A stretch of 53,468 bases of DNA from an uncultured Planctomycetia bacterium (GTDB lineage: Bacteria > Omnitrophota > Gorgyraeia > 1-14-0-20-64-10): NCBI GenBank assembly GCA_964372395.1, contig CAYJQV010000007.1, positions 1-53,468 of the forward strand. Reading direction: 5' to 3'. Positions 1-53,468 of the stretch are shown here, one piece after another. The number at the start of each line of letters is the position of its first letter. The stretch's first letter is position 1. The translations under genes and the position numbers were made by a program. The notes under the pieces are model-generated. The model made no database searches, was not told the origin of the DNA, and saw nothing but the letters and a program-made list of their open reading frames with translations.

Positions 1-31
1 GGTTCTCATCCCGTCCCATATTCTCTAAGCG

Positions 32-115
32 TGCCGGGGGCGGGATTCGAACCCGCACGCCCCTTTCGGAGCAGAGGCTTTTAAGGCCTCAATGTCTACG
101 TTCCATCACCCCGGC
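32..115 (-). tRNA. tRNA-Leu (anticodon TAA), class II
   Basis: Reverse complement folds as a cloverleaf. Acceptor GCCGGGG/CCCCGGC, anticodon stem GAGGC/GCCTC with loop CTTAAAA, long variable arm TGCTCCGAAAGGGGCG, T arm GCGGG-TTCGAAT-CCCGC. CCA not encoded. Confidence 0.9.
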
Positions 116-144
116 CGCCAAGCGCCGCAAGAAGTACGCCGAAA

Positions 145-216
145 AGGCGCGGATCGGAATCGAACCGATGAATAACGGTTTTGCAGACCGTTGCCTTACC
201 ACTTGGCTACCGCGCC
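145..216 (-). tRNA. tRNA-Cys (anticodon GCA)
   Basis: Reverse complement is GGCGCGGTAGCCAAGTGGTAAGGCAACGGTCTGCAAAACCGTTATTCATCGGTTCGATTCCGATCCGCGCC. Anticodon stem ACGGT/ACCGT with loop CTGCAAA; T loop TTCGATT. Confidence 0.9.
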
Positions 217-251
217 GTCACAGAGGGAAACGTGCTGATGAGTAAAACAGG

Positions 252-962
252 TCACGAACGGGAGGTGGGCTGCCGGTGGGCGAGGATCTGCTCCACGGTG
301 TCGAGGATGCGGCCGGCGAGGAGATCCTTTTTCATCGAGCGAAAGGCCTTCGCCCTTCCCTGGCGGTCGAGGATCGTCCCGTCCACCGGGGCGGTGCCGA
401 AGGGGCTGTTCCCCCCCGGGGTCTGAGAGAGCTGGGTGGCCACGATGGCATCCAGGTCCTTGCTCTTCAGCTTGGCCTTCGCGTTGGAGAGCATGTTCTC
501 CGTCTCGAGGGCAAAGCCTATGATCGCCTGGGTGGCTTTGCGCTGGCGGGCCGCCTCCGCGACGATGTCGGGGTTTTCAATGAGCTCGAGCTGCCAGAGC
601 CGCATGGAGCCCACCGCGCCCGAACGCTTGATCTTTTTGCTGGCGGTCCGGATCGGCCGGAAATCGGCCACCGCCGCCCCCATGATCAGCGCGTCCATCT
701 TCGGGAACAGGCGAGCCACCGCCTGCCGCAGCTCCCCGGCGGTAACCACATCCACCTGCCGGACTCCCCTGGGAGGGGTGAGCTCCGTCGGGCCGCTCAC
801 CAGCGTGACCCGATGGCCCCGCGCCTTTGCCAGGCGGGCCAGGGCGTAGCCCAGCGTTCCGGTGGAGTAGTTGGAGATGAATCGGACCGGATCGATCGGC
901 TCCCGGGTTGGACCCGCGGTGATCAGGAGGCGAAATGCGCGCCGGCGTCGATGGTGTGCCAT
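252..962 (-). CDS. coaB: phosphopantothenate-cysteine ligase (CoaB), stand-alone
   Basis: 236-aa ORF with LLITAGPTREPIDPVRFISNYSTGTLGYALA, typical of the CoaB half of CoaBC. Confidence 0.85.
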   Translation of the reverse strand: MAHHRRRRAFRLLITAGPTREPIDPVRFISNYSTGTLGYALARLAKARGHRVTLVSGPTELTPPRGVRQVDVVTAGELRQAVARLFPKMDALIMGAAVADFRPIRTASKKIKRSGAVGSMRLWQLELIENPDIVAEAARQRKATQAIIGFALETENMLSNAKAKLKSKDLDAIVATQLSQTPGGNSPFGTAPVDGTILDRQGRAKAFRSMKKDLLAGRILDTVEQILAHRQPTSRS

Positions 963-990
963 GCGATCCGATCCATACCGTCAAGGTACC

Positions 991-1563
991 TCATCCGCCC
1001 TTTTTCCTCAAGGCCCCAAGCCGCCTGCGGACGGCTGCCACGATGTCGGCGTTGTCGGCGATGTGCCCCATCCCGACCTCCCGGCAGGCCATCTCCCCCT
1101 CGATGGGTCCGATGAACTCGTAGCCGAGCTTCTTGAGCTGTGCCAGGTTCCGCTGCGTCACCGGGTGTGTGTACATCCGGGCGTTCATCGCCGGCACCAG
1201 GAGCACCGGCGCCTCCGTCGCAAAGAGCAGGCACATGAGCAGATCGTCGCAGATCCCGCCAGCCAGCTTCCCCAGGACGTTCAGGGTGGCGGGGCAGACC
1301 ATCACCAGATCCGCCTGCGCGGAGAGGCCCGTATGCACCAGATCCCACTCCTCCGGAAGCTCGAACACGTCGGAGTAGACCCGGTTGCCCGACAGCGTCT
1401 GGAAGGTGAGGGGCGTCACGAACCGCGTCGCCTCCGGCGTCATCACCACGTGCACCTGCAGGCCCGGATCTTTACGCAGGGTGCTCACCAGATCGCAGGT
1501 CCGGTAGCAGGCGATGGAGCCGGTGACGCCGATCACCAGCTGTCTCGCCGCCGCGTGCCTCAT
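991..1563 (-). CDS. coaC: phosphopantothenoylcysteine decarboxylase flavoprotein (CoaC), stand-alone
   Basis: 190-aa ORF with VIGVTGSIACYRTCDLVSTLRK and VMTPEATRFVTPLTFQ. Its own TGA stop lies 28 nt upstream of the coaB start. Confidence 0.85.
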   Translation of the reverse strand: MRHAAARQLVIGVTGSIACYRTCDLVSTLRKDPGLQVHVVMTPEATRFVTPLTFQTLSGNRVYSDVFELPEEWDLVHTGLSAQADLVMVCPATLNVLGKLAGGICDDLLMCLLFATEAPVLLVPAMNARMYTHPVTQRNLAQLKKLGYEFIGPIEGEMACREVGMGHIADNADIVAAVRRRLGALRKKGG

Positions 1564-1784
1564 CCCTTCGAGGGCTTCTTCAGCTTCAAGGTGATCTTCC
1601 CCTCGATCGCCTCCCGCAGGGCGATGAGGGCCGGCTTCTCCTTCGGGCCGGCCTCCACCAGCTTCGGCGAGCCCTCGCTCAGCTCCAGCGCCCGACGGGC
1701 AGCCAGGTTCACCAGCTTGTACATCGATCCCACCCGCTCCAGCAGCTTTTCCAAGGAAATCTCCTTCCGATTCTCAGCACTCAT
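1560..1784 (-). CDS. rpoZ: RNA polymerase omega subunit
   Basis: KLLERVGSMYKLVNLAARRALEL motif. Start taken at MSAENRK (ATG 1784), which overlaps the gmk stop as ATGA. Confidence 0.85.
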   Translation of the reverse strand: MSAENRKEISLEKLLERVGSMYKLVNLAARRALELSEGSPKLVEAGPKEKPALIALREAIEGKITLKLKKPSKG

Positions 1785-2374
1785 CCCGTCCCATCCCATC
1801 CTGTTTGCGTCCGGTGCCGTTCCGCCCGCACGATGGTCCGAATCGCGGCCACCGCATCCTGCAGGCGGTCATTGACCACCGCGTAGTCATACCGCTTGAC
1901 CTCCCTCATCTCCCGGTGCGCCAGCCGCAGCCGCTGCCGGATTTGGCGGGAGCTCTCCGTGCCCCTGCGCCTCAGCCGCTCGCCCAGCACCTTCCATGAG
2001 GGCGGCAGCAGAAAGATCGTCGTCACGGGCAATCCGCTGCGCCGAACCGACCGGGCCCCCTGGATGTCAATCCCCAGAAAGACGTCCCTGCCCGCACGCA
2101 GGGCCCGTTCGATCGGCTTGCGCGGGGTGCCATACCAATGCCCCAGGATCCGCGCCGACTCGAGGAAACCGCCGTCCGCCCTCTCCCTGAGGAACCGCTG
2201 CGGGGAGAGGAAGCGATAGTCCCGCCCGCGGCGTTCCCCCCGACGCGGGGCACGCGTCGTGGCGGAGACGGAGCGGACGGCGTCCTTCTCCCTTCGCAGC
2301 AGCGCATGAAGCACGGTCGTCTTGCCGCTGCCCGAGGGAGCCGAGAGGACAAACAACCGGCCGCTTCTCCTCAT
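1781..2374 (-). CDS. gmk: guanylate kinase
   Basis: P-loop LFVLSAPSGSGKTT, then SATTRAPRRGE and HWYGT motifs. Confidence 0.92.
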   Translation of the reverse strand: MRRSGRLFVLSAPSGSGKTTVLHALLRREKDAVRSVSATTRAPRRGERRGRDYRFLSPQRFLRERADGGFLESARILGHWYGTPRKPIERALRAGRDVFLGIDIQGARSVRRSGLPVTTIFLLPPSWKVLGERLRRRGTESSRQIRQRLRLAHREMREVKRYDYAVVNDRLQDAVAAIRTIVRAERHRTQTGWDGTG

Positions 2375-2393
2375 TCGAGGAAAGGGGTTCCCC

Positions 2394-3311
2394 TCATTCG
2401 AGGTTGGCGGCCTGCTCCCGGATCTTCTCCACCTGCCCCTTCATCTCGACCACCCAGCGCACGAGGGAGCGGTCGCGCAGCTTGGATCCCAGGGTGTTCA
2501 CCTCCCGATGGAGCTCCTGGGCCAGGAAATCGATCGTCCGGCCGGGGCTGGTCCCCTTGCCCGGGGAGGAGCGCCCCTTCAGCGCCGCGTTCAGGGCAGC
2601 CAGATGCGAGTCCATCCGATCCAGCTCCTCGCGGACATCGGCGGACTGGACCAGAGCAGCCGCTTCCGTCGTCACGGTCTTTGGATCCGGCTGCCCGCCG
2701 GGGAGGCTCCGGCTGAGGAGCCGAATCCGGGCAGCCAGCCGCCGCTCCAGATCGGCCTGAATCTGCCTGCCTTGGCGCCGGATCTTGCCGGTCAGATCCT
2801 CCAACCGCGCGGCCAGCTGCCGAAGGACCCTCTCCAGCCGCTGGCCCTCCTTCCGGCGCATCTGGACCGCCTGCCGGAGCGCGCGCTGAACGGTCGCCTC
2901 CACCCTCGGCCATTGCTCCGCACCCGCCCCTTCCCGCTCCTGCACCGTCACGACCCGCGGCAGATTCAGGAGCATCGGCAAGGTAATCTCCCCTTTCACC
3001 TTGAGTCGGTGCTGCAGCCTCCGGAGCTGTCCGGCATACGACCGGGCGAGCCCCTCGTCGAAGGCCACGGGGAGCGATTCCCCCGTCGGGCGGACCATCA
3101 CCGAGACCCGGACCTGGCCCCGCTGGATCCAGCGCCCCACCGCCTGCCGCAGATTCTCCTCGAATGCCTGAAGGCCTTCCGGCAGCCGGGCCTCCACCTC
3201 CAGGAATCGGTGGTTGACGGTGCGCACCTCCACGACCGCCCGGCCGGCGCCGCCCTGGCGGCGGGGCAGCGTCGCCTCCGCCCGGCCGAACCCCGTCATG
3301 CTGGCAAGCAT
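2394..3311 (-). CDS. yicC: YicC-family stress-induced protein
   Basis: True N-terminus is MLASMTGFGRAE followed by VEVRTVNHRFLE. The 721-aa track ORF (2394..4559) is a spurious upstream extension through pckA. C-terminal REEL.R...HL and EIDFLAQEL-like motifs are present. Confidence 0.85.
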   Translation of the reverse strand: MLASMTGFGRAEATLPRRQGGAGRAVVEVRTVNHRFLEVEARLPEGLQAFEENLRQAVGRWIQRGQVRVSVMVRPTGESLPVAFDEGLARSYAGQLRRLQHRLKVKGEITLPMLLNLPRVVTVQEREGAGAEQWPRVEATVQRALRQAVQMRRKEGQRLERVLRQLAARLEDLTGKIRRQGRQIQADLERRLAARIRLLSRSLPGGQPDPKTVTTEAAALVQSADVREELDRMDSHLAALNAALKGRSSPGKGTSPGRTIDFLAQELHREVNTLGSKLRDRSLVRWVVEMKGQVEKIREQAANLE

Positions 3312-4960
3312 GTCGTGCTCGTTCGGACCCCGGCGCGAATGCGCGGGTTGAGGCGCGCAAAACCCTCCAGGTACGCCGCCCGCTCCTCCAGGAGCTGCTT
3401 GGTGAGAGATTGAATCTGGGAGGGCGTGTAATACCGGTCCAGCCGAAAGCGCTCCATCTCCACCCCGTCCACCCGGCGCGGGACCTGCGTGCCGAAGAGG
3501 GAATCCTCCTCCCACTCGATGCTCCCGCGCGCGATGCCGCGGATGATCGCCGCCATCTCCGGGATCTGCACCCGGGTGACCTTCTGCCGGACGAGGCGGG
3601 TCCCGTCGGGCTGGCGCTCGACCAGCTCGCCGACCCCGCCGGTGTTCAGGAGGTAGCAGGAGACCTTGCTGCCGTACCGCTCGAGGAACTCCAGGAACCG
3701 GTTGCCCTCCTCGGCCTCGTCTCCCACGATGAAGGGGTTGGTTCCCACGACCCGGACCGATTCCCCCGTCCGCCGCGGGTCTCCGCCGGAGGATTCGACC
3801 GATTCCCCCAGCATGAACGCAGCGGCCGCCTGCTCGAGGGTGAGCTTGGAGGCAATGGGGACCACCGTGTTGCGCCGGGTGATGAAGGCGATCACCATGC
3901 CGTCCACCTCGGACAACGGCGGCAGGTTCGGCTCGGCCGCCTTCAAGGCCCCGAAGTCGTTCCACTGCACCACCCCCCGGCCGTTGGAGGTCAATGTCTC
4001 GTCGTTGAAATCGACCTCTCCCCGGTGGTCCACCAGCACGTTTTCCAGCACGGCATCCGGCTGGGTCGCCACCCGGTAGAGGAGCGGCTGGGTCTCGGGG
4101 TCCAGGCCCTCTGTTTTCAGGTAGAAGCCCCGCTCCGTGCCCAGCGCCGAGCCGTCGGGCCGCATGAAGACGACGTCGTCCTGCACGACCCCGATTCCCT
4201 CGCCCTCCCCGTCCAGCCCGTGCCCATGGCAGGTGTGGGTGGTCTTGCCGGTCGCCGTCAGGCCGAAGAGGAGCATGGAGATCCGGCGCAGCTTCCCGGT
4301 CCGGGCATCGCGCGCCGTGATGAGCTTCGCCCCGGCGTGCACCCCGAGCATCCCCATCTTCTTGACGTTCCACATCGCCATCCGGAGATGCCCCTTCTTG
4401 GACTCTCCCAGATAGTCGGAGCCCAGGACGAGGGTGACGTTCTCCTCCGGGAAGACCAGGATCTGCCGCGCCTGCTCCGGCCATTCCGGGATGTACAGGA
4501 GGTGCTGGAAAGGGCCGCTGGCCTTTCCGCCGCCGGCGGGAAAGAGCAGGCAGCTCCACATGTAGGCGATCCGGACCATCTCCGGCCGGGCGATTGACAC
4601 CGTTGTCCGGCAGGTCGGCGTGAAATGGGGATTCTCCCCCATCCTTCTCTCCACGCAGAGCAGCGGGGCCTTCTGGATGTACCGCCGCACCGCCTCGAGC
4701 GTCTGCGGCAGCTTTCTCAGGATCTCCTCCTTCCGGGGAGAGAGCGGCCCGGTCTGAACCTCTGGCGGCCCCACCACCACCGTCGCTCCAGCGGAGCGGT
4801 TCTTCACCATCGTGTGGAAGGCGTAGTTGCCGAACTGAGTCCGGGTGCCGCAGCGTTCCCCCTCCCGGCGCAGCTCCTGGTCGCTCAGGCGGCGGACGTT
4901 CGGCTGGCGATAGAGCGCCTCAATCGCCGGCAGGATGGAGGGGGTGGAACTCACGCCCAT
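3296..4960 (-). CDS. pckA: phosphoenolpyruvate carboxykinase (ATP)-like
   Basis: 554 aa. Kinase-1a-like LLFGLTATGKTT, then QDDVVFMRPDG..ERGFYLKTEGL and YLLNTGGVGE, which resemble ATP-PEPCK motifs. The sequence is divergent. Confidence 0.6.
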   Translation of the reverse strand: MGVSSTPSILPAIEALYRQPNVRRLSDQELRREGERCGTRTQFGNYAFHTMVKNRSAGATVVVGPPEVQTGPLSPRKEEILRKLPQTLEAVRRYIQKAPLLCVERRMGENPHFTPTCRTTVSIARPEMVRIAYMWSCLLFPAGGGKASGPFQHLLYIPEWPEQARQILVFPEENVTLVLGSDYLGESKKGHLRMAMWNVKKMGMLGVHAGAKLITARDARTGKLRRISMLLFGLTATGKTTHTCHGHGLDGEGEGIGVVQDDVVFMRPDGSALGTERGFYLKTEGLDPETQPLLYRVATQPDAVLENVLVDHRGEVDFNDETLTSNGRGVVQWNDFGALKAAEPNLPPLSEVDGMVIAFITRRNTVVPIASKLTLEQAAAAFMLGESVESSGGDPRRTGESVRVVGTNPFIVGDEAEEGNRFLEFLERYGSKVSCYLLNTGGVGELVERQPDGTRLVRQKVTRVQIPEMAAIIRGIARGSIEWEEDSLFGTQVPRRVDGVEMERFRLDRYYTPSQIQSLTKQLLEERAAYLEGFARLNPRIRAGVRTSTTCLPA

Positions 4961-5454
4961 TGTCGGACGCTAGCGTCTTTGACGGCGACCTTCTTGGTGG
5001 GATAGATGTCCAGGATGATCTCGCTCGGCTGAAACCAGAGCTTGATCTCCCGTTCCGCCTCCTTCTCGTCGCTCGAGGCGTGGATGACGTTCTCGTACAG
5101 GCCGCTGGAGCGGATCCGCCCGAACGATCCGCGGATCGATGTGGGGGAGGCCTCCTCGGGGTTGGTTTCGCCGGCCAGCTCCCGGACCTTCGCGATCGCC
5201 TGATCCCCCCAGTACACCAGCGCCATCACCTTGCGACGGTCGTGCAGCTCCCCCTGCAGATAGCGGATGAGCTCCGGATAGAACCGCTTCTCCTTCAGAT
5301 GCTGATAATGCGCCTGCGCCAGCTCCTTCGAGACCCGCGTGACCTTTGCCGCGACGATCTCCAGCTTGGTCTCCGACAACCGGGTCAGGATGTTGCCCGT
5401 CAGCGACCGAACCAATCCATCCGGCTTGATGAGGACCAGCGTCTGCTGAATCAT
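4951..5454 (-). CDS. ndk: nucleoside diphosphate kinase
   Basis: QQTLVLIKPDG, IRGSFG and NVIHASSDEKEAEREIKLWF motifs. Confidence 0.9.
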   Translation of the reverse strand: MIQQTLVLIKPDGLVRSLTGNILTRLSETKLEIVAAKVTRVSKELAQAHYQHLKEKRFYPELIRYLQGELHDRRKVMALVYWGDQAIAKVRELAGETNPEEASPTSIRGSFGRIRSSGLYENVIHASSDEKEAEREIKLWFQPSEIILDIYPTKKVAVKDASVRQWA

Positions 5455-5505
5455 GGAAAACCACTATTCTATATCCCCGCACCCCGTTCCACGACAGAAA
5501 TCTGG

Positions 5506-6363
5506 TCAGCTCAGCCGGCTCAGGATCCGGTCGAGCTCCTTGAGCGAGTAATAGGCGATCCGGATCCAGCCCCGCGACTTCCCGTGCAGGATATGCACCC
5601 TCGTCCCCAGCGACCGCTGCAGCTTCTCTTCCGCAGCCACCAGATGCGGGTCCCGGCTGCGCCCCCCGGCCCGGCGCTTGCCCGGCTCCGTCATCTCCTG
5701 CACGATCCGCTCCACCTGCCGGACCGAGAGCCCGCCCGCCACCGCCCGCCTGGCCACCGCCGTCTGAGACCGCTCCGAGCCCAGCCCCAAAATCGCCCGC
5801 CCATGCCCCAGACTCAGCCGGCCCTGCGCCACCTCCTGCTGAACCTCGCCGGGCAGCCGGAGCAGCCGAACCGTGTTCGCCACCGTGGCACGATCCTTTC
5901 CCACCGCAGAGGCGATCTCCTCCTGGCTCATCTCAAACTCCCCGCCCAGCCGCTCGAACGCCCGCGCCTGCTCGATCGGGTTGAGCTCCTCCCTCTGAAG
6001 ATTCTCCACCAGGGCCAGCCCCAGCGCTCCCCGGTCATCCGCCTGCCGCACAACCACTGGAGCTTCGGTCTCCCCTAACAACTTCAATGCACGGAGTCTC
6101 CTTTCTCCGGCAATTAGCTCATATTCTGGTCCAACTACTCCACCTGTCGACGATTTCCTGACCAAAAGTGGGTAAATTAAACCACTATCCCGTATGGAGT
6201 CAGCTAACTCACGTATCTTGGACTCATCCAGGTCCTTCCTGGGCTGGAATCGGTTCCCCGCGATCGACTCCAGTGGAACCTTGCTGATTTCCGCCTGGGA
6301 CAGCGGGGATCCCTCCGGGATCAGCGCCCGTATTCCCTTGCCCAACCCACGCATTTCCGGCAT
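5506..6363 (-). CDS. parB: chromosome partitioning protein ParB/Spo0J
   Basis: GLGKGIRALIP, NRFQPRKDLDE, LIYPLLVR and ELIAGERRLRA motifs plus an HTH. Confidence 0.92.
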   Translation of the reverse strand: MPEMRGLGKGIRALIPEGSPLSQAEISKVPLESIAGNRFQPRKDLDESKIRELADSIRDSGLIYPLLVRKSSTGGVVGPEYELIAGERRLRALKLLGETEAPVVVRQADDRGALGLALVENLQREELNPIEQARAFERLGGEFEMSQEEIASAVGKDRATVANTVRLLRLPGEVQQEVAQGRLSLGHGRAILGLGSERSQTAVARRAVAGGLSVRQVERIVQEMTEPGKRRAGGRSRDPHLVAAEEKLQRSLGTRVHILHGKSRGWIRIAYYSLKELDRILSRLS

Positions 6364-7126
6364 AGAGATTCTCCTTTCGAATCTTCTGGGCCAGCGCCTG
6401 GTAGGCCTGCGCCCCTGATGAGTTTGGGTCGTACAGGCAAATCGGCATCCCCCGGCTCGGCGACTCGCTCAACCGTACCGACCGGGGCACGACCGTCTCG
6501 TACACCTTGCTTCCGAAGAACCTTCTGACCTCGGCGATCACGTCACTGGTAAGGCGCGTCCGAAAATCGGCCATGGTCAGCAGAACCCCCTCGATGGCGA
6601 GTGCCTGATTGAGGCCACCCTGGACCATCCGGATTGTCTCCAGAAGCTGGCTCAGCCCCTCCAGGGCGTAATACTCGCACTGCAGCGGGATCAGAACAGA
6701 ATCGGCAGCGGCCAGGGCATTGACCGTCAGAAGCCCCAGCGAGGGAGGGCTGTCGACGAAGATGAGCTCGTAGGAGGATCGCGCCGTGGCCAGGAGCTCG
6801 CGCAGGCGGGACTCTCGCCTCTCCAGAGCTACCAGCTCCACCTCCGCACCGCTCAAGCCGACGTGCGAGGGGGCGAGGAAAAGGTTGGGGATCTGAGTGG
6901 CCAGGATGATCGGTTCCAGCGGACTCTCCCCGACGAGGGCATCGTACACCGACTGCTTCACCGATCGCTTGTCGATCCCCAGACCGCCCGTGGCATTGGC
7001 CTGCGGGTCCAGGTCCACCAGAAGAACGCGCACACCCTCCAGCGCAAGCGCGCCGGAAAGGTTCACCGCAGAGGTGGTCTTACCCACCCCTCCCTTTTGG
7101 TTACAGACGGCGATGACCTTGGCCAT
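6224..7126 (-). CDS. parA: chromosome partitioning ATPase ParA/Soj with a C-terminal read-through extension
   Basis: Deviant Walker A in MAKVIAVCNQKGGVGKTTSAVNLS. The ORF continues about 46 codons past the usual ParA end (..AQKIRKE) and overlaps parB by 140 nt. Confidence 0.9.
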   Translation of the reverse strand: MAKVIAVCNQKGGVGKTTSAVNLSGALALEGVRVLLVDLDPQANATGGLGIDKRSVKQSVYDALVGESPLEPIILATQIPNLFLAPSHVGLSGAEVELVALERRESRLRELLATARSSYELIFVDSPPSLGLLTVNALAAADSVLIPLQCEYYALEGLSQLLETIRMVQGGLNQALAIEGVLLTMADFRTRLTSDVIAEVRRFFGSKVYETVVPRSVRLSESPSRGMPICLYDPNSSGAQAYQALAQKIRKENLYAGNAWVGQGNTGADPGGIPAVPGGNQQGSTGVDRGEPIPAQEGPG

Positions 7127-7131
7127 ACCGG

Positions 7132-7147
7132 TGTTCCACGTGGAACA
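7132..7147. other. parS-like centromere site, TGTTCCACGTGGAACA
   Basis: Perfect 16-bp palindrome immediately upstream of the parA start. It differs from consensus parS TGTTTCACGTGAAACA only at one symmetric position pair. Confidence 0.7.
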
Positions 7148-7162
7148 GGCCCGTCCGCGGCT

Positions 7163-8764
7163 TCAGCCGCGTCGCTTCCCCAGACGCAGGATCAGGAGCT
7201 GCTGCGCCACCATGAAAAGCGAGTTGGCGACCCAGTATAGCATGAAACCAGACGGCAGATGGTAGAAGAAGACGAGCAGGAACAGGGGGAAGAACTTGAA
7301 GATCTGCTGCTGAATCTTCTGCTCCTCGGTCATCTCAATCGGCTTGCGCTGCATGAGCTGCTGCTGATAGAACATCGCCACGGTGGCCAGCACCGGGAGG
7401 ATGTTGAAGCTCTGCCCGATGAGCGGCAGCGCCGCCGGAAATCGGATGAGCGCGTCGGGCGCAGAGAGGTCGTTCACCCATAGGAATCCGGCCCCCCGCA
7501 GCTCCGGGGCTCGGTTGAGCACCTGGTACAGCGCGATGTAAACCGGCATCGTGAAGAGGACCGGCAGGCAGCCCAGGCATCCCGATGCCGGGTTGATCCC
7601 GTGTTTCCGGTAGAGCTGCATCAGCTCCTGATTCATCTTCGCCGGGTTGTTCGCATGCTCCTTGCGGATCCTCTGCTCCTGGGGCCGCACGGCGGTCATC
7701 TTCTCCATGGTTTTGGTGCTCATCCGCATCCCGTACCAGGTGATCGGCGAGAAGGGAACCCAGACCGCGAAGCTCAGGAAGCAGATTGCCAGCCCGTAGT
7801 TGTGCAGCCATCCGTAGCTCCAGTTCAGGAATTGAGTCAGCAGGAGGGTGATCCCGGAAAAGGCCCCGAACGAGAGGGCCTGTTCCATTCCCGCCTCACG
7901 CAGGGAGTTCATGTCCAGCGGCCCAACGTAAAGCTCGAACTGCCACTTCCGGCTGGCCCCGGGAGTGATCTCCCCGGAGAGCTCAACCCAGCCAACCTCT
8001 CCCTGACCAGGAAGATGTTCCACGTGGAACACCCCGGAGTCACTCAGCGCCTTGACCACAAGGGTGTGCGATTTCCCCTGGGCCGCCAGCAAGTTTGGTA
8101 TCGCGTCGAAACGCCTCACCCCGCCCGGCCTCAGCCTCAGATCAACCTCCTTCTCTCCCTCCCACGCCAGGCCCCTGACGAATTGCTGTTCCTGCGGCGA
8201 GGCCGCGCGCAGCGCCCGGTAAAGAACGAAGAGCCCCGAGAGTCTCTGGGCGTTGCCTGAGCGGTTCCTGACCTCGAGCGAGCATTCCCATAGCCGGTCG
8301 GGCAGGCGGCTGGATGGGGCGATGCGGCGTACCCACTGGAGCGAGCCCTCAGCCGATGCCGACTCGCTGACCAACGCCCCATCCCTCTGCAGGGTCGAGA
8401 AAGGGCCCAGCCCGTCATCCGGAGCCCGAATCTCCAGCCAGCCGGGTTGCGCCTCCTGGAGAAGAACCTCGCCGCCGTACGATAGGTCCCGGACACCCCC
8501 GTTGGTGCGTCCGATGGCCAGACGTGCCTGCCCCAGCTGGAAATCAAGAACCCCCTCCCCAGATTTCAAGAGGAGCTCAGCTGAATCCGGCCTGACTGGC
8601 GTTGGAGCAGCAGGTCGTTCGCCAAGAGAAGAAGTGCCCTCTCTGAGGCCGGGTGGCCCCCCTCTCGGGGCAGGGGGTACCGGCGCAGGAAGCAGAACAG
8701 ACCAGAGGGCCATGATGAGCAGTATCAGCGAGAAGGCAGCGATAAACCTCTGCTCAGAGTTCAT
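7163..8764 (-). CDS. yidC: membrane protein insertase YidC
   Basis: NYGLAI...MR...KM..V.P....I.....[19 protein letters not shown] and CLPVL.Q.P motifs. Start chosen at MNSEQRF (ATG 8764), which overlaps the yidD stop as ATGA. Confidence 0.9.
8016..8031. other. second identical parS-like site, inside the yidC CDS
   Basis: Exact second copy of TGTTCCACGTGGAACA. It encodes VFHVEH in yidC. Confidence 0.65.
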
Positions 8765-9099
8765 CGCTCCGGCTGGCGCCCCCGCGATCGCTCCGGGACC
8801 GGATCCAGTCCCCCCCGATGCCCCGGGTGGCATCGGAGGATCCTCTGCATAGTCAAGGCGAGTCCCCTCATCATCCCGTGCTTCGAAAAAGCGGCCTCGG
8901 CATACTCCGAGCAGGTTGGCCAGAAGCGGCACATACCGTAATTCAACATTCCCGATCCCTTAACTGCACGGTAAACGGCGATCGCCGCTAACGCCACCCG
9001 ACTCCCCCAGGGATTGCCTGACGACACAGCTCGAGAAATCTCCTCTCCGCCTCCTGATAGGTGAGCCCCGCGGGGCATCTTGAGACGACCGCCAGCCAA
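8761..9099 (-). CDS. yidD: membrane protein insertion efficiency factor YidD (start uncertain)
   Basis: AVYRAV....[30 protein letters not shown]...GG.DPVP motif. The N-terminus of the track ORF overlaps rnpA and is probably too long. Confidence 0.8.
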
Positions 9100-9338
9100 T
9101 CGTACCCGGCCGCGGTCTCGCCGGGATTGCGCCGGAACGCCTCCCGAAGCCAGCGCTTGATCCGATTCCGGCCCACGGCGCCCGATGCCGCGCCCCGCCG
9201 AACGGTACAGCCGAACCGGGCGGTCGCGCCTCCGTTCGCCAAAACCTTCAGCATCAGCCAGTCCGCCCGGTAGCCCTGCCCCTGCCGCAGGATTCGCTGG
9301 AAAACGATTCTTCCGGAGAGCCGTTGAGACCGTCGCAG
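8988..9338 (-). CDS. rnpA: RNase P protein component; likely non-ATG start
   Basis: [13 protein letters not shown] motif. The conserved N-terminal segment [23 protein letters not shown] lies upstream of the first ATG (9254) in the same frame. No ATG/GTG/TTG is available there; a CTG at 9338 would give 116 aa. Confidence 0.75.
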
Positions 9339-9361
9339 CTGCTGAGGGGATGGGGGTCGTC

Positions 9362-9499
9362 TTAAGGGACCAATCGGTGGCGTCCCTTTTGGCGCCGGCG
9401 CCGAAGGACCTTGCGTCCCCCCCGCCGGGCCATCCGCCGACGAAAGCCGTGCCGACGCCTGCGCTTGAGCAAGGAAATCGGACGGAGGTGCTTCTTCAC
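9362..9499 (-). CDS. rpmH: 50S ribosomal protein L34
   Basis: Not in the ORF track (45 aa, GTG start). Translation is [45 protein letters not shown], the classical rpmH upstream of rnpA. Confidence 0.9.
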
Positions 9500-9526
9500 G
9501 CGCGCATTGTATCAGCCGCCGCGCGG

Positions 9527-9575
9527 GCTTGTCAAACCACGCGGCTTGTCAAACCACGCGGGCTTGTGCTAGACT
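9527..9575 (+). promoter_or_regulatory. 17-bp tandem repeat (2 full copies plus a partial third) carrying -35-like TTGTCA boxes; putative dnaA promoter
   Basis: GCTTGTCAAACCACGCG at 9527-9543 and 9544-9560, then GGCTTGTGCTAGACT. TTGTCA (9546-9551), an 18-nt spacer and TAGACT (9570-9575) lie upstream of dnaA. Confidence 0.35.
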
Positions 9576-9601
9576 CTCTGCGTCCTTGAGCTTCCTTCCG
9601 A

Positions 9602-10966
9602 ATGGACCGATTAAACCTGAACCTCTGGAATCAAGCCCTCAGTCACATTCAGGGGCAGCTCCCCACTCAAGCCTATGAGACGTGGTTTCAGCCCACCCGG
9701 GCCGTCGAGTCCACCACCGGCTCGCTCGTGGTGGAGGTCCCCAACCCCTTCTTCCGCGACTGGCTGACCACCCACTACACCGACCTCATCCACGAGACCC
9801 TGCAGCACCTGGCCCGCACCAAGGTGGAGGTCCAGTACACCCTGCCGCAGCAGGCGCCCGAGGAGCCGCCTGCGCTCGCGGCCGCTTCCGCATCCCCTGC
9901 TCCTGCACCCGCAGCCCCTGCCTGGCCCGCACCGGTCCCTGAGCCGGTTCTGAACTTCCGCTACACCTTTGAGCAGTTCGTCATCGGCCCTTCCAATCGG
10001 TTCGCCCATGCGGCCTCGGTGGCGGTGAGTGAAACCCCCGCCAAGGTGTACAACCCCCTCTTCATCCACGGGGGCGTCGGTCTGGGAAAGACGCACCTCA
10101 TGCAGGCGATCGGGCACCGGATCCGGGAGCGTTTCCCCCAGGCCCGCGGCATCTACCTCTCCAGCGAGCGGTTCACCAATCAGCTCATCTCCGCGATCCA
10201 AAACCGCTCGATGGCCGCCTTCCGCGAGCGGTTCCGCTCGGCCGACATCCTCCTGGTGGACGACATCCAATTCATCGCAGGAAAAGAGGCCACGCAGGAG
10301 GGGTTCTTCCACACCTTCAACGCCCTCTATGACTCCCACAAGCAGATCGTGATCTCCAGCGACCGTCCCCCCAAGGAGCTTCACGGGGTGGAGGAGCGGC
10401 TCGTCTCCCGGTTCGAATGGGGACTGGTCGTGGACATCCAGCCGCCGGACCTGGAAACGCGGGTGGCCATCCTGAGGAAGAAAGCGGAGGCGCAGGCAAC
10501 TCCCGTTCCCGATGAGGTCACCCTCTTTATTGCGGAGCGCGTCAGCTCCAACATCCGCGAGCTGGAAGGGGCGCTTAACCGGGTTATTGCCTACGGCGTA
10601 TTGACCGGCCGGCAGATGTCTCTCTCCATGGCACAGGAGGTTTTAAAGGGCTTGGTGGCGGAGGTCGCCAGGAATGTGACGGTGGAACGGATCCAGCGTT
10701 TCGTTGCCGGCTATTTCAACATCACCCTGGCAGAGCTAAAGGGTAAGCGGCGGACAAAGGCCCTTTCGTTGCCGCGCCAGCTGGCCATGGCGATGGCCCG
10801 CGAGCTGACGGATGCCTCTTTGCCCTCCATTGGGGAGGCGTTCGGTGGAAGGGATCATGCAACCGTTGTATACGCCTGTCAAAAGATCGCGCGGGTTCGG
10901 TCACAACCGGGCAAGCTGAAGGAGCTCTTTGAGTCGTTGCAGGCGGCATTCCTGCGGGAGGGATAG
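9602..10966 (+). CDS. dnaA: chromosomal replication initiator DnaA
   Basis: NPLFIHGGVGLGKTHLMQAIGH, LLVDDIQF, SDRPP and the C-terminal DNA-binding LPRQLAMAMARELT..SLPSIGEAFGGRDHATV. Confidence 0.97.
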   Translation: MDRLNLNLWNQALSHIQGQLPTQAYETWFQPTRAVESTTGSLVVEVPNPFFRDWLTTHYTDLIHETLQHLARTKVEVQYTLPQQAPEEPPALAAASASPAPAPAAPAWPAPVPEPVLNFRYTFEQFVIGPSNRFAHAASVAVSETPAKVYNPLFIHGGVGLGKTHLMQAIGHRIRERFPQARGIYLSSERFTNQLISAIQNRSMAAFRERFRSADILLVDDIQFIAGKEATQEGFFHTFNALYDSHKQIVISSDRPPKELHGVEERLVSRFEWGLVVDIQPPDLETRVAILRKKAEAQATPVPDEVTLFIAERVSSNIRELEGALNRVIAYGVLTGRQMSLSMAQEVLKGLVAEVARNVTVERIQRFVAGYFNITLAELKGKRRTKALSLPRQLAMAMARELTDASLPSIGEAFGGRDHATVVYACQKIARVRSQPGKLKELFESLQAAFLREG

Positions 10967-11158
10967 CCTGTGGAGAAAGCTGTTGGTTACTCTGTTGAGG
11001 GGTCGTTATGTTGATGGGTGGGTGGTTTTCAACAATTTCCAAACAATTCCTGTTGAATCTTATCTCTATTGTTGTATTATAGTTATAGCGTTTTTCGTGG
11101 ACTTGACAGCCCTTACTGTTGTTATTGATTCTCCATAAACTAAAGTAAAGGTAGGGCC
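10967..11158. other. candidate oriC / DNA-unwinding region in the dnaA-dnaN spacer
   Basis: The only strongly AT-rich tract in the window (11041-11100 has 18 G+C of 60). DnaA-box-like 9-mers: TGTGGAGAA (10969-10977), TTCTCCATA (11129-11137, opposite orientation) and TTTTCAACA (11026-11034). TGTTG recurs six times. Confidence 0.5.
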
Positions 11159-12256
11159 ATGAAAGCTCGCATTTCCAGGGAGAATCTCTTCAAGGCAGTT
11201 CAGAGGGTTTACCCTGTTGTTCCTTCCAAGAGCACGTTGCCGATCCTGTCCCACCTCCTCTTGGAGGCCAAGAAGGAGAGCCTGCAGGTCACCGGTACCG
11301 ATCTGGAGCTGGGCATCACAACCGCGGTTTCAGCAGAGGTCGCGGAAGAGGGATCCATCGCTGTTCCGGCGAAACGGTTCCACGATCTGGTCAAGGAGCT
11401 GCCTGAGGAATCGCTGCAGATGACCTGCAGGAAGAATCAGCAGATCGGAATCGAATGCGCCCGCGGGGTGTTCAAGATCGTCGGCCTTCCAAAGGAAGAG
11501 TTTCCCCGCCTCCCCAGCACGGCAAGCCAGGATACCCTGACGATCGATCAGGGGGTCCTCCAGGCAATGCTGGCACTGACCCTCTTCTCCGTTTCCCATG
11601 ACGAATCCCGCTACATGCTGACCGGAGTCCTCTTCGCCACACAGAATGGCTGGCTTCGGCTTGTCTCCACGGATGGACGCCGGATGGCGATGGTGGAGCG
11701 AGAGGCGAGGGCAAGCGGGGTCAAGGATCAGCAGCTCATCGTCCCGCAAAAAACATTGCAGGAGCTGCTGCGCCTCCTGGGGGAGGGGCCCACCGTGAAG
11801 ATCTCGCTCAAGGAGACACAGATCACCTTTGACCTGGGAAACACACTCGTCATCAGCCGGTTGATCGAGGGCAAGTTCCCGAACTACGAGCAGGTGATCC
11901 CGGCGGAAAGCCCCAATAAGATGTCGGTGAACCGGGAGGACTTTCTGGTCGCAGCTCGAAGGATCTCCCTCTGGTCGACCCAGGATTCGCCGTCCGTGCG
12001 ACTGGATCTTAAACCGGACCAGCTAGTGGTCTCCAAGCAAAGCCCGGAAGTCGGGGAGGCGCATGAGGACGTTCGAGTCAGCTACGCAGGACCGGAGTTT
12101 TCCATTGGATTCAACCCCGCCTATCTCATCGACGTGTTGAAGGCCCTCCCCGACGGGAGCGTGGAGATGGAGCTGCCCGGACCGGACCGGCCGGGCGTCA
12201 TCCGGACAAAGGACCACTACCTGTACATCGTCCTGCCGATGCAGTTAAGCCAGTAG
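11159..12256 (+). CDS. dnaN: DNA polymerase III beta sliding clamp
   Basis: 365 aa following dnaA. LPILSHLLLEA, TGTDLEL, RYMLTGVLF and LVSTDGRRMA motifs. Confidence 0.95.
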   Translation: MKARISRENLFKAVQRVYPVVPSKSTLPILSHLLLEAKKESLQVTGTDLELGITTAVSAEVAEEGSIAVPAKRFHDLVKELPEESLQMTCRKNQQIGIECARGVFKIVGLPKEEFPRLPSTASQDTLTIDQGVLQAMLALTLFSVSHDESRYMLTGVLFATQNGWLRLVSTDGRRMAMVEREARASGVKDQQLIVPQKTLQELLRLLGEGPTVKISLKETQITFDLGNTLVISRLIEGKFPNYEQVIPAESPNKMSVNREDFLVAARRISLWSTQDSPSVRLDLKPDQLVVSKQSPEVGEAHEDVRVSYAGPEFSIGFNPAYLIDVLKALPDGSVEMELPGPDRPGVIRTKDHYLYIVLPMQLSQ

Positions 12257-12258
12257 AG

Positions 12259-16462
<4,204 letters not shown>

Positions 16463-16465
16463 GCC

Positions 16466-19400
16466 ATGTACGCACGCAACGAAAAGGTAGTCCCGATCGC
16501 GATCGAGCAGGAGATGAAGGATTCGTACATCTCCTATGCGATGTCGGTGATTGTGGGCCGCGCGCTGCCGGATGCGCGGGATGGGCTCAAGCCGGTCCAG
16601 CGGCGGATCCTCTACACGATGCGGGAGCTGAATCTGGATCCGGGCAAACCGTACAAGAAGGCAGCCCGCGTCGTGGGCGATTGCCTCGGGAAGTACCACC
16701 CGCACGGCGACATGGCGGTGTACGACGCGCTGGTGCGGATGGCGCAGGATTTTTCCGTGCGCTACCCGCTTGTCGACGGCCAGGGGAATTTTGGCTGCTT
16801 CACCGGAGATACGAAACTGAAATTGCTGGATGGCCGCGAGCTTTCGTTCGACGAGTTGGCTCCAGAGTTTGGGCCAGACAAGCCGTTTCATGTTTATTCG
16901 GTTGACAAAAAGGGGCGGATCACCGTCGGCGTGGCCAGCAACCCGAGGGTCACCCGCCGGGGGGCAGAGTTGCTCGAATTAACGCTGGACTCAGGGAAGA
17001 GCATCCGGTGCACTCCCGATCACCAGTTCATGCTGCGAGATGGTTCGTATAAACAAGCCAGGGAGCTGAGCGATCAAGATGCTTTGATGCCGGGATACTT
17101 TAAGACCGCCCCAATCAACGAGGAGCTGAACGAATATCTGGCGATACAGCAACCCTCCACGGGTCAGTACGAATTCGTCCACCGGGTGGTGGATCGATGG
17201 ATGGAGGAAAACGGCTTGGCGCGGCGAATCCGGGGTCCGTTTGTGCGGCACCACAAGAACTTCAACCGCTTCGACAACCGTCCAGGAAACCTGGTCCGGA
17301 TGCGGTTCTTGGAGCATCTGCACGTCCATACCGAGCAGATCGGGGAGCTTTGGACTCAGGGAGCATTCCGCGCGGTTCAGCGGGAAGGGGTACGGCGTTA
17401 CTACCTGCGGAACCCCAGGGTGCTGGAAGAGCGCCGCCGTCGGTTCATCCTTCAAAATCGGTCCGAGGAGTTTCGGGAGGTGAATGGCCAAAGAGTGGCA
17501 AAGCGACTGCGGGTCCGGTACGCGGAGAATCCCGAGTTAGGGCGGGAGATCAGCCGGCGCATGCGTTTGCTCTGGGAGGACCCGATCTACCAGGCCAAGA
17601 TGAGCGCGGCTTTGAGCGGGATCGAGAAACGCCCATTGACGCCGGAGCAAATGGAACGAGTCCGGGAAATCATTTCCGAGAAAAGCCGGCGCATGTGGAA
17701 TTCGCAGAAACGAGAAGAAATCGTCCAGGCGATCCGGCTGGCCCTTACCAAACCGGGGATCCGCCGGAGGCTCTCGCAGACGGCCAAGCGGCTCTGGGCG
17801 GATCCGGAATACAGAGCGGAGTATGGCCCAACCCATTTCTCTCGCGGCGCCGGTCTCTTAAGCCGCCTTCCGAGGACGGAAATCACCCCGGAGATCTACG
17901 ACGAACAGCGACGGGGCAGCTGGGCTCCGCGGGCGAAGAATCTGAACAGGCATTTTGAGAGTTTCGAGGAAATGCTCGAGCAGGCGGCGACTTATAACCA
18001 CCGCGTGGTTTCAAAACGACGTCTGCACGAGCGCGCCGATGTCTGGGATGTCACGGTGGCTGAGCATCACAACTTTTTGCTCGCTGCCGGCGTCTTTGTC
18101 CACAACTCGATCGATGGGGACCCCCCTGCTGCGCAGAGATATACCGAGGCGCGCCTGGCGCCGATTGCCGAGACGATACTGACCGACATCGACAAGGAAA
18201 CCGTGGATCTCGTCCCGAACTTCGATGAATCGCTGATGGAGCCCCGGGTTCTTCCCGCGATGCTGCCGAACCTGCTCCTGAACGGGGCCAGCGGGATCGC
18301 CGTGGGAATGGCCACCAACATCCCGCCGCACAACCTGGGCGAGCTGGTGGACGGGATCATCGCCGTCATCGAGGAGCCGGAGATCGATGTGAAGGCCCTG
18401 ATGAAGCGGCTGCCGGGCCCGGACTTTCCCACGGGGGGGCTGATCTCCGGCAGGCAGGGGGTCCTCGATGCCTACACCACCGGCCGCGGTCTCATCCGGG
18501 TTCGCGCCAAGGCGCACATTGAATCCGGCAAGGGGGGCAAGGAATCGATCGTGATCTCGGAGATCCCTTACCAGGTGAACAAGGCGACCCTCCTGGAGTC
18601 AATCGCCGGGCTGGTGAGGGAGAAGAAGCTCGAGGGGATCGCCGACCTCAGGGACGAGTCGGACAAGGAGGGGCTCCGGATCGTCGTGGACCTGAAGCGG
18701 GATGCCAACGGGCAGGTGGTGCTCAATCAGCTCTTCAGGCGCACCCAGCTGGAGACCACCTTCGGGGCGATCCTCCTGGCCCTGGTGGAGAATCGGCCAA
18801 GGGTCTGCACCTTGAAGACGCTCCTCCAGGTGTACATCGCCCACCGCAGGGAGGTGGTCACCCGCCGGACAAGGTTCGAGCTCAAGCGGGCACAGGAACG
18901 GGCGCACATCCTTGAGGGGCTGAAGGTTGCCATCGCGCACCTGGATGCCGTCATCAAGCTCATCCGCAAGTCGAAGAGCGAGGAGGAGGCGAAGGGGGCC
19001 CTCATCAAGGAATACGACTTGAGCGCGGTCCAGGCGCAGGCGATCCTGGAGATGCAGCTCAGGCGCTTGACGGCCCTGGAGCGCTCCAAGATCGAGCAGG
19101 AGTACCTCGAGCTGATCAAGCGGATCGGCGAGCTGGAGGCGATCCTGGCCTCGGAGGCGAAGGTGTTGGGCCTCATGAAGGAGGAGCTGCGGGACATCGC
19201 CAAGCGTTTTGCGGATGACCGCCGGACCGAGATCGTGGCGGCGGAGGCGAAGGAGATGGAGATCGAGGACCTCATCGCCGAGGAGGATGTGGTGATCACG
19301 ATCTCCCACTCCGGCTACATCAAGCGCCTGCCGGTCTCGGGCTACCGCCGGCAGGGCCGCGGAGGCAAGGGGGTGACCGGGGCGGATCTGAAGGAAGAGG

Positions 19401-20251
19401 ATTTCATCGAGCACCTCTTCGTCGCCTCGACGCACGACTACCTGCTCTGCTTCACCGACCACGGGAAGGTCCACTGGCTGAAGGTGTACGACGTCCCCCA
19501 GGCGAGCCGCCAGGCGAAGGGGAAGGCGATCGTGAATCTCATCGAGATCCCCTCCGGAGAGAGGCCTGCGGCCTTCGTGCCGGTCCGGGAGTTCAAGGAG
19601 GACCTCTTCCTCATCATGGCAACCGCCAACGGCCTCATCAAGAAGACAGCCCTTTCCGCCTACGGCCATCCCCGGCGTGGCGGGATCGTCGGGATGGGCC
19701 TGGAGAGCGGGGACCGGCTGATCCGGGTGGTCCTCAGCGACGGCCACCAGGAGCTCCTGCTGGCTACCTCTCAGGGCAAGGCGATCCGATTCCCCGAGAC
19801 TCAGGTGCGGGACATGGGTCGCGGGGCCAAGGGGGTCAAGGCGATGACGCTCGGCAAGAAGGACCGGGTGGTGGGGATGACCTTCTGCCGGAAGGGAGAC
19901 ACCATGCTCACCGTGACCTCCCAGGGCTTCGGCAAGCGGACCCCCGTCGAGCAGTACCGGAAGCAGTCGCGAGGGGGCAAGGGGATCATCAACCTGAGGG
20001 TGACCAAGAAGAACGGAGAGGCCCTGACCCTGTTGACCGTTTCCGACAAGGACGAGATCATGCTGATCACCCAGCACGGCCAGCTCATCCGCTGCCCGGT
20101 GAAGCAGATCCGGACCACCGGGAGGGCCGCCCAGGGGGTGCGCCTCATGCGCCTGGAGGCGAAGGATACCCTCGCCGCCGTCGCCACCGTCGTTCCGGAG
20201 GAGAACGGCTCCTCGGAGGAATCCGCCTCCCGGGCCTCTCCAAAAGAGTAG
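16466..20251 (+). CDS. gyrA: DNA gyrase subunit A, intein-containing precursor
   Basis: [18 protein letters not shown] and LVDGQGNFG // [17 protein letters not shown] split by 437 aa. C-terminal beta-pinwheel repeats are present. The extein is 824 aa. Confidence 0.97.
16796..18106 (+). mobile_element. GyrA intein (437 aa) with HNH-type endonuclease and repeated helical modules
   Basis: Cys1 in [13 protein letters not shown], block B CTPDH, HNH core [25 protein letters not shown], and four ..R(L/M)W.DP.Y.A.. repeats. Block F/G is [23 protein letters not shown], followed by Ser+1. Sampled lines are about 48% GC (16861-16920, 17041-17100) against 72% in the extein line 18241-18300. Confidence 0.9.
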
Positions 20252-20294
20252 CTGCAACATCCCGCTCCGCGGTGCTATCCTTGAACCAGCCTTC

Positions 20295-20369
20295 GTCCCC
20301 GTCGTCTAGCCCGGTCTAGGACACGGGCCTTTCGAGCCCTTGACGCGGGTTCAAATCCCGCCGGGGACG
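20295..20369 (+). tRNA. tRNA-Glu (anticodon TTC)
   Basis: GTCCCCGTCGTCTAGCCCGGTCTAGGACACGGGCCTTTCGAGCCCTTGACGCGGGTTCAAATCCCGCCGGGGACG. Anticodon loop CTTTCGA. Close to canonical bacterial tRNA-Glu. Confidence 0.9.
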
Positions 20370-20557
20370 CGTCCTCATTTCCCGAGATTCCCGCTGAGGC
20401 TGCGCGTCGTCTCCGCGTACTCTTTCGACACCTTGATACCTCCGGTCAAGATCGGGTAGGCTTGTAAAGGAGACTGCGCCTGGCCGCCGGGCGGTTGCGC
20501 GGCTTTTGCGTATTTGATAAGAGAGTAAAATAGATGCGAGGCAGGGAGGGATTCATC

Positions 20558-21010
20558 ATGCGATTGCATCGTCGTTCACCTTCTGGCTTCACGCTGGTGG
20601 AGGTCATGATCGTGGTCGCGATCATCGCCATGCTGGCGGCGATCGCGATCCCCAATCTCCTCCGGGCGCGGCATAACGCGAACGAGGTGGCCGCGATCAA
20701 AGGGCTGCGGACCCTTTCCACGGCGCTGGAGTCGTACCGGGCAGCCCAAACCCCGCCGGACTATCCCCTCGGTCTGGAGTACCTTTCCAACGCTGTGCCG
20801 CCCTACGTGCCGGCCAGCATGACCTGGGGGGGAGCGCGGCAGGGGTACCGGTACCTGTACCTGCGGGAGAGCAACAACCGGTACACCATCCGGGCAAATC
20901 CGGAGACCTGGAGGACAACCGGCAGCCGCGGTTTCCACGTGGATGAAACCGGCGTGATCCGGGCCAGCACGCGCGGCGAGGGCACCCGCTGGAGCCCGGA
21001 GGTCGAGTAG
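20558..21010 (+). CDS. prepilin-type N-terminal cleavage/methylation domain protein (type IV pilin / pseudopilin-like)
   Basis: MRLHRRSPSG|FTLVEVMIVVAIIAMLAAIAIPNLLRAR is the classic G-F-T-L-x-E prepilin signal. GGGAGGG RBS lies 7 nt upstream of ATG 20558. Confidence 0.85.
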   Translation: MRLHRRSPSGFTLVEVMIVVAIIAMLAAIAIPNLLRARHNANEVAAIKGLRTLSTALESYRAAQTPPDYPLGLEYLSNAVPPYVPASMTWGGARQGYRYLYLRESNNRYTIRANPETWRTTGSRGFHVDETGVIRASTRGEGTRWSPEVE

Positions 21011-21083
21011 GGCCCTTAAGCCCGGCGCCTTCAACCCCCACGGTCAGACGCCCCCGCGTTTTGACGACGCCCCGATTTTTCCC

Positions 21084-21134
21084 TTGACAAGCCCGGGGCG
21101 CATGTAGAGAATGAGATTCGATATCAATCTCATT
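21084..21134 (+). promoter_or_regulatory. fur promoter with overlapping Fur box
   Basis: TTGACA (21084-21089), a 17-nt spacer, then GAGAAT (21107-21112). Inverted repeat AATGAGATT-cgatatc-AATCTCATT (21110-21134) resembles the Fur-box consensus GATAATGATAATCATTATC. Confidence 0.6.
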
Positions 21135-21148
21135 GAGGTCCCCATCGC

Positions 21149-21667
21149 ATGCGCACCCGAGAAGCGGAGGTCATCCTTTTCCCCAAGCACGCGCGCCAGC
21201 CGCAGCAGTTCCGGCAGTGGCTGGCCTCCATCCTCCAGACCTTCCAGGAGCATCTCAGCCGGCAGGGACTGAACCTTACCCACCAGCGGGAGGAGATCCT
21301 GCGCTGCCTCATGGAGGCGGATCGGCATCTCTCGGTGGAGGAGATCTATGAGCAGGTGCGGAAGAAGGACCCGACCCTCGGACGGGCGACCGTCTTCCGG
21401 ACCGTGAAGCTCCTCCACGGATGCGGGCTGGTGGCCGAGGTGGGCTCCGTCAACGGCCGCTCCAAGTACGAGCTCAAGGCGGACCGGCCCCACCACGACC
21501 ACATGATCTGCATCGAGTGCGGGCGGATCATCGAGTTCCAGAGCCCGATGATGGAGCGGTTCCAGGATGAGGCGATCCGCCGGCAGGGATTCGTGGCCCT
21601 CTGGCACCGGCACGAGATCTTCGGCCGCTGTGTCGCTTGCGCCAAGAAACGGGACGGTCGATCCTGA
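21149..21667 (+). CDS. fur: Fur-family ferric uptake regulator
   Basis: HLSVEEIYEQVRKKDPTLGRATVFRTVKLL, then HHDHMICIECGRIIEF metal-site motifs. Confidence 0.9.
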   Translation: MRTREAEVILFPKHARQPQQFRQWLASILQTFQEHLSRQGLNLTHQREEILRCLMEADRHLSVEEIYEQVRKKDPTLGRATVFRTVKLLHGCGLVAEVGSVNGRSKYELKADRPHHDHMICIECGRIIEFQSPMMERFQDEAIRRQGFVALWHRHEIFGRCVACAKKRDGRS

Positions 21668-21855
21668 TGGAGCAACCGCCCAGTCCGGCGACCAGGCTCC
21701 CGGATCGGATCCTCGCGGCCATCAGCTCGGTCCGATACGGCACGGTGCAGATCGTGATTCAGGATGGCCGCGTCGTCCAGATCGAGAAGACCGAAAGGAT
21801 CCGTTTGGATAAAGCCGACCAGACCGCTGGAGGCGGCACAAAGCAACTCGCCTGA
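21667..21855 (+). CDS. DUF2292 (YezD-like) small protein
   Basis: YGTVQIVIQDGRVVQIEKTERIRL motif. ATG overlaps the fur stop (TGATG). Confidence 0.6.
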   Translation: MEQPPSPATRLPDRILAAISSVRYGTVQIVIQDGRVVQIEKTERIRLDKADQTAGGGTKQLA

Positions 21856-21906
21856 TCCGGCCAGACCTGCTGGAGGGGAAGGCCATTGGGAAGGAGATCT
21901 CGGAAG

Positions 21907-24027
21907 ATGGTTGCTGACCTCTCTGCGCGGCTGCGATTTCACTGCTTGGTCTGGGGGCTTGCCCTGCCGGTCGTCCTGGCGGGCGCGCCGGCGGCCTCGG
22001 CTCAGGAACCGGTTCCGGAAGAGGAGGTGACTGTGGAGGCGGTCAAGAGGGCTGAAGAGGGCCGTCTGCTCCCGGACGTCTCCGGGACCCGGATCTACGC
22101 CGGCAAGAAGGCGACGCAGGCGCCGCTCCGGAAAATCCCGGCGGTGTACAACAACAATTACCGCCAGGCCTTCTCGCAACTGCCGGGCCTGCTCATCTCG
22201 GAGATGAACAACCACAGCGTCGTGAACCTCAACTACCGGGGGATCGGCGATCCCCACGAGTCGCAGGATCTGCTCACGCTCAAGGACGGCCTCCCCATCG
22301 GGATGGACCGGGTGGGCTATTCGACAACCTATTACGTCCCGCCCTTCGAATCGGTAGAGCGGGTGGAGCTGATCCGCGGAGGCGGGGCGCTGCTCTACGG
22401 GCCTCAGCCGGGGCCGGTGTTGAACTACGTCACCTACGATCCCCCTGCGCAGGAGGGCTGGCGCGGGTCGACCTCCCATACAGCGGGCTCCTTCGGGACC
22501 TACAGCACCTTCAACCGCGGGTCGATGGCCCAAGGGCCTTGGGGAGCGCTGGTTTACCAGTATCACTCCCACTCCAATGGACCCCGGGCCAACGAGGGGT
22601 TTGACTTGAGCGGCGGAAGCGCCAAGGTCACCCGTCGGCGCGGCGCCGAATCCAAGTGGACGCTGAATGTAGACGCCCATGAGAGCGAAGCGCGGGAGCC
22701 GGGGCGACTGACGCTGGCCCAGTACCAGGCGGACCGCCGGCAGGTGCCTCGCCCGGGGGACCGGCTGGAGATCTCCCGGTACGCCGCCAGTCTAAGAAAC
22801 GAGACCGGCTTGTCTGCTGACACGAAGATATCCTGGATCTTCTACGGAAATTATTACGACCGCTGGTCTCTTCGCCGGACCAGCAACGCCTCGACACAGA
22901 ATAACCTGGACCGCCGGGAGGTGAGCGCCGGAGGGATGGAGGGCCGGCTCAGACATGATTACCAGGCCCTTGGCCAGACCCAGACCCTGACGCTGGGAGG
23001 CACCTTCTACGCCGCGGATGCCCCGCGTACCCAGGACCGCTCCCCCACGGGCAGGTATCCCTCCGAGCTGGGCAACCCGATCTTCGACTTCGACTACCGG
23101 ACGATCTACGGGGCTCTCTTCGGAGAGAACCGGGTGGTCCTGGGGAAGCTGTCGGTTGTCCCGGGGTTCCGGCTGGATTTCTTGAGCCAGCGGGTCAGGG
23201 AAAAGATCAACGCGGGGAAGAGCTCGCCGCTGCACAGCATCGATGAATTCACCGCCGTTCCCCTGTTGGGGCTGGGGATCCAGTACGAGATCCCCGGAAA
23301 CAGCCAGCTGTACGCCAACGCCTCCCAGGGTTACAAGCCGGCGCAATTCGACGACCTTGCCCCCACCGGAAACAATACCCTGCCGGCGACATCGTTGGAC
23401 GAGGGGAAGATCTGGACGTACGAGCTGGGGATCCGCGGGAATCCCTTCCCCGGCTTTCAGTTCGACGCGAGCCTCTTCCGGGCGGTCTATGAGAACTTCT
23501 TCGGGACCGTCACCGTGGGTTCGAACACCCAGCGCCAGAACGTGGGCAAGGCGATCTACCAGGGAGCGGATCTTGCCGGGGAGGTGAAACTCACCCGGAT
23601 CCTTGCCCCCTCGGCCGAGCCGCACCTGGGGACGCTGGGTCTCTACGGCAACGTTTCCCTGCTGGATGCGGAGTTTGACGAGGGGCCCCGCGCCGGCCGG
23701 GAGCCGGCGTTTGCCCCGTCCTACCTGGCCAAGGCGGGCCTCATCTACCGGTGGAGGGACAGGGCGAAGGTGGCGCTTATGGGGACGTTCGTGGAGGATC
23801 ATTTCTGGGCGGATGACAACGGGGCCGGCAGCACGGGCCTCGCCGCCATCCCGGCCTATTCGGTATGGGACCTCACCGGGGAGATGAATCTGGTCAGGGA
23901 TACCCTCGCGCTCTTCCTGGGGGTCAACAATCTCCTGGATGAGGCGTACTTTTCCCGCGTCCGGTCGGACGGCATTGAGCCGGCCGCGGAACGCAGCTAT
24001 TACGCCGGCGCGAGGATGAGGTTTTAG
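21907..24027 (+). CDS. TonB-dependent outer-membrane receptor
   Basis: Signal peptide ending AASAQE, a plug-domain region, beta-barrel repeats, and C-terminal ..YYAGARMRF (terminal aromatic). GGAAGGAG RBS lies before ATG 21907. Confidence 0.85.
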   Translation: MVADLSARLRFHCLVWGLALPVVLAGAPAASAQEPVPEEEVTVEAVKRAEEGRLLPDVSGTRIYAGKKATQAPLRKIPAVYNNNYRQAFSQLPGLLISEMNNHSVVNLNYRGIGDPHESQDLLTLKDGLPIGMDRVGYSTTYYVPPFESVERVELIRGGGALLYGPQPGPVLNYVTYDPPAQEGWRGSTSHTAGSFGTYSTFNRGSMAQGPWGALVYQYHSHSNGPRANEGFDLSGGSAKVTRRRGAESKWTLNVDAHESEAREPGRLTLAQYQADRRQVPRPGDRLEISRYAASLRNETGLSADTKISWIFYGNYYDRWSLRRTSNASTQNNLDRREVSAGGMEGRLRHDYQALGQTQTLTLGGTFYAADAPRTQDRSPTGRYPSELGNPIFDFDYRTIYGALFGENRVVLGKLSVVPGFRLDFLSQRVREKINAGKSSPLHSIDEFTAVPLLGLGIQYEIPGNSQLYANASQGYKPAQFDDLAPTGNNTLPATSLDEGKIWTYELGIRGNPFPGFQFDASLFRAVYENFFGTVTVGSNTQRQNVGKAIYQGADLAGEVKLTRILAPSAEPHLGTLGLYGNVSLLDAEFDEGPRAGREPAFAPSYLAKAGLIYRWRDRAKVALMGTFVEDHFWADDNGAGSTGLAAIPAYSVWDLTGEMNLVRDTLALFLGVNNLLDEAYFSRVRSDGIEPAAERSYYAGARMRF

Positions 24028-24042
24028 AGAGGAGATCGTCCG

Positions 24043-24654
24043 ATGCTGGTATCCTGGTTCCTGAAAGGCGGGCCGGTCATGTGGCCCCTGCTGGTCTGCT
24101 CGATCGTGGGATTCGCCCTCATTGTGGAGCGGCTGATCTTCTGGAGCCAGCAGAAGAAGCGCTCCAGACCCGAGGAGCTGGACCAGTGGCTGGAGCACAT
24201 CCGCCACGGCCGCCTGAAGGAGGCCCTGAAGGCCGGCAGGGAAAGTCGCCATCCGGCGATCCAGGCGCTGCACAGCGCCTTAAGGCATGGCGACAGGCCC
24301 CTGTCCGGCGCGCTGGAGCTGGCGGTGGATGAGACGGACGAGAAGACGCGGGAGACCCTGCCGGGGCTGGACACCGTCATCACCTTGGCGCCCCTGCTGG
24401 GAATCTTCGGGACGGTCGCAGGGATCGTGAAGGCGTTCGATCTGCTGGGGCACGCTTCCCCGACCCCCCAGGCGGTGAGCGTGGGGATTTCCGAGGCCCT
24501 CATCACGACGGAGTTTGGCCTGGCGATTGCCATGCCGGCCCTGGTCTTCTACAATCTGTTCCTCACCCTGAGCGACCGGTTTGCCTTCCGGCTGGAGCGG
24601 TACGCCCACGAGTTCGAGGCGCTTTACACGACCCAGGGCAGGGAAAGGGAGTAA
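24043..24654 (+). CDS. exbB: MotA/TolQ/ExbB proton channel
   Basis: TLAPLLGIFGTVAGIVKAF and GISEALITTEFGLAIAMPALVFYN. Confidence 0.9.
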   Translation: MLVSWFLKGGPVMWPLLVCSIVGFALIVERLIFWSQQKKRSRPEELDQWLEHIRHGRLKEALKAGRESRHPAIQALHSALRHGDRPLSGALELAVDETDEKTRETLPGLDTVITLAPLLGIFGTVAGIVKAFDLLGHASPTPQAVSVGISEALITTEFGLAIAMPALVFYNLFLTLSDRFAFRLERYAHEFEALYTTQGRERE

Positions 24655-24662
24655 CGGAGAGA

Positions 24663-25112
24663 ATGCGCAAGGGCCGCTGGCACCGGCGCGCTCCGCGTCG
24701 GGCGAGGGTGGAGATGATCCCGCTGATCGACTGCATGTTCCTCCTCCTGACCTTTTTTATCTATGTGGCGACGTCCATGGTGCTTCAGCGCGGGATCCCG
24801 GTGGATCTGGCCCATGCCGCCTCCGGTGAGCCGTTCCGGAAAGGGCCGGAGCCGATCCACGTCTTTATCCGAAGCTCCGGGGAGCTCTATCTGGGGGAGG
24901 CGCCCGTCACCAAGGCGGAGCTCACCTCCCGGCTGCGTGCCCTCGCCCTATCGGATGCATCGGCCGGTCCGAGAACCTCCAGGCCTGTGGTCGTGAACGC
25001 GGACAAAGGGGTTCTGCACGAGCGGGTGGTCGAGGTCCTGGACCTCGCCAGGGCAAGCGGGGTGGCGCAGGTCGTCCTCGCGGTGGAGCCCCGGGACGGG
25101 GATTCGCGATGA
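24663..25112 (+). CDS. exbD: ExbD/TolR biopolymer transport protein
   Basis: EMIPLIDCMFLLLTFFI TM segment and ...VVVNADKGVLHERVVEVLD. Confidence 0.88.
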   Translation: MRKGRWHRRAPRRARVEMIPLIDCMFLLLTFFIYVATSMVLQRGIPVDLAHAASGEPFRKGPEPIHVFIRSSGELYLGEAPVTKAELTSRLRALALSDASAGPRTSRPVVVNADKGVLHERVVEVLDLARASGVAQVVLAVEPRDGDSR

Positions 25113-25636
25113 ACCGCTGGGCGGCCGCGCTGGGGGCTTCCCTGCTCGTGCATGCCGGGGCCGCGGTGGGGACGGCCGGCTGGATGGGCCGCCCCGCCAC
25201 CTTTGAGGTGACCGCGGGAGAAGCGAGGGTGGCGCTGGCGCTGCGATCCGGAGCCTCACCCCAGAGAAGCTCTTTGGACACCACGGCGATTTCCAGGAAA
25301 AAGGTAACGGATCTGCCCGGTGCAATCCCGGAGGCCGAGGGAGCGCAAGCCTCCGTTCCCCGGTCGCTTCGCAATGCGGCCCCGCCTTATCCCGCGGAGG
25401 CGTTCCGGCGGGGGATCGAGGGGACAACCTCCCTGTTTGTCCGCGTCAGCGCCCAAGGGGCGGCCTCCCGGGTGGCGATCGAGCGCTCCTCGGGATGGGT
25501 GATCCTGGATGAGGCGGCTGCGCAGGCGGTCATGAAGTGGACGTTTCTGCCGGCCCGGCGGGCGGGGATTCCCGTTCCGGGGTCGATCCGGATCCGCATC
25601 CGATTCCAGATCGTGGAAGCGGAGGAATCGTGGTGA
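25109..25636 (+). CDS. tonB: TonB C-terminal domain protein
   Basis: PPYPAEAFRRGIEGTTSLFVRVSAQG....V..SSGW..LDEAA..AV.KW.F.PA. ATGA overlap with exbD. Confidence 0.8.
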   Translation: MNRWAAALGASLLVHAGAAVGTAGWMGRPATFEVTAGEARVALALRSGASPQRSSLDTTAISRKKVTDLPGAIPEAEGAQASVPRSLRNAAPPYPAEAFRRGIEGTTSLFVRVSAQGAASRVAIERSSGWVILDEAAAQAVMKWTFLPARRAGIPVPGSIRIRIRFQIVEAEESW

Positions 25637-26763
25637 ACGTTTCAGCCTGGATGTTGGGGCTGATTGCCGGAGCAACCATCTTCCTCGGGTTGCCCGTTGC
25701 CCGCCTGAGTCGGATCTCGACCAAAACGAAGGCGTTCCTCAATGCCATCTCGACGGGGATCCTGATCTTCCTTCTGGTGGAGATCACCGGCCATCTGATC
25801 GAGGAGATCGAGGAGCTGGTGGAATCGGCGGCGGTCACCGGAGGATCCCTGCGCGGAGTGTTTGAGTACGGGGGCCTTTTCATCCTGGGGTTCTCTCTGG
25901 GTTTGCTGGGGCTGGTCTACTTCGAACAGCGGTTTCTGGGATCGGCTAAAGACGACAAGACCCCCCCTTCCAGACGGGCCAAGCAGATCGCCTTGATGAT
26001 CGCTGTGGGCCTGGGGCTTCACAACTTAAGTGAAGGGCTGGCCATTGGGCAGGGTTACTCCGCTGGCGCCCTGCAATTGGCGTGGCTTCTGGCGATCGGG
26101 TTTGCGCTCCACAACGCCACCGAGGGTTTCGGGATTGCGGCCCCCCTTTCCGGTCATCGGGTGAGCTGGCGCTTTTTGGGCCTGGCGGGACTCATCGCCG
26201 GGGGGCCCACCTTTCTGGGGGCCGTCATTGGCGGCTGGTGGACGAGCAAGCCGGCCGAGATCTTTTGCCTGGCGCTTGCGGCGGGGACGATCCTCTACAT
26301 CGTCGGGGAGCTGCTCCACTTGGGGCGGATCCTCAAGGGAGAGGCGCTCGTGGAGGTTGGGCTCCTGGCCGGATTCTTTGTTGCCATGGCGGCGGACTTC
26401 ACGCTCTCCGCAGGCATGGAGGTGACCGCGGTTCATGCCCCGCGCCACGGGGGCTATTTCGGAGACGCCAGCGACATCTTCCATTACGAGGTGGCTCTGG
26501 GGCCGAGGGACGACCTCGTCCTGTACGTCAACGACCACCACAACCGCCCGATGGATACCCGCGCCTTGAAAGGGCGCTGGGTCTTGAATCCGGACAGCCG
26601 CTCTCCGATCGTTGGCTTCTTTACCCCGTCGGAAGACGGCTCCCTTCTGACCTCGCCCCTTCCCGACCAGGCTCGGAAGGCGGAGCGGATCCACGTGAAG
26701 GTGGAGGTTCTCAAGAAGGACGAGTGGGTTGGGATGGAGTTTTACCTGCCCGGGCAGAGCTGA
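25633..26763 (+). CDS. ZIP-family metal transporter fused to a C-terminal His-containing domain of about 125 aa
   Basis: GLGLHNLSEGLAIGQ and GFALHNATEGFGIAAP ZIP signatures. GTG start after a GGAGG RBS overlaps the tonB stop. The extra tail is HAPRHGGYFGDASDIFHYEVAL...LVLYVNDHHNRPMD. Confidence 0.75.
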   Translation: MNVSAWMLGLIAGATIFLGLPVARLSRISTKTKAFLNAISTGILIFLLVEITGHLIEEIEELVESAAVTGGSLRGVFEYGGLFILGFSLGLLGLVYFEQRFLGSAKDDKTPPSRRAKQIALMIAVGLGLHNLSEGLAIGQGYSAGALQLAWLLAIGFALHNATEGFGIAAPLSGHRVSWRFLGLAGLIAGGPTFLGAVIGGWWTSKPAEIFCLALAAGTILYIVGELLHLGRILKGEALVEVGLLAGFFVAMAADFTLSAGMEVTAVHAPRHGGYFGDASDIFHYEVALGPRDDLVLYVNDHHNRPMDTRALKGRWVLNPDSRSPIVGFFTPSEDGSLLTSPLPDQARKAERIHVKVEVLKKDEWVGMEFYLPGQS

Positions 26764-26817
26764 CCGGACGATAGCCCCGCCGAGCTCTGTAAGTAGTACT
26801 CCGAGTTTAGATATCCC

Positions 26818-26846
26818 TTGATTTTCCCTGCCCCTGCGGGTATCCT
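26818..26846 (+). promoter_or_regulatory. putative sigma70-type promoter of the giant ORF
   Basis: TTGATT (26818-26823), a 17-nt spacer, then TATCCT (26841-26846). Confidence 0.3.
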
Positions 26847-26861
26847 TGTAGAGAGAAGCGG

Positions 26862-29800
26862 TTGTCTCCTTTCATGAAACCGAGCGTGTCCCGGAGGGGC
26901 CCCTTTCTTTTGCCCCGTTTCCTGGCCACTTTGCTAATCGCCGGCCAGCTCGCCTGGGGTCTGCCCGCCCGCGCCGATGATGCGCTGCGCCCCTCCGTCG
27001 AAGGCACCCAGGCCGGCCTTGAGCAGACACTTCAGGCCGCTGGCCAGGAGGAGGATCTGGGCGAGATGTTGAAAGCGCAGACGCTCTCGCTGTTGAACAA
27101 GGTTCTGAGCGGCCCGGAGATCACGGCAGTCACCGCTGACCACCTGCGGCGTCTCCAGAATCTTTTTCAGGCGGCTTCTCCGGAGCAGAAGCGGCTCTTC
27201 CTCCGGGATCTCGTCAGGATTTACGGCCCCTCGCTGGAGCGGCTTGCCCGGGGGCGCGTTCGGGAGGCCGCGAAGCTCCCCCCTGCCGCGGAGGATGCCG
27301 ATCCACCCATCGTCGTTGCAGGGCCAGCGGTCAATCTGAACCTCAACATCGGCTGGAAATCCAGCGAGACCTCTCCGGCCACGTTGGAGATCGACCTGGC
27401 CGGCACCAGCCTGAAAGCCGACGGCTCTCCCGCCAATGTGATGGAGACCCTCCAGCAGCTGGGGCAGGCCTACCGTTCCATCGGGGTTCGGAGCGGAGGG
27501 GAGCGACCCATCGGGCGGATCTTCTTCGACCTCCTGCGGGTTGCCGGCATTCCTGCAACGGGCTGGCCGGCCGCCTCCCCTGACATCGATTTCGCTCCCA
27601 CGATGACTGCAGGGGCCCTCGGGCTGGATCTGCGGTTTCTTCCACCGGAGCCGCGCTGGGAGCCCTCGGAGCTCGAGGCGTACGCCCAGGCGGTCCATCG
27701 GGCGATCGAGGGACTGGGCCAGGCGAATCGGCGGACGGCTCTGCTCTGGACCAGCCGTGTTCCGGCCAACGCCCCGCCTGGTTTCCTGTCGGATCTCTTC
27801 CGGGCTGGGCGAGAGCGGGGCATCTTCGTGGTCTACGACCCGAAGGTGACCACCCTGGACGATCCGGCGATTCTTCAGGCCCTTCTTCAAGCCGGACCGC
27901 ATCTCGTTGCCCCGAATCTGGAGGAGTTCTCCGCGCTGGCGGGGCGGCCGGTGGCCCGGACGCCGGCGGAAATCGTACGGGCGGCGAGGGAACTGCTGGC
28001 AAAGTCCGATCTGCAGATGATCCTGATCTCGCTGGCCGGAGAAGGGGCTCTGCTGGTGGACCAAGCCCGCGTTGCCTATGCCAACGTAGAGCCGGAGATT
28101 GCCGTGCTGGGGCCCGGCGGAGCTGGCGATGTGGGACTGGCGAATCTGCTGCATCTTTACACCCAGGCGGAGAAGATCCGGGGATCCTTTTCGGAGCTGA
28201 CGGACGAGGATTTCGTAGCCCTCCTTCGGGCGTATGTGGCGGGTGGAGCGGCAGCGGTTCAGATGCCCGGAGACGAAACTCCCACCGGGGAGCTGGTTGG
28301 CGAGATGGAGCGGAGGGTCCATACCAAACTGTTCAAGAACCCCTCGCAGGAGCAGCTCTCGCGGTTCGGAGGTTTCGGGCAGCTGCGCGCAAGAGCCGAT
28401 GCCCCCTACCGGGATCAGGTGTGGGTTCCCCGCCTGGAACGGTTCTTTTACTCGCACCCGGCCGTTCCCTCCGCCGACAACGCCGGATCGGACCTCTATC
28501 TGAACTTCATCCTTTCTCGCCCGGAGCGCTTCAGGGGCAAGGAGGTGCTGGATCCCGTGACGGGCTCGGGAGTGTTGGCGGCGGCGCTGGCACTGGCGGG
28601 GGCCGGCCGGGTCGTGGCGACGGACATTTCACCGGAGGCGGCTCGACTGGCGGAGGCGAACCTCAACGGGATTCCGGAGATCAGAGGCCGGGTGACCGTG
28701 GGGGTGAGCGACGTCTACGACAACCTGCCGAACATCACGGACATCCGCCAATTCGATGTGGTGGTTGCCAACAGCCCGACCGGCAGGTGGAATCCCGTGC
28801 CGGGACAAAGCCGGACCCATGAGGCCAGCGCGGGAGAAGGGTTTGAGGTGCCGAGGAAGCTGCTGGGTGGGCTGAGCCAATGGACAAAGGCCAGCGGCGA
28901 GGGGGCCTACATGACGACGCGCGGGGTTCCGGAGGAGGATCCTCCCCGCCGATTGACAGCACGGTATCTCGGCAGACTTCTTGCGCCGGGATGGGCCGCC
29001 GAGCCGACCGGTTATGAAGCCATGGGCCGGTCGGAAAAGGTTCCCCTGATGATCCAGCATGTTCATCGCATCAAGAGCGCCGGGATGGAGGAGACCTGGC
29101 CGTCGGTTCTGGTGGTGCGGCCGGTGCTGCGGTTCCCCGCGCTCGCGCCGGATCCTGCGGCGGAGGGCCTGCTGACGCTCCCCTTTTCGAGGGACCTCTA
29201 CCGCGCGACTTTGGATTGGCTCAATACGCACCAGTTTCAGATGCCGCGGTCGGCGCAGCTGTTCGATCATCTGCTGGGAAGCAACCACAGCAAGACGCCT
29301 TCGGGCAAGATGCGGATGGACAGGACGCAGCTCGTCGTGCCGTTCCAGCAGGTGGAGAGGCAAACCCAGGGCAGCCGGCTGCCGATCTTCGAGCTGCCGC
29401 CGGAGGTCCGCCCTTCCGTCGTCGACTTTCTGGGAATCTACCTGCTCACCCTCCAACTGCCACCCGAGAGGGCCCAGGAGCTTCCGATCCCTGCGCGATG
29501 GAGTCTGCGGCGGTTTCACGTGACGGCTCACCGCGCGAGGAATCAGTTGCCCCACCTTCGGGAGGATCCGCGCTGGGGAGCGTTCCTCGACCGGATTGGC
29601 CAAATCCCCCGATCGACCCGGCGGATTCTGGCCGGAGAGCCGGTCATCGTCGTACAGGCGGATGAGATTTCAGCGGAGGGACGGGGCGCGGTGGAGCAGA
29701 TGGCCGGCAACCTTCCGGCCGACGCGACGGATGATCTGAGGACATTCCTGGCAAGCTACATGGACCGGAGGCTGCGCCTGGAGCGGGACCGTCTTCAGGA

Positions 29801-32429
29801 AACGGAGGTTCCGATCCCTCCCGGCTGGGACTTGGGCAGGGTGGCGCGGGTCGTGGAGAGATGGAGGCCGGCCCTGGAGCGGATTGCGGCAAGCGATGAG
29901 GTCCTTCGGCTGACCTTGCGGCAGATGGACCGGCTGGTCGGATCCCAGCCGGAGCCGTCGCTCAGCGACACGCAGCGAAAGACCGTCCGGGCCTATCTGC
30001 GCCGCCTCACGCACACCTCCCGTGGGATTCAGCTTCCGACGCCGGAGCAGGTGGCCGAGGAGCGGGGGGATGTTAGCCCCACCACGGCCGCTTCCCACCT
30101 CAGGGAAATCCGCGGCCAGTTTCAGGGGCGCGGTCGGGCGGAAGCTTACCTTCCGGTGGCAAGCCGGAGGGAGTTCTCGCGGATGCTGGAAGAATCGGTG
30201 CAGGCCTACAACCGGGATCACCGGCCGGAGGCAAGGATCACGGTTTCCCCCGGCCAGCTTTACCAAATCTACGTCGTTTTCCAGAGACTCTCTGGCGCGG
30301 AACGGCGCAGGCCGGTCTCGTGGGCAGATCTGGGTCGGGAGACGGGCAAGATCTCCCCGCAGGAGGCCCGCGTCCGGTTGGAGGCGCTGGACCGCCTGTT
30401 CCGCTACCTCGGCATCCGGCTGACGGAGACGTGGCATTCGAGCTCTCCGGCGGTCCAACTGGCAGAGCCGCCCAGCCCGGAGCCCCCTCCCCCGCCGTCA
30501 GCCGAGGAGATCGTCTCCAGGAGGCTGCAGGAAATTCTCCAGGGAGAGAAGTTGGACAGCGCGGCCGACTGGCCGGTGTTGCTGGATCTTGCCCGGGAGC
30601 AGCTTGTCCAAGAAGGCCTGCTGGGCAAGACGGCCTCGCTGCCGGAGACGACCGTGCAGGCGCTTTACCAGCAGATCGTCAATCCCGGCGGGGCATCGGC
30701 CGGGATGGAGGAGAAAACCGGGGCTGTGCGGAGGGCGCTGGTCAGGATCGCGCTGGGAGGAGCGGTCACGGCAGGGGCCTGGATGCTGGCCAGGGAGATG
30801 ATCTGGCAGAGGCCAGTGGTGGCGCCGGCACCTCAACGGGCGGAGAAGCCGGAGGCGAAGACGGATGTGCCTGTAGACGTACGGAGCCAGCTCAAGGCGA
30901 AGATTGCGCACGGACCAGGACTCTATCTGTGGGAACTCCGTTCGGAGGTGACCGACGAGGAGCTGAGACGATATCTGCCGGGGTTGCTGGACTACGTGAA
31001 GGAGCACAAGATTCGCAAGGCTTACCTTGGGCTTCCGGCAACGGACGGAGGAGCTCTCGCCGCCCGCGGGATGGATCGTTTTGAGAAGGAACTGGCGCGG
31101 TGGGAGCCACTCCTGCGGGGTCTGAAGGCGGCAGGGGTCCAGGTCTGGCTGAACCATCATGCCACGTGGTGGGCTCACCCCGAAGAGGAGTGGCCGTGGC
31201 TGAGCGCCGGGGAGCGGGGAACCCTCCGGCCGATCCCAAGGGACACCGATCGATTCCTGAAGGATCCGGCGTACGCCCTCCGATACGATCTGGAGTACGC
31301 CGTCCCGGTTCACACCCGCTTTCACCTGAAGGCGCTGCGGAAGATCGTGGGTAGCGCAGAGGTTCGGGGGCTGTTTGATGGGATCTACCTCCACCTGGAA
31401 CCGTACTGGACGGTGGGCTGGACCGATTCGGCCGGAGAAAAGGGCACGCGGCGGTATCTGGGCCAGTACCTGCAGTTTCTGGAAGATGCGCATGGGGTGA
31501 CCATGGCGGCAAAGATGCCGATGATGGTCAATTCCTGGCAGGGAGCCCTCAAGGTGCCCGAGGGAATCCACGCGGCAGGCCCGACGAGCAAGCCCCTCCA
31601 ATGGAATGGCCGGCCTCTGATCGAAGAGGTGCGGGAACGGGCCGAGGTGGTCAACGTCTGGATCCAGGGGGTAGACCCGAACGTTTCAACCCAAAGGCTC
31701 AACGCCCTCCTCGCAGCACAGGACGCGGCGTTTCCCTTGGAGGTGACCCTGGAGCTCTTCGATGAGCCAGGGGGCGAACGGGCGCGCGAGAATCCCGAGT
31801 GGCCCGGGCAGCTTTGGGGAATCGTTGGCGAGGTTTCCCAGCGCTGGGCGGCGAGGCCGTTTTCCATAACGATTCGCGGTGACCAGCCGGGACGATCGGC
31901 GGCTCCGAAGTTGCGCACGGGGAAAGCCGAGGGGCGCGCGCCAGGGGCCGGGATGGAGGAGACAGCGGCAGAGAGGATCCGCGGGATCCTTGAGCGGCTG
32001 GAGCCAGGGCAGCCGAAGGGGGCGGTCCTGCTGGGGCCGGAGGCGCTGGCAGGAGATCCGGAGACGGGGCGACCTGCGCTTCTTCCGCTTCTCTTGGAGG
32101 AGCGGCTCCTGCCTCAGCAGAGGCAGGCGGTCCGGATCTTCACGCGGGATCCGGCCGAGGCGAAGGAGCTTCGAGGCAGGGGTTTCCCTGCTGCGGAGTC
32201 TGAAGAGGAGCTGGCCGGCCTTGTGTCGGACTTAGAGGAGTTTGAGTTCTACACGACCGCAGAGGAATCCCTGGCGCTCCTGTATGGCCTTCCCGGTGCA
32301 AAGCCGATCTTCATCGAGCAGGAGGCGTTCCGGGAGATGCTGGGTCGCCTTCTCGTCCTGCTGGGGTATCTGCCGGCTGCGCCAGAGGTGCTGGATGCCC
32401 TTTCCGAGGCGCTGAAGGAGTACGCCTGA
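26862..32429 (+). CDS. 1855-aa multidomain protein: signal peptide, PfkB-like kinase, class I SAM methyltransferase-like, 4x HTH-like repeats, TM helix, TIM-barrel-like domain, C-terminal domain
   Basis: TTG at 26862, or ATG at 26874 (MKPSVSRRGPFLLPRFLATLLIAGQLAWGLPARA|DD). PfkB-like region at aa 150-470 with VAPNLEEF..ISLAGEGALLV..GPGGAGD. MTase region at aa 555-740 with VLDPVTGSGVLA, VVATDISPEA and FDVVVANSPT. HTH-like repeats at aa 872-1182. TM helix ALVRIALGGAVTAGAWMLAREMIW at aa 1291-1314. Alternating beta/alpha pattern at aa 1345-1680. Confidence 0.8.
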   Translation: MSPFMKPSVSRRGPFLLPRFLATLLIAGQLAWGLPARADDALRPSVEGTQAGLEQTLQAAGQEEDLGEMLKAQTLSLLNKVLSGPEITAVTADHLRRLQNLFQAASPEQKRLFLRDLVRIYGPSLERLARGRVREAAKLPPAAEDADPPIVVAGPAVNLNLNIGWKSSETSPATLEIDLAGTSLKADGSPANVMETLQQLGQAYRSIGVRSGGERPIGRIFFDLLRVAGIPATGWPAASPDIDFAPTMTAGALGLDLRFLPPEPRWEPSELEAYAQAVHRAIEGLGQANRRTALLWTSRVPANAPPGFLSDLFRAGRERGIFVVYDPKVTTLDDPAILQALLQAGPHLVAPNLEEFSALAGRPVARTPAEIVRAARELLAKSDLQMILISLAGEGALLVDQARVAYANVEPEIAVLGPGGAGDVGLANLLHLYTQAEKIRGSFSELTDEDFVALLRAYVAGGAAAVQMPGDETPTGELVGEMERRVHTKLFKNPSQEQLSRFGGFGQLRARADAPYRDQVWVPRLERFFYSHPAVPSADNAGSDLYLNFILSRPERFRGKEVLDPVTGSGVLAAALALAGAGRVVATDISPEAARLAEANLNGIPEIRGRVTVGVSDVYDNLPNITDIRQFDVVVANSPTGRWNPVPGQSRTHEASAGEGFEVPRKLLGGLSQWTKASGEGAYMTTRGVPEEDPPRRLTARYLGRLLAPGWAAEPTGYEAMGRSEKVPLMIQHVHRIKSAGMEETWPSVLVVRPVLRFPALAPDPAAEGLLTLPFSRDLYRATLDWLNTHQFQMPRSAQLFDHLLGSNHSKTPSGKMRMDRTQLVVPFQQVERQTQGSRLPIFELPPEVRPSVVDFLGIYLLTLQLPPERAQELPIPARWSLRRFHVTAHRARNQLPHLREDPRWGAFLDRIGQIPRSTRRILAGEPVIVVQADEISAEGRGAVEQMAGNLPADATDDLRTFLASYMDRRLRLERDRLQETEVPIPPGWDLGRVARVVERWRPALERIAASDEVLRLTLRQMDRLVGSQPEPSLSDTQRKTVRAYLRRLTHTSRGIQLPTPEQVAEERGDVSPTTAASHLREIRGQFQGRGRAEAYLPVASRREFSRMLEESVQAYNRDHRPEARITVSPGQLYQIYVVFQRLSGAERRRPVSWADLGRETGKISPQEARVRLEALDRLFRYLGIRLTETWHSSSPAVQLAEPPSPEPPPPPSAEEIVSRRLQEILQGEKLDSAADWPVLLDLAREQLVQEGLLGKTASLPETTVQALYQQIVNPGGASAGMEEKTGAVRRALVRIALGGAVTAGAWMLAREMIWQRPVVAPAPQRAEKPEAKTDVPVDVRSQLKAKIAHGPGLYLWELRSEVTDEELRRYLPGLLDYVKEHKIRKAYLGLPATDGGALAARGMDRFEKELARWEPLLRGLKAAGVQVWLNHHATWWAHPEEEWPWLSAGERGTLRPIPRDTDRFLKDPAYALRYDLEYAVPVHTRFHLKALRKIVGSAEVRGLFDGIYLHLEPYWTVGWTDSAGEKGTRRYLGQYLQFLEDAHGVTMAAKMPMMVNSWQGALKVPEGIHAAGPTSKPLQWNGRPLIEEVRERAEVVNVWIQGVDPNVSTQRLNALLAAQDAAFPLEVTLELFDEPGGERARENPEWPGQLWGIVGEVSQRWAARPFSITIRGDQPGRSAAPKLRTGKAEGRAPGAGMEETAAERIRGILERLEPGQPKGAVLLGPEALAGDPETGRPALLPLLLEERLLPQQRQAVRIFTRDPAEAKELRGRGFPAAESEEELAGLVSDLEEFEFYTTAEESLALLYGLPGAKPIFIEQEAFREMLGRLLVLLGYLPAAPEVLDALSEALKEYA
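29079..29094 (+). repeat. copy 1 of the exact 16-mer GCCGGGATGGAGGAGA (encodes AGMEE)
   Basis: Read directly; in frame at aa 740-744 of the giant ORF, at the end of the MTase-like domain. Confidence 0.95.
30699..30714 (+). repeat. copy 2 of GCCGGGATGGAGGAGA
   Basis: In frame at aa 1280-1284, just before the TM helix. Confidence 0.95.
31947..31962 (+). repeat. copy 3 of GCCGGGATGGAGGAGA
   Basis: In frame at aa 1696-1700, at the start of the C-terminal 158-aa domain. Confidence 0.95.
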
Positions 32430-32474
32430 AGCCGGCCGATTGCACGCGGCGGTTCCCCCTGCTAGGGTAGAGGC

Positions 32475-33155
32475 ATGCCAGCGGGTACGCTGTACGTTGT
32501 GGGAACTCCCATCGGGAATCTTGCCGATATCACGTTTCGGGCGGTGGAGGTGCTGAAGCGCGTTGCGCTGATCGCCGCGGAGGATACGCGCAGGACGCGC
32601 ATCCTCTGCCAGAAGTACGGGATCTCGGCGCCGCTGGTGAGTCTGAACGAGCATAATGAACGCCGGCGGGCGCCGGAGGTGATCGGCCGGTTGCAGGCAG
32701 GCGAGTCGGTCGCCTTGGTGACGGACGCGGGGATGCCGGTTGTGTCGGATCCGGGGGCGCATCTGGTGGAGCAGGCGGCGGCGGAAGGGATCCCGGTGGC
32801 GGTGGTGCCGGGGCCGAGCGCGGTGACGGCGGCCCTGGCGCTCTCCGGGTTCCGCGGCGAGCGGTTCCGGTTCGAGGGGTTCCCGCCGCGGAAGGAGAAG
32901 GCGCTCGCGGGGTGGCTGCGGGGGCTCGCGTCGGAGGAGACGCCTGTCGTCTGCTTCGAGTCGCCGTTCCGGCTGGTGAAGACGCTGGAGGCGATCCAAG
33001 CGGTGCTGGGGGAAATTCCGGTCGTCGTGGCGCGGGAGCTCACCAAGCTGCATGAGGAGGTGACGCGCGGCTCGACAAGCGACTGTTTGAGGCGATATAC
33101 TGGACGTCCTCCAAAGGGGGAGGTGACCCTCCTCTTTTGGCCGAAGAAGCAATGA
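32475..33155 (+). CDS. rsmI: 16S rRNA (cytidine1402-2'-O)-methyltransferase
   Basis: GTLYVVGTPIGNLADITFRAVEVLKRVALIAAEDTRRT and LVTDAGMPVVSDPG. Confidence 0.92.
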   Translation: MPAGTLYVVGTPIGNLADITFRAVEVLKRVALIAAEDTRRTRILCQKYGISAPLVSLNEHNERRRAPEVIGRLQAGESVALVTDAGMPVVSDPGAHLVEQAAAEGIPVAVVPGPSAVTAALALSGFRGERFRFEGFPPRKEKALAGWLRGLASEETPVVCFESPFRLVKTLEAIQAVLGEIPVVVARELTKLHEEVTRGSTSDCLRRYTGRPPKGEVTLLFWPKKQ

Positions 33156-33982
33156 ACACGGTGACAGTTCATCCCACAGCAGTCATTGATCCCGAGGCTG
33201 ATCTCGCCCCGGATGTCGAGATCGGCCCCTATGCGGTCATTGAGGGGCCGGTCCGGATCGGGCGGGGGACCAGGGTCTGGCCCCATGCGTATCTGGTAGC
33301 CCCCCTGGAGATCGGCGAGGAGTGCCAGATCCACGTGGGGGCGGTTTTGGGGCACCTGCACCAGGCGCTGCGGGAGCCGCAGGCCGGCGGGGTGCGGATC
33401 GGGGACCGGGCGATCATCCGGGAGTACGCCACGGTGCACCGGGCCTCGCAGCCGGGGGCCTGGACCACCATCGGGCCGGAGACGCTGCTCATGGGGCTGG
33501 CGCATGTGGCGCACGACTGCCACGTGGGATCCCGGGTGATCATCGCCAACGGAACGCTGGTGGCCGGGCATGTGACGATCGAGGACCGGGCGGTCCTCTC
33601 GGGGCACGTGGCGGTGCACCAGTTCGTCCGGATCGGGACGCTGGCGATGATCGCGGGCCTGGCGCGGGTGAACAAGGATGTCCCGCCCTATTTCCTGGTG
33701 AAGGGGGACTCCGAGGTGTGGGCGATGAACGGGGTGGGGCTGAAGCGGGCTGGCATCTCGGCGGAGACGCAGGGCAAGATCCGGGAGGCGTACCGCCTGC
33801 TCTACCGGGCGGGGCTCAACACCACCCAGGCGCTCAAGGCGATCCAAGCGATGCCGGCCAGGCCGCCGGAGGTGGAGCGCCTGGTCCGGTTCATCCAGGA
33901 GAGCGAGCGGGGGATCTGCCGGCATCACCTGCGGGTGCCCGAGGAATCGATCCTTGACATCGAGGACGAGGATGTGATTTAA
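33152..33982 (+). CDS. lpxA: acyl-ACP--UDP-N-acetylglucosamine O-acyltransferase
   Basis: Hexapeptide repeats in VHPTAVIDPEADLAPDVEIGPYAVIEGPVRIG, LMGLAHVAHDC and VNKDVPPY. ATGA overlap with rsmI. Confidence 0.9.
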   Translation: MNTVTVHPTAVIDPEADLAPDVEIGPYAVIEGPVRIGRGTRVWPHAYLVAPLEIGEECQIHVGAVLGHLHQALREPQAGGVRIGDRAIIREYATVHRASQPGAWTTIGPETLLMGLAHVAHDCHVGSRVIIANGTLVAGHVTIEDRAVLSGHVAVHQFVRIGTLAMIAGLARVNKDVPPYFLVKGDSEVWAMNGVGLKRAGISAETQGKIREAYRLLYRAGLNTTQALKAIQAMPARPPEVERLVRFIQESERGICRHHLRVPEESILDIEDEDVI

Positions 33983-33996
33983 TTACTGCCAGGAAG

Positions 33997-34693
<697 letters not shown>

Positions 34694-34695
34694 AG

Positions 34696-35673
34696 ATGCG
34701 CTGGACGCGGAAGGATCTTCTGGGGTTGGAGGAGCTCAGCCGGGAGGAGCTTTCTCTCCTTCTGGATCAGGCCAGGGCCTTCAAAGAGATCTCTTTAAGA
34801 CCGATCAAGAAGGTTCCGGCCCTGCGGGGCAGGACCGTCGCCCTCTGCTTCCTGGAGCCCTCCACCCGGACGCGGGCCTCCTTTGAGCTGGCTGCCAAGC
34901 GATTGTCCGCGGACATCCTCTCCTTCCAGGGGGCCTCCTCGAGTCTCGTGAAGGGGGAGACGGTGGTGGACACCGCCCGGAACGTGGAGGCGATGCGGGT
35001 GGACGCCATGGTGATCCGCCACAATACCAGCGGCATCCCCGCCCTGGTAGCGCGCGCGGTGAAGAGCAGCGTCATCAACGCGGGAGACGGATCCCACGAG
35101 CATCCCACGCAGGGGCTTGTGGACCTCTTCACCATTCAGGAAAAGAAGGGGCGGATCGAGGGGCTCCAGGTCCTGATCGTGGGGGACATCCTCCATTCGC
35201 GCGTTGCCCGATCCGATCTCTGGGGGCTCACCAGGCTCGGAGCCAAGGTCACGCTCTGCGGGCCGCCCACCCTTCTGCCGCAGGCGATGGAGCGGCTGGG
35301 GGCGAGGGTCTGCTATCGGCTGGAGGAGGCCCTTCCAGACGCCGACGTCCTCATTGCGCTGCGGCTGCAGCTCGAGCGGCAGCAGGAGCAGTACATCCCT
35401 TCCTTCCGGGAGTACACCCGGGCGTACGGGATCGACCGGCAGAAGCTGGAGCTGGCCAAGCCGGAGCTGGTGCTCATGCACCCGGGGCCGGTCAACCGGG
35501 GGGTGGAGCTTTCGCCGGAGGTGGCGGACGGCCCGCAGTCGGTGATCCTGGAGCAGGTGACCAACGGGATCGCGGTCCGGATGGCGGTCCTCTACCTGGT
35601 CTGCGGCGCCCAGACCGGCGAGCCGGCTTCGGCACCTGCGCCGGAACCGGCTCCGGAGGGGGTGCCGACGTGA
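34696..35673 (+). CDS. pyrB: aspartate carbamoyltransferase catalytic subunit
   Basis: FLEPSTRTRASFE, HPTQGLVD and HPGP motifs. Confidence 0.93.
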   Translation: MRWTRKDLLGLEELSREELSLLLDQARAFKEISLRPIKKVPALRGRTVALCFLEPSTRTRASFELAAKRLSADILSFQGASSSLVKGETVVDTARNVEAMRVDAMVIRHNTSGIPALVARAVKSSVINAGDGSHEHPTQGLVDLFTIQEKKGRIEGLQVLIVGDILHSRVARSDLWGLTRLGAKVTLCGPPTLLPQAMERLGARVCYRLEEALPDADVLIALRLQLERQQEQYIPSFREYTRAYGIDRQKLELAKPELVLMHPGPVNRGVELSPEVADGPQSVILEQVTNGIAVRMAVLYLVCGAQTGEPASAPAPEPAPEGVPT

Positions 35674-36980
35674 AGGGCTCCTCGCTCCTGATCCGGGGAG
35701 GCCGTCTGGTGGATCCGGCCCAGGGGCTGGACGAGACGGCCGATCTTCTCATCCAAGAGGGCAAGGTGGCCCGGGTCGGCAGGAATCTGAAGGCGGAAGC
35801 CGCCCAGATCATCGAGGCCCGGGGCAAGGTGGTCGTCCCCGGCTTCATCGACCTGCACGTCCACCTGCGCTCTCCGGGGCAGGAGCACAAGGAGACGCTG
35901 GCCACCGGATTCCAGGCCGCGCTGCGCGGAGGATTCACCACCGTCTGCACGATGGCCAACACCGAGCCCGTAGTGGACACCCCGGCGGTCGTCGAGTACC
36001 TCAAGGGGGAGAGTGCCAGGGTGGGGCTGGTGAACCTCCTGCCCTTTGCGGCGGTCACGATGGGATTGAAGGGGGAGGTGCTCACCGAGATGGGGGCGCT
36101 CGAGAAGGCGGGTGCGGTGGGATTCTCGGATGACGGGATGCCGATCGCCAGCGCCGGCGTCCTGCGCCGTGCGCTGGAGTACAGCCGGATGACGGGGCGG
36201 CCGGTCATCGATCACTGCGAGGACAAAAGCTTGAGCGCCCACGGGGTTGCCCACGAAGGGGTGACCTCCCTGCGGCTGGGGTTGGCCGGGATCCCCGCGG
36301 AGGCGGAGACGGTCATGCTGGCGAGGGATCTGTTGCTTGCGGAGGCCACGGGCGGCCGGCTGCACGTGGCCCACGTGAGCACGGCGGCCGGCGTGGAGCT
36401 CATCCGGGCGGCGAAGAAAAAGGGAGTGGCCGTCACGGCGGAGGTGACCCCGCATCATCTCGTGCTCACGGAGGAGGCGCTCAACACCTACGACGCGCGG
36501 TTCAAGATGAATCCCCCCTTGAGGAGCCAGACGGACATGGCGGCGCTCCGCCAGGGGCTGAAGGAGGGCACCCTCGATGCGGTGGCAACGGATCATGCCC
36601 CGCACGCGCATGCGGAGAAGGAGACGGGATTGGTCCAGGCGCCCTTCGGGGTGATTGGGCTGGAAACGGCGCTGCCGGTTCTGCTCACGGAGCTGGTGGG
36701 ATCGGGGGCGCTCACGTTTCCAGAGCTCATCGTGGCCCTGACCTGCCGGCCTGCGAAGGTCCTGGGGCTGGACCGGGGCACGCTGAAAGCCGGCGCGCCG
36801 GCGGACGTGACGATCCTGGATCCGGAGGCCGAGTGGGTCATTGATCCGGCGGCCTTTTCCTCGAAGAGCCAGAACAGCCCTTTCCTCGGCTGGAGGGTGA
36901 AGGGGCGAGTGACCGATGTCGTGAGGGATGGGGTGGTGAAGTATCGGCAGGGGCAGTTCCTGAACGGAGCGGCCGGATGA
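35670..36980 (+). CDS. pyrC: dihydroorotase
   Basis: PGFIDLHVHLRSPG, HVAHVST and ATDHAPH motifs. Confidence 0.92.
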   Translation: MKGSSLLIRGGRLVDPAQGLDETADLLIQEGKVARVGRNLKAEAAQIIEARGKVVVPGFIDLHVHLRSPGQEHKETLATGFQAALRGGFTTVCTMANTEPVVDTPAVVEYLKGESARVGLVNLLPFAAVTMGLKGEVLTEMGALEKAGAVGFSDDGMPIASAGVLRRALEYSRMTGRPVIDHCEDKSLSAHGVAHEGVTSLRLGLAGIPAEAETVMLARDLLLAEATGGRLHVAHVSTAAGVELIRAAKKKGVAVTAEVTPHHLVLTEEALNTYDARFKMNPPLRSQTDMAALRQGLKEGTLDAVATDHAPHAHAEKETGLVQAPFGVIGLETALPVLLTELVGSGALTFPELIVALTCRPAKVLGLDRGTLKAGAPADVTILDPEAEWVIDPAAFSSKSQNSPFLGWRVKGRVTDVVRDGVVKYRQGQFLNGAAG

Positions 36981-37726
36981 ATCGCGCAATCCCGCTCTTC
37001 TTGGCGGGGGCGATCGGGCTGGCGGGACGGGCCGCGTTCGCCGAGGAGGGGCCGGCGCTCTCCAAGAAGGAGCCGGCACCTCTGGTGGAACAGGAGCCGG
37101 CGCTCCCGAAGGAGGCGCTGGAGATCGGGCGAAAGGCCTCGAGCTGGAAGAGCTACCGGGCCGAGTTCGCCCTGGAGGCGAAGGAGGAGGGCGGAGGGCT
37201 GTTCAAACTGCGAGGGGTCCTTCTCTTCAAGCAGCCGAACCTCAGGCGCCTGGAGATCTGGGAAGGGGACAGCGTGGAGCCGACGCAGATCCTGGTTTCC
37301 GACGGGAAGGTGGAGTGGCAGTACCATCCGCAGAACGCGGTGGTGTACCGGCTTGCAGAGCCGGTGGCCCCCCCGGGCCCCCATCGGCCGTTTGGCGAGG
37401 CCATGCCGGGAACGGTCCGGTTCATCGAGCGGGTGGGCGAGGCCGGGCAGGGCCGGCTGCGGTTTGAAGCGGAGCCGATCCCCGCCGCGGTGGAGGCATA
37501 CGCCTCCGCGATCCAGAAGCTCCGGATCGAGGTGTCTGAGCAGGATGGGCTGGCGAGGGATCTCCTCCTGCTGGATCCGGACGGGAATACGGTGCTCACC
37601 CAGCGCTTCACGAAGGTGGAGGTCAATGTCCCAACGGACGCGAACGGTTTTTCCTTTGTCCCGACGGAAGGGGTGGCGGTGATTGATGTGCCCCGGCCTG
37701 AGCCGGTCGGGGCCAAGGAGCCGTAG
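36977..37726 (+). CDS. LolA-like / outer-membrane lipoprotein-sorting family periplasmic protein
   Basis: Signal peptide MNRAIPLFLAGAIGLAGRAAFA, and the pattern FKQPNLRRLEI....ILVSDGKVEWQYHPQNAVVYR. ATGA overlap with pyrC. Confidence 0.45.
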   Translation: MNRAIPLFLAGAIGLAGRAAFAEEGPALSKKEPAPLVEQEPALPKEALEIGRKASSWKSYRAEFALEAKEEGGGLFKLRGVLLFKQPNLRRLEIWEGDSVEPTQILVSDGKVEWQYHPQNAVVYRLAEPVAPPGPHRPFGEAMPGTVRFIERVGEAGQGRLRFEAEPIPAAVEAYASAIQKLRIEVSEQDGLARDLLLLDPDGNTVLTQRFTKVEVNVPTDANGFSFVPTEGVAVIDVPRPEPVGAKEP

Positions 37727-37737
37727 GTCTCATTCAA

Positions 37738-38073
37738 ATGAAGGAGGTGGCGCGCATGCGTTCGACTTGGAAGACGTGGGCAAGCCTGCTTGGGTTGGTG
37801 CTCTTCGCGACGGGGGCGTCGGTCGAGGGGGTCCAGGAGGCCCGGCGTTGGCAGCACAATGGCGATATCCCCACCGCGCTGGGGCAGTGGGACGCGGCTT
37901 ATGTCTACTACCGCAGGACCGCGGAGCTCTTCCCGGATACCGCACGGGGCAGGTACGCCGCCTCACGCTCCCGGCGGATGCGCAGCATCCTGCTCCGGCC
38001 GGAGCGTGGGCCGGGGGAGGAGAGCGGCGCCGCGTGGGTGGGGGAGTTCATCGATTTCCTGACCTGGCCTTAG
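37738..38073 (+). CDS. hypothetical small secreted protein
   Basis: Hydrophobic N-terminus WASLLGLVLFATGASVEG. No recognisable family. Confidence 0.35.
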   Translation: MKEVARMRSTWKTWASLLGLVLFATGASVEGVQEARRWQHNGDIPTALGQWDAAYVYYRRTAELFPDTARGRYAASRSRRMRSILLRPERGPGEESGAAWVGEFIDFLTWP

Positions 38074-38088
38074 ATCGGAAGGGGGCGG

Positions 38089-38544
38089 GTGCGGTTTCTC
38101 GTCACACCGGAGCTGGGCCGACTGGCCCGGTGGCTGCGGCTCCTCGGATACGACACAGCGTATGCGCCGCTGGGCCAGCCGTGGCGCGAGGTCCTCATCC
38201 AGGCGATGCAGGAGCAGCGGCTGCTGGTCGCGCGGGACGGACGGTACCGGGGCGGACGGGGCGTGCAGGTCGTGAGGATCGCCAGCGACCGCCTGAGGGA
38301 CCAGCTCAGGGAGTTCCTGGCGGCGCTGGAGGCCGCTCCAGAGGAAGGGGCGATCTTCAGCCGGTGCCTGCGCTGCAATGAGCCGCTGGAGGAGATGCGG
38401 AGGGAATCGGTGGCTGCAAGGGTTCCCCCCTACGTTCTTCGGACGGCCAAGGAGTTCGTGCGCTGTGCGCGGTGCGATCGGATCTACTGGCCGGGGACGC
38501 ACCTGGATCTGGCAGAGGCATTCTTGAGAGAGGTTTCGGGATGA
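38089..38544 (+). CDS. Mut7-C RNase domain (DUF82, PIN-like) protein
   Basis: FLVTPELGRLARWLRLLGYDT, LLVARD and the C-terminal zinc ribbon CLRCN...CARCDRIYWPGTH. Confidence 0.7.
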   Translation: MRFLVTPELGRLARWLRLLGYDTAYAPLGQPWREVLIQAMQEQRLLVARDGRYRGGRGVQVVRIASDRLRDQLREFLAALEAAPEEGAIFSRCLRCNEPLEEMRRESVAARVPPYVLRTAKEFVRCARCDRIYWPGTHLDLAEAFLREVSG

Positions 38545-39779
38545 AGATCGTTGCCGATTTCCACCTGCATTCCAAGTACAGCCGGGCGACAAGCAGCCGG
38601 CTGGACCTGGACCTTCTGGCGCAGTGGGCCAGGTACAAGGGGATCCAGCTCCTGGGGACGGGCGACTCGACGCACCCCCTGTGGATGCAGGAGCTCAAGT
38701 CCAAGCTCAAGCCGGCCTCCGGTGGGCTATACGAATACAACGGGGTCTGGTTCCTTCCGACCGCGGAGGTGAACACCCTGTTCCTCTCGGGTGCGAAGAG
38801 CCACCGGATCCACATCCTGCTCTTCTTCCCGAGTCTCGAGGTGGCGCAGGCGCTGAACCAGAAGCTGGCCCGGTACGGGGATCTGAACAGCGACGGCAGG
38901 CCCTCCCTGCGGCTCTCCGCCCGGGATCTGACGAGGATGGCGCTCGACACCTCGCCGAAAATCCTGGTCGTGCCTGCGCATGCCTGGACGCCCCATTTCA
39001 GCGTGTTCGGGGCCAACTCCGGATTCGACACGGTGGAGGAATGCTTCGGGGATCAGGCGAGCCAGATCCATTGCCTGGAGACCGGCCTCTCCAGCGACCC
39101 GGCCATGAACTGGCGTCTGAGTCGGCTGGACCGCTACACGCTCATCTCCAACTCCGACTCCCACGCGGCCCAGCGGATCGGCCGCGAGGCGAATGTCTTT
39201 GACTGCGAGCCAGGCTACGACCCGATCGCCTCAATCCTCCGGACCAAGGATGCCCGGCGATTCCTCTACACCATCGAGTTCTTCCCGGAAGAGGGGAAAT
39301 ACCACTACGACGGCCACCGGCTCTGCAAGGTGCGCGTTTCACCCGAGGAGGCGGCCCGGCAGGGCAACCGCTGCCCGGCCTGCGGGAGGAAGGTGACGGT
39401 GGGGGTGATGCATCGGGTCGCCGAGCTGGCCGACCGGCCGGAGGATTACCGTCCCGCGCAGGAGATCCCCTTCAGGCATCTGGTCCCGCTGGACCAGATC
39501 ATCGCCGAGGCGCGCGGGGTGGGGGTGGGGACCAAATCGGTCGAGCAGGAGTACCTGGATCTGGTGCAGCGGGTCGGGACAGAGCTGGAGATCCTGCTGG
39601 AGCTGCCGGAGGAGGCCCTGCGCAAGCAGCTGTCGCCCCGGCTCCTCGACGGGATCCTGCGGGTGCGCAGGTCCCAGGTGGAGATCCTGCCGGGATACGA
39701 CGGGGAGTATGGAGAGGTGAAGATCTTCAAGGAGGGACAGGAGTCGGCTGGGGAGAAGCAGCTGACCCTGTTCGAGTAG
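38541..39779 (+). CDS. endonuclease Q-like PHP-domain protein (TIGR00375 family)
   Basis: MKIVADFHLHSKYSRATS..LGTGDSTHPLW, VPAHAWTPHFSVFG, SNSDSH and zinc finger CPACGRKVTVGVMHRV. ATGA overlap with the Mut7-C gene. Confidence 0.7.
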   Translation: MKIVADFHLHSKYSRATSSRLDLDLLAQWARYKGIQLLGTGDSTHPLWMQELKSKLKPASGGLYEYNGVWFLPTAEVNTLFLSGAKSHRIHILLFFPSLEVAQALNQKLARYGDLNSDGRPSLRLSARDLTRMALDTSPKILVVPAHAWTPHFSVFGANSGFDTVEECFGDQASQIHCLETGLSSDPAMNWRLSRLDRYTLISNSDSHAAQRIGREANVFDCEPGYDPIASILRTKDARRFLYTIEFFPEEGKYHYDGHRLCKVRVSPEEAARQGNRCPACGRKVTVGVMHRVAELADRPEDYRPAQEIPFRHLVPLDQIIAEARGVGVGTKSVEQEYLDLVQRVGTELEILLELPEEALRKQLSPRLLDGILRVRRSQVEILPGYDGEYGEVKIFKEGQESAGEKQLTLFE

Positions 39780-39785
39780 GCGGCG

Positions 39786-40907
39786 ATGAAGGCCCTCTTG
39801 GCTTTAGAGGACGGCACCGTCTTCCACGGGGAGTCGTTTGGGGCTGCCGGTGAGGTGGCGGGGGAGGTGATCTTCAACACCTCCATGACCGGCTATCAGG
39901 AGATCCTGACCGATCCCTCGTACAAGGGGCAGATCGTGACGATGACCTACCCTCTGATCGGCAACTACGGGGTGAACAAGAGCGATGTGGAGTCGGCAAA
40001 GCCCCAGGTGGAGGGATTCGTCATCCGGGCGCTCAGCCCGGTCGCCTCCAGCTGGCGCAAGGAGGCGACGCTGGAGGAATGGCTGAAGGCGCACGGCACG
40101 GTGGCCATCCAGGGGGTGGATACGCGGGCCCTGACGGTTCTGCTGCGCGAGAAAGGGGCCCTGAAGGGAATCCTCTCGACGGCGGACCTGGATCCCGCGC
40201 GGCTGGTGAAAAAGGCGAAGGAGTCGCCCGGGCTGCTGGGGCGGGACCTGGTGAAGGAGGTGACGTGCGGCGAGATCCATGCGTGGAGTGAGGAAATCCC
40301 AAAGGGGTCTGACCCCAAAAGCCATTCCGGGGTCAGACCCCATGTGGCGGCGGTGGACTGCGGGATGAAGGCCCACATCCCCCGGATGCTGACCCAGGCC
40401 GGGTGCCAGGTGACCGTGGTCCCCGCGACGGCGACCGCCCGCGAGATCCTGGAGATGAAGCCGGACGGGCTGTTCCTCTCCAACGGGCCCGGCGATCCGG
40501 AAGGGATGCCCTATCTCGTCTCCGCGGTCCGGGACTGTGTGGGCCGGCTGCCGATCTTCGGGATCTGCCTGGGGCACCAGATCCTGGGGCTGGCCCTGGG
40601 AGGCAAGACGTACAAGCTCAAGTTCGGTCACCACGGAGCAAACCATCCGGTCATGGATCTGGCGACCGGCCGCGTCGAGATCACCGCGCAGAACCATGGC
40701 TTCTCGGTGGATCCCGATTCGATCCCGGGGGGAGCGGTGGAGGTTACCCATCGGAACCTGAACGACAAGACCTGCGAGGGGATGCGCCACCGGGAGCAAC
40801 CGGTCTTCTCGGTCCAGTACCATCCGGAGGCCTCCCCCGGCCCGCATGATTCCCGGCATCTCTTCAGGAGATTCGTCCGGATGATGGAGACGGGGGTGGC
40901 GCCATGA
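39786..40907 (+). CDS. carA: carbamoyl-phosphate synthase small (glutaminase) subunit
   Basis: [28 protein letters not shown] and HHGANHPV motifs. Carries palindromic element E1 in the inter-domain linker. Confidence 0.95.
40304..40341 (+). repeat. palindromic element E1, in frame in carA
   Basis: GGGGTCTGACCCC-aaaagccattcc-GGGGTCAGACCCC, translated [13 protein letters not shown]. Confidence 0.9.
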
Positions 40908-41569
40908 AGAGACTGTTGTTGGCGGGAGCGGGGCTCGTCCTGGCGCTGGCGATTTTCCTGATCTGGAGCAGGGCGATCCACCACGAGAATTCGCTTCCGC
41001 CGGAATCGCCCCCGGCTCCCGCCGAGCCAGCCGGTCCGGTCCCCGTGCCGGTGGTTTCACCGGAGGAGCAGCCGGCACGCGAGACAACCCCGCCCCGGCC
41101 CACGGCACCGGTCCAGGTCCGTTTCGAGGCGCCGGCGTCAGCGCCGTTCGGGCAGGGCACCCCGGTGGTCCTCGTGGTTGAAAGCGACCCGAAGGCCTGG
41201 CCGGAGAGCGTGGAGGGGGAGGTCACGCTGGAGCTTCTCCTGCGGCTGCCGGTGGGGGTCCGGCTGGAGTCCGACGGCTGGGCCGGCGTGGAGCTGCCGG
41301 CAGAGGAGAAGGATGATCGGAGCGGACCGTGGTCCCTCTTCGAGCGGAAGATCTCCGTTCGGATCCCGGCGGGGGAGATCCCGCTGGTCGTGGCCCGGGA
41401 GGCCATCTCGCTGGCCGTCATCGAACAGGGGACCAACTGGATCATGACCGTCCGCGCCCGTCTGGTGAGCGGCTCCGAGGCCTGGCAGAGTTTCGGCGTC
41501 CTCTTCGCCACCGTCCAAGCAGGTCAAGCAGAGTTCCACACGGTTCCCCGCCCCACAGGGAATGCCTAA
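40904..41569 (+). CDS. hypothetical membrane-anchored Pro-rich protein between carA and carB
   Basis: N-terminal [20 protein letters not shown], then a [19 protein letters not shown] linker. ATGA overlap with carA and an 8-nt overlap with carB. Confidence 0.5.
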
Positions 41570-44500
41570 GAGAACCGACCTCAAGAAGATCCTGATCATC
41601 GGATCCGGCCCCATCATCATCTCCCAGGCCTGCGAGTTCGATTACTCCGGGACCCAGGCCTGCAAGGCCCTGCGCGAGGAGGGCTACTCGGTGGTTCTGG
41701 TCAACTCCAATCCCGCCACCATCATGACCGATCCGGAGTTTGCCGATCGGACCTACGTGGAGCCGGTGACCGCGGAGGCGGTGGAGAAGGTGATCCTTCG
41801 GGAGAAGCCGGATGCGCTCCTGCCCACGCTGGGTGGGCAGACCGGCCTCAACGTGGCGATGCAGCTCGCCCAGTCCGGCGTGCTGGAGCGCTGCGGGGTT
41901 GAGATGATCGGGGCGAACGCGCAGGCGATTGCCAAGGCGGAGGACCGGGAGCTGTTCAAGCAGACCGTGCTGGCGCACGGGCTGGACGTTCCCCGCAGCG
42001 GGGTGGCGCACAGCCTCGATGAGGCGCGCCGGGTCGCCGAGGAGATCGGCTTCCCGGTCGTGGTGCGGCCCGCCTTCACGCTGGGAGGGACCGGCGGAGG
42101 GGTGGCGTACAACTGGGAGGAGTTCCAGAGGACCGCGGAGATGGGCCTGAGCCTGAGCATGGTCTCCGAGATCCTCATCGAGGAGTCGGTGGAGGGGTGG
42201 AAGGAGTTTGAGTTGGAGGTGATGCGGGACCGGAAGGACAACGTCGTGATCGTCTGCTCGATCGAGAACCTGGACCCCATGGGAATCCACACGGGGGATT
42301 CGATCACGGTCGCCCCGACCCAGACCCTGACCGACAAGGAACTCCAGGCGATGCGCAGCGACGCCATCACCGTGATCCGCGCCATCGGCGTGGAGACGGG
42401 GGGATCGAACATCCAGTTCGCCGTCCATCCGGAGACGGGCCGGCGGGTGGTGATCGAGATGAACCCGCGCGTCTCCCGGTCGTCCGCGCTGGCCTCGAAG
42501 GCCACGGGCTTCCCGATCGCCAAGATCGCGGCGAAGCTGGCGGTCGGCTACACGCTGGACGAGATCCCCAACGACATCACGAAGAAGACCCCGGCCTGCT
42601 TCGAGCCGACGCTGGACTACTGCGTGGTGAAGATCCCCCGATGGGCGTTTGAGAAGTTTCCGGCCGCGGATCCCACGCTCACCATCCAGATGAAGTCCGT
42701 CGGGGAGGCGATGGCGATCGGCCGGACCTTCAAGGAGGCGCTGCAGAAGGGCCTCCGGTCCCTGGAGATCGGGCGGGCGGGGTTGGGAGCCGATGGGAAG
42801 GACGCCCCCGCCCCCGATCTGGACGAGCTCAGGAGGAAGCTCCACACCCCCAACGCCGACCGGATCTTCGCCCTGCGGCTGGCCATGCAGGCGGGGATGT
42901 CCAACGAGGAGATCCATCGGCTCACCCGGATCGATCCCTGGTTCCTGCAGGAGATCCGCCAGATCGTCGATCTGGAGCAGGAGCTAAAGGGGTCAGACCC
43001 CTTCAAAAGGGGTCTGACCCCAACACGTTTTGACCCGGGGCTGCTCCTCAAGGCGAAGCAGTACGGCTTCAGCGACAGGCAGCTTTCCTTTCTCTGGGGC
43101 AAGCCGGAGCTTCAGATCCGGAAGTGGCGGTTCGGGCTGGGCGTGCGGCCGCGCTTTTATCCCGTGGACACCTGCGCTGCGGAGTTCGAGGCGTACACGC
43201 CTTACTACTACTCCACGTATGAGCGTGTTCCGGAAAACCTAGCGGGGTCTGACCCCTTCGGCTCCACCCCATCTTTAAGAGAGGGTCAGACCCCAGCAGG
43301 GGTTAAGAAGGTGATGATCCTGGGCGGCGGCCCCAACCGGATCGGGCAGGGGATCGAGTTTGACTACTGCTGTGTCCGGGCGGCCTTTGCCCTCCGGGAG
43401 GCCGGCTGCCGGACGATCATGGTCAACTCCAACCCGGAGACCGTCTCCACCGACTACGACACCTCCGACGTCCTGTACTTTGAGCCGCTGACCTTCGAGG
43501 ATGTGCTGAACATCGTGGACGAGGAGAGGCCGGACGGGGTGATCATCCAGCTCGGCGGGCAGACGCCGCTCAACCTCGCGCTGGCGCTGGATCAGGCTGG
43601 CGTTCGGATCCTGGGGACCTCCTCGGAGGCGGTGGATCGGGCGGAGGACCGCAAGAAGTTCAGCCAGCTCATCGAGAAGCTGGGCCTGAAGCAGCCGCCC
43701 AACGGGACCGCCCACGAGGGCGGCGAGGCGCTTGCCATCGCCCGGCGGCTCACCTTCCCGGTTCTGGTGCGGCCCTCCTATGTGCTGGGGGGGCGGGCCA
43801 TGGAGATCGTCTACGACGAGGAGGGGCTCGCCTTTTACATGGCGCATGCGGTCCAGGCCTCCCCGGAGCATCCGGTGCTGGTGGACAAATTTCTGGAGGA
43901 TGCGATCGAGGTGGACGTGGATCTGGTGGCGGACGGCCAGGAGGCGCTGATCGGAGGGATCCTCGAGCACGTGGAGGAGGCCGGGGTTCACTCGGGGGAC
44001 GCGGCGATGGTCCTGCCTGCGCACACCCTGCCGGCGGCCGTGCTGGATCAGATCCGGGATGCGAGCCGGCGCCTCGCGCGGGAGCTCCAGGTGCGCGGGC
44101 TCATGAACATCCAGTTTGCCGTCAAGGACGGCCAGGTGTACGTGCTGGAGGTAAACCCCCGCGCCTCCCGGACGGTCCCCTTTGTCTCGAAGGCCGTCGC
44201 GGTTCCCCTCGTGAAGCTCGCGACCCTGGTGATGACCGGCTCTCGCCTCCGGGAGTTGGGCTTTACGCAGGAGGTTCGCCTGCCGTTTACGGCGGTCAAG
44301 GAGTCGGTCTTCCCCTTCGCCCGGTTCTTCGGGGTGGACATCATCCTGGGGCCGGAGATGCGCTCCACCGGCGAGGTGATGGGGATCGACACCACTTTCG
44401 GGATGGCCTTTGCCAAGTCGCAGATGGCGACCTATCAGAAGGTGCCGCTGGAGGGAACGGTCTTCCTGAGCGTCAAGGACCGGGACAAGCCGGCGGCTCT

Positions 44501-44909
44501 GGGGATTGCGCGCCGGCTGGTTCAGCTGGGATTCCAGATCGTCTCGACGCGCGGGACGGCGGCCGCCCTGCGCCAGCACGGGGTGCAGGCGGGGGAGGTC
44601 AAGAAGATCTACGAAGGCCGGCCGGATGTCCTGGATTTCCTGCGCGATTCGAAGGTGGACCTCATCATCAACACCCCGGCGGGGAAGGCGACCAAGGAAG
44701 ACGAGACCAAGATCCGCTCCCTGGCCGTGTCGCGGGGGATCCCCTGTGTGACCACCATCCCGGGCGCCCAGGCCCTGGTCACGGGGATCGACGCCCTCAA
44801 GAACCAGGGGTACGGCGTCTGCTCCCTCCAGGAATGGCATGAGCGGATCCGGGCGGGGCAGAGCTCCGGCTCCAGCAGGAGCGGGCCGGTCGCGGTGGCC
44901 AGGAGCTGA
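41562..44909 (+). CDS. carB: carbamoyl-phosphate synthase large subunit
   Basis: [25 protein letters not shown], and a second half [22 protein letters not shown]. 1115 aa. Carries elements E2 and E3. Confidence 0.97.
42989..43021 (+). repeat. palindromic element E2, in frame in carB
   Basis: GGGGTCAGACCCC-ttcaaaa-GGGGTCTGACCCC, translated [12 protein letters not shown]. Confidence 0.9.
43244..43294 (+). repeat. palindromic element E3, in frame in carB (linker between the two synthetase halves)
   Basis: GGGGTCTGACCCC-25 nt-AGGGTCAGACCCC, translated [18 protein letters not shown]. Confidence 0.85.
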
Positions 44910-44917
44910 GGACCCGC

Positions 44918-45820
44918 GTGAAGCCGCTGCCGCGCGGGATGGTGCAGGAACGGGCGCACGTCCTTCTCCACCGGAGGATCGCGGCGGACCACCATCTGCT
45001 CAGAATCCACTCCCCCCGGGCCGCGCGGCGGGCCGAGCCGGGGCAGTTCATCCACATCCTCTGCGGGGAGAGTGGACCGGGCACAGCGGGCCGGGGACAG
45101 TCCCCCTCGGGTACAGCCCCCTTTTTGAGGAGGCCCCTCTCGCTGTTTGATGCCGATCCGGTTCGGGGGTTCATCGAGGTGATCTACAAGGTGGTCGGAT
45201 TGGGAACGGCCTCCCTGGCGCGGGTTCCGGTCGGCGCACGGGTCGATTTCCTCGGGCCCCTGGGAAGGCCCTTCCTCCCCCCCGAAGGAGGAGAGACGCT
45301 TTTCCTCGTGGGGGGAGGGGTCGGGATTCCTCCGCTGTACTTTCTGGCTAAAAAGCTGAAGGGGTCTGATCCCTTGAAAAGGGGTCAGACCCCCGTTGGG
45401 CTCGAGGTCTTTCTGGGGGCGCGGACCAGGGGCTGGGTGATCTGCGCCTCCGCCTTCTCGCGGCTCGGGATTCGGGTCGGCGTGGCGACCGATGACGGCT
45501 CGTGGGGGTGGCGCGGCAGCGTGGTGGATCTCCTTCGCAGGCGCCTGCGGGCGAGGGGACGCAACGGTAGTGTGGCCCTCTGCGTCTGCGGGCCCACCCC
45601 CATGATGGCTGCGGCGGCGGCGCTGGCCAGGCAGGCGCGCATGCCGGCGCAGGTATCGCTGGAGGAGCGCATGGGCTGCGCCATGGGCTGCTGCATGGGA
45701 TGCGTGGTGGAGATGGCGACCCAGCCCAAAAACAGCCACGCCCGGTTCCAGCGGGTCTGCACGGAGGGCCCTGTGTTCGATGCGCGGGAGATTCTCTGGA
45801 GAAACCCTCGTGGGGTCTGA
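44918..45820 (+). CDS. pyrK: dihydroorotate dehydrogenase electron-transfer subunit
   Basis: GTG start. FAD/NAD-binding fold and the 2Fe-2S motif GCAMGCCMGCVV. The stop TGA lies in the centre of the first arm of E5. Carries E4. Confidence 0.88.
   Translation: MKPLPRGMVQERAHVLLHRRIAADHHLLRIHSPRAARRAEPGQFIHILCGESGPGTAGRGQSPSGTAPFLRRPLSLFDADPVRGFIEVIYKVVGLGTASLARVPVGARVDFLGPLGRPFLPPEGGETLFLVGGGVGIPPLYFLAKKLKGSDPLKRGQTPVGLEVFLGARTRGWVICASAFSRLGIRVGVATDDGSWGWRGSVVDLLRRRLRARGRNGSVALCVCGPTPMMAAAAALARQARMPAQVSLEERMGCAMGCCMGCVVEMATQPKNSHARFQRVCTEGPVFDAREILWRNPRGV
45361..45393 (+). repeat. palindromic element E4, in frame in pyrK
   Basis: GGGGTCTGATCCC-ttgaaaa-GGGGTCAGACCCC, translated K-GSDP-LKR-GQTP. 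Confidence 0.9.
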
Positions 45821-46808
45821 CCCCAAAAGGCCTTTAGGGGTCAGACCCCGTCAGGTTGATCTTTCAGTCCACCTGGGGAGGTTCCGGCTCCAGAACCCTA
45901 TCCTCGTCGCCTCCGGCACGTTCGGTTACGGAGAGGAGTACCATCGGCTCTACGACGTCAACATCCTGGGCGGGATCGTCACCAAGTCGATTTCCTTAAA
46001 GCCCCGGCCGGGCAACCCCGCCCCGCGCATCTACGAGACCCCTTCGGGGATGATCAACTCGATCGGCCTGCAGAATGTGGGGCTGGCAGCGTTCCTGAAG
46101 GAGAAGCTTTCCTTCCTCCGGCGGCTCAAGGGCCCGCGGGTCATCGTGAATCTGATCGGGGAGCGGGCATCGGAGTATGCGGAGCTGGCGCGCCGGCTGG
46201 AGGAGGCGGCCGGTGTGGATGCCCTGGAGCTCAACCTCTCCTGCCCGAACTGCGAGCGGGGCGGGATGGAGTTCGGCGTGGACCCGAAACTCACGGCGGA
46301 GGTGGTGGCCCGCGTGCGGAAGGTGACCCGCAAGATGCTGATCGCCAAGCTTTCGCCCAACGTGACCGACATGGTGCCGGTTGCGCGGGCAGCGGCAGAG
46401 GCCGGCGCCGACGCCCTGTCGCTCATCAACACGATCCTCGCGGTGGCGGTGGATCCGAACAGCTGGCGGCCCCGGATCGCCACGGTGACCGGCGGATTGA
46501 GCGGGCCGGCGGTGAAGCCGATCGCCCTTCGCATGGTCTGGCAGATCCACCGCGCGATTCCCCAGGTGCCGCTCATCGGAATCGGTGGTATCATGACCGC
46601 CGAGGACGTTGTGGAGTTCATGCTCTGCGGGGCCAGCGCCGTGCAGCTCGGCACAGTCAACTACGTCCATCCCAAGGCCCCGGTGGAGATCCTGGGGGCC
46701 TTAAGACGCTACCTTCAGAGGAAGAAGCTCTCCGGCCCGGCTGGGCTGGTCGGGAAGCTCAAGGCACCGCAGCGCTTGAGGGGCGTGCCGGCGGTGGTGG
46801 CGGGGTGA
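45810..46808 (+). CDS. pyrD: dihydroorotate dehydrogenase B catalytic subunit (start GTG 45810 preferred; ATG 45780 alternative)
   Basis: LQNPILVASGTFGYG, NSIGLQN and LNLSCPN motifs. GGAGA (45798-45802) lies 7 nt before GTG 45810. Confidence 0.9.
   Translation: MGSDPKRPLGVRPRQVDLSVHLGRFRLQNPILVASGTFGYGEEYHRLYDVNILGGIVTKSISLKPRPGNPAPRIYETPSGMINSIGLQNVGLAAFLKEKLSFLRRLKGPRVIVNLIGERASEYAELARRLEEAAGVDALELNLSCPNCERGGMEFGVDPKLTAEVVARVRKVTRKMLIAKLSPNVTDMVPVARAAAEAGADALSLINTILAVAVDPNSWRPRIATVTGGLSGPAVKPIALRMVWQIHRAIPQVPLIGIGGIMTAEDVVEFMLCGASAVQLGTVNYVHPKAPVEILGALRRYLQRKKLSGPAGLVGKLKAPQRLRGVPAVVAG
45812..45849 (+). repeat. palindromic element E5 at the pyrK/pyrD junction
   Basis: GGGGTCTGACCCC-aaaaggccttta-GGGGTCAGACCCC. 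Read as ..GV-stop in the pyrK frame and as GSDPKRPLGVRP in the pyrD frame. Confidence 0.9.
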
Positions 46809-47557
46809 CCGCCGCGGAGCGGCTCATCGTGGCGCTGGACGTCGAACGGCTGGAAGAGGCCGAACGGCTCGTCGGGCGGCTTGTCCCGCTGGGGGTGACC
46901 CACTTCAAGGTTGGGCTGGCGTTGTTCACCCAGGCCGGGCCTCGTGCGGTGGAATTGGTGCGCCGGGGCGGGGGAAAGGTATTCCTGGATCTCAAGTTCC
47001 ACGACATCCCCAACACGGTTGGGAAGGCCGTGGAGGCGGCAGCCCGGCTGGGCGTCTGGATGATGAATGTGCACATTCAGGGGGGAACCGCCATGATGCG
47101 GCGGGCCCTGGCGGCCAGGCAGGAGGTTCGCGTTCCGGAAGCAGCTCCTCTCCTGGTGGGGGTGACGATCCTGACCTCCATGGCGGATCGGGATCTGGCG
47201 GACTTGGGCCTGCGCAAGACCCTCAAGGACCAGGTCCTCTACCTGGCCAAGCTGGCCAAATCGGCCGGATTGGACGGGATCGTCGCCTCAGCCCAGGAGG
47301 CCAACGTGATCCGCTGGGCCTGTGGCGACGGATTCCTCATCGTTACTCCTGGAATCCGGCCCGGCGGGAAGGAAGCCGATCTGCTGACTGGAACGGGCGG
47401 GGCCGGCCGGCGATCCGATGACCAGCAGCGGACCGCCAACCCCCGGGAGGCGATCCGGGCGGGGGCGGATTATCTGGTGGTGGGCCGGCCGATCGTGGAG
47501 AGTCCCCAGCCGGAGCAGGTGGCGCGCGAGATCCTCGCGGAGATGGAGGAGCATTAG
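46805..47557 (+). CDS. pyrF: orotidine 5'-phosphate decarboxylase
   Basis: LIVALDV, FKVGLALF, FLDLKFHDIPNTV and VVGRPI motifs. Confidence 0.92.
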   Translation: MTAAERLIVALDVERLEEAERLVGRLVPLGVTHFKVGLALFTQAGPRAVELVRRGGGKVFLDLKFHDIPNTVGKAVEAAARLGVWMMNVHIQGGTAMMRRALAARQEVRVPEAAPLLVGVTILTSMADRDLADLGLRKTLKDQVLYLAKLAKSAGLDGIVASAQEANVIRWACGDGFLIVTPGIRPGGKEADLLTGTGGAGRRSDDQQRTANPREAIRAGADYLVVGRPIVESPQPEQVAREILAEMEEH

Positions 47558-47563
47558 TCCAGG

Positions 47564-48136
47564 ATGCGTCCCAGCGAGGTGATCCGCCTGTTCCGTGGAT
47601 GCCATGCGTGGCTGGAGGGGCACTTCGTCCTCTCCAGCGGGCTGCACAGCCACGAATACCTTCAGTGCGCCATCATCCAACAGTACCCCACCCTGATCAA
47701 CCGCCTCTGTCAGGCCCTGGCGGAACGTTTCATCGGGGATGAGGTCACCTGCGTCGCCTCCCCTGCCCTGGGAGGGATCATCGTCGGCTACGAGACGGCG
47801 CGCCACCTGGGTGCCCGTGCCATCTTCGCCGAGAGGCAGGACGGGGTGCTGAAGTTCCGGCGGGGATTCGAGGTCAACCCAAAGGACCGCGTTCTGATCA
47901 TTGAGGATGTGGTGACGACGGGCGGGTCGGTGGAGGAGCTGGTGGCCCTCATCCAGGACGCCGGGGCCACACTGATCGGCGTGGGCGCGCTGGTGGACCG
48001 GTCCGGCGGCTGGGTCTCCTTTGACGTCCGCTACCACGCACTCCTGAGCATCAACCTCAAGACCTTCCCGCCCTCGGACTGCCCCCTCTGCAAGGAGGGA
48101 GTCCCCTTAAGCAAGCCGGGCAGCCGGGGCCTTTAG
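47564..48136 (+). CDS. pyrE: orotate phosphoribosyltransferase
   Basis: GHFVLSSGLHSHEYL and the PRPP motif VLIIEDVVTTGGSV. Confidence 0.9.
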   Translation: MRPSEVIRLFRGCHAWLEGHFVLSSGLHSHEYLQCAIIQQYPTLINRLCQALAERFIGDEVTCVASPALGGIIVGYETARHLGARAIFAERQDGVLKFRRGFEVNPKDRVLIIEDVVTTGGSVEELVALIQDAGATLIGVGALVDRSGGWVSFDVRYHALLSINLKTFPPSDCPLCKEGVPLSKPGSRGL

Positions 48137-48543
48137 CCGGTTTTATGGTTTCCCGCCGGTAGCTCCTTCAGCAATTCCCGGACGTTCGCCTCAACCTCGT
48201 CCCGGATCCGGCGCACCGCCTCCAGCGGCTGATCCTTCGGATCGGGGATTTCCCATTGGATGAAGCGCCTCGTCCGCGCGACCGGACAGGCGTCTCCGCA
48301 GCCCATCCCCACCACGACGTCGAAGGTCCCTTCCGGAAACGCATCCAATCCCTTGGGCCGATTTCGACCGATCTCTAACCCCACCTCCCGCAGGACCTGC
48401 GCCACGATGGGATGCACAGAGGCGGCTGGGCGGGAACCGGCGCTATAGACTTCCAAACCCGCCGGCGCCCACCTCTTTGCAAACGCCTCCGCCATCTGAG
48501 ACCTTCCGGCATTCTCCACACAGACGAACAGTATCCGCAGCAT
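48133..48543 (-). CDS. arsC: arsenate reductase / low-molecular-weight phosphotyrosine phosphatase family
   Basis: ILFVCVENAGRSQMAEA (CX5R P-loop) and MGCGDACP. Converges on pyrE with a 4-nt overlap. Confidence 0.85.
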   Translation of the reverse strand: MLRILFVCVENAGRSQMAEAFAKRWAPAGLEVYSAGSRPAASVHPIVAQVLREVGLEIGRNRPKGLDAFPEGTFDVVVGMGCGDACPVARTRRFIQWEIPDPKDQPLEAVRRIRDEVEANVRELLKELPAGNHKTG

Positions 48544-48545
48544 CT

Positions 48546-49229
48546 CTAAGACGGGTGCTTGAATGACTGCTGCAAGCCGGAAATCCAGCCTACAACACAG
48601 TTTCTAACTCCCACGTTTCTTACATCAATGTGGAGCGTCCCGTAGGGCAATCGCCGCACAGGGCGTTTTCCATTGCTGCTTCGGCTGATCGCCCGTTGGG
48701 ATCGGTTGAAGTGTCGAAGCGGAATTCCCGTGGTGCGAGACCAAAATCTTTTGGCCTTCTGCTCCTGCACATGGGGATGGAGATGGATTCGAGCTGAGAT
48801 CCTTTTTGGAGGGACCCTACAGATTTCCCGGAAGAAACGCATCATGAGCTGAACCATCGCGGGGTCCGTGTTGCTGAAACGGAGGCTCCACCGGTTGGAT
48901 TTTGCACCCTCAGCCCAGTACAACGCAGCTCCTACGAGTTTCAGATCTCGGGGGCTCAGTGTTCGAATTTCGCTGGCCGCAGCCGTCACCGCTCGCTCCG
49001 ATCGCTCCCTCGCCTGCAGGACGCGCCATTTGTTGTAGCGGATAAGATCCTCGGACCACGGCAGCTGGTTCTTCGTCATGAGGTGTTTCCGGACCGCCCG
49101 AGACAGGCGGCAGTTCTTAAACCAGCTCGAAAGGGTACTCTTGGGGACGCCGAGGCAGCGATGGATCTCGTTGTAGCTGTTGCCTTGCCGACGGAGATCG
49201 ATGGCTAGAGCTTTGTCTGTCCCAGCCAT
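48546..49229 (-). CDS. HTH plus LAGLIDADG-like endonuclease-like protein
   Basis: N-terminal HTH GNSYNEIHRCLGVPKSTLSSWFKN and the LAGLIDADG-like motif LKLVGAALYWAEGAKS. Sampled line 48601-48660 is 52% GC, visibly lower than the flanks. Confidence 0.5.
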   Translation of the reverse strand: MAGTDKALAIDLRRQGNSYNEIHRCLGVPKSTLSSWFKNCRLSRAVRKHLMTKNQLPWSEDLIRYNKWRVLQARERSERAVTAAASEIRTLSPRDLKLVGAALYWAEGAKSNRWSLRFSNTDPAMVQLMMRFFREICRVPPKRISARIHLHPHVQEQKAKRFWSRTTGIPLRHFNRSQRAISRSSNGKRPVRRLPYGTLHIDVRNVGVRNCVVGWISGLQQSFKHPS

Positions 49230-49242
49230 TTTCCGGAGAAGA

Positions 49243-49319
49243 TGGTGCCGAGGGCCGGACTCGAACCGGCGACGCGCGGATTTTCAGTCCGCCGCTACTA
49301 CCAACTGAGCTACCTCGGC
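49243..49319 (-). tRNA. tRNA-Phe (anticodon GAA), CCA encoded
   Basis: Reverse complement is GCCGAGGTAGCTCAGTTGGTAGTAGCGGCGGACTGAAAATCCGCGCGTCGCCGGTTCGAGTCCGGCCCTCGGCACCA. Anticodon loop CTGAAAA. Confidence 0.92.
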
Positions 49320-49468
49320 GTACCTCATTCATTCTATCACTGGTTCTTGCGAAGGGTGTCTGCACTTCTTTCTGTATGGCCGCGTGCCGGATACGCCGCC
49401 AGTATAGGAGACGGAAGTCTACATGTCGATGGGGAGGGGAAGGGGTCACCCCGAGGTTCCTAAGGCTG

Positions 49469-51364
49469 TTACTTGGTGGCGGACTTGCAGACGAGGACCC
49501 GGCAGGGGGCGTTGCGGATCACGTATTCCGTGGTGGGGCCGAGCCACGCGGCGGCCCCCTTGCGGTAGGAGGTTCCCATGATGATGAGGTCGAAGTCCTT
49601 TTCCCTGCTCAGGTCCAGGATCGCCTCGCCCGCTGACCGGGCCTGGAGCAGGCGCGTGGAGACCGCCACGTCGAACTCCCGGCCGATCGCCTGAGCCCTC
49701 TTGAGCGCCGCGTCCGCTTCCGCCAGGCGGTCCGGGAGGAAGGTATCCAGCGGCAGGGCGGATGGAATCTCGATCACGTAGAGGGCGGTGACCTCAGCGG
49801 CGCGGGCCTTGGCCAGCTCGCACGCCATCTGCAGGTTCTCCGCGTAGCCGCCTCCCAGGGTCGGCACGAGGATGCTCCTGGTAACCAGGGTCTGGAATTC
49901 GGGAACCTGGACCCGCTCGATCTCGACGCTGGCTGTGGCCGCAATCTTCTGCTTCTTGCGGTAAGCCAGATAGGCGGCCAGCCCCAGGCCCATCCAGAGG
50001 AAGCCCAGGTTCCGCCCGGCCGGCTTGGTGATGACGACGTCCACCCACACACCGAAGGTCGCCAGCAGGCCGATGATGGCGGTGACGGGCAGCTTCTTCC
50101 CCGCGACGGCAAGGTTGAAGGGGATCCTGAATGGCCGCTCCAGATCCGGCTTGCGCACCCGAAGCCCCAGCAGAGAGAGGTGAGCAAGCGCGAAGGCCAG
50201 CATGGCGCCGAAGTTGTAGAGATCGGCAATAAAGGTCAAGCGCCTGGCGATAAGAACAACCAGCCCAGCCAGGGCGGCGAAGAGCGCCAGCGAGATGTAC
50301 GGCGTCCGGAACTTGGGATGAAGGCGGTAGAAGAGCCGAGGGAGTTGGTAGTACTCTCCCATGGCAAACGTCAGGCGGGAGGCGCCCACCAGCCCGGCGT
50401 TGGCGGCGACGAACAGGATGGTCGCACCCAGGATGCCTATCCAGGGGGCCAGGAAACCGCTGCCCACAGGAAGGGCCGCGGCGATCCCGGCCAAAGGGTC
50501 TTGCAGGTATTCGGTGGCCAGGACCTTCGGATGCATGGCGGAGAGGGCGATCGTGGAGATGCCGAAGTACATGACGAACAGCGCTAGCATAGTGAAGAGC
50601 GTAGCCTTGGGCAGAGTCCTGCCTGCATTCCGGGCTTCTCCCCCCAGCTGGGCGATCGACTCAATGCCGATGTAGGCCACCATGGCCATGGAGACCCCTT
50701 TCCAGAACTGGGGCCACGTGGGGGACCAGTCCACATTTGGGACGCCGATCTTCATGAACTCGATCAGGTGCGGGATGTTCAGCAGGAATAGACCGCCGAT
50801 CACGATGATGGTCAACTGGGTGGCGATGTCGAAGACGCACAAGAGCAGCGAGATCCGAGTGGATTCCTTAATCCCAAATATGTTGATGGCCAGCAGGATC
50901 CCCAGGATGCCGAGGGTGAACGGGATGTTCGCCAGGCCTTCTTTCAGGACCGGGAAAAAGTAGGAGAGGTACGGCCCCACGGTGAAGGCGGAGATAGCGA
51001 TCGTCACAATGTAGTCCAGCAGCAGGGCCCAGCCGGCGATGAAAGAGACGAGGTCATTGAAGGCGTGGCGGGCAAAGCTGGCGGAGCCGCCCGCCTCCGG
51101 CAGGGCGGAAGCCATCTCCGCGTAGGTCAGCGTGGTGCAGAAGAAGGCGATCCCCGCCAGCGCCAGGGCGAGGGGGGTGGCCCCCAACGCGTACAGCGCG
51201 GTGACGCCCAGCGCGTAGTAAATGGAGGAGCCGACGTCGCTGTAGCCGAGCGCAAAAAGGTCGCGGACCCTCAGGACACGCAGCAGCCCGCCCCGCTCCA
51301 TCTGGACGATGTGGTGCGGCCTTTGGGTCTCGTCTGAAAGGTCAAATTCCCGTTCGTTCGCCAT
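49469..51364 (-). CDS. APC-family amino acid permease fused to a C-terminal universal stress protein domain
   Basis: About 12 TM segments (GYSDVGSSIYYALG..). C-terminal USP with ILVPTLGG...ALYVIE and FDLIIMGT...G.TTEYVIRNAPCRVLV. Start at the second ATG (MANEREF), preceded by AGAGGGA. Confidence 0.85.
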   Translation of the reverse strand: MANEREFDLSDETQRPHHIVQMERGGLLRVLRVRDLFALGYSDVGSSIYYALGVTALYALGATPLALALAGIAFFCTTLTYAEMASALPEAGGSASFARHAFNDLVSFIAGWALLLDYIVTIAISAFTVGPYLSYFFPVLKEGLANIPFTLGILGILLAINIFGIKESTRISLLLCVFDIATQLTIIVIGGLFLLNIPHLIEFMKIGVPNVDWSPTWPQFWKGVSMAMVAYIGIESIAQLGGEARNAGRTLPKATLFTMLALFVMYFGISTIALSAMHPKVLATEYLQDPLAGIAAALPVGSGFLAPWIGILGATILFVAANAGLVGASRLTFAMGEYYQLPRLFYRLHPKFRTPYISLALFAALAGLVVLIARRLTFIADLYNFGAMLAFALAHLSLLGLRVRKPDLERPFRIPFNLAVAGKKLPVTAIIGLLATFGVWVDVVITKPAGRNLGFLWMGLGLAAYLAYRKKQKIAATASVEIERVQVPEFQTLVTRSILVPTLGGGYAENLQMACELAKARAAEVTALYVIEIPSALPLDTFLPDRLAEADAALKRAQAIGREFDVAVSTRLLQARSAGEAILDLSREKDFDLIIMGTSYRKGAAAWLGPTTEYVIRNAPCRVLVCKSATK

Positions 51365-51447
51365 GGATCCCTCTAAAATGCGCAAACCCCCCGGAGAGGT
51401 GCCTCCGGAGGGCCACCAAACTGCAAGCCGGTTTCAAAACCGGCTCT

Positions 51448-51476
51448 ATATTAGGACGACGGAACAGCCACGTCAA
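51448..51476 (-). promoter_or_regulatory. putative promoter of the permease gene
   Basis: On the minus strand: TTGACG, a 17-nt spacer, TAATAT. Downstream is an 80-nt leader with hairpins CCGGTTTTGAAACCGG and CCGGAGGCACCTCTCCGG. Confidence 0.45.
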
Positions 51477-51876
51477 GAACGGCAGATTCACTGTCAGGTT
51501 CACAATGCCCGTTTGTGGGAGACATGTTGTTGTCATCGCCCGGGGGCGGGGCGGCAGGAGGTGAACGGTGAGCGAGTTCAACCCAAGGCGTATCGGTGCA
51601 AACCCGGAGGCTGTCCGTGCCTTGGCAATTCAATGCCGCCCGGCAAGGGGGAAACCTCTCGGCGTCAAAGATCCGGAGAATCCCATCGGACTTCCCGGGT
51701 GTCTTTCCGGGGACGGCCCCGGCCATCGGGCAAATCCATCGACTCCTCCTGCGGTTGGGGGAGCCCACAGGGGAGTGCTCGCAGCACAATGTATCCTGAG
51801 CGGGTTATGCGTGAAGTCCATTGATGAGACCGGCTCGAGTAAATTAGAGCATCGGGAACCTGATCGGGGCGCGCAA

Positions 51877-51889
51877 AGTCCAGAGAGGC
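51877..51889 (+). promoter_or_regulatory. orphan PyrR-box-like motif AGTCCAGAGAGGC
   Basis: Exact match to the PyrR binding core (A/G)GUCCAGAGAGG(C/U), flanked by CGCGC...GCGCG. No pyr gene lies downstream. Confidence 0.3.
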
Positions 51890-52004
51890 AGGTGCCGCGC
51901 GGGATGTCAGCAGGGCGTTAGTGGAGCAAGCAGCCGGGGCGTCTGACGTTTTCGCAACTCATTGCTGGATAAACGGGGCCGACGGGACGACTTCGGAGCT
52001 CCCC

Positions 52005-52036
52005 TTGACATTAGAGTTGTCTCTAAGGTGTATACT
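52005..52036 (+). promoter_or_regulatory. MerR-type promoter with long spacer and operator palindrome
   Basis: TTGACA (52005-52010), a 20-nt spacer containing TTAGAG-ttgt-CTCTAA, then TATACT (52031-52036). Confidence 0.65.
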
Positions 52037-52057
52037 CCCTGGTGGAAGGAGAAAAAG

Positions 52058-52531
52058 GTGGCTGGAATACCGGTAGGTCAGATTGCCCGAAGGGCTCAGG
52101 TTGATGCCTGGACGGTGCGGTTCTATGAGAAGGAGCATCTGCTGCCTAAAGCCAGGCGAAGCAGCTCCGGCTACCGGCTCTATGAGCCGGAGGTCGCAGA
52201 CCGGATCCGGTTCATCAAGAAGGCGCAGCATCTGGGCTTGAGCCTCAAGGAGATCCGGGAGATCCTGCAGCTTTCCGATCAGGGGCGGTGTCCCTGCGGG
52301 CATGTGGAGCAGGCCTTAAGAAGCAAGGTCAGGGAGCTTCGCGCCAAGATTGAGGATCTGAAAACTGTGGAGGCTCGCATCCTTGAGGTGCTTCGGTCGC
52401 CGGTTCGAAAACCGTCGGCCGGCAAGGGTGCCATCTGCCAGAGGATTGAGCAGCACCAGGGCCCAAGCTGTTGTCCCTCAGGGTCGCAGCAGGTCCAATG
52501 GGTCAAAGAAGACAGGAGGAGAGCAAAATGA
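52058..52531 (+). CDS. MerR-family metal-responsive transcriptional regulator
   Basis: GTG start after GGAGA. HTH is IPVGQIARRAQVDAWTVRFYEKEHLLP..R...GYRLY, followed by a coiled coil and the CPCGH metal motif. Confidence 0.85.
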   Translation: MAGIPVGQIARRAQVDAWTVRFYEKEHLLPKARRSSSGYRLYEPEVADRIRFIKKAQHLGLSLKEIREILQLSDQGRCPCGHVEQALRSKVRELRAKIEDLKTVEARILEVLRSPVRKPSAGKGAICQRIEQHQGPSCCPSGSQQVQWVKEDRRRAK

Positions 52532-52659
52532 GAAAGTGGATCGCCATGCTGACGCTTGCCGTATTGCTGGGCGGGACGGTCGGGTACGTCGTTTACGCGA
52601 AGGCCTGTGATATGAACGGCGGCAAGTGCTGTGGCCAGTGTTCTCGGGAGAAAAAGTAA
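52528..52659 (+). CDS. 43-aa membrane-anchored Cys-rich peptide
   Basis: MRKWIAMLTLAVLLGGTVGYVVYAKACDMNGGKCCGQCSREKK. AGGAGGAG RBS. ATGA overlap with the merR-like stop. Confidence 0.5.
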   Translation: MRKWIAMLTLAVLLGGTVGYVVYAKACDMNGGKCCGQCSREKK

Positions 52660-52684
52660 GGACCTTCAGCCGGCCCAGTTGCCC

Positions 52685-53152
52685 TTAGTGATGATGCTTT
52701 CCCTCCTCATGGGTATGGCCAGCCTCTGAATGAGCAGGGGCTCCGGCAGCGCCTGCTGCGCCGGACTCCACGACCGTCACCTTCTTGATGGCGATCAGGT
52801 GCACGCCGTTTCGCTCCGTCACCGTTCCTTCGGCGGTCACATTCTTGGCTGCCAGGGGAGCAAGTGTCTGATTCGCGGGCCCATGCTCGCTCCCCATCGC
52901 CAGGTACACCTCATCGCCCGATAAAATCCCCACCGGAAGCCCGGAGGTGATGCACTTCTGGGCGCATTCCCGGTGGCCGGGCCCTTTAAGACCCTCGCCC
53001 AGGTAGCAAGCCAGATCCACCACTTCACCGGTCACGACCTGAATCGCTCCGCCGTGTTCCTGGCCGCCATGGCTTTCTCCTTCATGGGCAACTGCAAACC
53101 CAGCAAGCATCGTAAGACCAACGATTGTCATCGCAGGCACCCACTTTTTCAT
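52685..53152 (-). CDS. secreted His-rich putative metal-binding protein
   Basis: Signal peptide MKKWVPAMTIVGLTMLAGFAVA, HEGESHGGQEHGG, the Cys pair CYL...HRECAQKC and the tail HSEAGHTHEEGKHHH. Confidence 0.55.
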   Translation of the reverse strand: MKKWVPAMTIVGLTMLAGFAVAHEGESHGGQEHGGAIQVVTGEVVDLACYLGEGLKGPGHRECAQKCITSGLPVGILSGDEVYLAMGSEHGPANQTLAPLAAKNVTAEGTVTERNGVHLIAIKKVTVVESGAAGAAGAPAHSEAGHTHEEGKHHH

Positions 53153-53195
53153 GATTTTGTCCTCCGTTGTTTAGCGCGTATCATTTACGAAACGC

Positions 53196-53462
53196 TTAAT
53201 GCACGTGGTTTGGTGCCTCTTCTCCATGGTCGATCACTTCGATCCCACCGGACCGGCCGTAGCTGCCACCCACGCCGAACTCGTACACCATGCGCCCTCC
53301 CAAATGAGCGCTGAAGGCCAGGATCCCGCAGGCTAAGCCCAGTAACCCCCACGTCATCCACTGACCGCGACGGCTCAAGGCATCCCTCTTCAGAAGCCGC
53401 CATCCGACGATCGCAACCGCCAGGGCTAACACCACGTATCCCAGCCGTTCATGCAGGCTCAT
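53196..53462 (-). CDS. DUF2231-like membrane protein (may extend beyond the window)
   Basis: Two TM segments with the ..AHLGGRMVYEFGVG motif. The ORF starts 6 nt from the window edge. Confidence 0.4.
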   Translation of the reverse strand: MSLHERLGYVVLALAVAIVGWRLLKRDALSRRGQWMTWGLLGLACGILAFSAHLGGRMVYEFGVGGSYGRSGGIEVIDHGEEAPNHVH

Positions 53463-53468
53463 GATCTG

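Follow-up and report, generated by a model that had tools for sequence, protein, structure and literature searches.

Palindromic repeats resembling REP/REPIN elements lie in frame within four pyrimidine-synthesis genes of an Omnitrophota bacterium

INTRODUCTION

The car/pyr operon of an uncultured Omnitrophota bacterium raises the question of how five hairpin-forming palindromes came to lie within genes for pyrimidine synthesis: as mobile DNA, as signals of the operon or as parts of the proteins. In 2000, Ogata and co-workers reportedly described palindromic elements within genes of Rickettsia. The element RPE-1 is ~100-150 bp long and confined to Rickettsia, and we know of no transposase associated with such elements. 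RPE-4/6 are among the Rickettsia elements treated in the available text of PMC3733652. We analysed a stretch of 53,468 nucleotides (the window) that contains the operon, together with its flanks and related genomes.

RESULTS

Five hairpin doublets in one operon

With at most one mismatch allowed, 10 copies of the arm GGGGTCWGACCCC were found in the window, and these form five hairpin doublets (E1-E5), each consisting of two GGGGTCWGACCCC units and a short spacer. The arms start at 40304 and 40329 (E1), 42989 and 43009 (E2), 43244 and 43282 (E3), 45361 and 45381 (E4), and 45812 and 45837 (E5), exactly where the original prediction had placed five bipartite elements. By chance 0.34 arms are expected, and none of 100 shuffled sequences contained 10. 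When three mismatches were permitted, nothing beyond chance was found (30 matches versus 39.6 expected). No copy had been reported for the remaining 48 kb of the window; we found none there, nor in the adjoining contig sequence (9.7 kb at each end). Five copies are confined to 5.5 kb, with none in the other 67 kb of readable sequence, a clustering that random genome-wide insertion does not predict (~1.6e-4 by a simple scan statistic of our own).

The spans of 38, 33, 51, 33 and 38 nt (E1-E5), the A-C mismatch in the E3 stem and the G-U pair in the E4 stem agree with the earlier description. Every 13-mer arm is palindromic by itself around its central W, and GGGGTCWGACCCC can be read as two tips, GGGGTCAGA on the left and TCTGACCCC on the right, that overlap to give a single self-complementary unit. 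Folded as RNA, each of the five doublets forms a single long hairpin (-28.7 to -32.5 kcal/mol, z -4.7 to -8.8).

All four host genes are on the + strand. E1 (40304-40341), the doublet GGGGTCTGACCCC - 12 nt - GGGGTCAGACCCC, lies in carA (39786-40907) and codes for 12 residues of the CarA linker ahead of the GATase domain; Pfam places its site after the CPSase_sm_chain domain (5-130) and before the GATase domain (189-365), and its hairpin has a folding energy of -30.4 kcal/mol (z -5.35). The next two elements are both in carB (41562-44909). E2 (42989-43021), GGGGTCAGACCCC - TTCAAAA - GGGGTCTGACCCC, is the sole A..T doublet among the five. It codes for 11 residues, is complementary at 15/15 positions (-31.8 kcal/mol, z -8.77) and, as located by Pfam and alignments, lies in a loop of the CarB oligomerisation domain (426-512) that varies in length; its left flank CTAAA probably belongs to the unit. 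E3 (43244-43294), GGGGTCTGACCCC - 25 nt - AGGGTCAGACCCC (-32.5 kcal/mol), codes for 17 residues, giving ~17 extra compared with most CarB proteins, in the CarB linker that leads directly into the second pre-ATP-grasp domain (start 582, Pfam).

E4 (45361-45393), GGGGTCTGATCCC - TTGAAAA - GGGGTCAGACCCC (-28.7 kcal/mol), is nearly identical to E2 and represents about the same unit. Located in pyrK (44918-45820), in the loop that follows the GGGVGIPPLYFLAK helix, it encodes GSDPLKRGQTP and adds a net 24 nt relative to the sister genomes described below. E5 (45812-45849), GGGGTCTGACCCC - AAAAGGCCTTTA - GGGGTCAGACCCC (-32.5 kcal/mol), is at the overlap of pyrK with pyrD (45810-46808, GTG start, as called on the source contig). 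Translation of pyrK stops at the central TGA of the first E5 arm (45818-45820), while in the pyrD frame, opened by the GTG at 45810, E5 provides 13 added N-terminal residues, GSDPKRPLGVRPR, ahead of the DHO_dh domain (start residue 19, Pfam). Its spacer is similar to that of E1. E5 accounts for a net gain of 39 nt over the sister genomes, where the pyrK/pyrD overlap is ATGGGCATTGA as compared with GTGGGGTCTGA in the window. The Pfam domains and alignments thus back the earlier proposal that the elements occupy inter-domain linkers or loops.

Codon phase

All five elements are in frame, stop-free, translated and located in linkers or loops. In carA, carB, pyrK and pyrD alike each element begins with a G that is a third codon base, and arm 1 is read G-S-D-P. 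The original prediction was correct on both points; as an independent signal, however, the common phase counts for little because stop codons leave few open frames. The observed phase is the sole stop-free + strand frame for E3, E4 and E5, and one of two for E1 and E2. Elsewhere all three frames of this DNA are in use, yielding GSDP, GVRP and GQTP/GLTP.

Sister genomes and more distant relatives

The operon is present, with its gene order unchanged, in two sister assemblies (L202 and L203), which lack all five elements. Counting aligned bases only, their DNA is identical to that of the window at 96% in carB, 91% in pyrK-pyrD and 92% in carA. Since these near-identical operons have no element, E1-E5 must be recent and lineage-specific. 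Alignment of orthologues gave the same picture: the CarA, CarB and PyrK segments are lineage-specific and there are orthologues without GSDP...GxxP peptides. Among 40 CarB proteins from the Omnitrophota clade, GSDP...GQTP peptides occur in only a few lineages.

The elements had been described as in-frame insertions. They are indeed lineage-specific additions in variable linkers, but at four of the five sites (E1-E4) the sister sequence between conserved flanks was replaced and no clean insertion was seen; at the E5 site a 16-nt sister stretch was exchanged for 55 nt. At the E1 site both sisters have a different sequence of similar length, and a further relative (L205) has a shorter linker. The E3 site of both sisters contains another palindromic element; at their E1 site, too, there is other GC-rich palindromic sequence, though less clearly so. 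Differing palindrome families turn over at the same sites. Comparison with the sisters revealed no target-site duplication at any of the five sites, which is consistent with HUH/Y1 transposition (IS200/IS605), a process that leaves none.

Some sites are shared with relatives. A near-identical element occupies the E2 site in L204, a relative with 81% CarB identity, and another lies in intergenic DNA of L206. In L205 the E3 site is occupied with both junctions the same and the spacer in reverse-complement orientation (15/25 identical), while in L302 a single arm, its right junction unchanged, occupies this site. At these shared sites (E2 in L204; E3 in L205 and L302) the arms are almost perfect across ~20% DNA divergence while the spacers drift. 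Neutral decay of a dead insertion does not account for such conserved arms.

Distribution of the 13-mer and its link to Y1 transposase genes

A genome scan located the repeat at at least 120 loci, which among the matches listed belong to Bacillota, Pseudomonadota, Actinomycetota, Acidobacteriota, Planctomycetota, Omnitrophota and others. Of 358 arms, 356 have A or T at the central position. The repeat is mostly intergenic, being rarer in long ORFs than random positions are (49% versus 86%); genuine in-frame copies were found in HrpA, GH36, RecG, AlaRS, ArgRS, FtsA, a TPP enzyme and a Mu-like portal protein. Paired copies of the motif were present at 9 loci of the viral collection, compared with 0 and 0 for two composition-matched controls. 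The search of other genomes that had been suggested thus shows a dispersed repeat, genic and intergenic, that is not private to this operon.

The end motif of the family is GGGGWCAG, here GGGGTCAG. A Y1_Tnp (PF01797) gene, for a small IS200-like (HUH) transposase of the REP-associated (RAYT) type, lies between exact 13-mers in Halomonas (3 species), Marinobacter, Comamonadaceae, Desulfobulbales and Gemmatimonadaceae; in Burkholderiales it is bracketed by one-mismatch copies. The best NCBIfam match of these transposases is 'REP-associated tyrosine transposase', at 64 bits, under the curated cut-off of 80. Among the 52 loci of the transposase clade with full flanks, GGGGWCAG was found within ~400 nt upstream in 41 (distant controls: 3) and CTGWCCCC within ~440 nt downstream in 36 (distant controls: 4). 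The readable 72.9 kb of the present genome contains neither a RAYT gene nor further repeat copies, so the link to the transposase comes from other phyla only.

Comparison with known repeats

In the available text of Di Nocera, De Gregorio and Rocco (2013, BMC Genomics 14:522, PMC3733652), Y1 transposase genes are bordered by inverted repeats that have the consensus GGGGWSAS and often form dimers or clusters. These TIRYT repeats share the outer motif of our elements (GGGGTCAG fits GGGGWSAS) and their position either side of a Y1/HUH transposase gene; self-complementary members are found among them, and they occur as singles, dimers and clusters at moderate copy number. In the same text they are described as extragenic and from a few cultured species, e.g. 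Stenotrophomonas and Acidobacteria, whereas here a minimal 13-mer with overlapping tips is identical across many phyla and all readable copies in this Omnitrophota lineage are in or at coding sequence.

With REP/REPIN-RAYT systems (Nunvar 2010; Bertels and Rainey 2011, PMC3116915; Bertels 2017, PMC5581495) the elements have in common a short palindromic repeat, a replicating unit that is an inverted doublet in the form of one long hairpin, an association with a usually single-copy Y1 transposase, and no target-site duplication. The host range of Group 1 RAYTs, 21 bacterial classes including Clostridia, is comparably wide (PMC5581495). The differences are that the classical REP tag GTAG is absent from these repeats, that the arms are 13 nt rather than the 20-40 nt of classical REPs, that the transposases score under the NCBI RAYT equivalog cut-off, that a RAYT bracketed by the repeat is seen in other phyla and not in the readable 72.9 kb of this genome, and that the copies in the window lie within genes whereas REPINs are extragenic by definition.

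Intragenic REPs are nevertheless reported in the available text of PMC3733652 from Opitutus terrae, Thauera, Thioalkalivibrio and Xanthomonas. They are in-frame dimers that encode ~20-30 residues in housekeeping genes, for example those for tRNA synthetases, helicases and repair; REP ends at times donate stop codons, and related species can have differing REPs at about one gene site. Those repeats are GTAG- or CGTC-tagged, whereas ours are of the GGGGWCAG type, and here five copies lie in one operon with near-identical element-free sister genomes for comparison. Rickettsia palindromic elements, to which the original prediction likened E1-E5, are also selfish palindromic DNA in frame in essential genes, adding surface or linker peptides. 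The comparison to a miniature mobile palindrome was apt, given the absence from the sisters and the dispersal in many genomes, but the likeness is one of behaviour: no sequence relationship was seen or expected, and the elements fit the REP/TIR family and not that of Rickettsia.

DISCUSSION

We believe, with a probability of about three in four, that E1-E5 are non-autonomous palindromic repeats of the REP/REPIN type, and that selection kept in-frame, stop-free copies in tolerant loops. A RAYT-type Y1 transposase acting on single-stranded hairpin DNA would have spread the repeats in this lineage, after which purifying selection would have purged every copy that broke frame or fold. The survivors would be those that add 11-17 residues to tolerant loops, as G-S-D-P, G-V-R-P or G-(L/Q)-T-P. 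E5 may have been kept because its TGA and the upstream GTG restore the 11-nt pyrK/pyrD stop/start overlap; the pyrD start would then probably be accessible only to ribosomes fresh from opening the E5 hairpin. Such elements would be a clear new case of a known oddity, selfish palindromes tolerated within proteins, with four pyrimidine-synthesis genes as hosts.

The repeats could also have arrived as selfish DNA and now be retained for useful mRNA hairpins (-29 to -32 kcal/mol), which might protect against RNase, slow ribosomes at the CarA/CarB domain boundaries or make pyrD strictly dependent on pyrK termination. The great stability of the hairpins on RNA folding, the position of every element at a domain boundary or gene junction, the reproduction by E5 of the 11-nt overlap of the sister genomes, and near-perfect arms with diverging spacers at sites shared with 78-82% identical relatives all point in this direction, and effects of REPs on mRNA stability and termination are known (PMC3733652, background section). 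We nevertheless consider such a role unlikely: the same operon works in the sisters without any element, and in other relatives unrelated palindrome families are found in the same linkers, so these sites are permissive and need no specific sequence. Copying without a dedicated transposase, by gene conversion or template switching between hairpins at replication, would explain both clustering and replacement if earlier palindromic inserts were preferentially overwritten. All copies do lie within 5.5 kb, replacement is what was found at E1-E4 and in the 16-nt to 55-nt exchange at E5, another palindrome occupies the E3 site of the sisters, with a less clear case at E1, and E2 resembles E4, as E1 does E5, with a few flanking bases included. 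However, those flank similarities are short and statistically weak (8/14 bases for E1/E5), and local copying, which we regard as quite improbable, leaves unexplained the spread of an identical 13-mer to many phyla and its bracketing of Y1 transposase genes.

A PyrR or other regulator site, or attenuators within the car/pyr transcript, would account for copies concentrated in one biosynthetic operon that is headed by a pyrR gene. The structured-mRNA or protein-operator signal offered earlier as an alternative is not supported, because the elements are missing from near-identical (91-96%) operons and present in unrelated genes elsewhere (ftsA, alaS, argS, recG, hrpA and phage portal genes, as well as intergenic DNA, of other taxa). 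With the Rfam PyrR model, the match (46.8 bits) falls in the leader, at 33993-34101, where the PyrR site of the operon is likely to be, and the elements are not matched; no element is followed by a sense-strand U-tract terminator. We therefore judge an operon-specific signal to be very improbable. A conserved protein motif (GSDP...GxxP) has a practically negligible chance of being the explanation, as has an artefact of assembly. The peptides do recur in four enzymes, but orthologues without them refute the protein reading, and with all three frames in use elsewhere the conserved object is the DNA palindrome. An artefact is contradicted by family members at the same sites in independent NCBI, ENA and JGI assemblies.

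One uncertain feature lies in a variable PyrK loop at 45093-45121, where the sequence has GGGGACAGTCCCC followed by a degenerate GGGTACAGCCCCC. It forms no stable hairpin in the RNA fold (z +1.04) and may derive by decay from the sister repeat GGGGACWGTCCCC. This sister motif is paired at 4 viral contig loci, and GGGGACAGACCACG is a common repeat at the flanks of RAYT genes.

Five hairpin doublets in the car and pyr genes

The window was searched for the 13-mer GGGGTCWGACCCC with up to one mismatch. Ten sites were recovered against 0.34 expected, and they form the five pairs of the original prediction: E1 at 40304-40341 in carA (39786-40907), E2 at 42989-43021 and E3 at 43244-43294 in carB (41562-44909), E4 at 45361-45393 in pyrK (44918-45820) and E5 at 45812-45849, across the end of pyrK and the start of pyrD (45810-46808 as called on the source contig). 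Allowing three mismatches gave nothing beyond chance across the window. Each arm is palindromic around a central A or T, and the arms of each pair are complementary over 13-19 bp. RNA folding gave one long hairpin per doublet, with energies of -28.7 to -32.5 kcal/mol, far below those of shuffled controls. The ten arms are thus short, GC-rich, imperfect, multicopy palindromes of the REP (short palindromic repeat) type, and all five doublets have the inverted repeats, short spacer and single long hairpin of REPINs, the inverted REP doublets. REPINs are extragenic by definition, whereas in the window four copies lie within ORFs and the fifth spans the overlap of two genes. An assembly artefact is ruled out, as assemblies from three sources were compared independently.

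The window is part of contig CAMTXW010000019.1 of MAG GCA_947085785.1, and its CarB relatives place the organism in Candidatus Omnitrophota.

In every host frame the first arm is read as G-S-D-P and the second as G-V-R-P or G-(L/Q)-T-P, and all inserts fall in linkers or loops as judged from Pfam boundaries and alignments; both points had been anticipated. The pyrK stop codon is the central TGA of E5, read in the frame of that gene, and PyrD takes its N-terminus from the same element. On the sense strand one frame is open through E3, E4 and E5 and two through E1 and E2. The open host frames predict that the elements are translated. The common codon phase to which the original prediction drew attention is seen in all hosts, but it is mostly forced by stop codons and we reject it as a signal. 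A hand count over verified intragenic arms gave about 15 GSDP, 7 GxTP and 4 GVRP (chi-square versus expectation, p ~0.2). A conserved GSDP...GxxP protein motif, the outcome that would have spoken against insertion, is ruled out by alignments of orthologues and by copies elsewhere, which are read in all three frames. In metagenome-predicted proteins the peptides GSDP, GQTP, GLTP and GVRP should consequently be taken as flags of repeat-derived segments, not as conserved motifs.

Another palindrome, the perfect 13-mer GGGGACAGTCCCC, occurs at 45093-45121 followed by a degenerate GGGTACAGCCCCC, in a PyrK loop wholly unlike that of the sister genomes. It does not fold and was rejected as a sixth hairpin. 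GGGGACAGTCCCC is a member of the sister palindrome GGGGACWGTCCCC, whose tip GGGGACAGACCACG is the repeat seen most often beside genes of the RAYT (REP-associated Y1 transposase) clade.

Comparison with sister genomes

Two independent assemblies of sister genomes, L202 (an ENA assembly) and L203 (GCA_964343105.1), have the gene order of the window: carA, a conserved ORF of 217-221 residues, carB, pyrK, pyrD, pyrF and pyrE. Over aligned bases their DNA is 96% identical to the window in carB and about 91% in carA and pyrK-pyrD. Not one arm of the repeat is present in the operon of either sister. At the E5 site the sisters' pyrK/pyrD overlap is ATGGGCATTGA, while the window has GTGGGGTCTGA followed by the remainder of E5, a net gain of 39 nt that gives PyrD 13 new N-terminal residues. 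E4 and E2 represent net gains of 24 and 9 nt, respectively. At the E3 site the sisters carry unrelated sequence of comparable length, in L203 another long palindromic repeat (GCGAGCCCCGCAGGGGCGAAG ... GGGGCTCGC); at the E1 site theirs is again unrelated and comparable in length, with the short GC-rich palindrome GGCCCCGCAGGGGCC. Most sites show replacement of the sister sequence, not clean insertion. Target-site duplications were absent at all five sites in comparison with L202 and L203. A MITE derived from a DDE transposon, which would carry terminal inverted repeats and a target-site duplication, is rejected, since no flanks are duplicated. The elements of the window are recent, in frame, stop-free and confined to tolerant loops.

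More distant relatives share some of the sites. L204, with a CarB 81% identical, carries a near-identical element of the E2 type; its site is exactly that of E2, and its two central bases are exchanged. In L205 (82%) an element of the E3 type retains both junctions, and its 25-nt spacer is in opposite orientation. L302 (78%) keeps the right arm alone at the same junction, the rest being replaced by another palindrome. At these shared sites the arms are nearly perfect and the spacers diverged. In a CarB search of species-representative genomes, the source genome not among them, the relatives were at most 68% identical. A scan of that collection for the exact 33-mer pattern of E2 and E4, into which E2 falls, matched only one other MAG.

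Among 40 CarB proteins of the Omnitrophota clade, the linker between STYER and KKIMILGGGP holds at least three families of repeat-derived peptides in a patchy distribution. The CarB linkers are permissive hot spots with rapid turnover of inserts, and several in-frame repeat families seem to abound in the clade. Palindromes of other families were seen in the same CarA/CarB linkers or nearby (L203:3520-3588 and the same site in L202, L302:~11680-11720, L205:3655-3682, L204:6896-6924); examples in the relatives are GCGAGCCCCGCAGGGGCGAAGCAA...GGGGCTCGC, encoding VIASPAGAKQ..EIAS, GGTGCCAGGATTAATCCTGGCACC and GCTCGTGGTGAGCCTGTCGAACCACGAGC. Peptides of the form VRGELVEPRT..LRQAQDER occur in the CarB proteins P0007, P0014, P0015 and P0018, and the P0023 contig has an element in the E2 loop.

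With insert-free, near-identical genomes for comparison, the operon offers an unusually clean natural experiment on the reshaping of proteins by selfish palindromes: each of four essential enzymes gained 8-17 residues, and one gene junction was rebuilt from element sequence.

The repeat family in other genomes

A search of species-representative genomes found the paired motif in at least 120 loci, intergenic and genic, several with 3-14 arms per 8 kb. Hosts among the matches listed include Lachnospiraceae, Massilia, Marinobacter, Halomonas, Gaiellales, Solirubrobacterales, Acidobacteriota, Planctomycetota and Omnitrophota. One exact 13-mer common to such distant phyla suggests an enzyme-repeat pair that is either widely transferred or very conserved. 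In a viral collection the paired motif was found at 9 loci and two composition-matched control palindromes at 0; the related GGGGACWGTCCCC was paired in viral contigs at 4. Among the matches listed, 356 of 358 arms have A or T at the centre, the pairs divide into A..T (81), A..A (40), T..T (29) and T..A (27), the spacers take all lengths from 5 to 30 nt, and the doublets are often flanked by runs of A or T, AAAA and TTTT being commonest. In the same matches the elements are under-represented in long ORFs, with 49% lying there compared with 86% of random positions.

In-frame copies verified with Pfam were found in HrpA (Ferrovum), a GH36 glycosidase (Bacillota), RecG, AlaRS (Solirubrobacterales), ArgRS (Vicinamibacterales), a TPP enzyme (Coriobacteriia), a Mu-like portal protein and the C-terminal FtsA linker of another Omnitrophota MAG. 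Most of them sit between domains.

At least four doublets lie on one 51-kb contig labelled as a giant-virus MAG (L209, L212, L214; IMGVR_UViG_GVMAG-S-404869-41_000001). On two phage-like contigs doublets are found in or next to portal genes (L208:2063-2104, L211:8004-8035), at residue 511 of 598 of a Mu-like portal and in the upstream part of a Phage_portal gene. The 13-mer also forms tandem arrays (L052:2071-4367 and L222 of Halomonas sp.; L037, L074, L100, L110) with periods of 21-38 nt, similar 'spacers' and up to 14 matches in 8 kb. These arrays are reminiscent of BIME-like REP clusters. Long ORFs read through some of them, and the arrays of Halomonas are a few kb from the RAYT gene.

Association with a Y1 transposase

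In order to find a shared neighbour gene, all ORFs of the repeat loci were clustered. The largest clusters were response regulators, dehydrogenases and ABC ATPases, and the fourth was a Y1 transposase. Among the matches listed, this one recurring small protein directly adjoins repeats in five loci. The protein belongs to the IS200-like Y1 transposases (PF01797, E 1e-8 to 1e-15), with the HxH motif as HVHLL and the catalytic Y in YIELNPVRAG. Its best and sole NCBIfam match is NF047646, 'REP-associated tyrosine transposase', at 64 bits, short of the curated cut-off of 80. We class the enzyme as RAYT-like and not as the E. coli-type equivalog. Singles, doublets or triplets of the exact 13-mer bracket the Y1 gene in Halomonas, Marinobacter, Comamonadaceae, Desulfobulbales and Gemmatimonadaceae, so that in genomes carrying the family, as with REPs and REPINs, the repeats flank a Y1 (HUH) gene.

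We also examined a wider sample of the transposase clade, comprising 80 loci, 52 of them with full flanks. Upstream of the Y1 genes are inverted repeats starting GGGGTCAGA... or GGGGACAGACCACG..., and their complements are found downstream. GGGGWCAG was present upstream in 41 of the 52 loci versus 3 of 52 control stretches, and CTGWCCCC downstream in 36 of 52 versus 4 control stretches. Given these inverted flanks, the 13-mer can be seen as one self-complementary unit in which a left tip and a right tip overlap. The polarity of the A..T doublet is that of the repeats around the Y1 gene. The link to a transposase is seen in other phyla. No Y1 transposase was found in the 72.9 kb of this genome that were read, and tblastn with those transposases gave no match in the window, its flanks or any of the Omnitrophota loci.

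Comparison with known repeat families

The original prediction likened the elements to Rickettsia palindromic elements (RPEs). They share with RPEs the in-frame insertion in conserved genes, on the translation predicted from open frames. RPEs, however, are hosted by Rickettsia, and RPE-1 is roughly 100-150 bp, compared with 33-51 nt in Omnitrophota here; size and host set the two apart, and the present family is associated with a Y1 transposase.

A closer likeness is to the repeats of TIRYTs. Di Nocera et al. (2013; PMC3733652) describe these as Y1 genes flanked by inverted repeats sharing GGGGWSAS, some of them self-complementary and found as dimers or clusters. GGGGTCAG matches this consensus, and the layout is the same, with GGGGWCAG upstream and CTGWCCCC downstream of the Y1 gene. 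Their paper also lists REPs that lie inside genes and belong to the GTAG and CGTC classes, with the highest numbers in Opitutus terrae and Rickettsia conorii. These are mostly dimers coding for 20-30 residues in repair genes, helicases and tRNA synthetases, and REP ends can donate stop codons. Our family lies outside the GTAG/CGTC superfamilies: neither tetramer is conserved at the five elements or at the 150-odd doublets among the matches listed. According to Bertels et al. (2017; PMC5581495), Group 1 RAYTs are found in 21 bacterial classes, Clostridia among them; the repeats beside them are moderately abundant, and there are signs that they were transferred horizontally. The host range of the 13-mer family appears to fit that group. 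The exact 13-mer GGGGTCWGACCCC is absent from the searchable full-text literature. The elements are an intragenic, REP/REPIN-like, Y1-transposase-associated repeat, and with them the GGGGWSAS/Y1-transposase family extends to Omnitrophota and to coding sequence. The main reading of the original prediction, a mobile palindrome tolerated within ORFs, is thereby supported and given a more precise family.

Origin of the elements

Most probably, a RAYT-type HUH enzyme acts on single-stranded hairpin DNA and spreads the doublets, and selection purges all copies that disrupt a gene. The codon phase common to the elements would follow from this purge together with the small number of open sense frames. 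E5 probably survived because its TGA and an upstream GTG restore the ancestral 11-nt stop/start overlap. The pyrD start lies at the foot of the E5 hairpin (-32 kcal/mol), and for this reason translation of pyrD is probably coupled to termination of pyrK.

Some observations sit less easily with this mechanism. All five copies lie inside 5.5 kb, and the other 67 kb read contain no copy, as had been noted for the window; a simple scan statistic puts this at ~1.6e-4 under uniform placement. E2 resembles E4 and E1 resembles E5, a few flanking bases included. The clustering, the replacement and the conservation of arms may reflect re-insertion nearby at one replication fork, homing to hairpins or G-runs already present, gene conversion or selection on hairpins. 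A stronger form of homing would make the interdomain linkers of essential enzymes in this Omnitrophota clade 'landing pads', where several unrelated palindrome families repeatedly overwrite each other at the same codons. A RAYT-type enzyme or hairpin-templated repair would home to pre-existing hairpins or G-runs, giving local bursts such as five copies in one operon and keeping arms perfect over long divergence, and E5 at least would have been recruited to rebuild the stop/start junction and enforce pyrK-pyrD translational coupling. If true, it would mean that cassettes within coding sequence are replaced in a targeted way, in contrast to insertion at random followed by selection; we consider it improbable.

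A signal specific to the car/pyr transcript, the other option raised originally, is unlikely. Near-identical sister operons do without the elements, and elsewhere unrelated genes contain the repeat. As an intrinsic terminator (a U-tract after the hairpin) no doublet was reported on the + strand; the only arms reported were single ones on the - strand. E1-E5 match no Rfam family, and the PyrR-site model RF00515 matches the leader of the operon and none of the elements.

Neighbouring features

The RF00515 match at 33993-34101 (+) is full-length and sub-threshold (46.8 bits, gathering score 54, E 6e-4). Directly downstream of it begins a pyrR-like phosphoribosyltransferase gene (~34107-34694) that heads the cluster pyrB-pyrC-...-carA-carB-pyrK-pyrD-pyrF-pyrE, and this leader is probably the real attenuator of the pyr operon.

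In the region upstream of dnaA (9420-9600; dnaA at 9602-10966), the 17-mer GGCTTGTCAAACCACGC is present as a perfect tandem duplication (9526-9559), and part of a third copy adjoins it. The cumulative GC skew is lowest at ~9-12 kb, and a replication origin is therefore probably near dnaA. The car/pyr operon is probably ~30 kb from the origin, on the leading strand.

Between pyrC and carA are genes with Mut7-C and MJ0043_C domains (~37750-39780; L121:7971-9994). The MJ0043_C gene is upstream of carA in L205 and L302 too, and is an unusual passenger for a pyr operon. Wedged between carA and carB, with overlapping stop and start codons, is an ORF of 221 residues (40904-41569, +) that matches no Pfam family and has a hydrophobic segment at the N-terminus and a stretch rich in proline; its position is conserved in all relatives examined (L202-L205, L302).

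Follow-up and report, generated by a model that had tools for sequence, protein, structure and literature searches.

The junction of pyrK and pyrD, in the pyr operon of an uncultured Omnitrophota bacterium, is occupied by a translated palindromic element (E5) that holds the stop codon of the first gene and the opening codons of the second. The explanation that best accounts for the evidence as a whole, and that we regard as probable from the comparison of sequences, is that E5 is a copy of a non-autonomous, GC-rich, REP-like palindrome that replaced the ancestral overlap of the two genes once this lineage had diverged from a sister strain. Within the window (the whole stretch of 53,468 nucleotides that was analyzed), the junction comprises the following features.

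44918 to 45820, + strand: pyrK, dihydroorotate dehydrogenase B electron-transfer subunit; its last 6 codons (RNPRGV) are cassette-derived.
45780 to 45782, + strand: non-conserved ATG (L122 and L126 have GAC), rejected as a start for pyrD.
45798 to 45801, + strand: Shine-Dalgarno-like GGAG, 8 nt 5' of the pyrD start, from the left flank of the cassette.
45798 to 45857, + strand: full E5-subfamily cassette of ~60 nt, GGAGAAACCCTCGT plus core plus GTCAGGTT.
45810 to 45812, + strand: pyrD start GTG, whose homologue in the empty and other filled alleles is ATG.
45810 to 46808, + strand: pyrD, dihydroorotate dehydrogenase B catalytic subunit; residues 2 to 14 (GSDPKRPLGVRPR) are translated palindrome.
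45812 to 45849, no strand assigned: E5 core palindrome, formed by a 13-nt arm (GGGGTCTGACCCC, 45812 to 45824), a 12-nt loop (AAAAGGCCTTTA), and a second 13-nt arm (GGGGTCAGACCCC, 45837 to 45849).
45818 to 45820, + strand: TGA that ends pyrK, central within the left arm of E5.
45857 to 45859, + strand: TGA that ended pyrK in the ancestral junction, still in frame with pyrK at 39 nt past the new stop and now within GTT GAT of pyrD.

The coordinates that the initial annotation assigned to E5 and to the junction all hold. The 3' end of pyrK reads CGT GGG GTC TGA, which bears out the proposal that its stop codon is the centre of the first arm, and the stem begins at the third base of the pyrD GTG (45812). 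From this GTG, the pyrD frame reads V/M-GSDPKRPLGVRPRQVDLSV and continues 3' of E5 as CGT CAG GTT GAT CTT TCA GTC, a codon listing that agrees with the earlier observation that no ATG, GTG, or TTG lies in frame between E5 and the conserved PyrD core. The GGAGA noted upstream does end 7 nt 5' of GTG 45810, and the two genes overlap by 11 nt (45810 to 45820), now GTGGGGTCTGA. Of the two starts originally considered for pyrD, GTG 45810 stands, in that it aligns with the ATG of empty and filled alleles and is the start of the gene call in the public record, and ATG 45780 falls, the codon there being GAC in relatives. By alignment, GTG 45810 appears to be the right start, at the position of the ancestral ATG. 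Readthrough of pyrK at UGA-C would add just 12 residues before the old TGA, and nothing suggests its use.

The state of the junction before insertion is represented by the sister strain (L122 to L125, 93 to 95% nucleotide identity to the window), which has none of the five copies (E1 to E5) present in the window. Its junction, CTCTGGAAGTCAACCAATGGGCATTGATC, is unfilled, with an 11-nt start/stop overlap (ATGGGCATTGA); its pyrK ends in ...ILWKSTNGH*, and its pyrD begins MGIDLSV. Relative to this empty allele, which has GGAAG where the window has GGAG, ~16 native nt have been swapped for a cassette of ~56 to 60 nt, a net gain of 39 nt that puts RNPRGV in place of KSTNGH at the C terminus of PyrK and adds 13 residues to the N terminus of PyrD, as anticipated from the earlier reading of the whole element as the beginning of PyrD. 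Because the 11-nt coupling layout occurs in both the empty and the filled alleles, it is older than the insertion and was preserved, not created, by E5. Comparison of filled and empty alleles reveals no target-site duplication at E5; instead, the 16 native nt were replaced, with 2 to 3 nt of microhomology at the joins. An insertion directly after the native TGA, with "TGA" as a target-site duplication, was rejected on the evidence of the left flank, which likewise departs from the native sequence and is present at a second locus. Among PyrD homologues (n = 120), the modal distance from the N terminus to the LQNP motif is 13 residues, as against 26 in the window, and the element peptide is present in only 1 of the 120 besides the window. 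In the predicted structure, residues 1 to 10 of PyrD have a pLDDT of 48, and residues 1 to 19 form no secondary structure; the 13-residue extension is thus predicted to be disordered and is probably a tolerated tail.

The E5 core is a 38-nt near-perfect palindrome (37 of 38 positions symmetric) whose arms and loop together make a 19-nt/19-nt inverted repeat with 95% complementarity. Alone, the core has a computed folding energy of -28.7 kcal/mol, and a 66-nt RNA that contains it folds at -36.7 kcal/mol (z = -4.5). E1 to E5 are the strongest palindromes of the window, and they share a family core of two 13-nt arms, GGGGTCWGACCCC, around a loop of 6 to 25 nt. Ten such 13-mers (allowing at most 1 mismatch) occur in the window, where they form 5 pairs, against an expectation of 0.34, and 0 of 100 shuffles contained at least 10; this excess, together with the z score of the fold, argues that E5 is not a chance feature. 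The E5 subfamily adds to the core the flanks GGAGAAACCCnnnT and GTCAGGTT. The outer 2 to 3 nt on each side are microhomology common to the native sequence, and the inner flanks are unlike the native sequence of the sister strain and occur also in L126, L223, and L224. The four other copies in the window are the following.

40304 to 40341, no strand assigned: E1, same family, in frame in the inter-domain linker of carA.
42989 to 43021, no strand assigned: E2, in frame in the oligomerisation domain of carB; arm order A..T.
43244 to 43294, no strand assigned: E3, in frame in carB, within the linker that precedes the second synthetase half; loop of 25 nt.
45361 to 45393, no strand assigned: E4, in frame in a surface loop of pyrK (KGSDPLKRGQTP).

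With respect to solved structures (1CS0, 1BXR, and 1EP3), the sites of E1 to E4 are linkers or loops, and in other relatives the same coding-loop sites hold unrelated palindromes. An alignment of 8 copies shows that the loops vary in sequence as well as length and that 6 of the 8 have a GGAAAACC-like motif in the left flank. All five copies in the window fall within 5.5 kb (5.55 kb) of the pyr operon, inside carA-pyrD, and none occurs in the other ~67 kb of the contig; by rough arithmetic, uniform placement would yield such clustering with a probability of ~2e-4, which is odd for randomly inserting selfish DNA and leaves room for a pyr-specific role or strongly local spread. Outside pyr genes, members of the family were detected in the linker of an FtsA-like protein and at an intergenic site in another Omnitrophota MAG, and at other loci of the same metagenome; copies between genes occur, for example, in L024. 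Uncultured Omnitrophota evidently hold several families of translated palindromic repeats that turn over rapidly at protein linkers. An Rfam scan of the operon (E ≤ 1) returned nothing credible on E1 to E5, E4 showing a chance match to a plastid RNA (E = 0.09), and the covariance model of the PyrR binding site (RF00515) matched only at 33993 to 34101, upstream of pyrR, and not on E1 to E5. A literature search with the 12-mer arm retrieved only an unrelated human-genetics paper, a protein search with a 40-residue concatenate of the element peptide gave no candidates, and HMMER with the 30-residue N terminus against 1.8 billion representatives gave two chance matches only. Control scans of viral contigs found the real arm pair in 9 stretches and three other GC-rich palindromic pairs in 0, 0, and 4, a contrast too weak to set the 13-mer apart.

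The pyrK/pyrD junction is filled in five lineages (the window, L126, L223, L224, and L136), a recurrence that supports the earlier claim that the element can remodel gene termini. L126, L223, and L224, which are scattered among Omnitrophota lineages, carry the same cassette at the same position, with an ATG at the aligned 45810 position and the 11-nt overlap in all; this overlap was found in L122, L126, and L224, and the junction in relatives is always tight (-11 to +18 nt). Four lineages have identical cassette borders, which could stem from lateral transfer of the allele and not from repeated insertion. In two of the three other cassette-bearing lineages, the centre of the palindrome is deleted, a loss that was counted against a functional (coupling) reading. 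The fifth lineage, L136, bears the same family at the junction in a different arrangement, in which a mini-ORF of 11 codons (MGSDPFQAKRV*) opens at TGATG, crosses the hairpin, and ends 5 nt before the TTG start of pyrD; L136 has the family also at the same carA site. All five filled junctions, including the two with deleted centres, retain some hairpin beside the pyrD start.

Three of the alternatives concern whether the filled junction is real, correctly read, and recent. We give almost no credence to the idea that E5 arose artificially, through misassembly or chimerism in a metagenome-assembled genome: repeats and hairpins are known to break assemblies, and contigs do stop at E5 in two low-depth runs, but contigs of ~1.9 kb from four independent runs (depth, 21 to 135×) span it with zero differences, and the same junction type is present in independent assemblies from other studies as well. 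E5 is not an artefact of assembly. It is very unlikely that pyrD starts elsewhere, either at ATG 45780, an in-frame codon with which the longest ORF begins, or at a non-canonical codon 3' of E5 with the palindrome as an untranslated leader, as the TTG start of L136 and a published caution that many REPs assigned to N termini in fact lie outside genes (PMC3733652) might suggest. Against the former stands the GAC found at that codon in L122 and L126; against the latter, the lack of any in-frame ATG, GTG, or TTG from 45849 to the conserved DLSV/LQNP core; and against both, the GGAG situated 8 nt 5' of GTG 45810 and the ATG located exactly there in the empty allele and three other filled alleles. 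Quite remote, finally, is the prospect that the filled junction is ancestral in the clade and that the sister strain and many others lost the cassette by deletion. The cassette borders common to four lineages would fit such a history, and internal deletions in two of the four indicate that decay of the cassette does occur; however, loss would have had to restore canonical W[RK]*/ATG or NGH*/MGID junctions exactly in dozens of lineages, and an ancestral filled state was rejected. Moreover, every filled lineage has unfilled nearest neighbors (e.g., at 97%, 92%, and 95% PyrD identity), and the near-perfect symmetry of the palindrome in the window fits a recent origin.

A further alternative, which we consider unlikely, though less so than the preceding three, holds that the hairpins are not selfish insertions but have been selected in the pyr operon as regulatory devices at the RNA or DNA level, and that they might enforce PyrK:PyrD stoichiometry or serve as sites of processing, stability, or protein binding. 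In its favor are the confinement of all five copies in 72 kb to carA-pyrD, the presence of the family at both the same carA site and the same junction in L136, whose mini-ORF resembles a coupling relay, and the retention of some hairpin beside the pyrD start in 5 of 5 filled junctions, even those with deleted centres. This reading is at odds, however, with the sister strain, which has ordinary or different sequence at all five sites; with loops that vary freely in length and sequence; with the placement of four copies in coding loops that hold unrelated palindromes in other relatives; and with the occurrence of the family outside pyr genes. Nor do the scans favor it: there was no Rfam match, the sole PyrR-type site is the one upstream of pyrR, and a scan of the + strand for intrinsic terminators detected none at E5, where the tail of the hairpin (GTCAGGTTGATC) has no U-tract.

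Under the preferred reading, replacement by a REP-like palindrome, the cassette would have taken the place of ~16 nt of the pyrK-stop/pyrD-start overlap after the sister-strain split, joining through 2 to 3 nt of microhomology at GGA 3' of a conserved Trp codon and at TT 5' of GAT. The pyrK frame now ends at the left-arm TGA, and pyrD would start at GTG 45810 behind the GGAG of the cassette and be read through the palindrome. The pyrD start falls within a few nucleotides of the pyrK stop, a stop/start-overlap layout, and in computed structures the ribosome-binding window costs 26.6 kcal/mol to open in the filled allele versus 12.2 kcal/mol in the empty one, such that E5 raises the cost of opening the start region by ~14 kcal/mol. 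This added cost makes tighter pyrK-pyrD translational coupling through E5 plausible and is in line with obligatory coupling or with occlusion. High costs were also computed for other starts in this GC-rich operon (24.8 kcal/mol for pyrF and 21.7 kcal/mol for carA), and for that reason the effect of the hairpin may be less distinctive than it seems. If the hairpin does block free entry of 30S subunits, then PyrD synthesis would rely on ribosomes that were completing pyrK and had opened the stem in doing so. The element itself may be selfish or neutral DNA, surviving at the junction because its stop, Shine-Dalgarno sequence, and start happen to fall in the right registers, and its spread may have involved template switching or short-patch ectopic conversion and no cut-and-paste transposase, a proposal about mobility that draws on a handful of junctions.

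Several of these properties are familiar from REPs, for which we relied on the survey of Di Nocera et al. 2013 (PMC3733652): some REPs lie within known genes and encode 20 to 30 residues, many occur in N-terminal coding regions, their ends can provide the stop codon of a flanking ORF, and they are present in bacteria of the PVC group, such as Opitutus and Planctomycetes (PMC3733652). Like REPs (GC-rich imperfect palindromes of 20 to 40 bp in dispersed copies), the family described here consists of short GC-rich stem-loops, with cores of 33 to 51 nt, in many copies, five of them in the window and more in the metagenome and other Omnitrophota. It differs in that the 8 aligned copies have no GTAG tag; CGTC appears only as CCC-CGTC-AGG 3' of E5-subfamily copies and is absent from E1 to E4; the stem is 13 bp rather than the 8 to 9 bp of CGTC families; each arm is itself a palindrome and the loops are highly variable; and, whereas REPs are predominantly extragenic, four of the five copies in the window are inside coding sequences and one is on a gene junction. 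No RAYT/Y1_Tnp gene was found among the genes called in 72 kb of the genome.

Rickettsia palindromic elements, which lie in frame within genes (Ogata et al. 2000, 2002, summarized in PMC10969869), are also palindromic selfish DNA that is translated in unrelated housekeeping genes, is compatible with protein folding, and decorates N termini, and the positions occupied here are similarly tolerant, E1 to E4 being at linkers or loops and the E5 tail being predicted to be disordered. By description, the Rickettsia elements are set apart by their length (~100 to 150 bp versus 33 to 60 bp) and their restriction to Rickettsia as opposed to "Candidatus Omnitrophota," and, unlike them, E5 replaced native sequence and sits on an overlapping stop/start junction, to which it supplies stop, Shine-Dalgarno sequence, and start together. 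Bacterial MITEs (Correia, ERIC, RUP, and others) are likewise non-autonomous inverted repeats that can fuse to or truncate ORFs and alter the expression of neighbors, but their terminal inverted repeats derive from ISs and target-site duplications accompany them, in contrast to the loss of ~16 native nt without duplication at E5. The 11-nt overlap of pyrK and pyrD, before and after insertion, resembles those of other coupled overlapping genes (ATGA or longer) except that here it comes from a mobile palindrome whose stem of ~-29 kcal/mol begins inside the start codon.

Since REPs that supply stop codons or decorate N termini are already described, E5 is not a new kind of system but a clear-cut case, in nature, of probably selfish DNA altering the ends of genes. 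The pair of filled and empty alleles, at 93 to 95% identity, is a rare matched natural set, with a palindrome on the overlapping stop and start of two subunits of one enzyme, and can be used to measure the effect of a start-codon stem of ~-29 kcal/mol on translational coupling. Translated palindromes matter for gene calling, in terms of both start codons and spurious N-terminal extensions, as well as for protein alignments and phylogenies built from metagenome-assembled genomes.

More speculatively, the E5 subfamily could be a self-contained stop/Shine-Dalgarno/start cassette, consisting of GGAG-N8-ATGGGGTCTGA followed by a palindrome with no stop in the other frames, that can enter operon junctions without breaking genes or their coupling. 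On this view, which we hold only tentatively, template switching guided by microhomology, with no transposase, has repeatedly placed it at the pyrK/pyrD junction of Omnitrophota. The inner flanks of E5 recur around a second copy, at a different locus in the same metagenome with the depth of the source genome, and the flanks of this copy likewise translate into a C terminus (...HGV*) and an N terminus (MGSDP...GVRPRQVFAWF), as if it, too, were on a gene junction.

The junction of pyrK and pyrD carries E5, a near-perfect palindrome of 38 nt (45812-45849; GGGGTCTGACCCC AAAAGGCCTTTA GGGGTCAGACCCC), whose 13-mer arm, with at most 1 mismatch, occurs 10 times in the window as 5 pairs (0.34 expected). 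The pyrK frame reads CGT GGG GTC TGA, which places the stop codon (45818-45820) inside the left arm, and the pyrD frame (GTG GGG TCT GAC CCC ...) is open across the entire element. The initial annotation's coordinates for E5, the pyrK stop, and the candidate pyrD starts are all correct; the pyrD codons just after E5 (CGT CAG GTT GAT CTT TCA GTC) include no ATG, GTG, or TTG, in agreement with its claim that none lies between E5 and the conserved core. The window belongs to contig CAMTXW010000019.1 of the metagenome-assembled genome GCA_947085785.1. Profile searches confirm the gene order carA, unknown ORF, carB, pyrK, pyrD, pyrF and pyrE, and the nearest relatives of these pyr proteins are in Candidatus Omnitrophota.

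Genes of the pyr operon placed by profile search (window positions, forward strand)
39786-40907, carA
41562-44909, carB
44918-45820, pyrK
ending at 46808, pyrD
3' of pyrD in gene order, pyrF and pyrE

Two starts had been proposed for pyrD, and one of them stands. Because GTG 45810 aligns exactly with the pyrD ATG of a sister strain, is the start in the public gene call, and corresponds to an ATG in three other filled alleles (junctions that hold the palindromic cassette), whereas relatives have GAC at the codon of the rejected ATG 45780, we place the predicted start at 45810, 8 nt downstream of a GGAG. In the long PyrD ORF, alignment to solved DHOD-B structures and to the NCBIfam profile sets in only at V26/L28. 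PyrD homologues (120 compared) usually begin M-[AGP]-[VI]-D-L-S-V, and the distance from the N-terminus to LQNP has a mode of 13 residues, versus 26 in the window PyrD.

The sister strain (L122-L125), recovered in four independent assemblies and 93-95% identical to the window in operon DNA, has an empty junction (CTCTGGAAGTCAACCAATGGGCATTGATCTTTCAGTC), in which pyrD begins at ATG (MGIDLSV), pyrK runs to TGA (…ILWKSTNGH*), and the two overlap by 11 nt (ATGGGCATTGA). In the window, about 16 native nt (AGTCAACCAATGGGCA) have been lost and swapped for AGAAACCCTCGT, the palindrome, and GTCAGG, which lengthens the junction by a net 39 nt; native sequence is shared at the joins only as GGA (left) and TT (right), and comparison of the filled and empty alleles reveals no target-site duplication at E5. 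The overlap has kept its length of 11 nt and now reads GTGGGGTCTGA. The old pyrK TGA persists in the pyrK frame at 45857-45859, pre-empted by the TGA of E5. Comparison of the pyrK 3' and pyrD 5' ends with those of relatives lacking E5, as the initial annotation had suggested, sets NGH*/MGIDLSV in the sister strain against RNPRGV* and 13 extra residues in the window: the PyrK tail has gone from KSTNGH to RNPRGV, and the PyrD N-terminus has gained GSDPKRPLGVRPR from E5. In an AlphaFold model of PyrD (36 homologues), residues 1-10 have a pLDDT of 48, and residues 1-19 are devoid of secondary structure. The new PyrK tail, the longer PyrD, and recurrence in other lineages bear out the earlier proposal that E5 can remodel gene termini.

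Between the window and L122, PyrD is 97% identical and PyrK (44918-45820) only 80%, a large difference in constraint between subunits of one enzyme. Separately, in one contig of run X5, of low depth (about 10x) and with 33 nt on its shorter side, position 45778 is followed directly by 45909, and the 130 nt between them are absent. This join would link pyrK codon 287 to pyrD codon 34 in one reading frame; a chimeric unitig or a divergent relative may account for it.

The inner flanks of E5 recur at the same nucleotide position in three other assemblies, and a fifth lineage (L136) has the same family in another arrangement.

Filled pyrK/pyrD junctions in other lineages
L126, …GGAGAAACCCCAATGGGG…GTCAGGTTGATC, with a 6-nt loop
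L223, centre deleted, GGGGTCTGACCCC-A-TCAGACCCC remaining, PyrD start MGSDPIRPRPVDLSV
L224, GGGGTCTGACCCC-AGACCCC, PyrD start MGSDPRPRRVDLSV
L136, arm order A..T, between the pyrK TGA and a TTG start

At L136:7344-7395, the pyrK stop and an ATG share bases (TGATG); this ATG opens an 11-codon mini-ORF, MGSDPFQAKRV*, running through the hairpin to the right-arm TGA, 5 nt short of the pyrD TTG start, a possible termination-reinitiation relay. Since PyrK in the filled lineages is just 54-60% identical to that of the window, and the junction is ordinary in nearer relatives of each of them, the filled junctions point to repeated gains or repeated lateral micro-transfers, not to a single old insertion. 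Further family copies lie on contigs of the source metagenomes that match the source genome in depth, one of them within GACGGAGAAACCCCA|TGGGG…GTCAGGTT|TTCGCC (context of 30 nt on each side); because the same flanks surround a copy elsewhere, GGAGAAACCC… and …GTCAGGTT are part of the element rather than of pyrK or pyrD. When eight copies are aligned, six have a GGAAAACC-like left flank, and the right flank is AGG(TT). These sequences define a cassette of about 60 nt, for which the pyrK/pyrD junction is a hot spot.

The cassette contains the stop, the start position, an SD-like GGAG, and the overlap of 11 nt, and its stem starts with base 3 of the pyrD start codon. Computed folding energies are -28.7 kcal/mol for the E5 core and -36.7 kcal/mol for a 66-nt region (z = -4.5). 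The computed cost of opening positions -18 to +13 around the pyrD start is 26.6 kcal/mol in the window, 29.5 in L126, and 25.0 in L136; it is 12.2 kcal/mol for the empty allele and 11.7 to 24.8 kcal/mol at other starts of this GC-rich operon. The hairpin would mostly shut free 30S subunits out of the pyrD start, and a ribosome ending pyrK at 45818-45820 would already have unwound the left arm and could re-initiate 8 nt upstream, such that PyrD output would follow PyrK output. Because the ancestral junction already had the same 11-nt overlap, E5 appears to have preserved this coupling, and perhaps tightened it, rather than to have invented its layout. Strong selection for the full stem is argued against by the alleles that lost the palindrome centre, central deletion being a classical fate of palindromes, though stems of 7-9 bp remain in them.

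Four other copies of this REP-like family (REP, repetitive extragenic palindrome) lie in the operon, all at positions of short variable segments in E. coli or L. lactis structures.

Family copies E1-E4, all translated in frame
E1, 14 residues, CarA inter-domain linker
E2, 12 residues, in the CarB oligomerisation domain
E3, 18 residues, after the CarB oligomerisation domain
E4, KGSDPLKRGQTP, PyrK loop

The sister strain has none of the four: its E2 and E4 sites hold ordinary coding sequence of different length, its E1 and E3 sites hold other, unrelated palindromes, and the E3 linker of further relatives holds still other palindromic families, which marks these as tolerant positions with fast turnover. 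The unrelated translated palindromes in relatives' CarB (E3) and CarA (E1) linkers include VIAS/VIARSE..KQS..EIAS, VRPELVEG.., and PQGAGPAGAG (L122:3513-3595; L123 and L137, about 4850-4900; L133:4865-4914; L134:1645-1709; L122:569-607), and in Omnitrophota at least three repeat families occupy the same protein linkers.

E1-E5 cluster within 5.55 kb, with no copies in the other ~67 kb of the source contig read, an arrangement with a probability of about 2e-4 under uniform placement (rough arithmetic). Distance-dependent spread by template switching would explain the cluster and is likelier than a pyr-specific function. The family itself is not pyr-specific: in another Omnitrophota MAG it occurs in an intergenic spacer and in an FtsA-like protein, within the linker that precedes the C-terminal helix.

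REPs occur inside known genes in several phyla, many of them in N-terminal coding regions; REP dimers code for 20-30 residues, and flanking ORFs take stop codons from REP ends (Di Nocera et al., PMC3733652). Rickettsia palindromic elements (RPEs) are the classic in-frame palindromes (PMC10969869). The E5 family acts as these elements do, yet its features place it in neither class: the GTAG tag is absent and a CGTC-like string is found in one subfamily only, the 13-bp arms are each self-palindromic, the length is 33-60 nt, and a target-site duplication is lacking. No paper in the literature searched carries the arm sequence, and Rfam has no model for the family.

Exact pairs of the 13-mer GGGGTCWGACCCC, inverted or direct and spaced by 5-30 nt, occur in more than 120 stretches (L001-L120, genome contigs; L207-L215, viral contigs) across many phyla (Proteobacteria, Actinomycetota, Acidobacteriota, Planctomycetota, Firmicutes, and others), often with outer stems of AACC/GGTT or A-run/T-run. 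Six viral contigs, including a giant-virus MAG, carry such pairs; with control palindromes, the count of viral stretches was 0, 0, and 4. The 13-mer arm may be a widespread REP module.

Unrelated ORFs break up the pyr operon at 36977-39779 and 40904-41569. The pyrC-carA interval holds two unknown ORFs (249 and 105 aa), a Mut7-C RNase-domain protein, and an MJ0043_C/TIGR00375-like protein; the carA-carB interval holds a 221-aa ORF with no family match that is kept in relatives and overlaps both neighbours. The Rfam PyrR binding-site model matches over its full length at 33993-34101 (+), below threshold (46.8 bits; gathering score, 54; E 6.6e-4); this site directly precedes the pyrR-like gene (about 34106-34693) at the head of pyrB-pyrC and is probably the real pyrimidine-responsive leader of the pyr operon. 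The replication origin, placed by dnaA and dnaN (9602-12256 and L222), with rnpA, yidC, parA, and parB just upstream of them, is about 30 kb from the operon.
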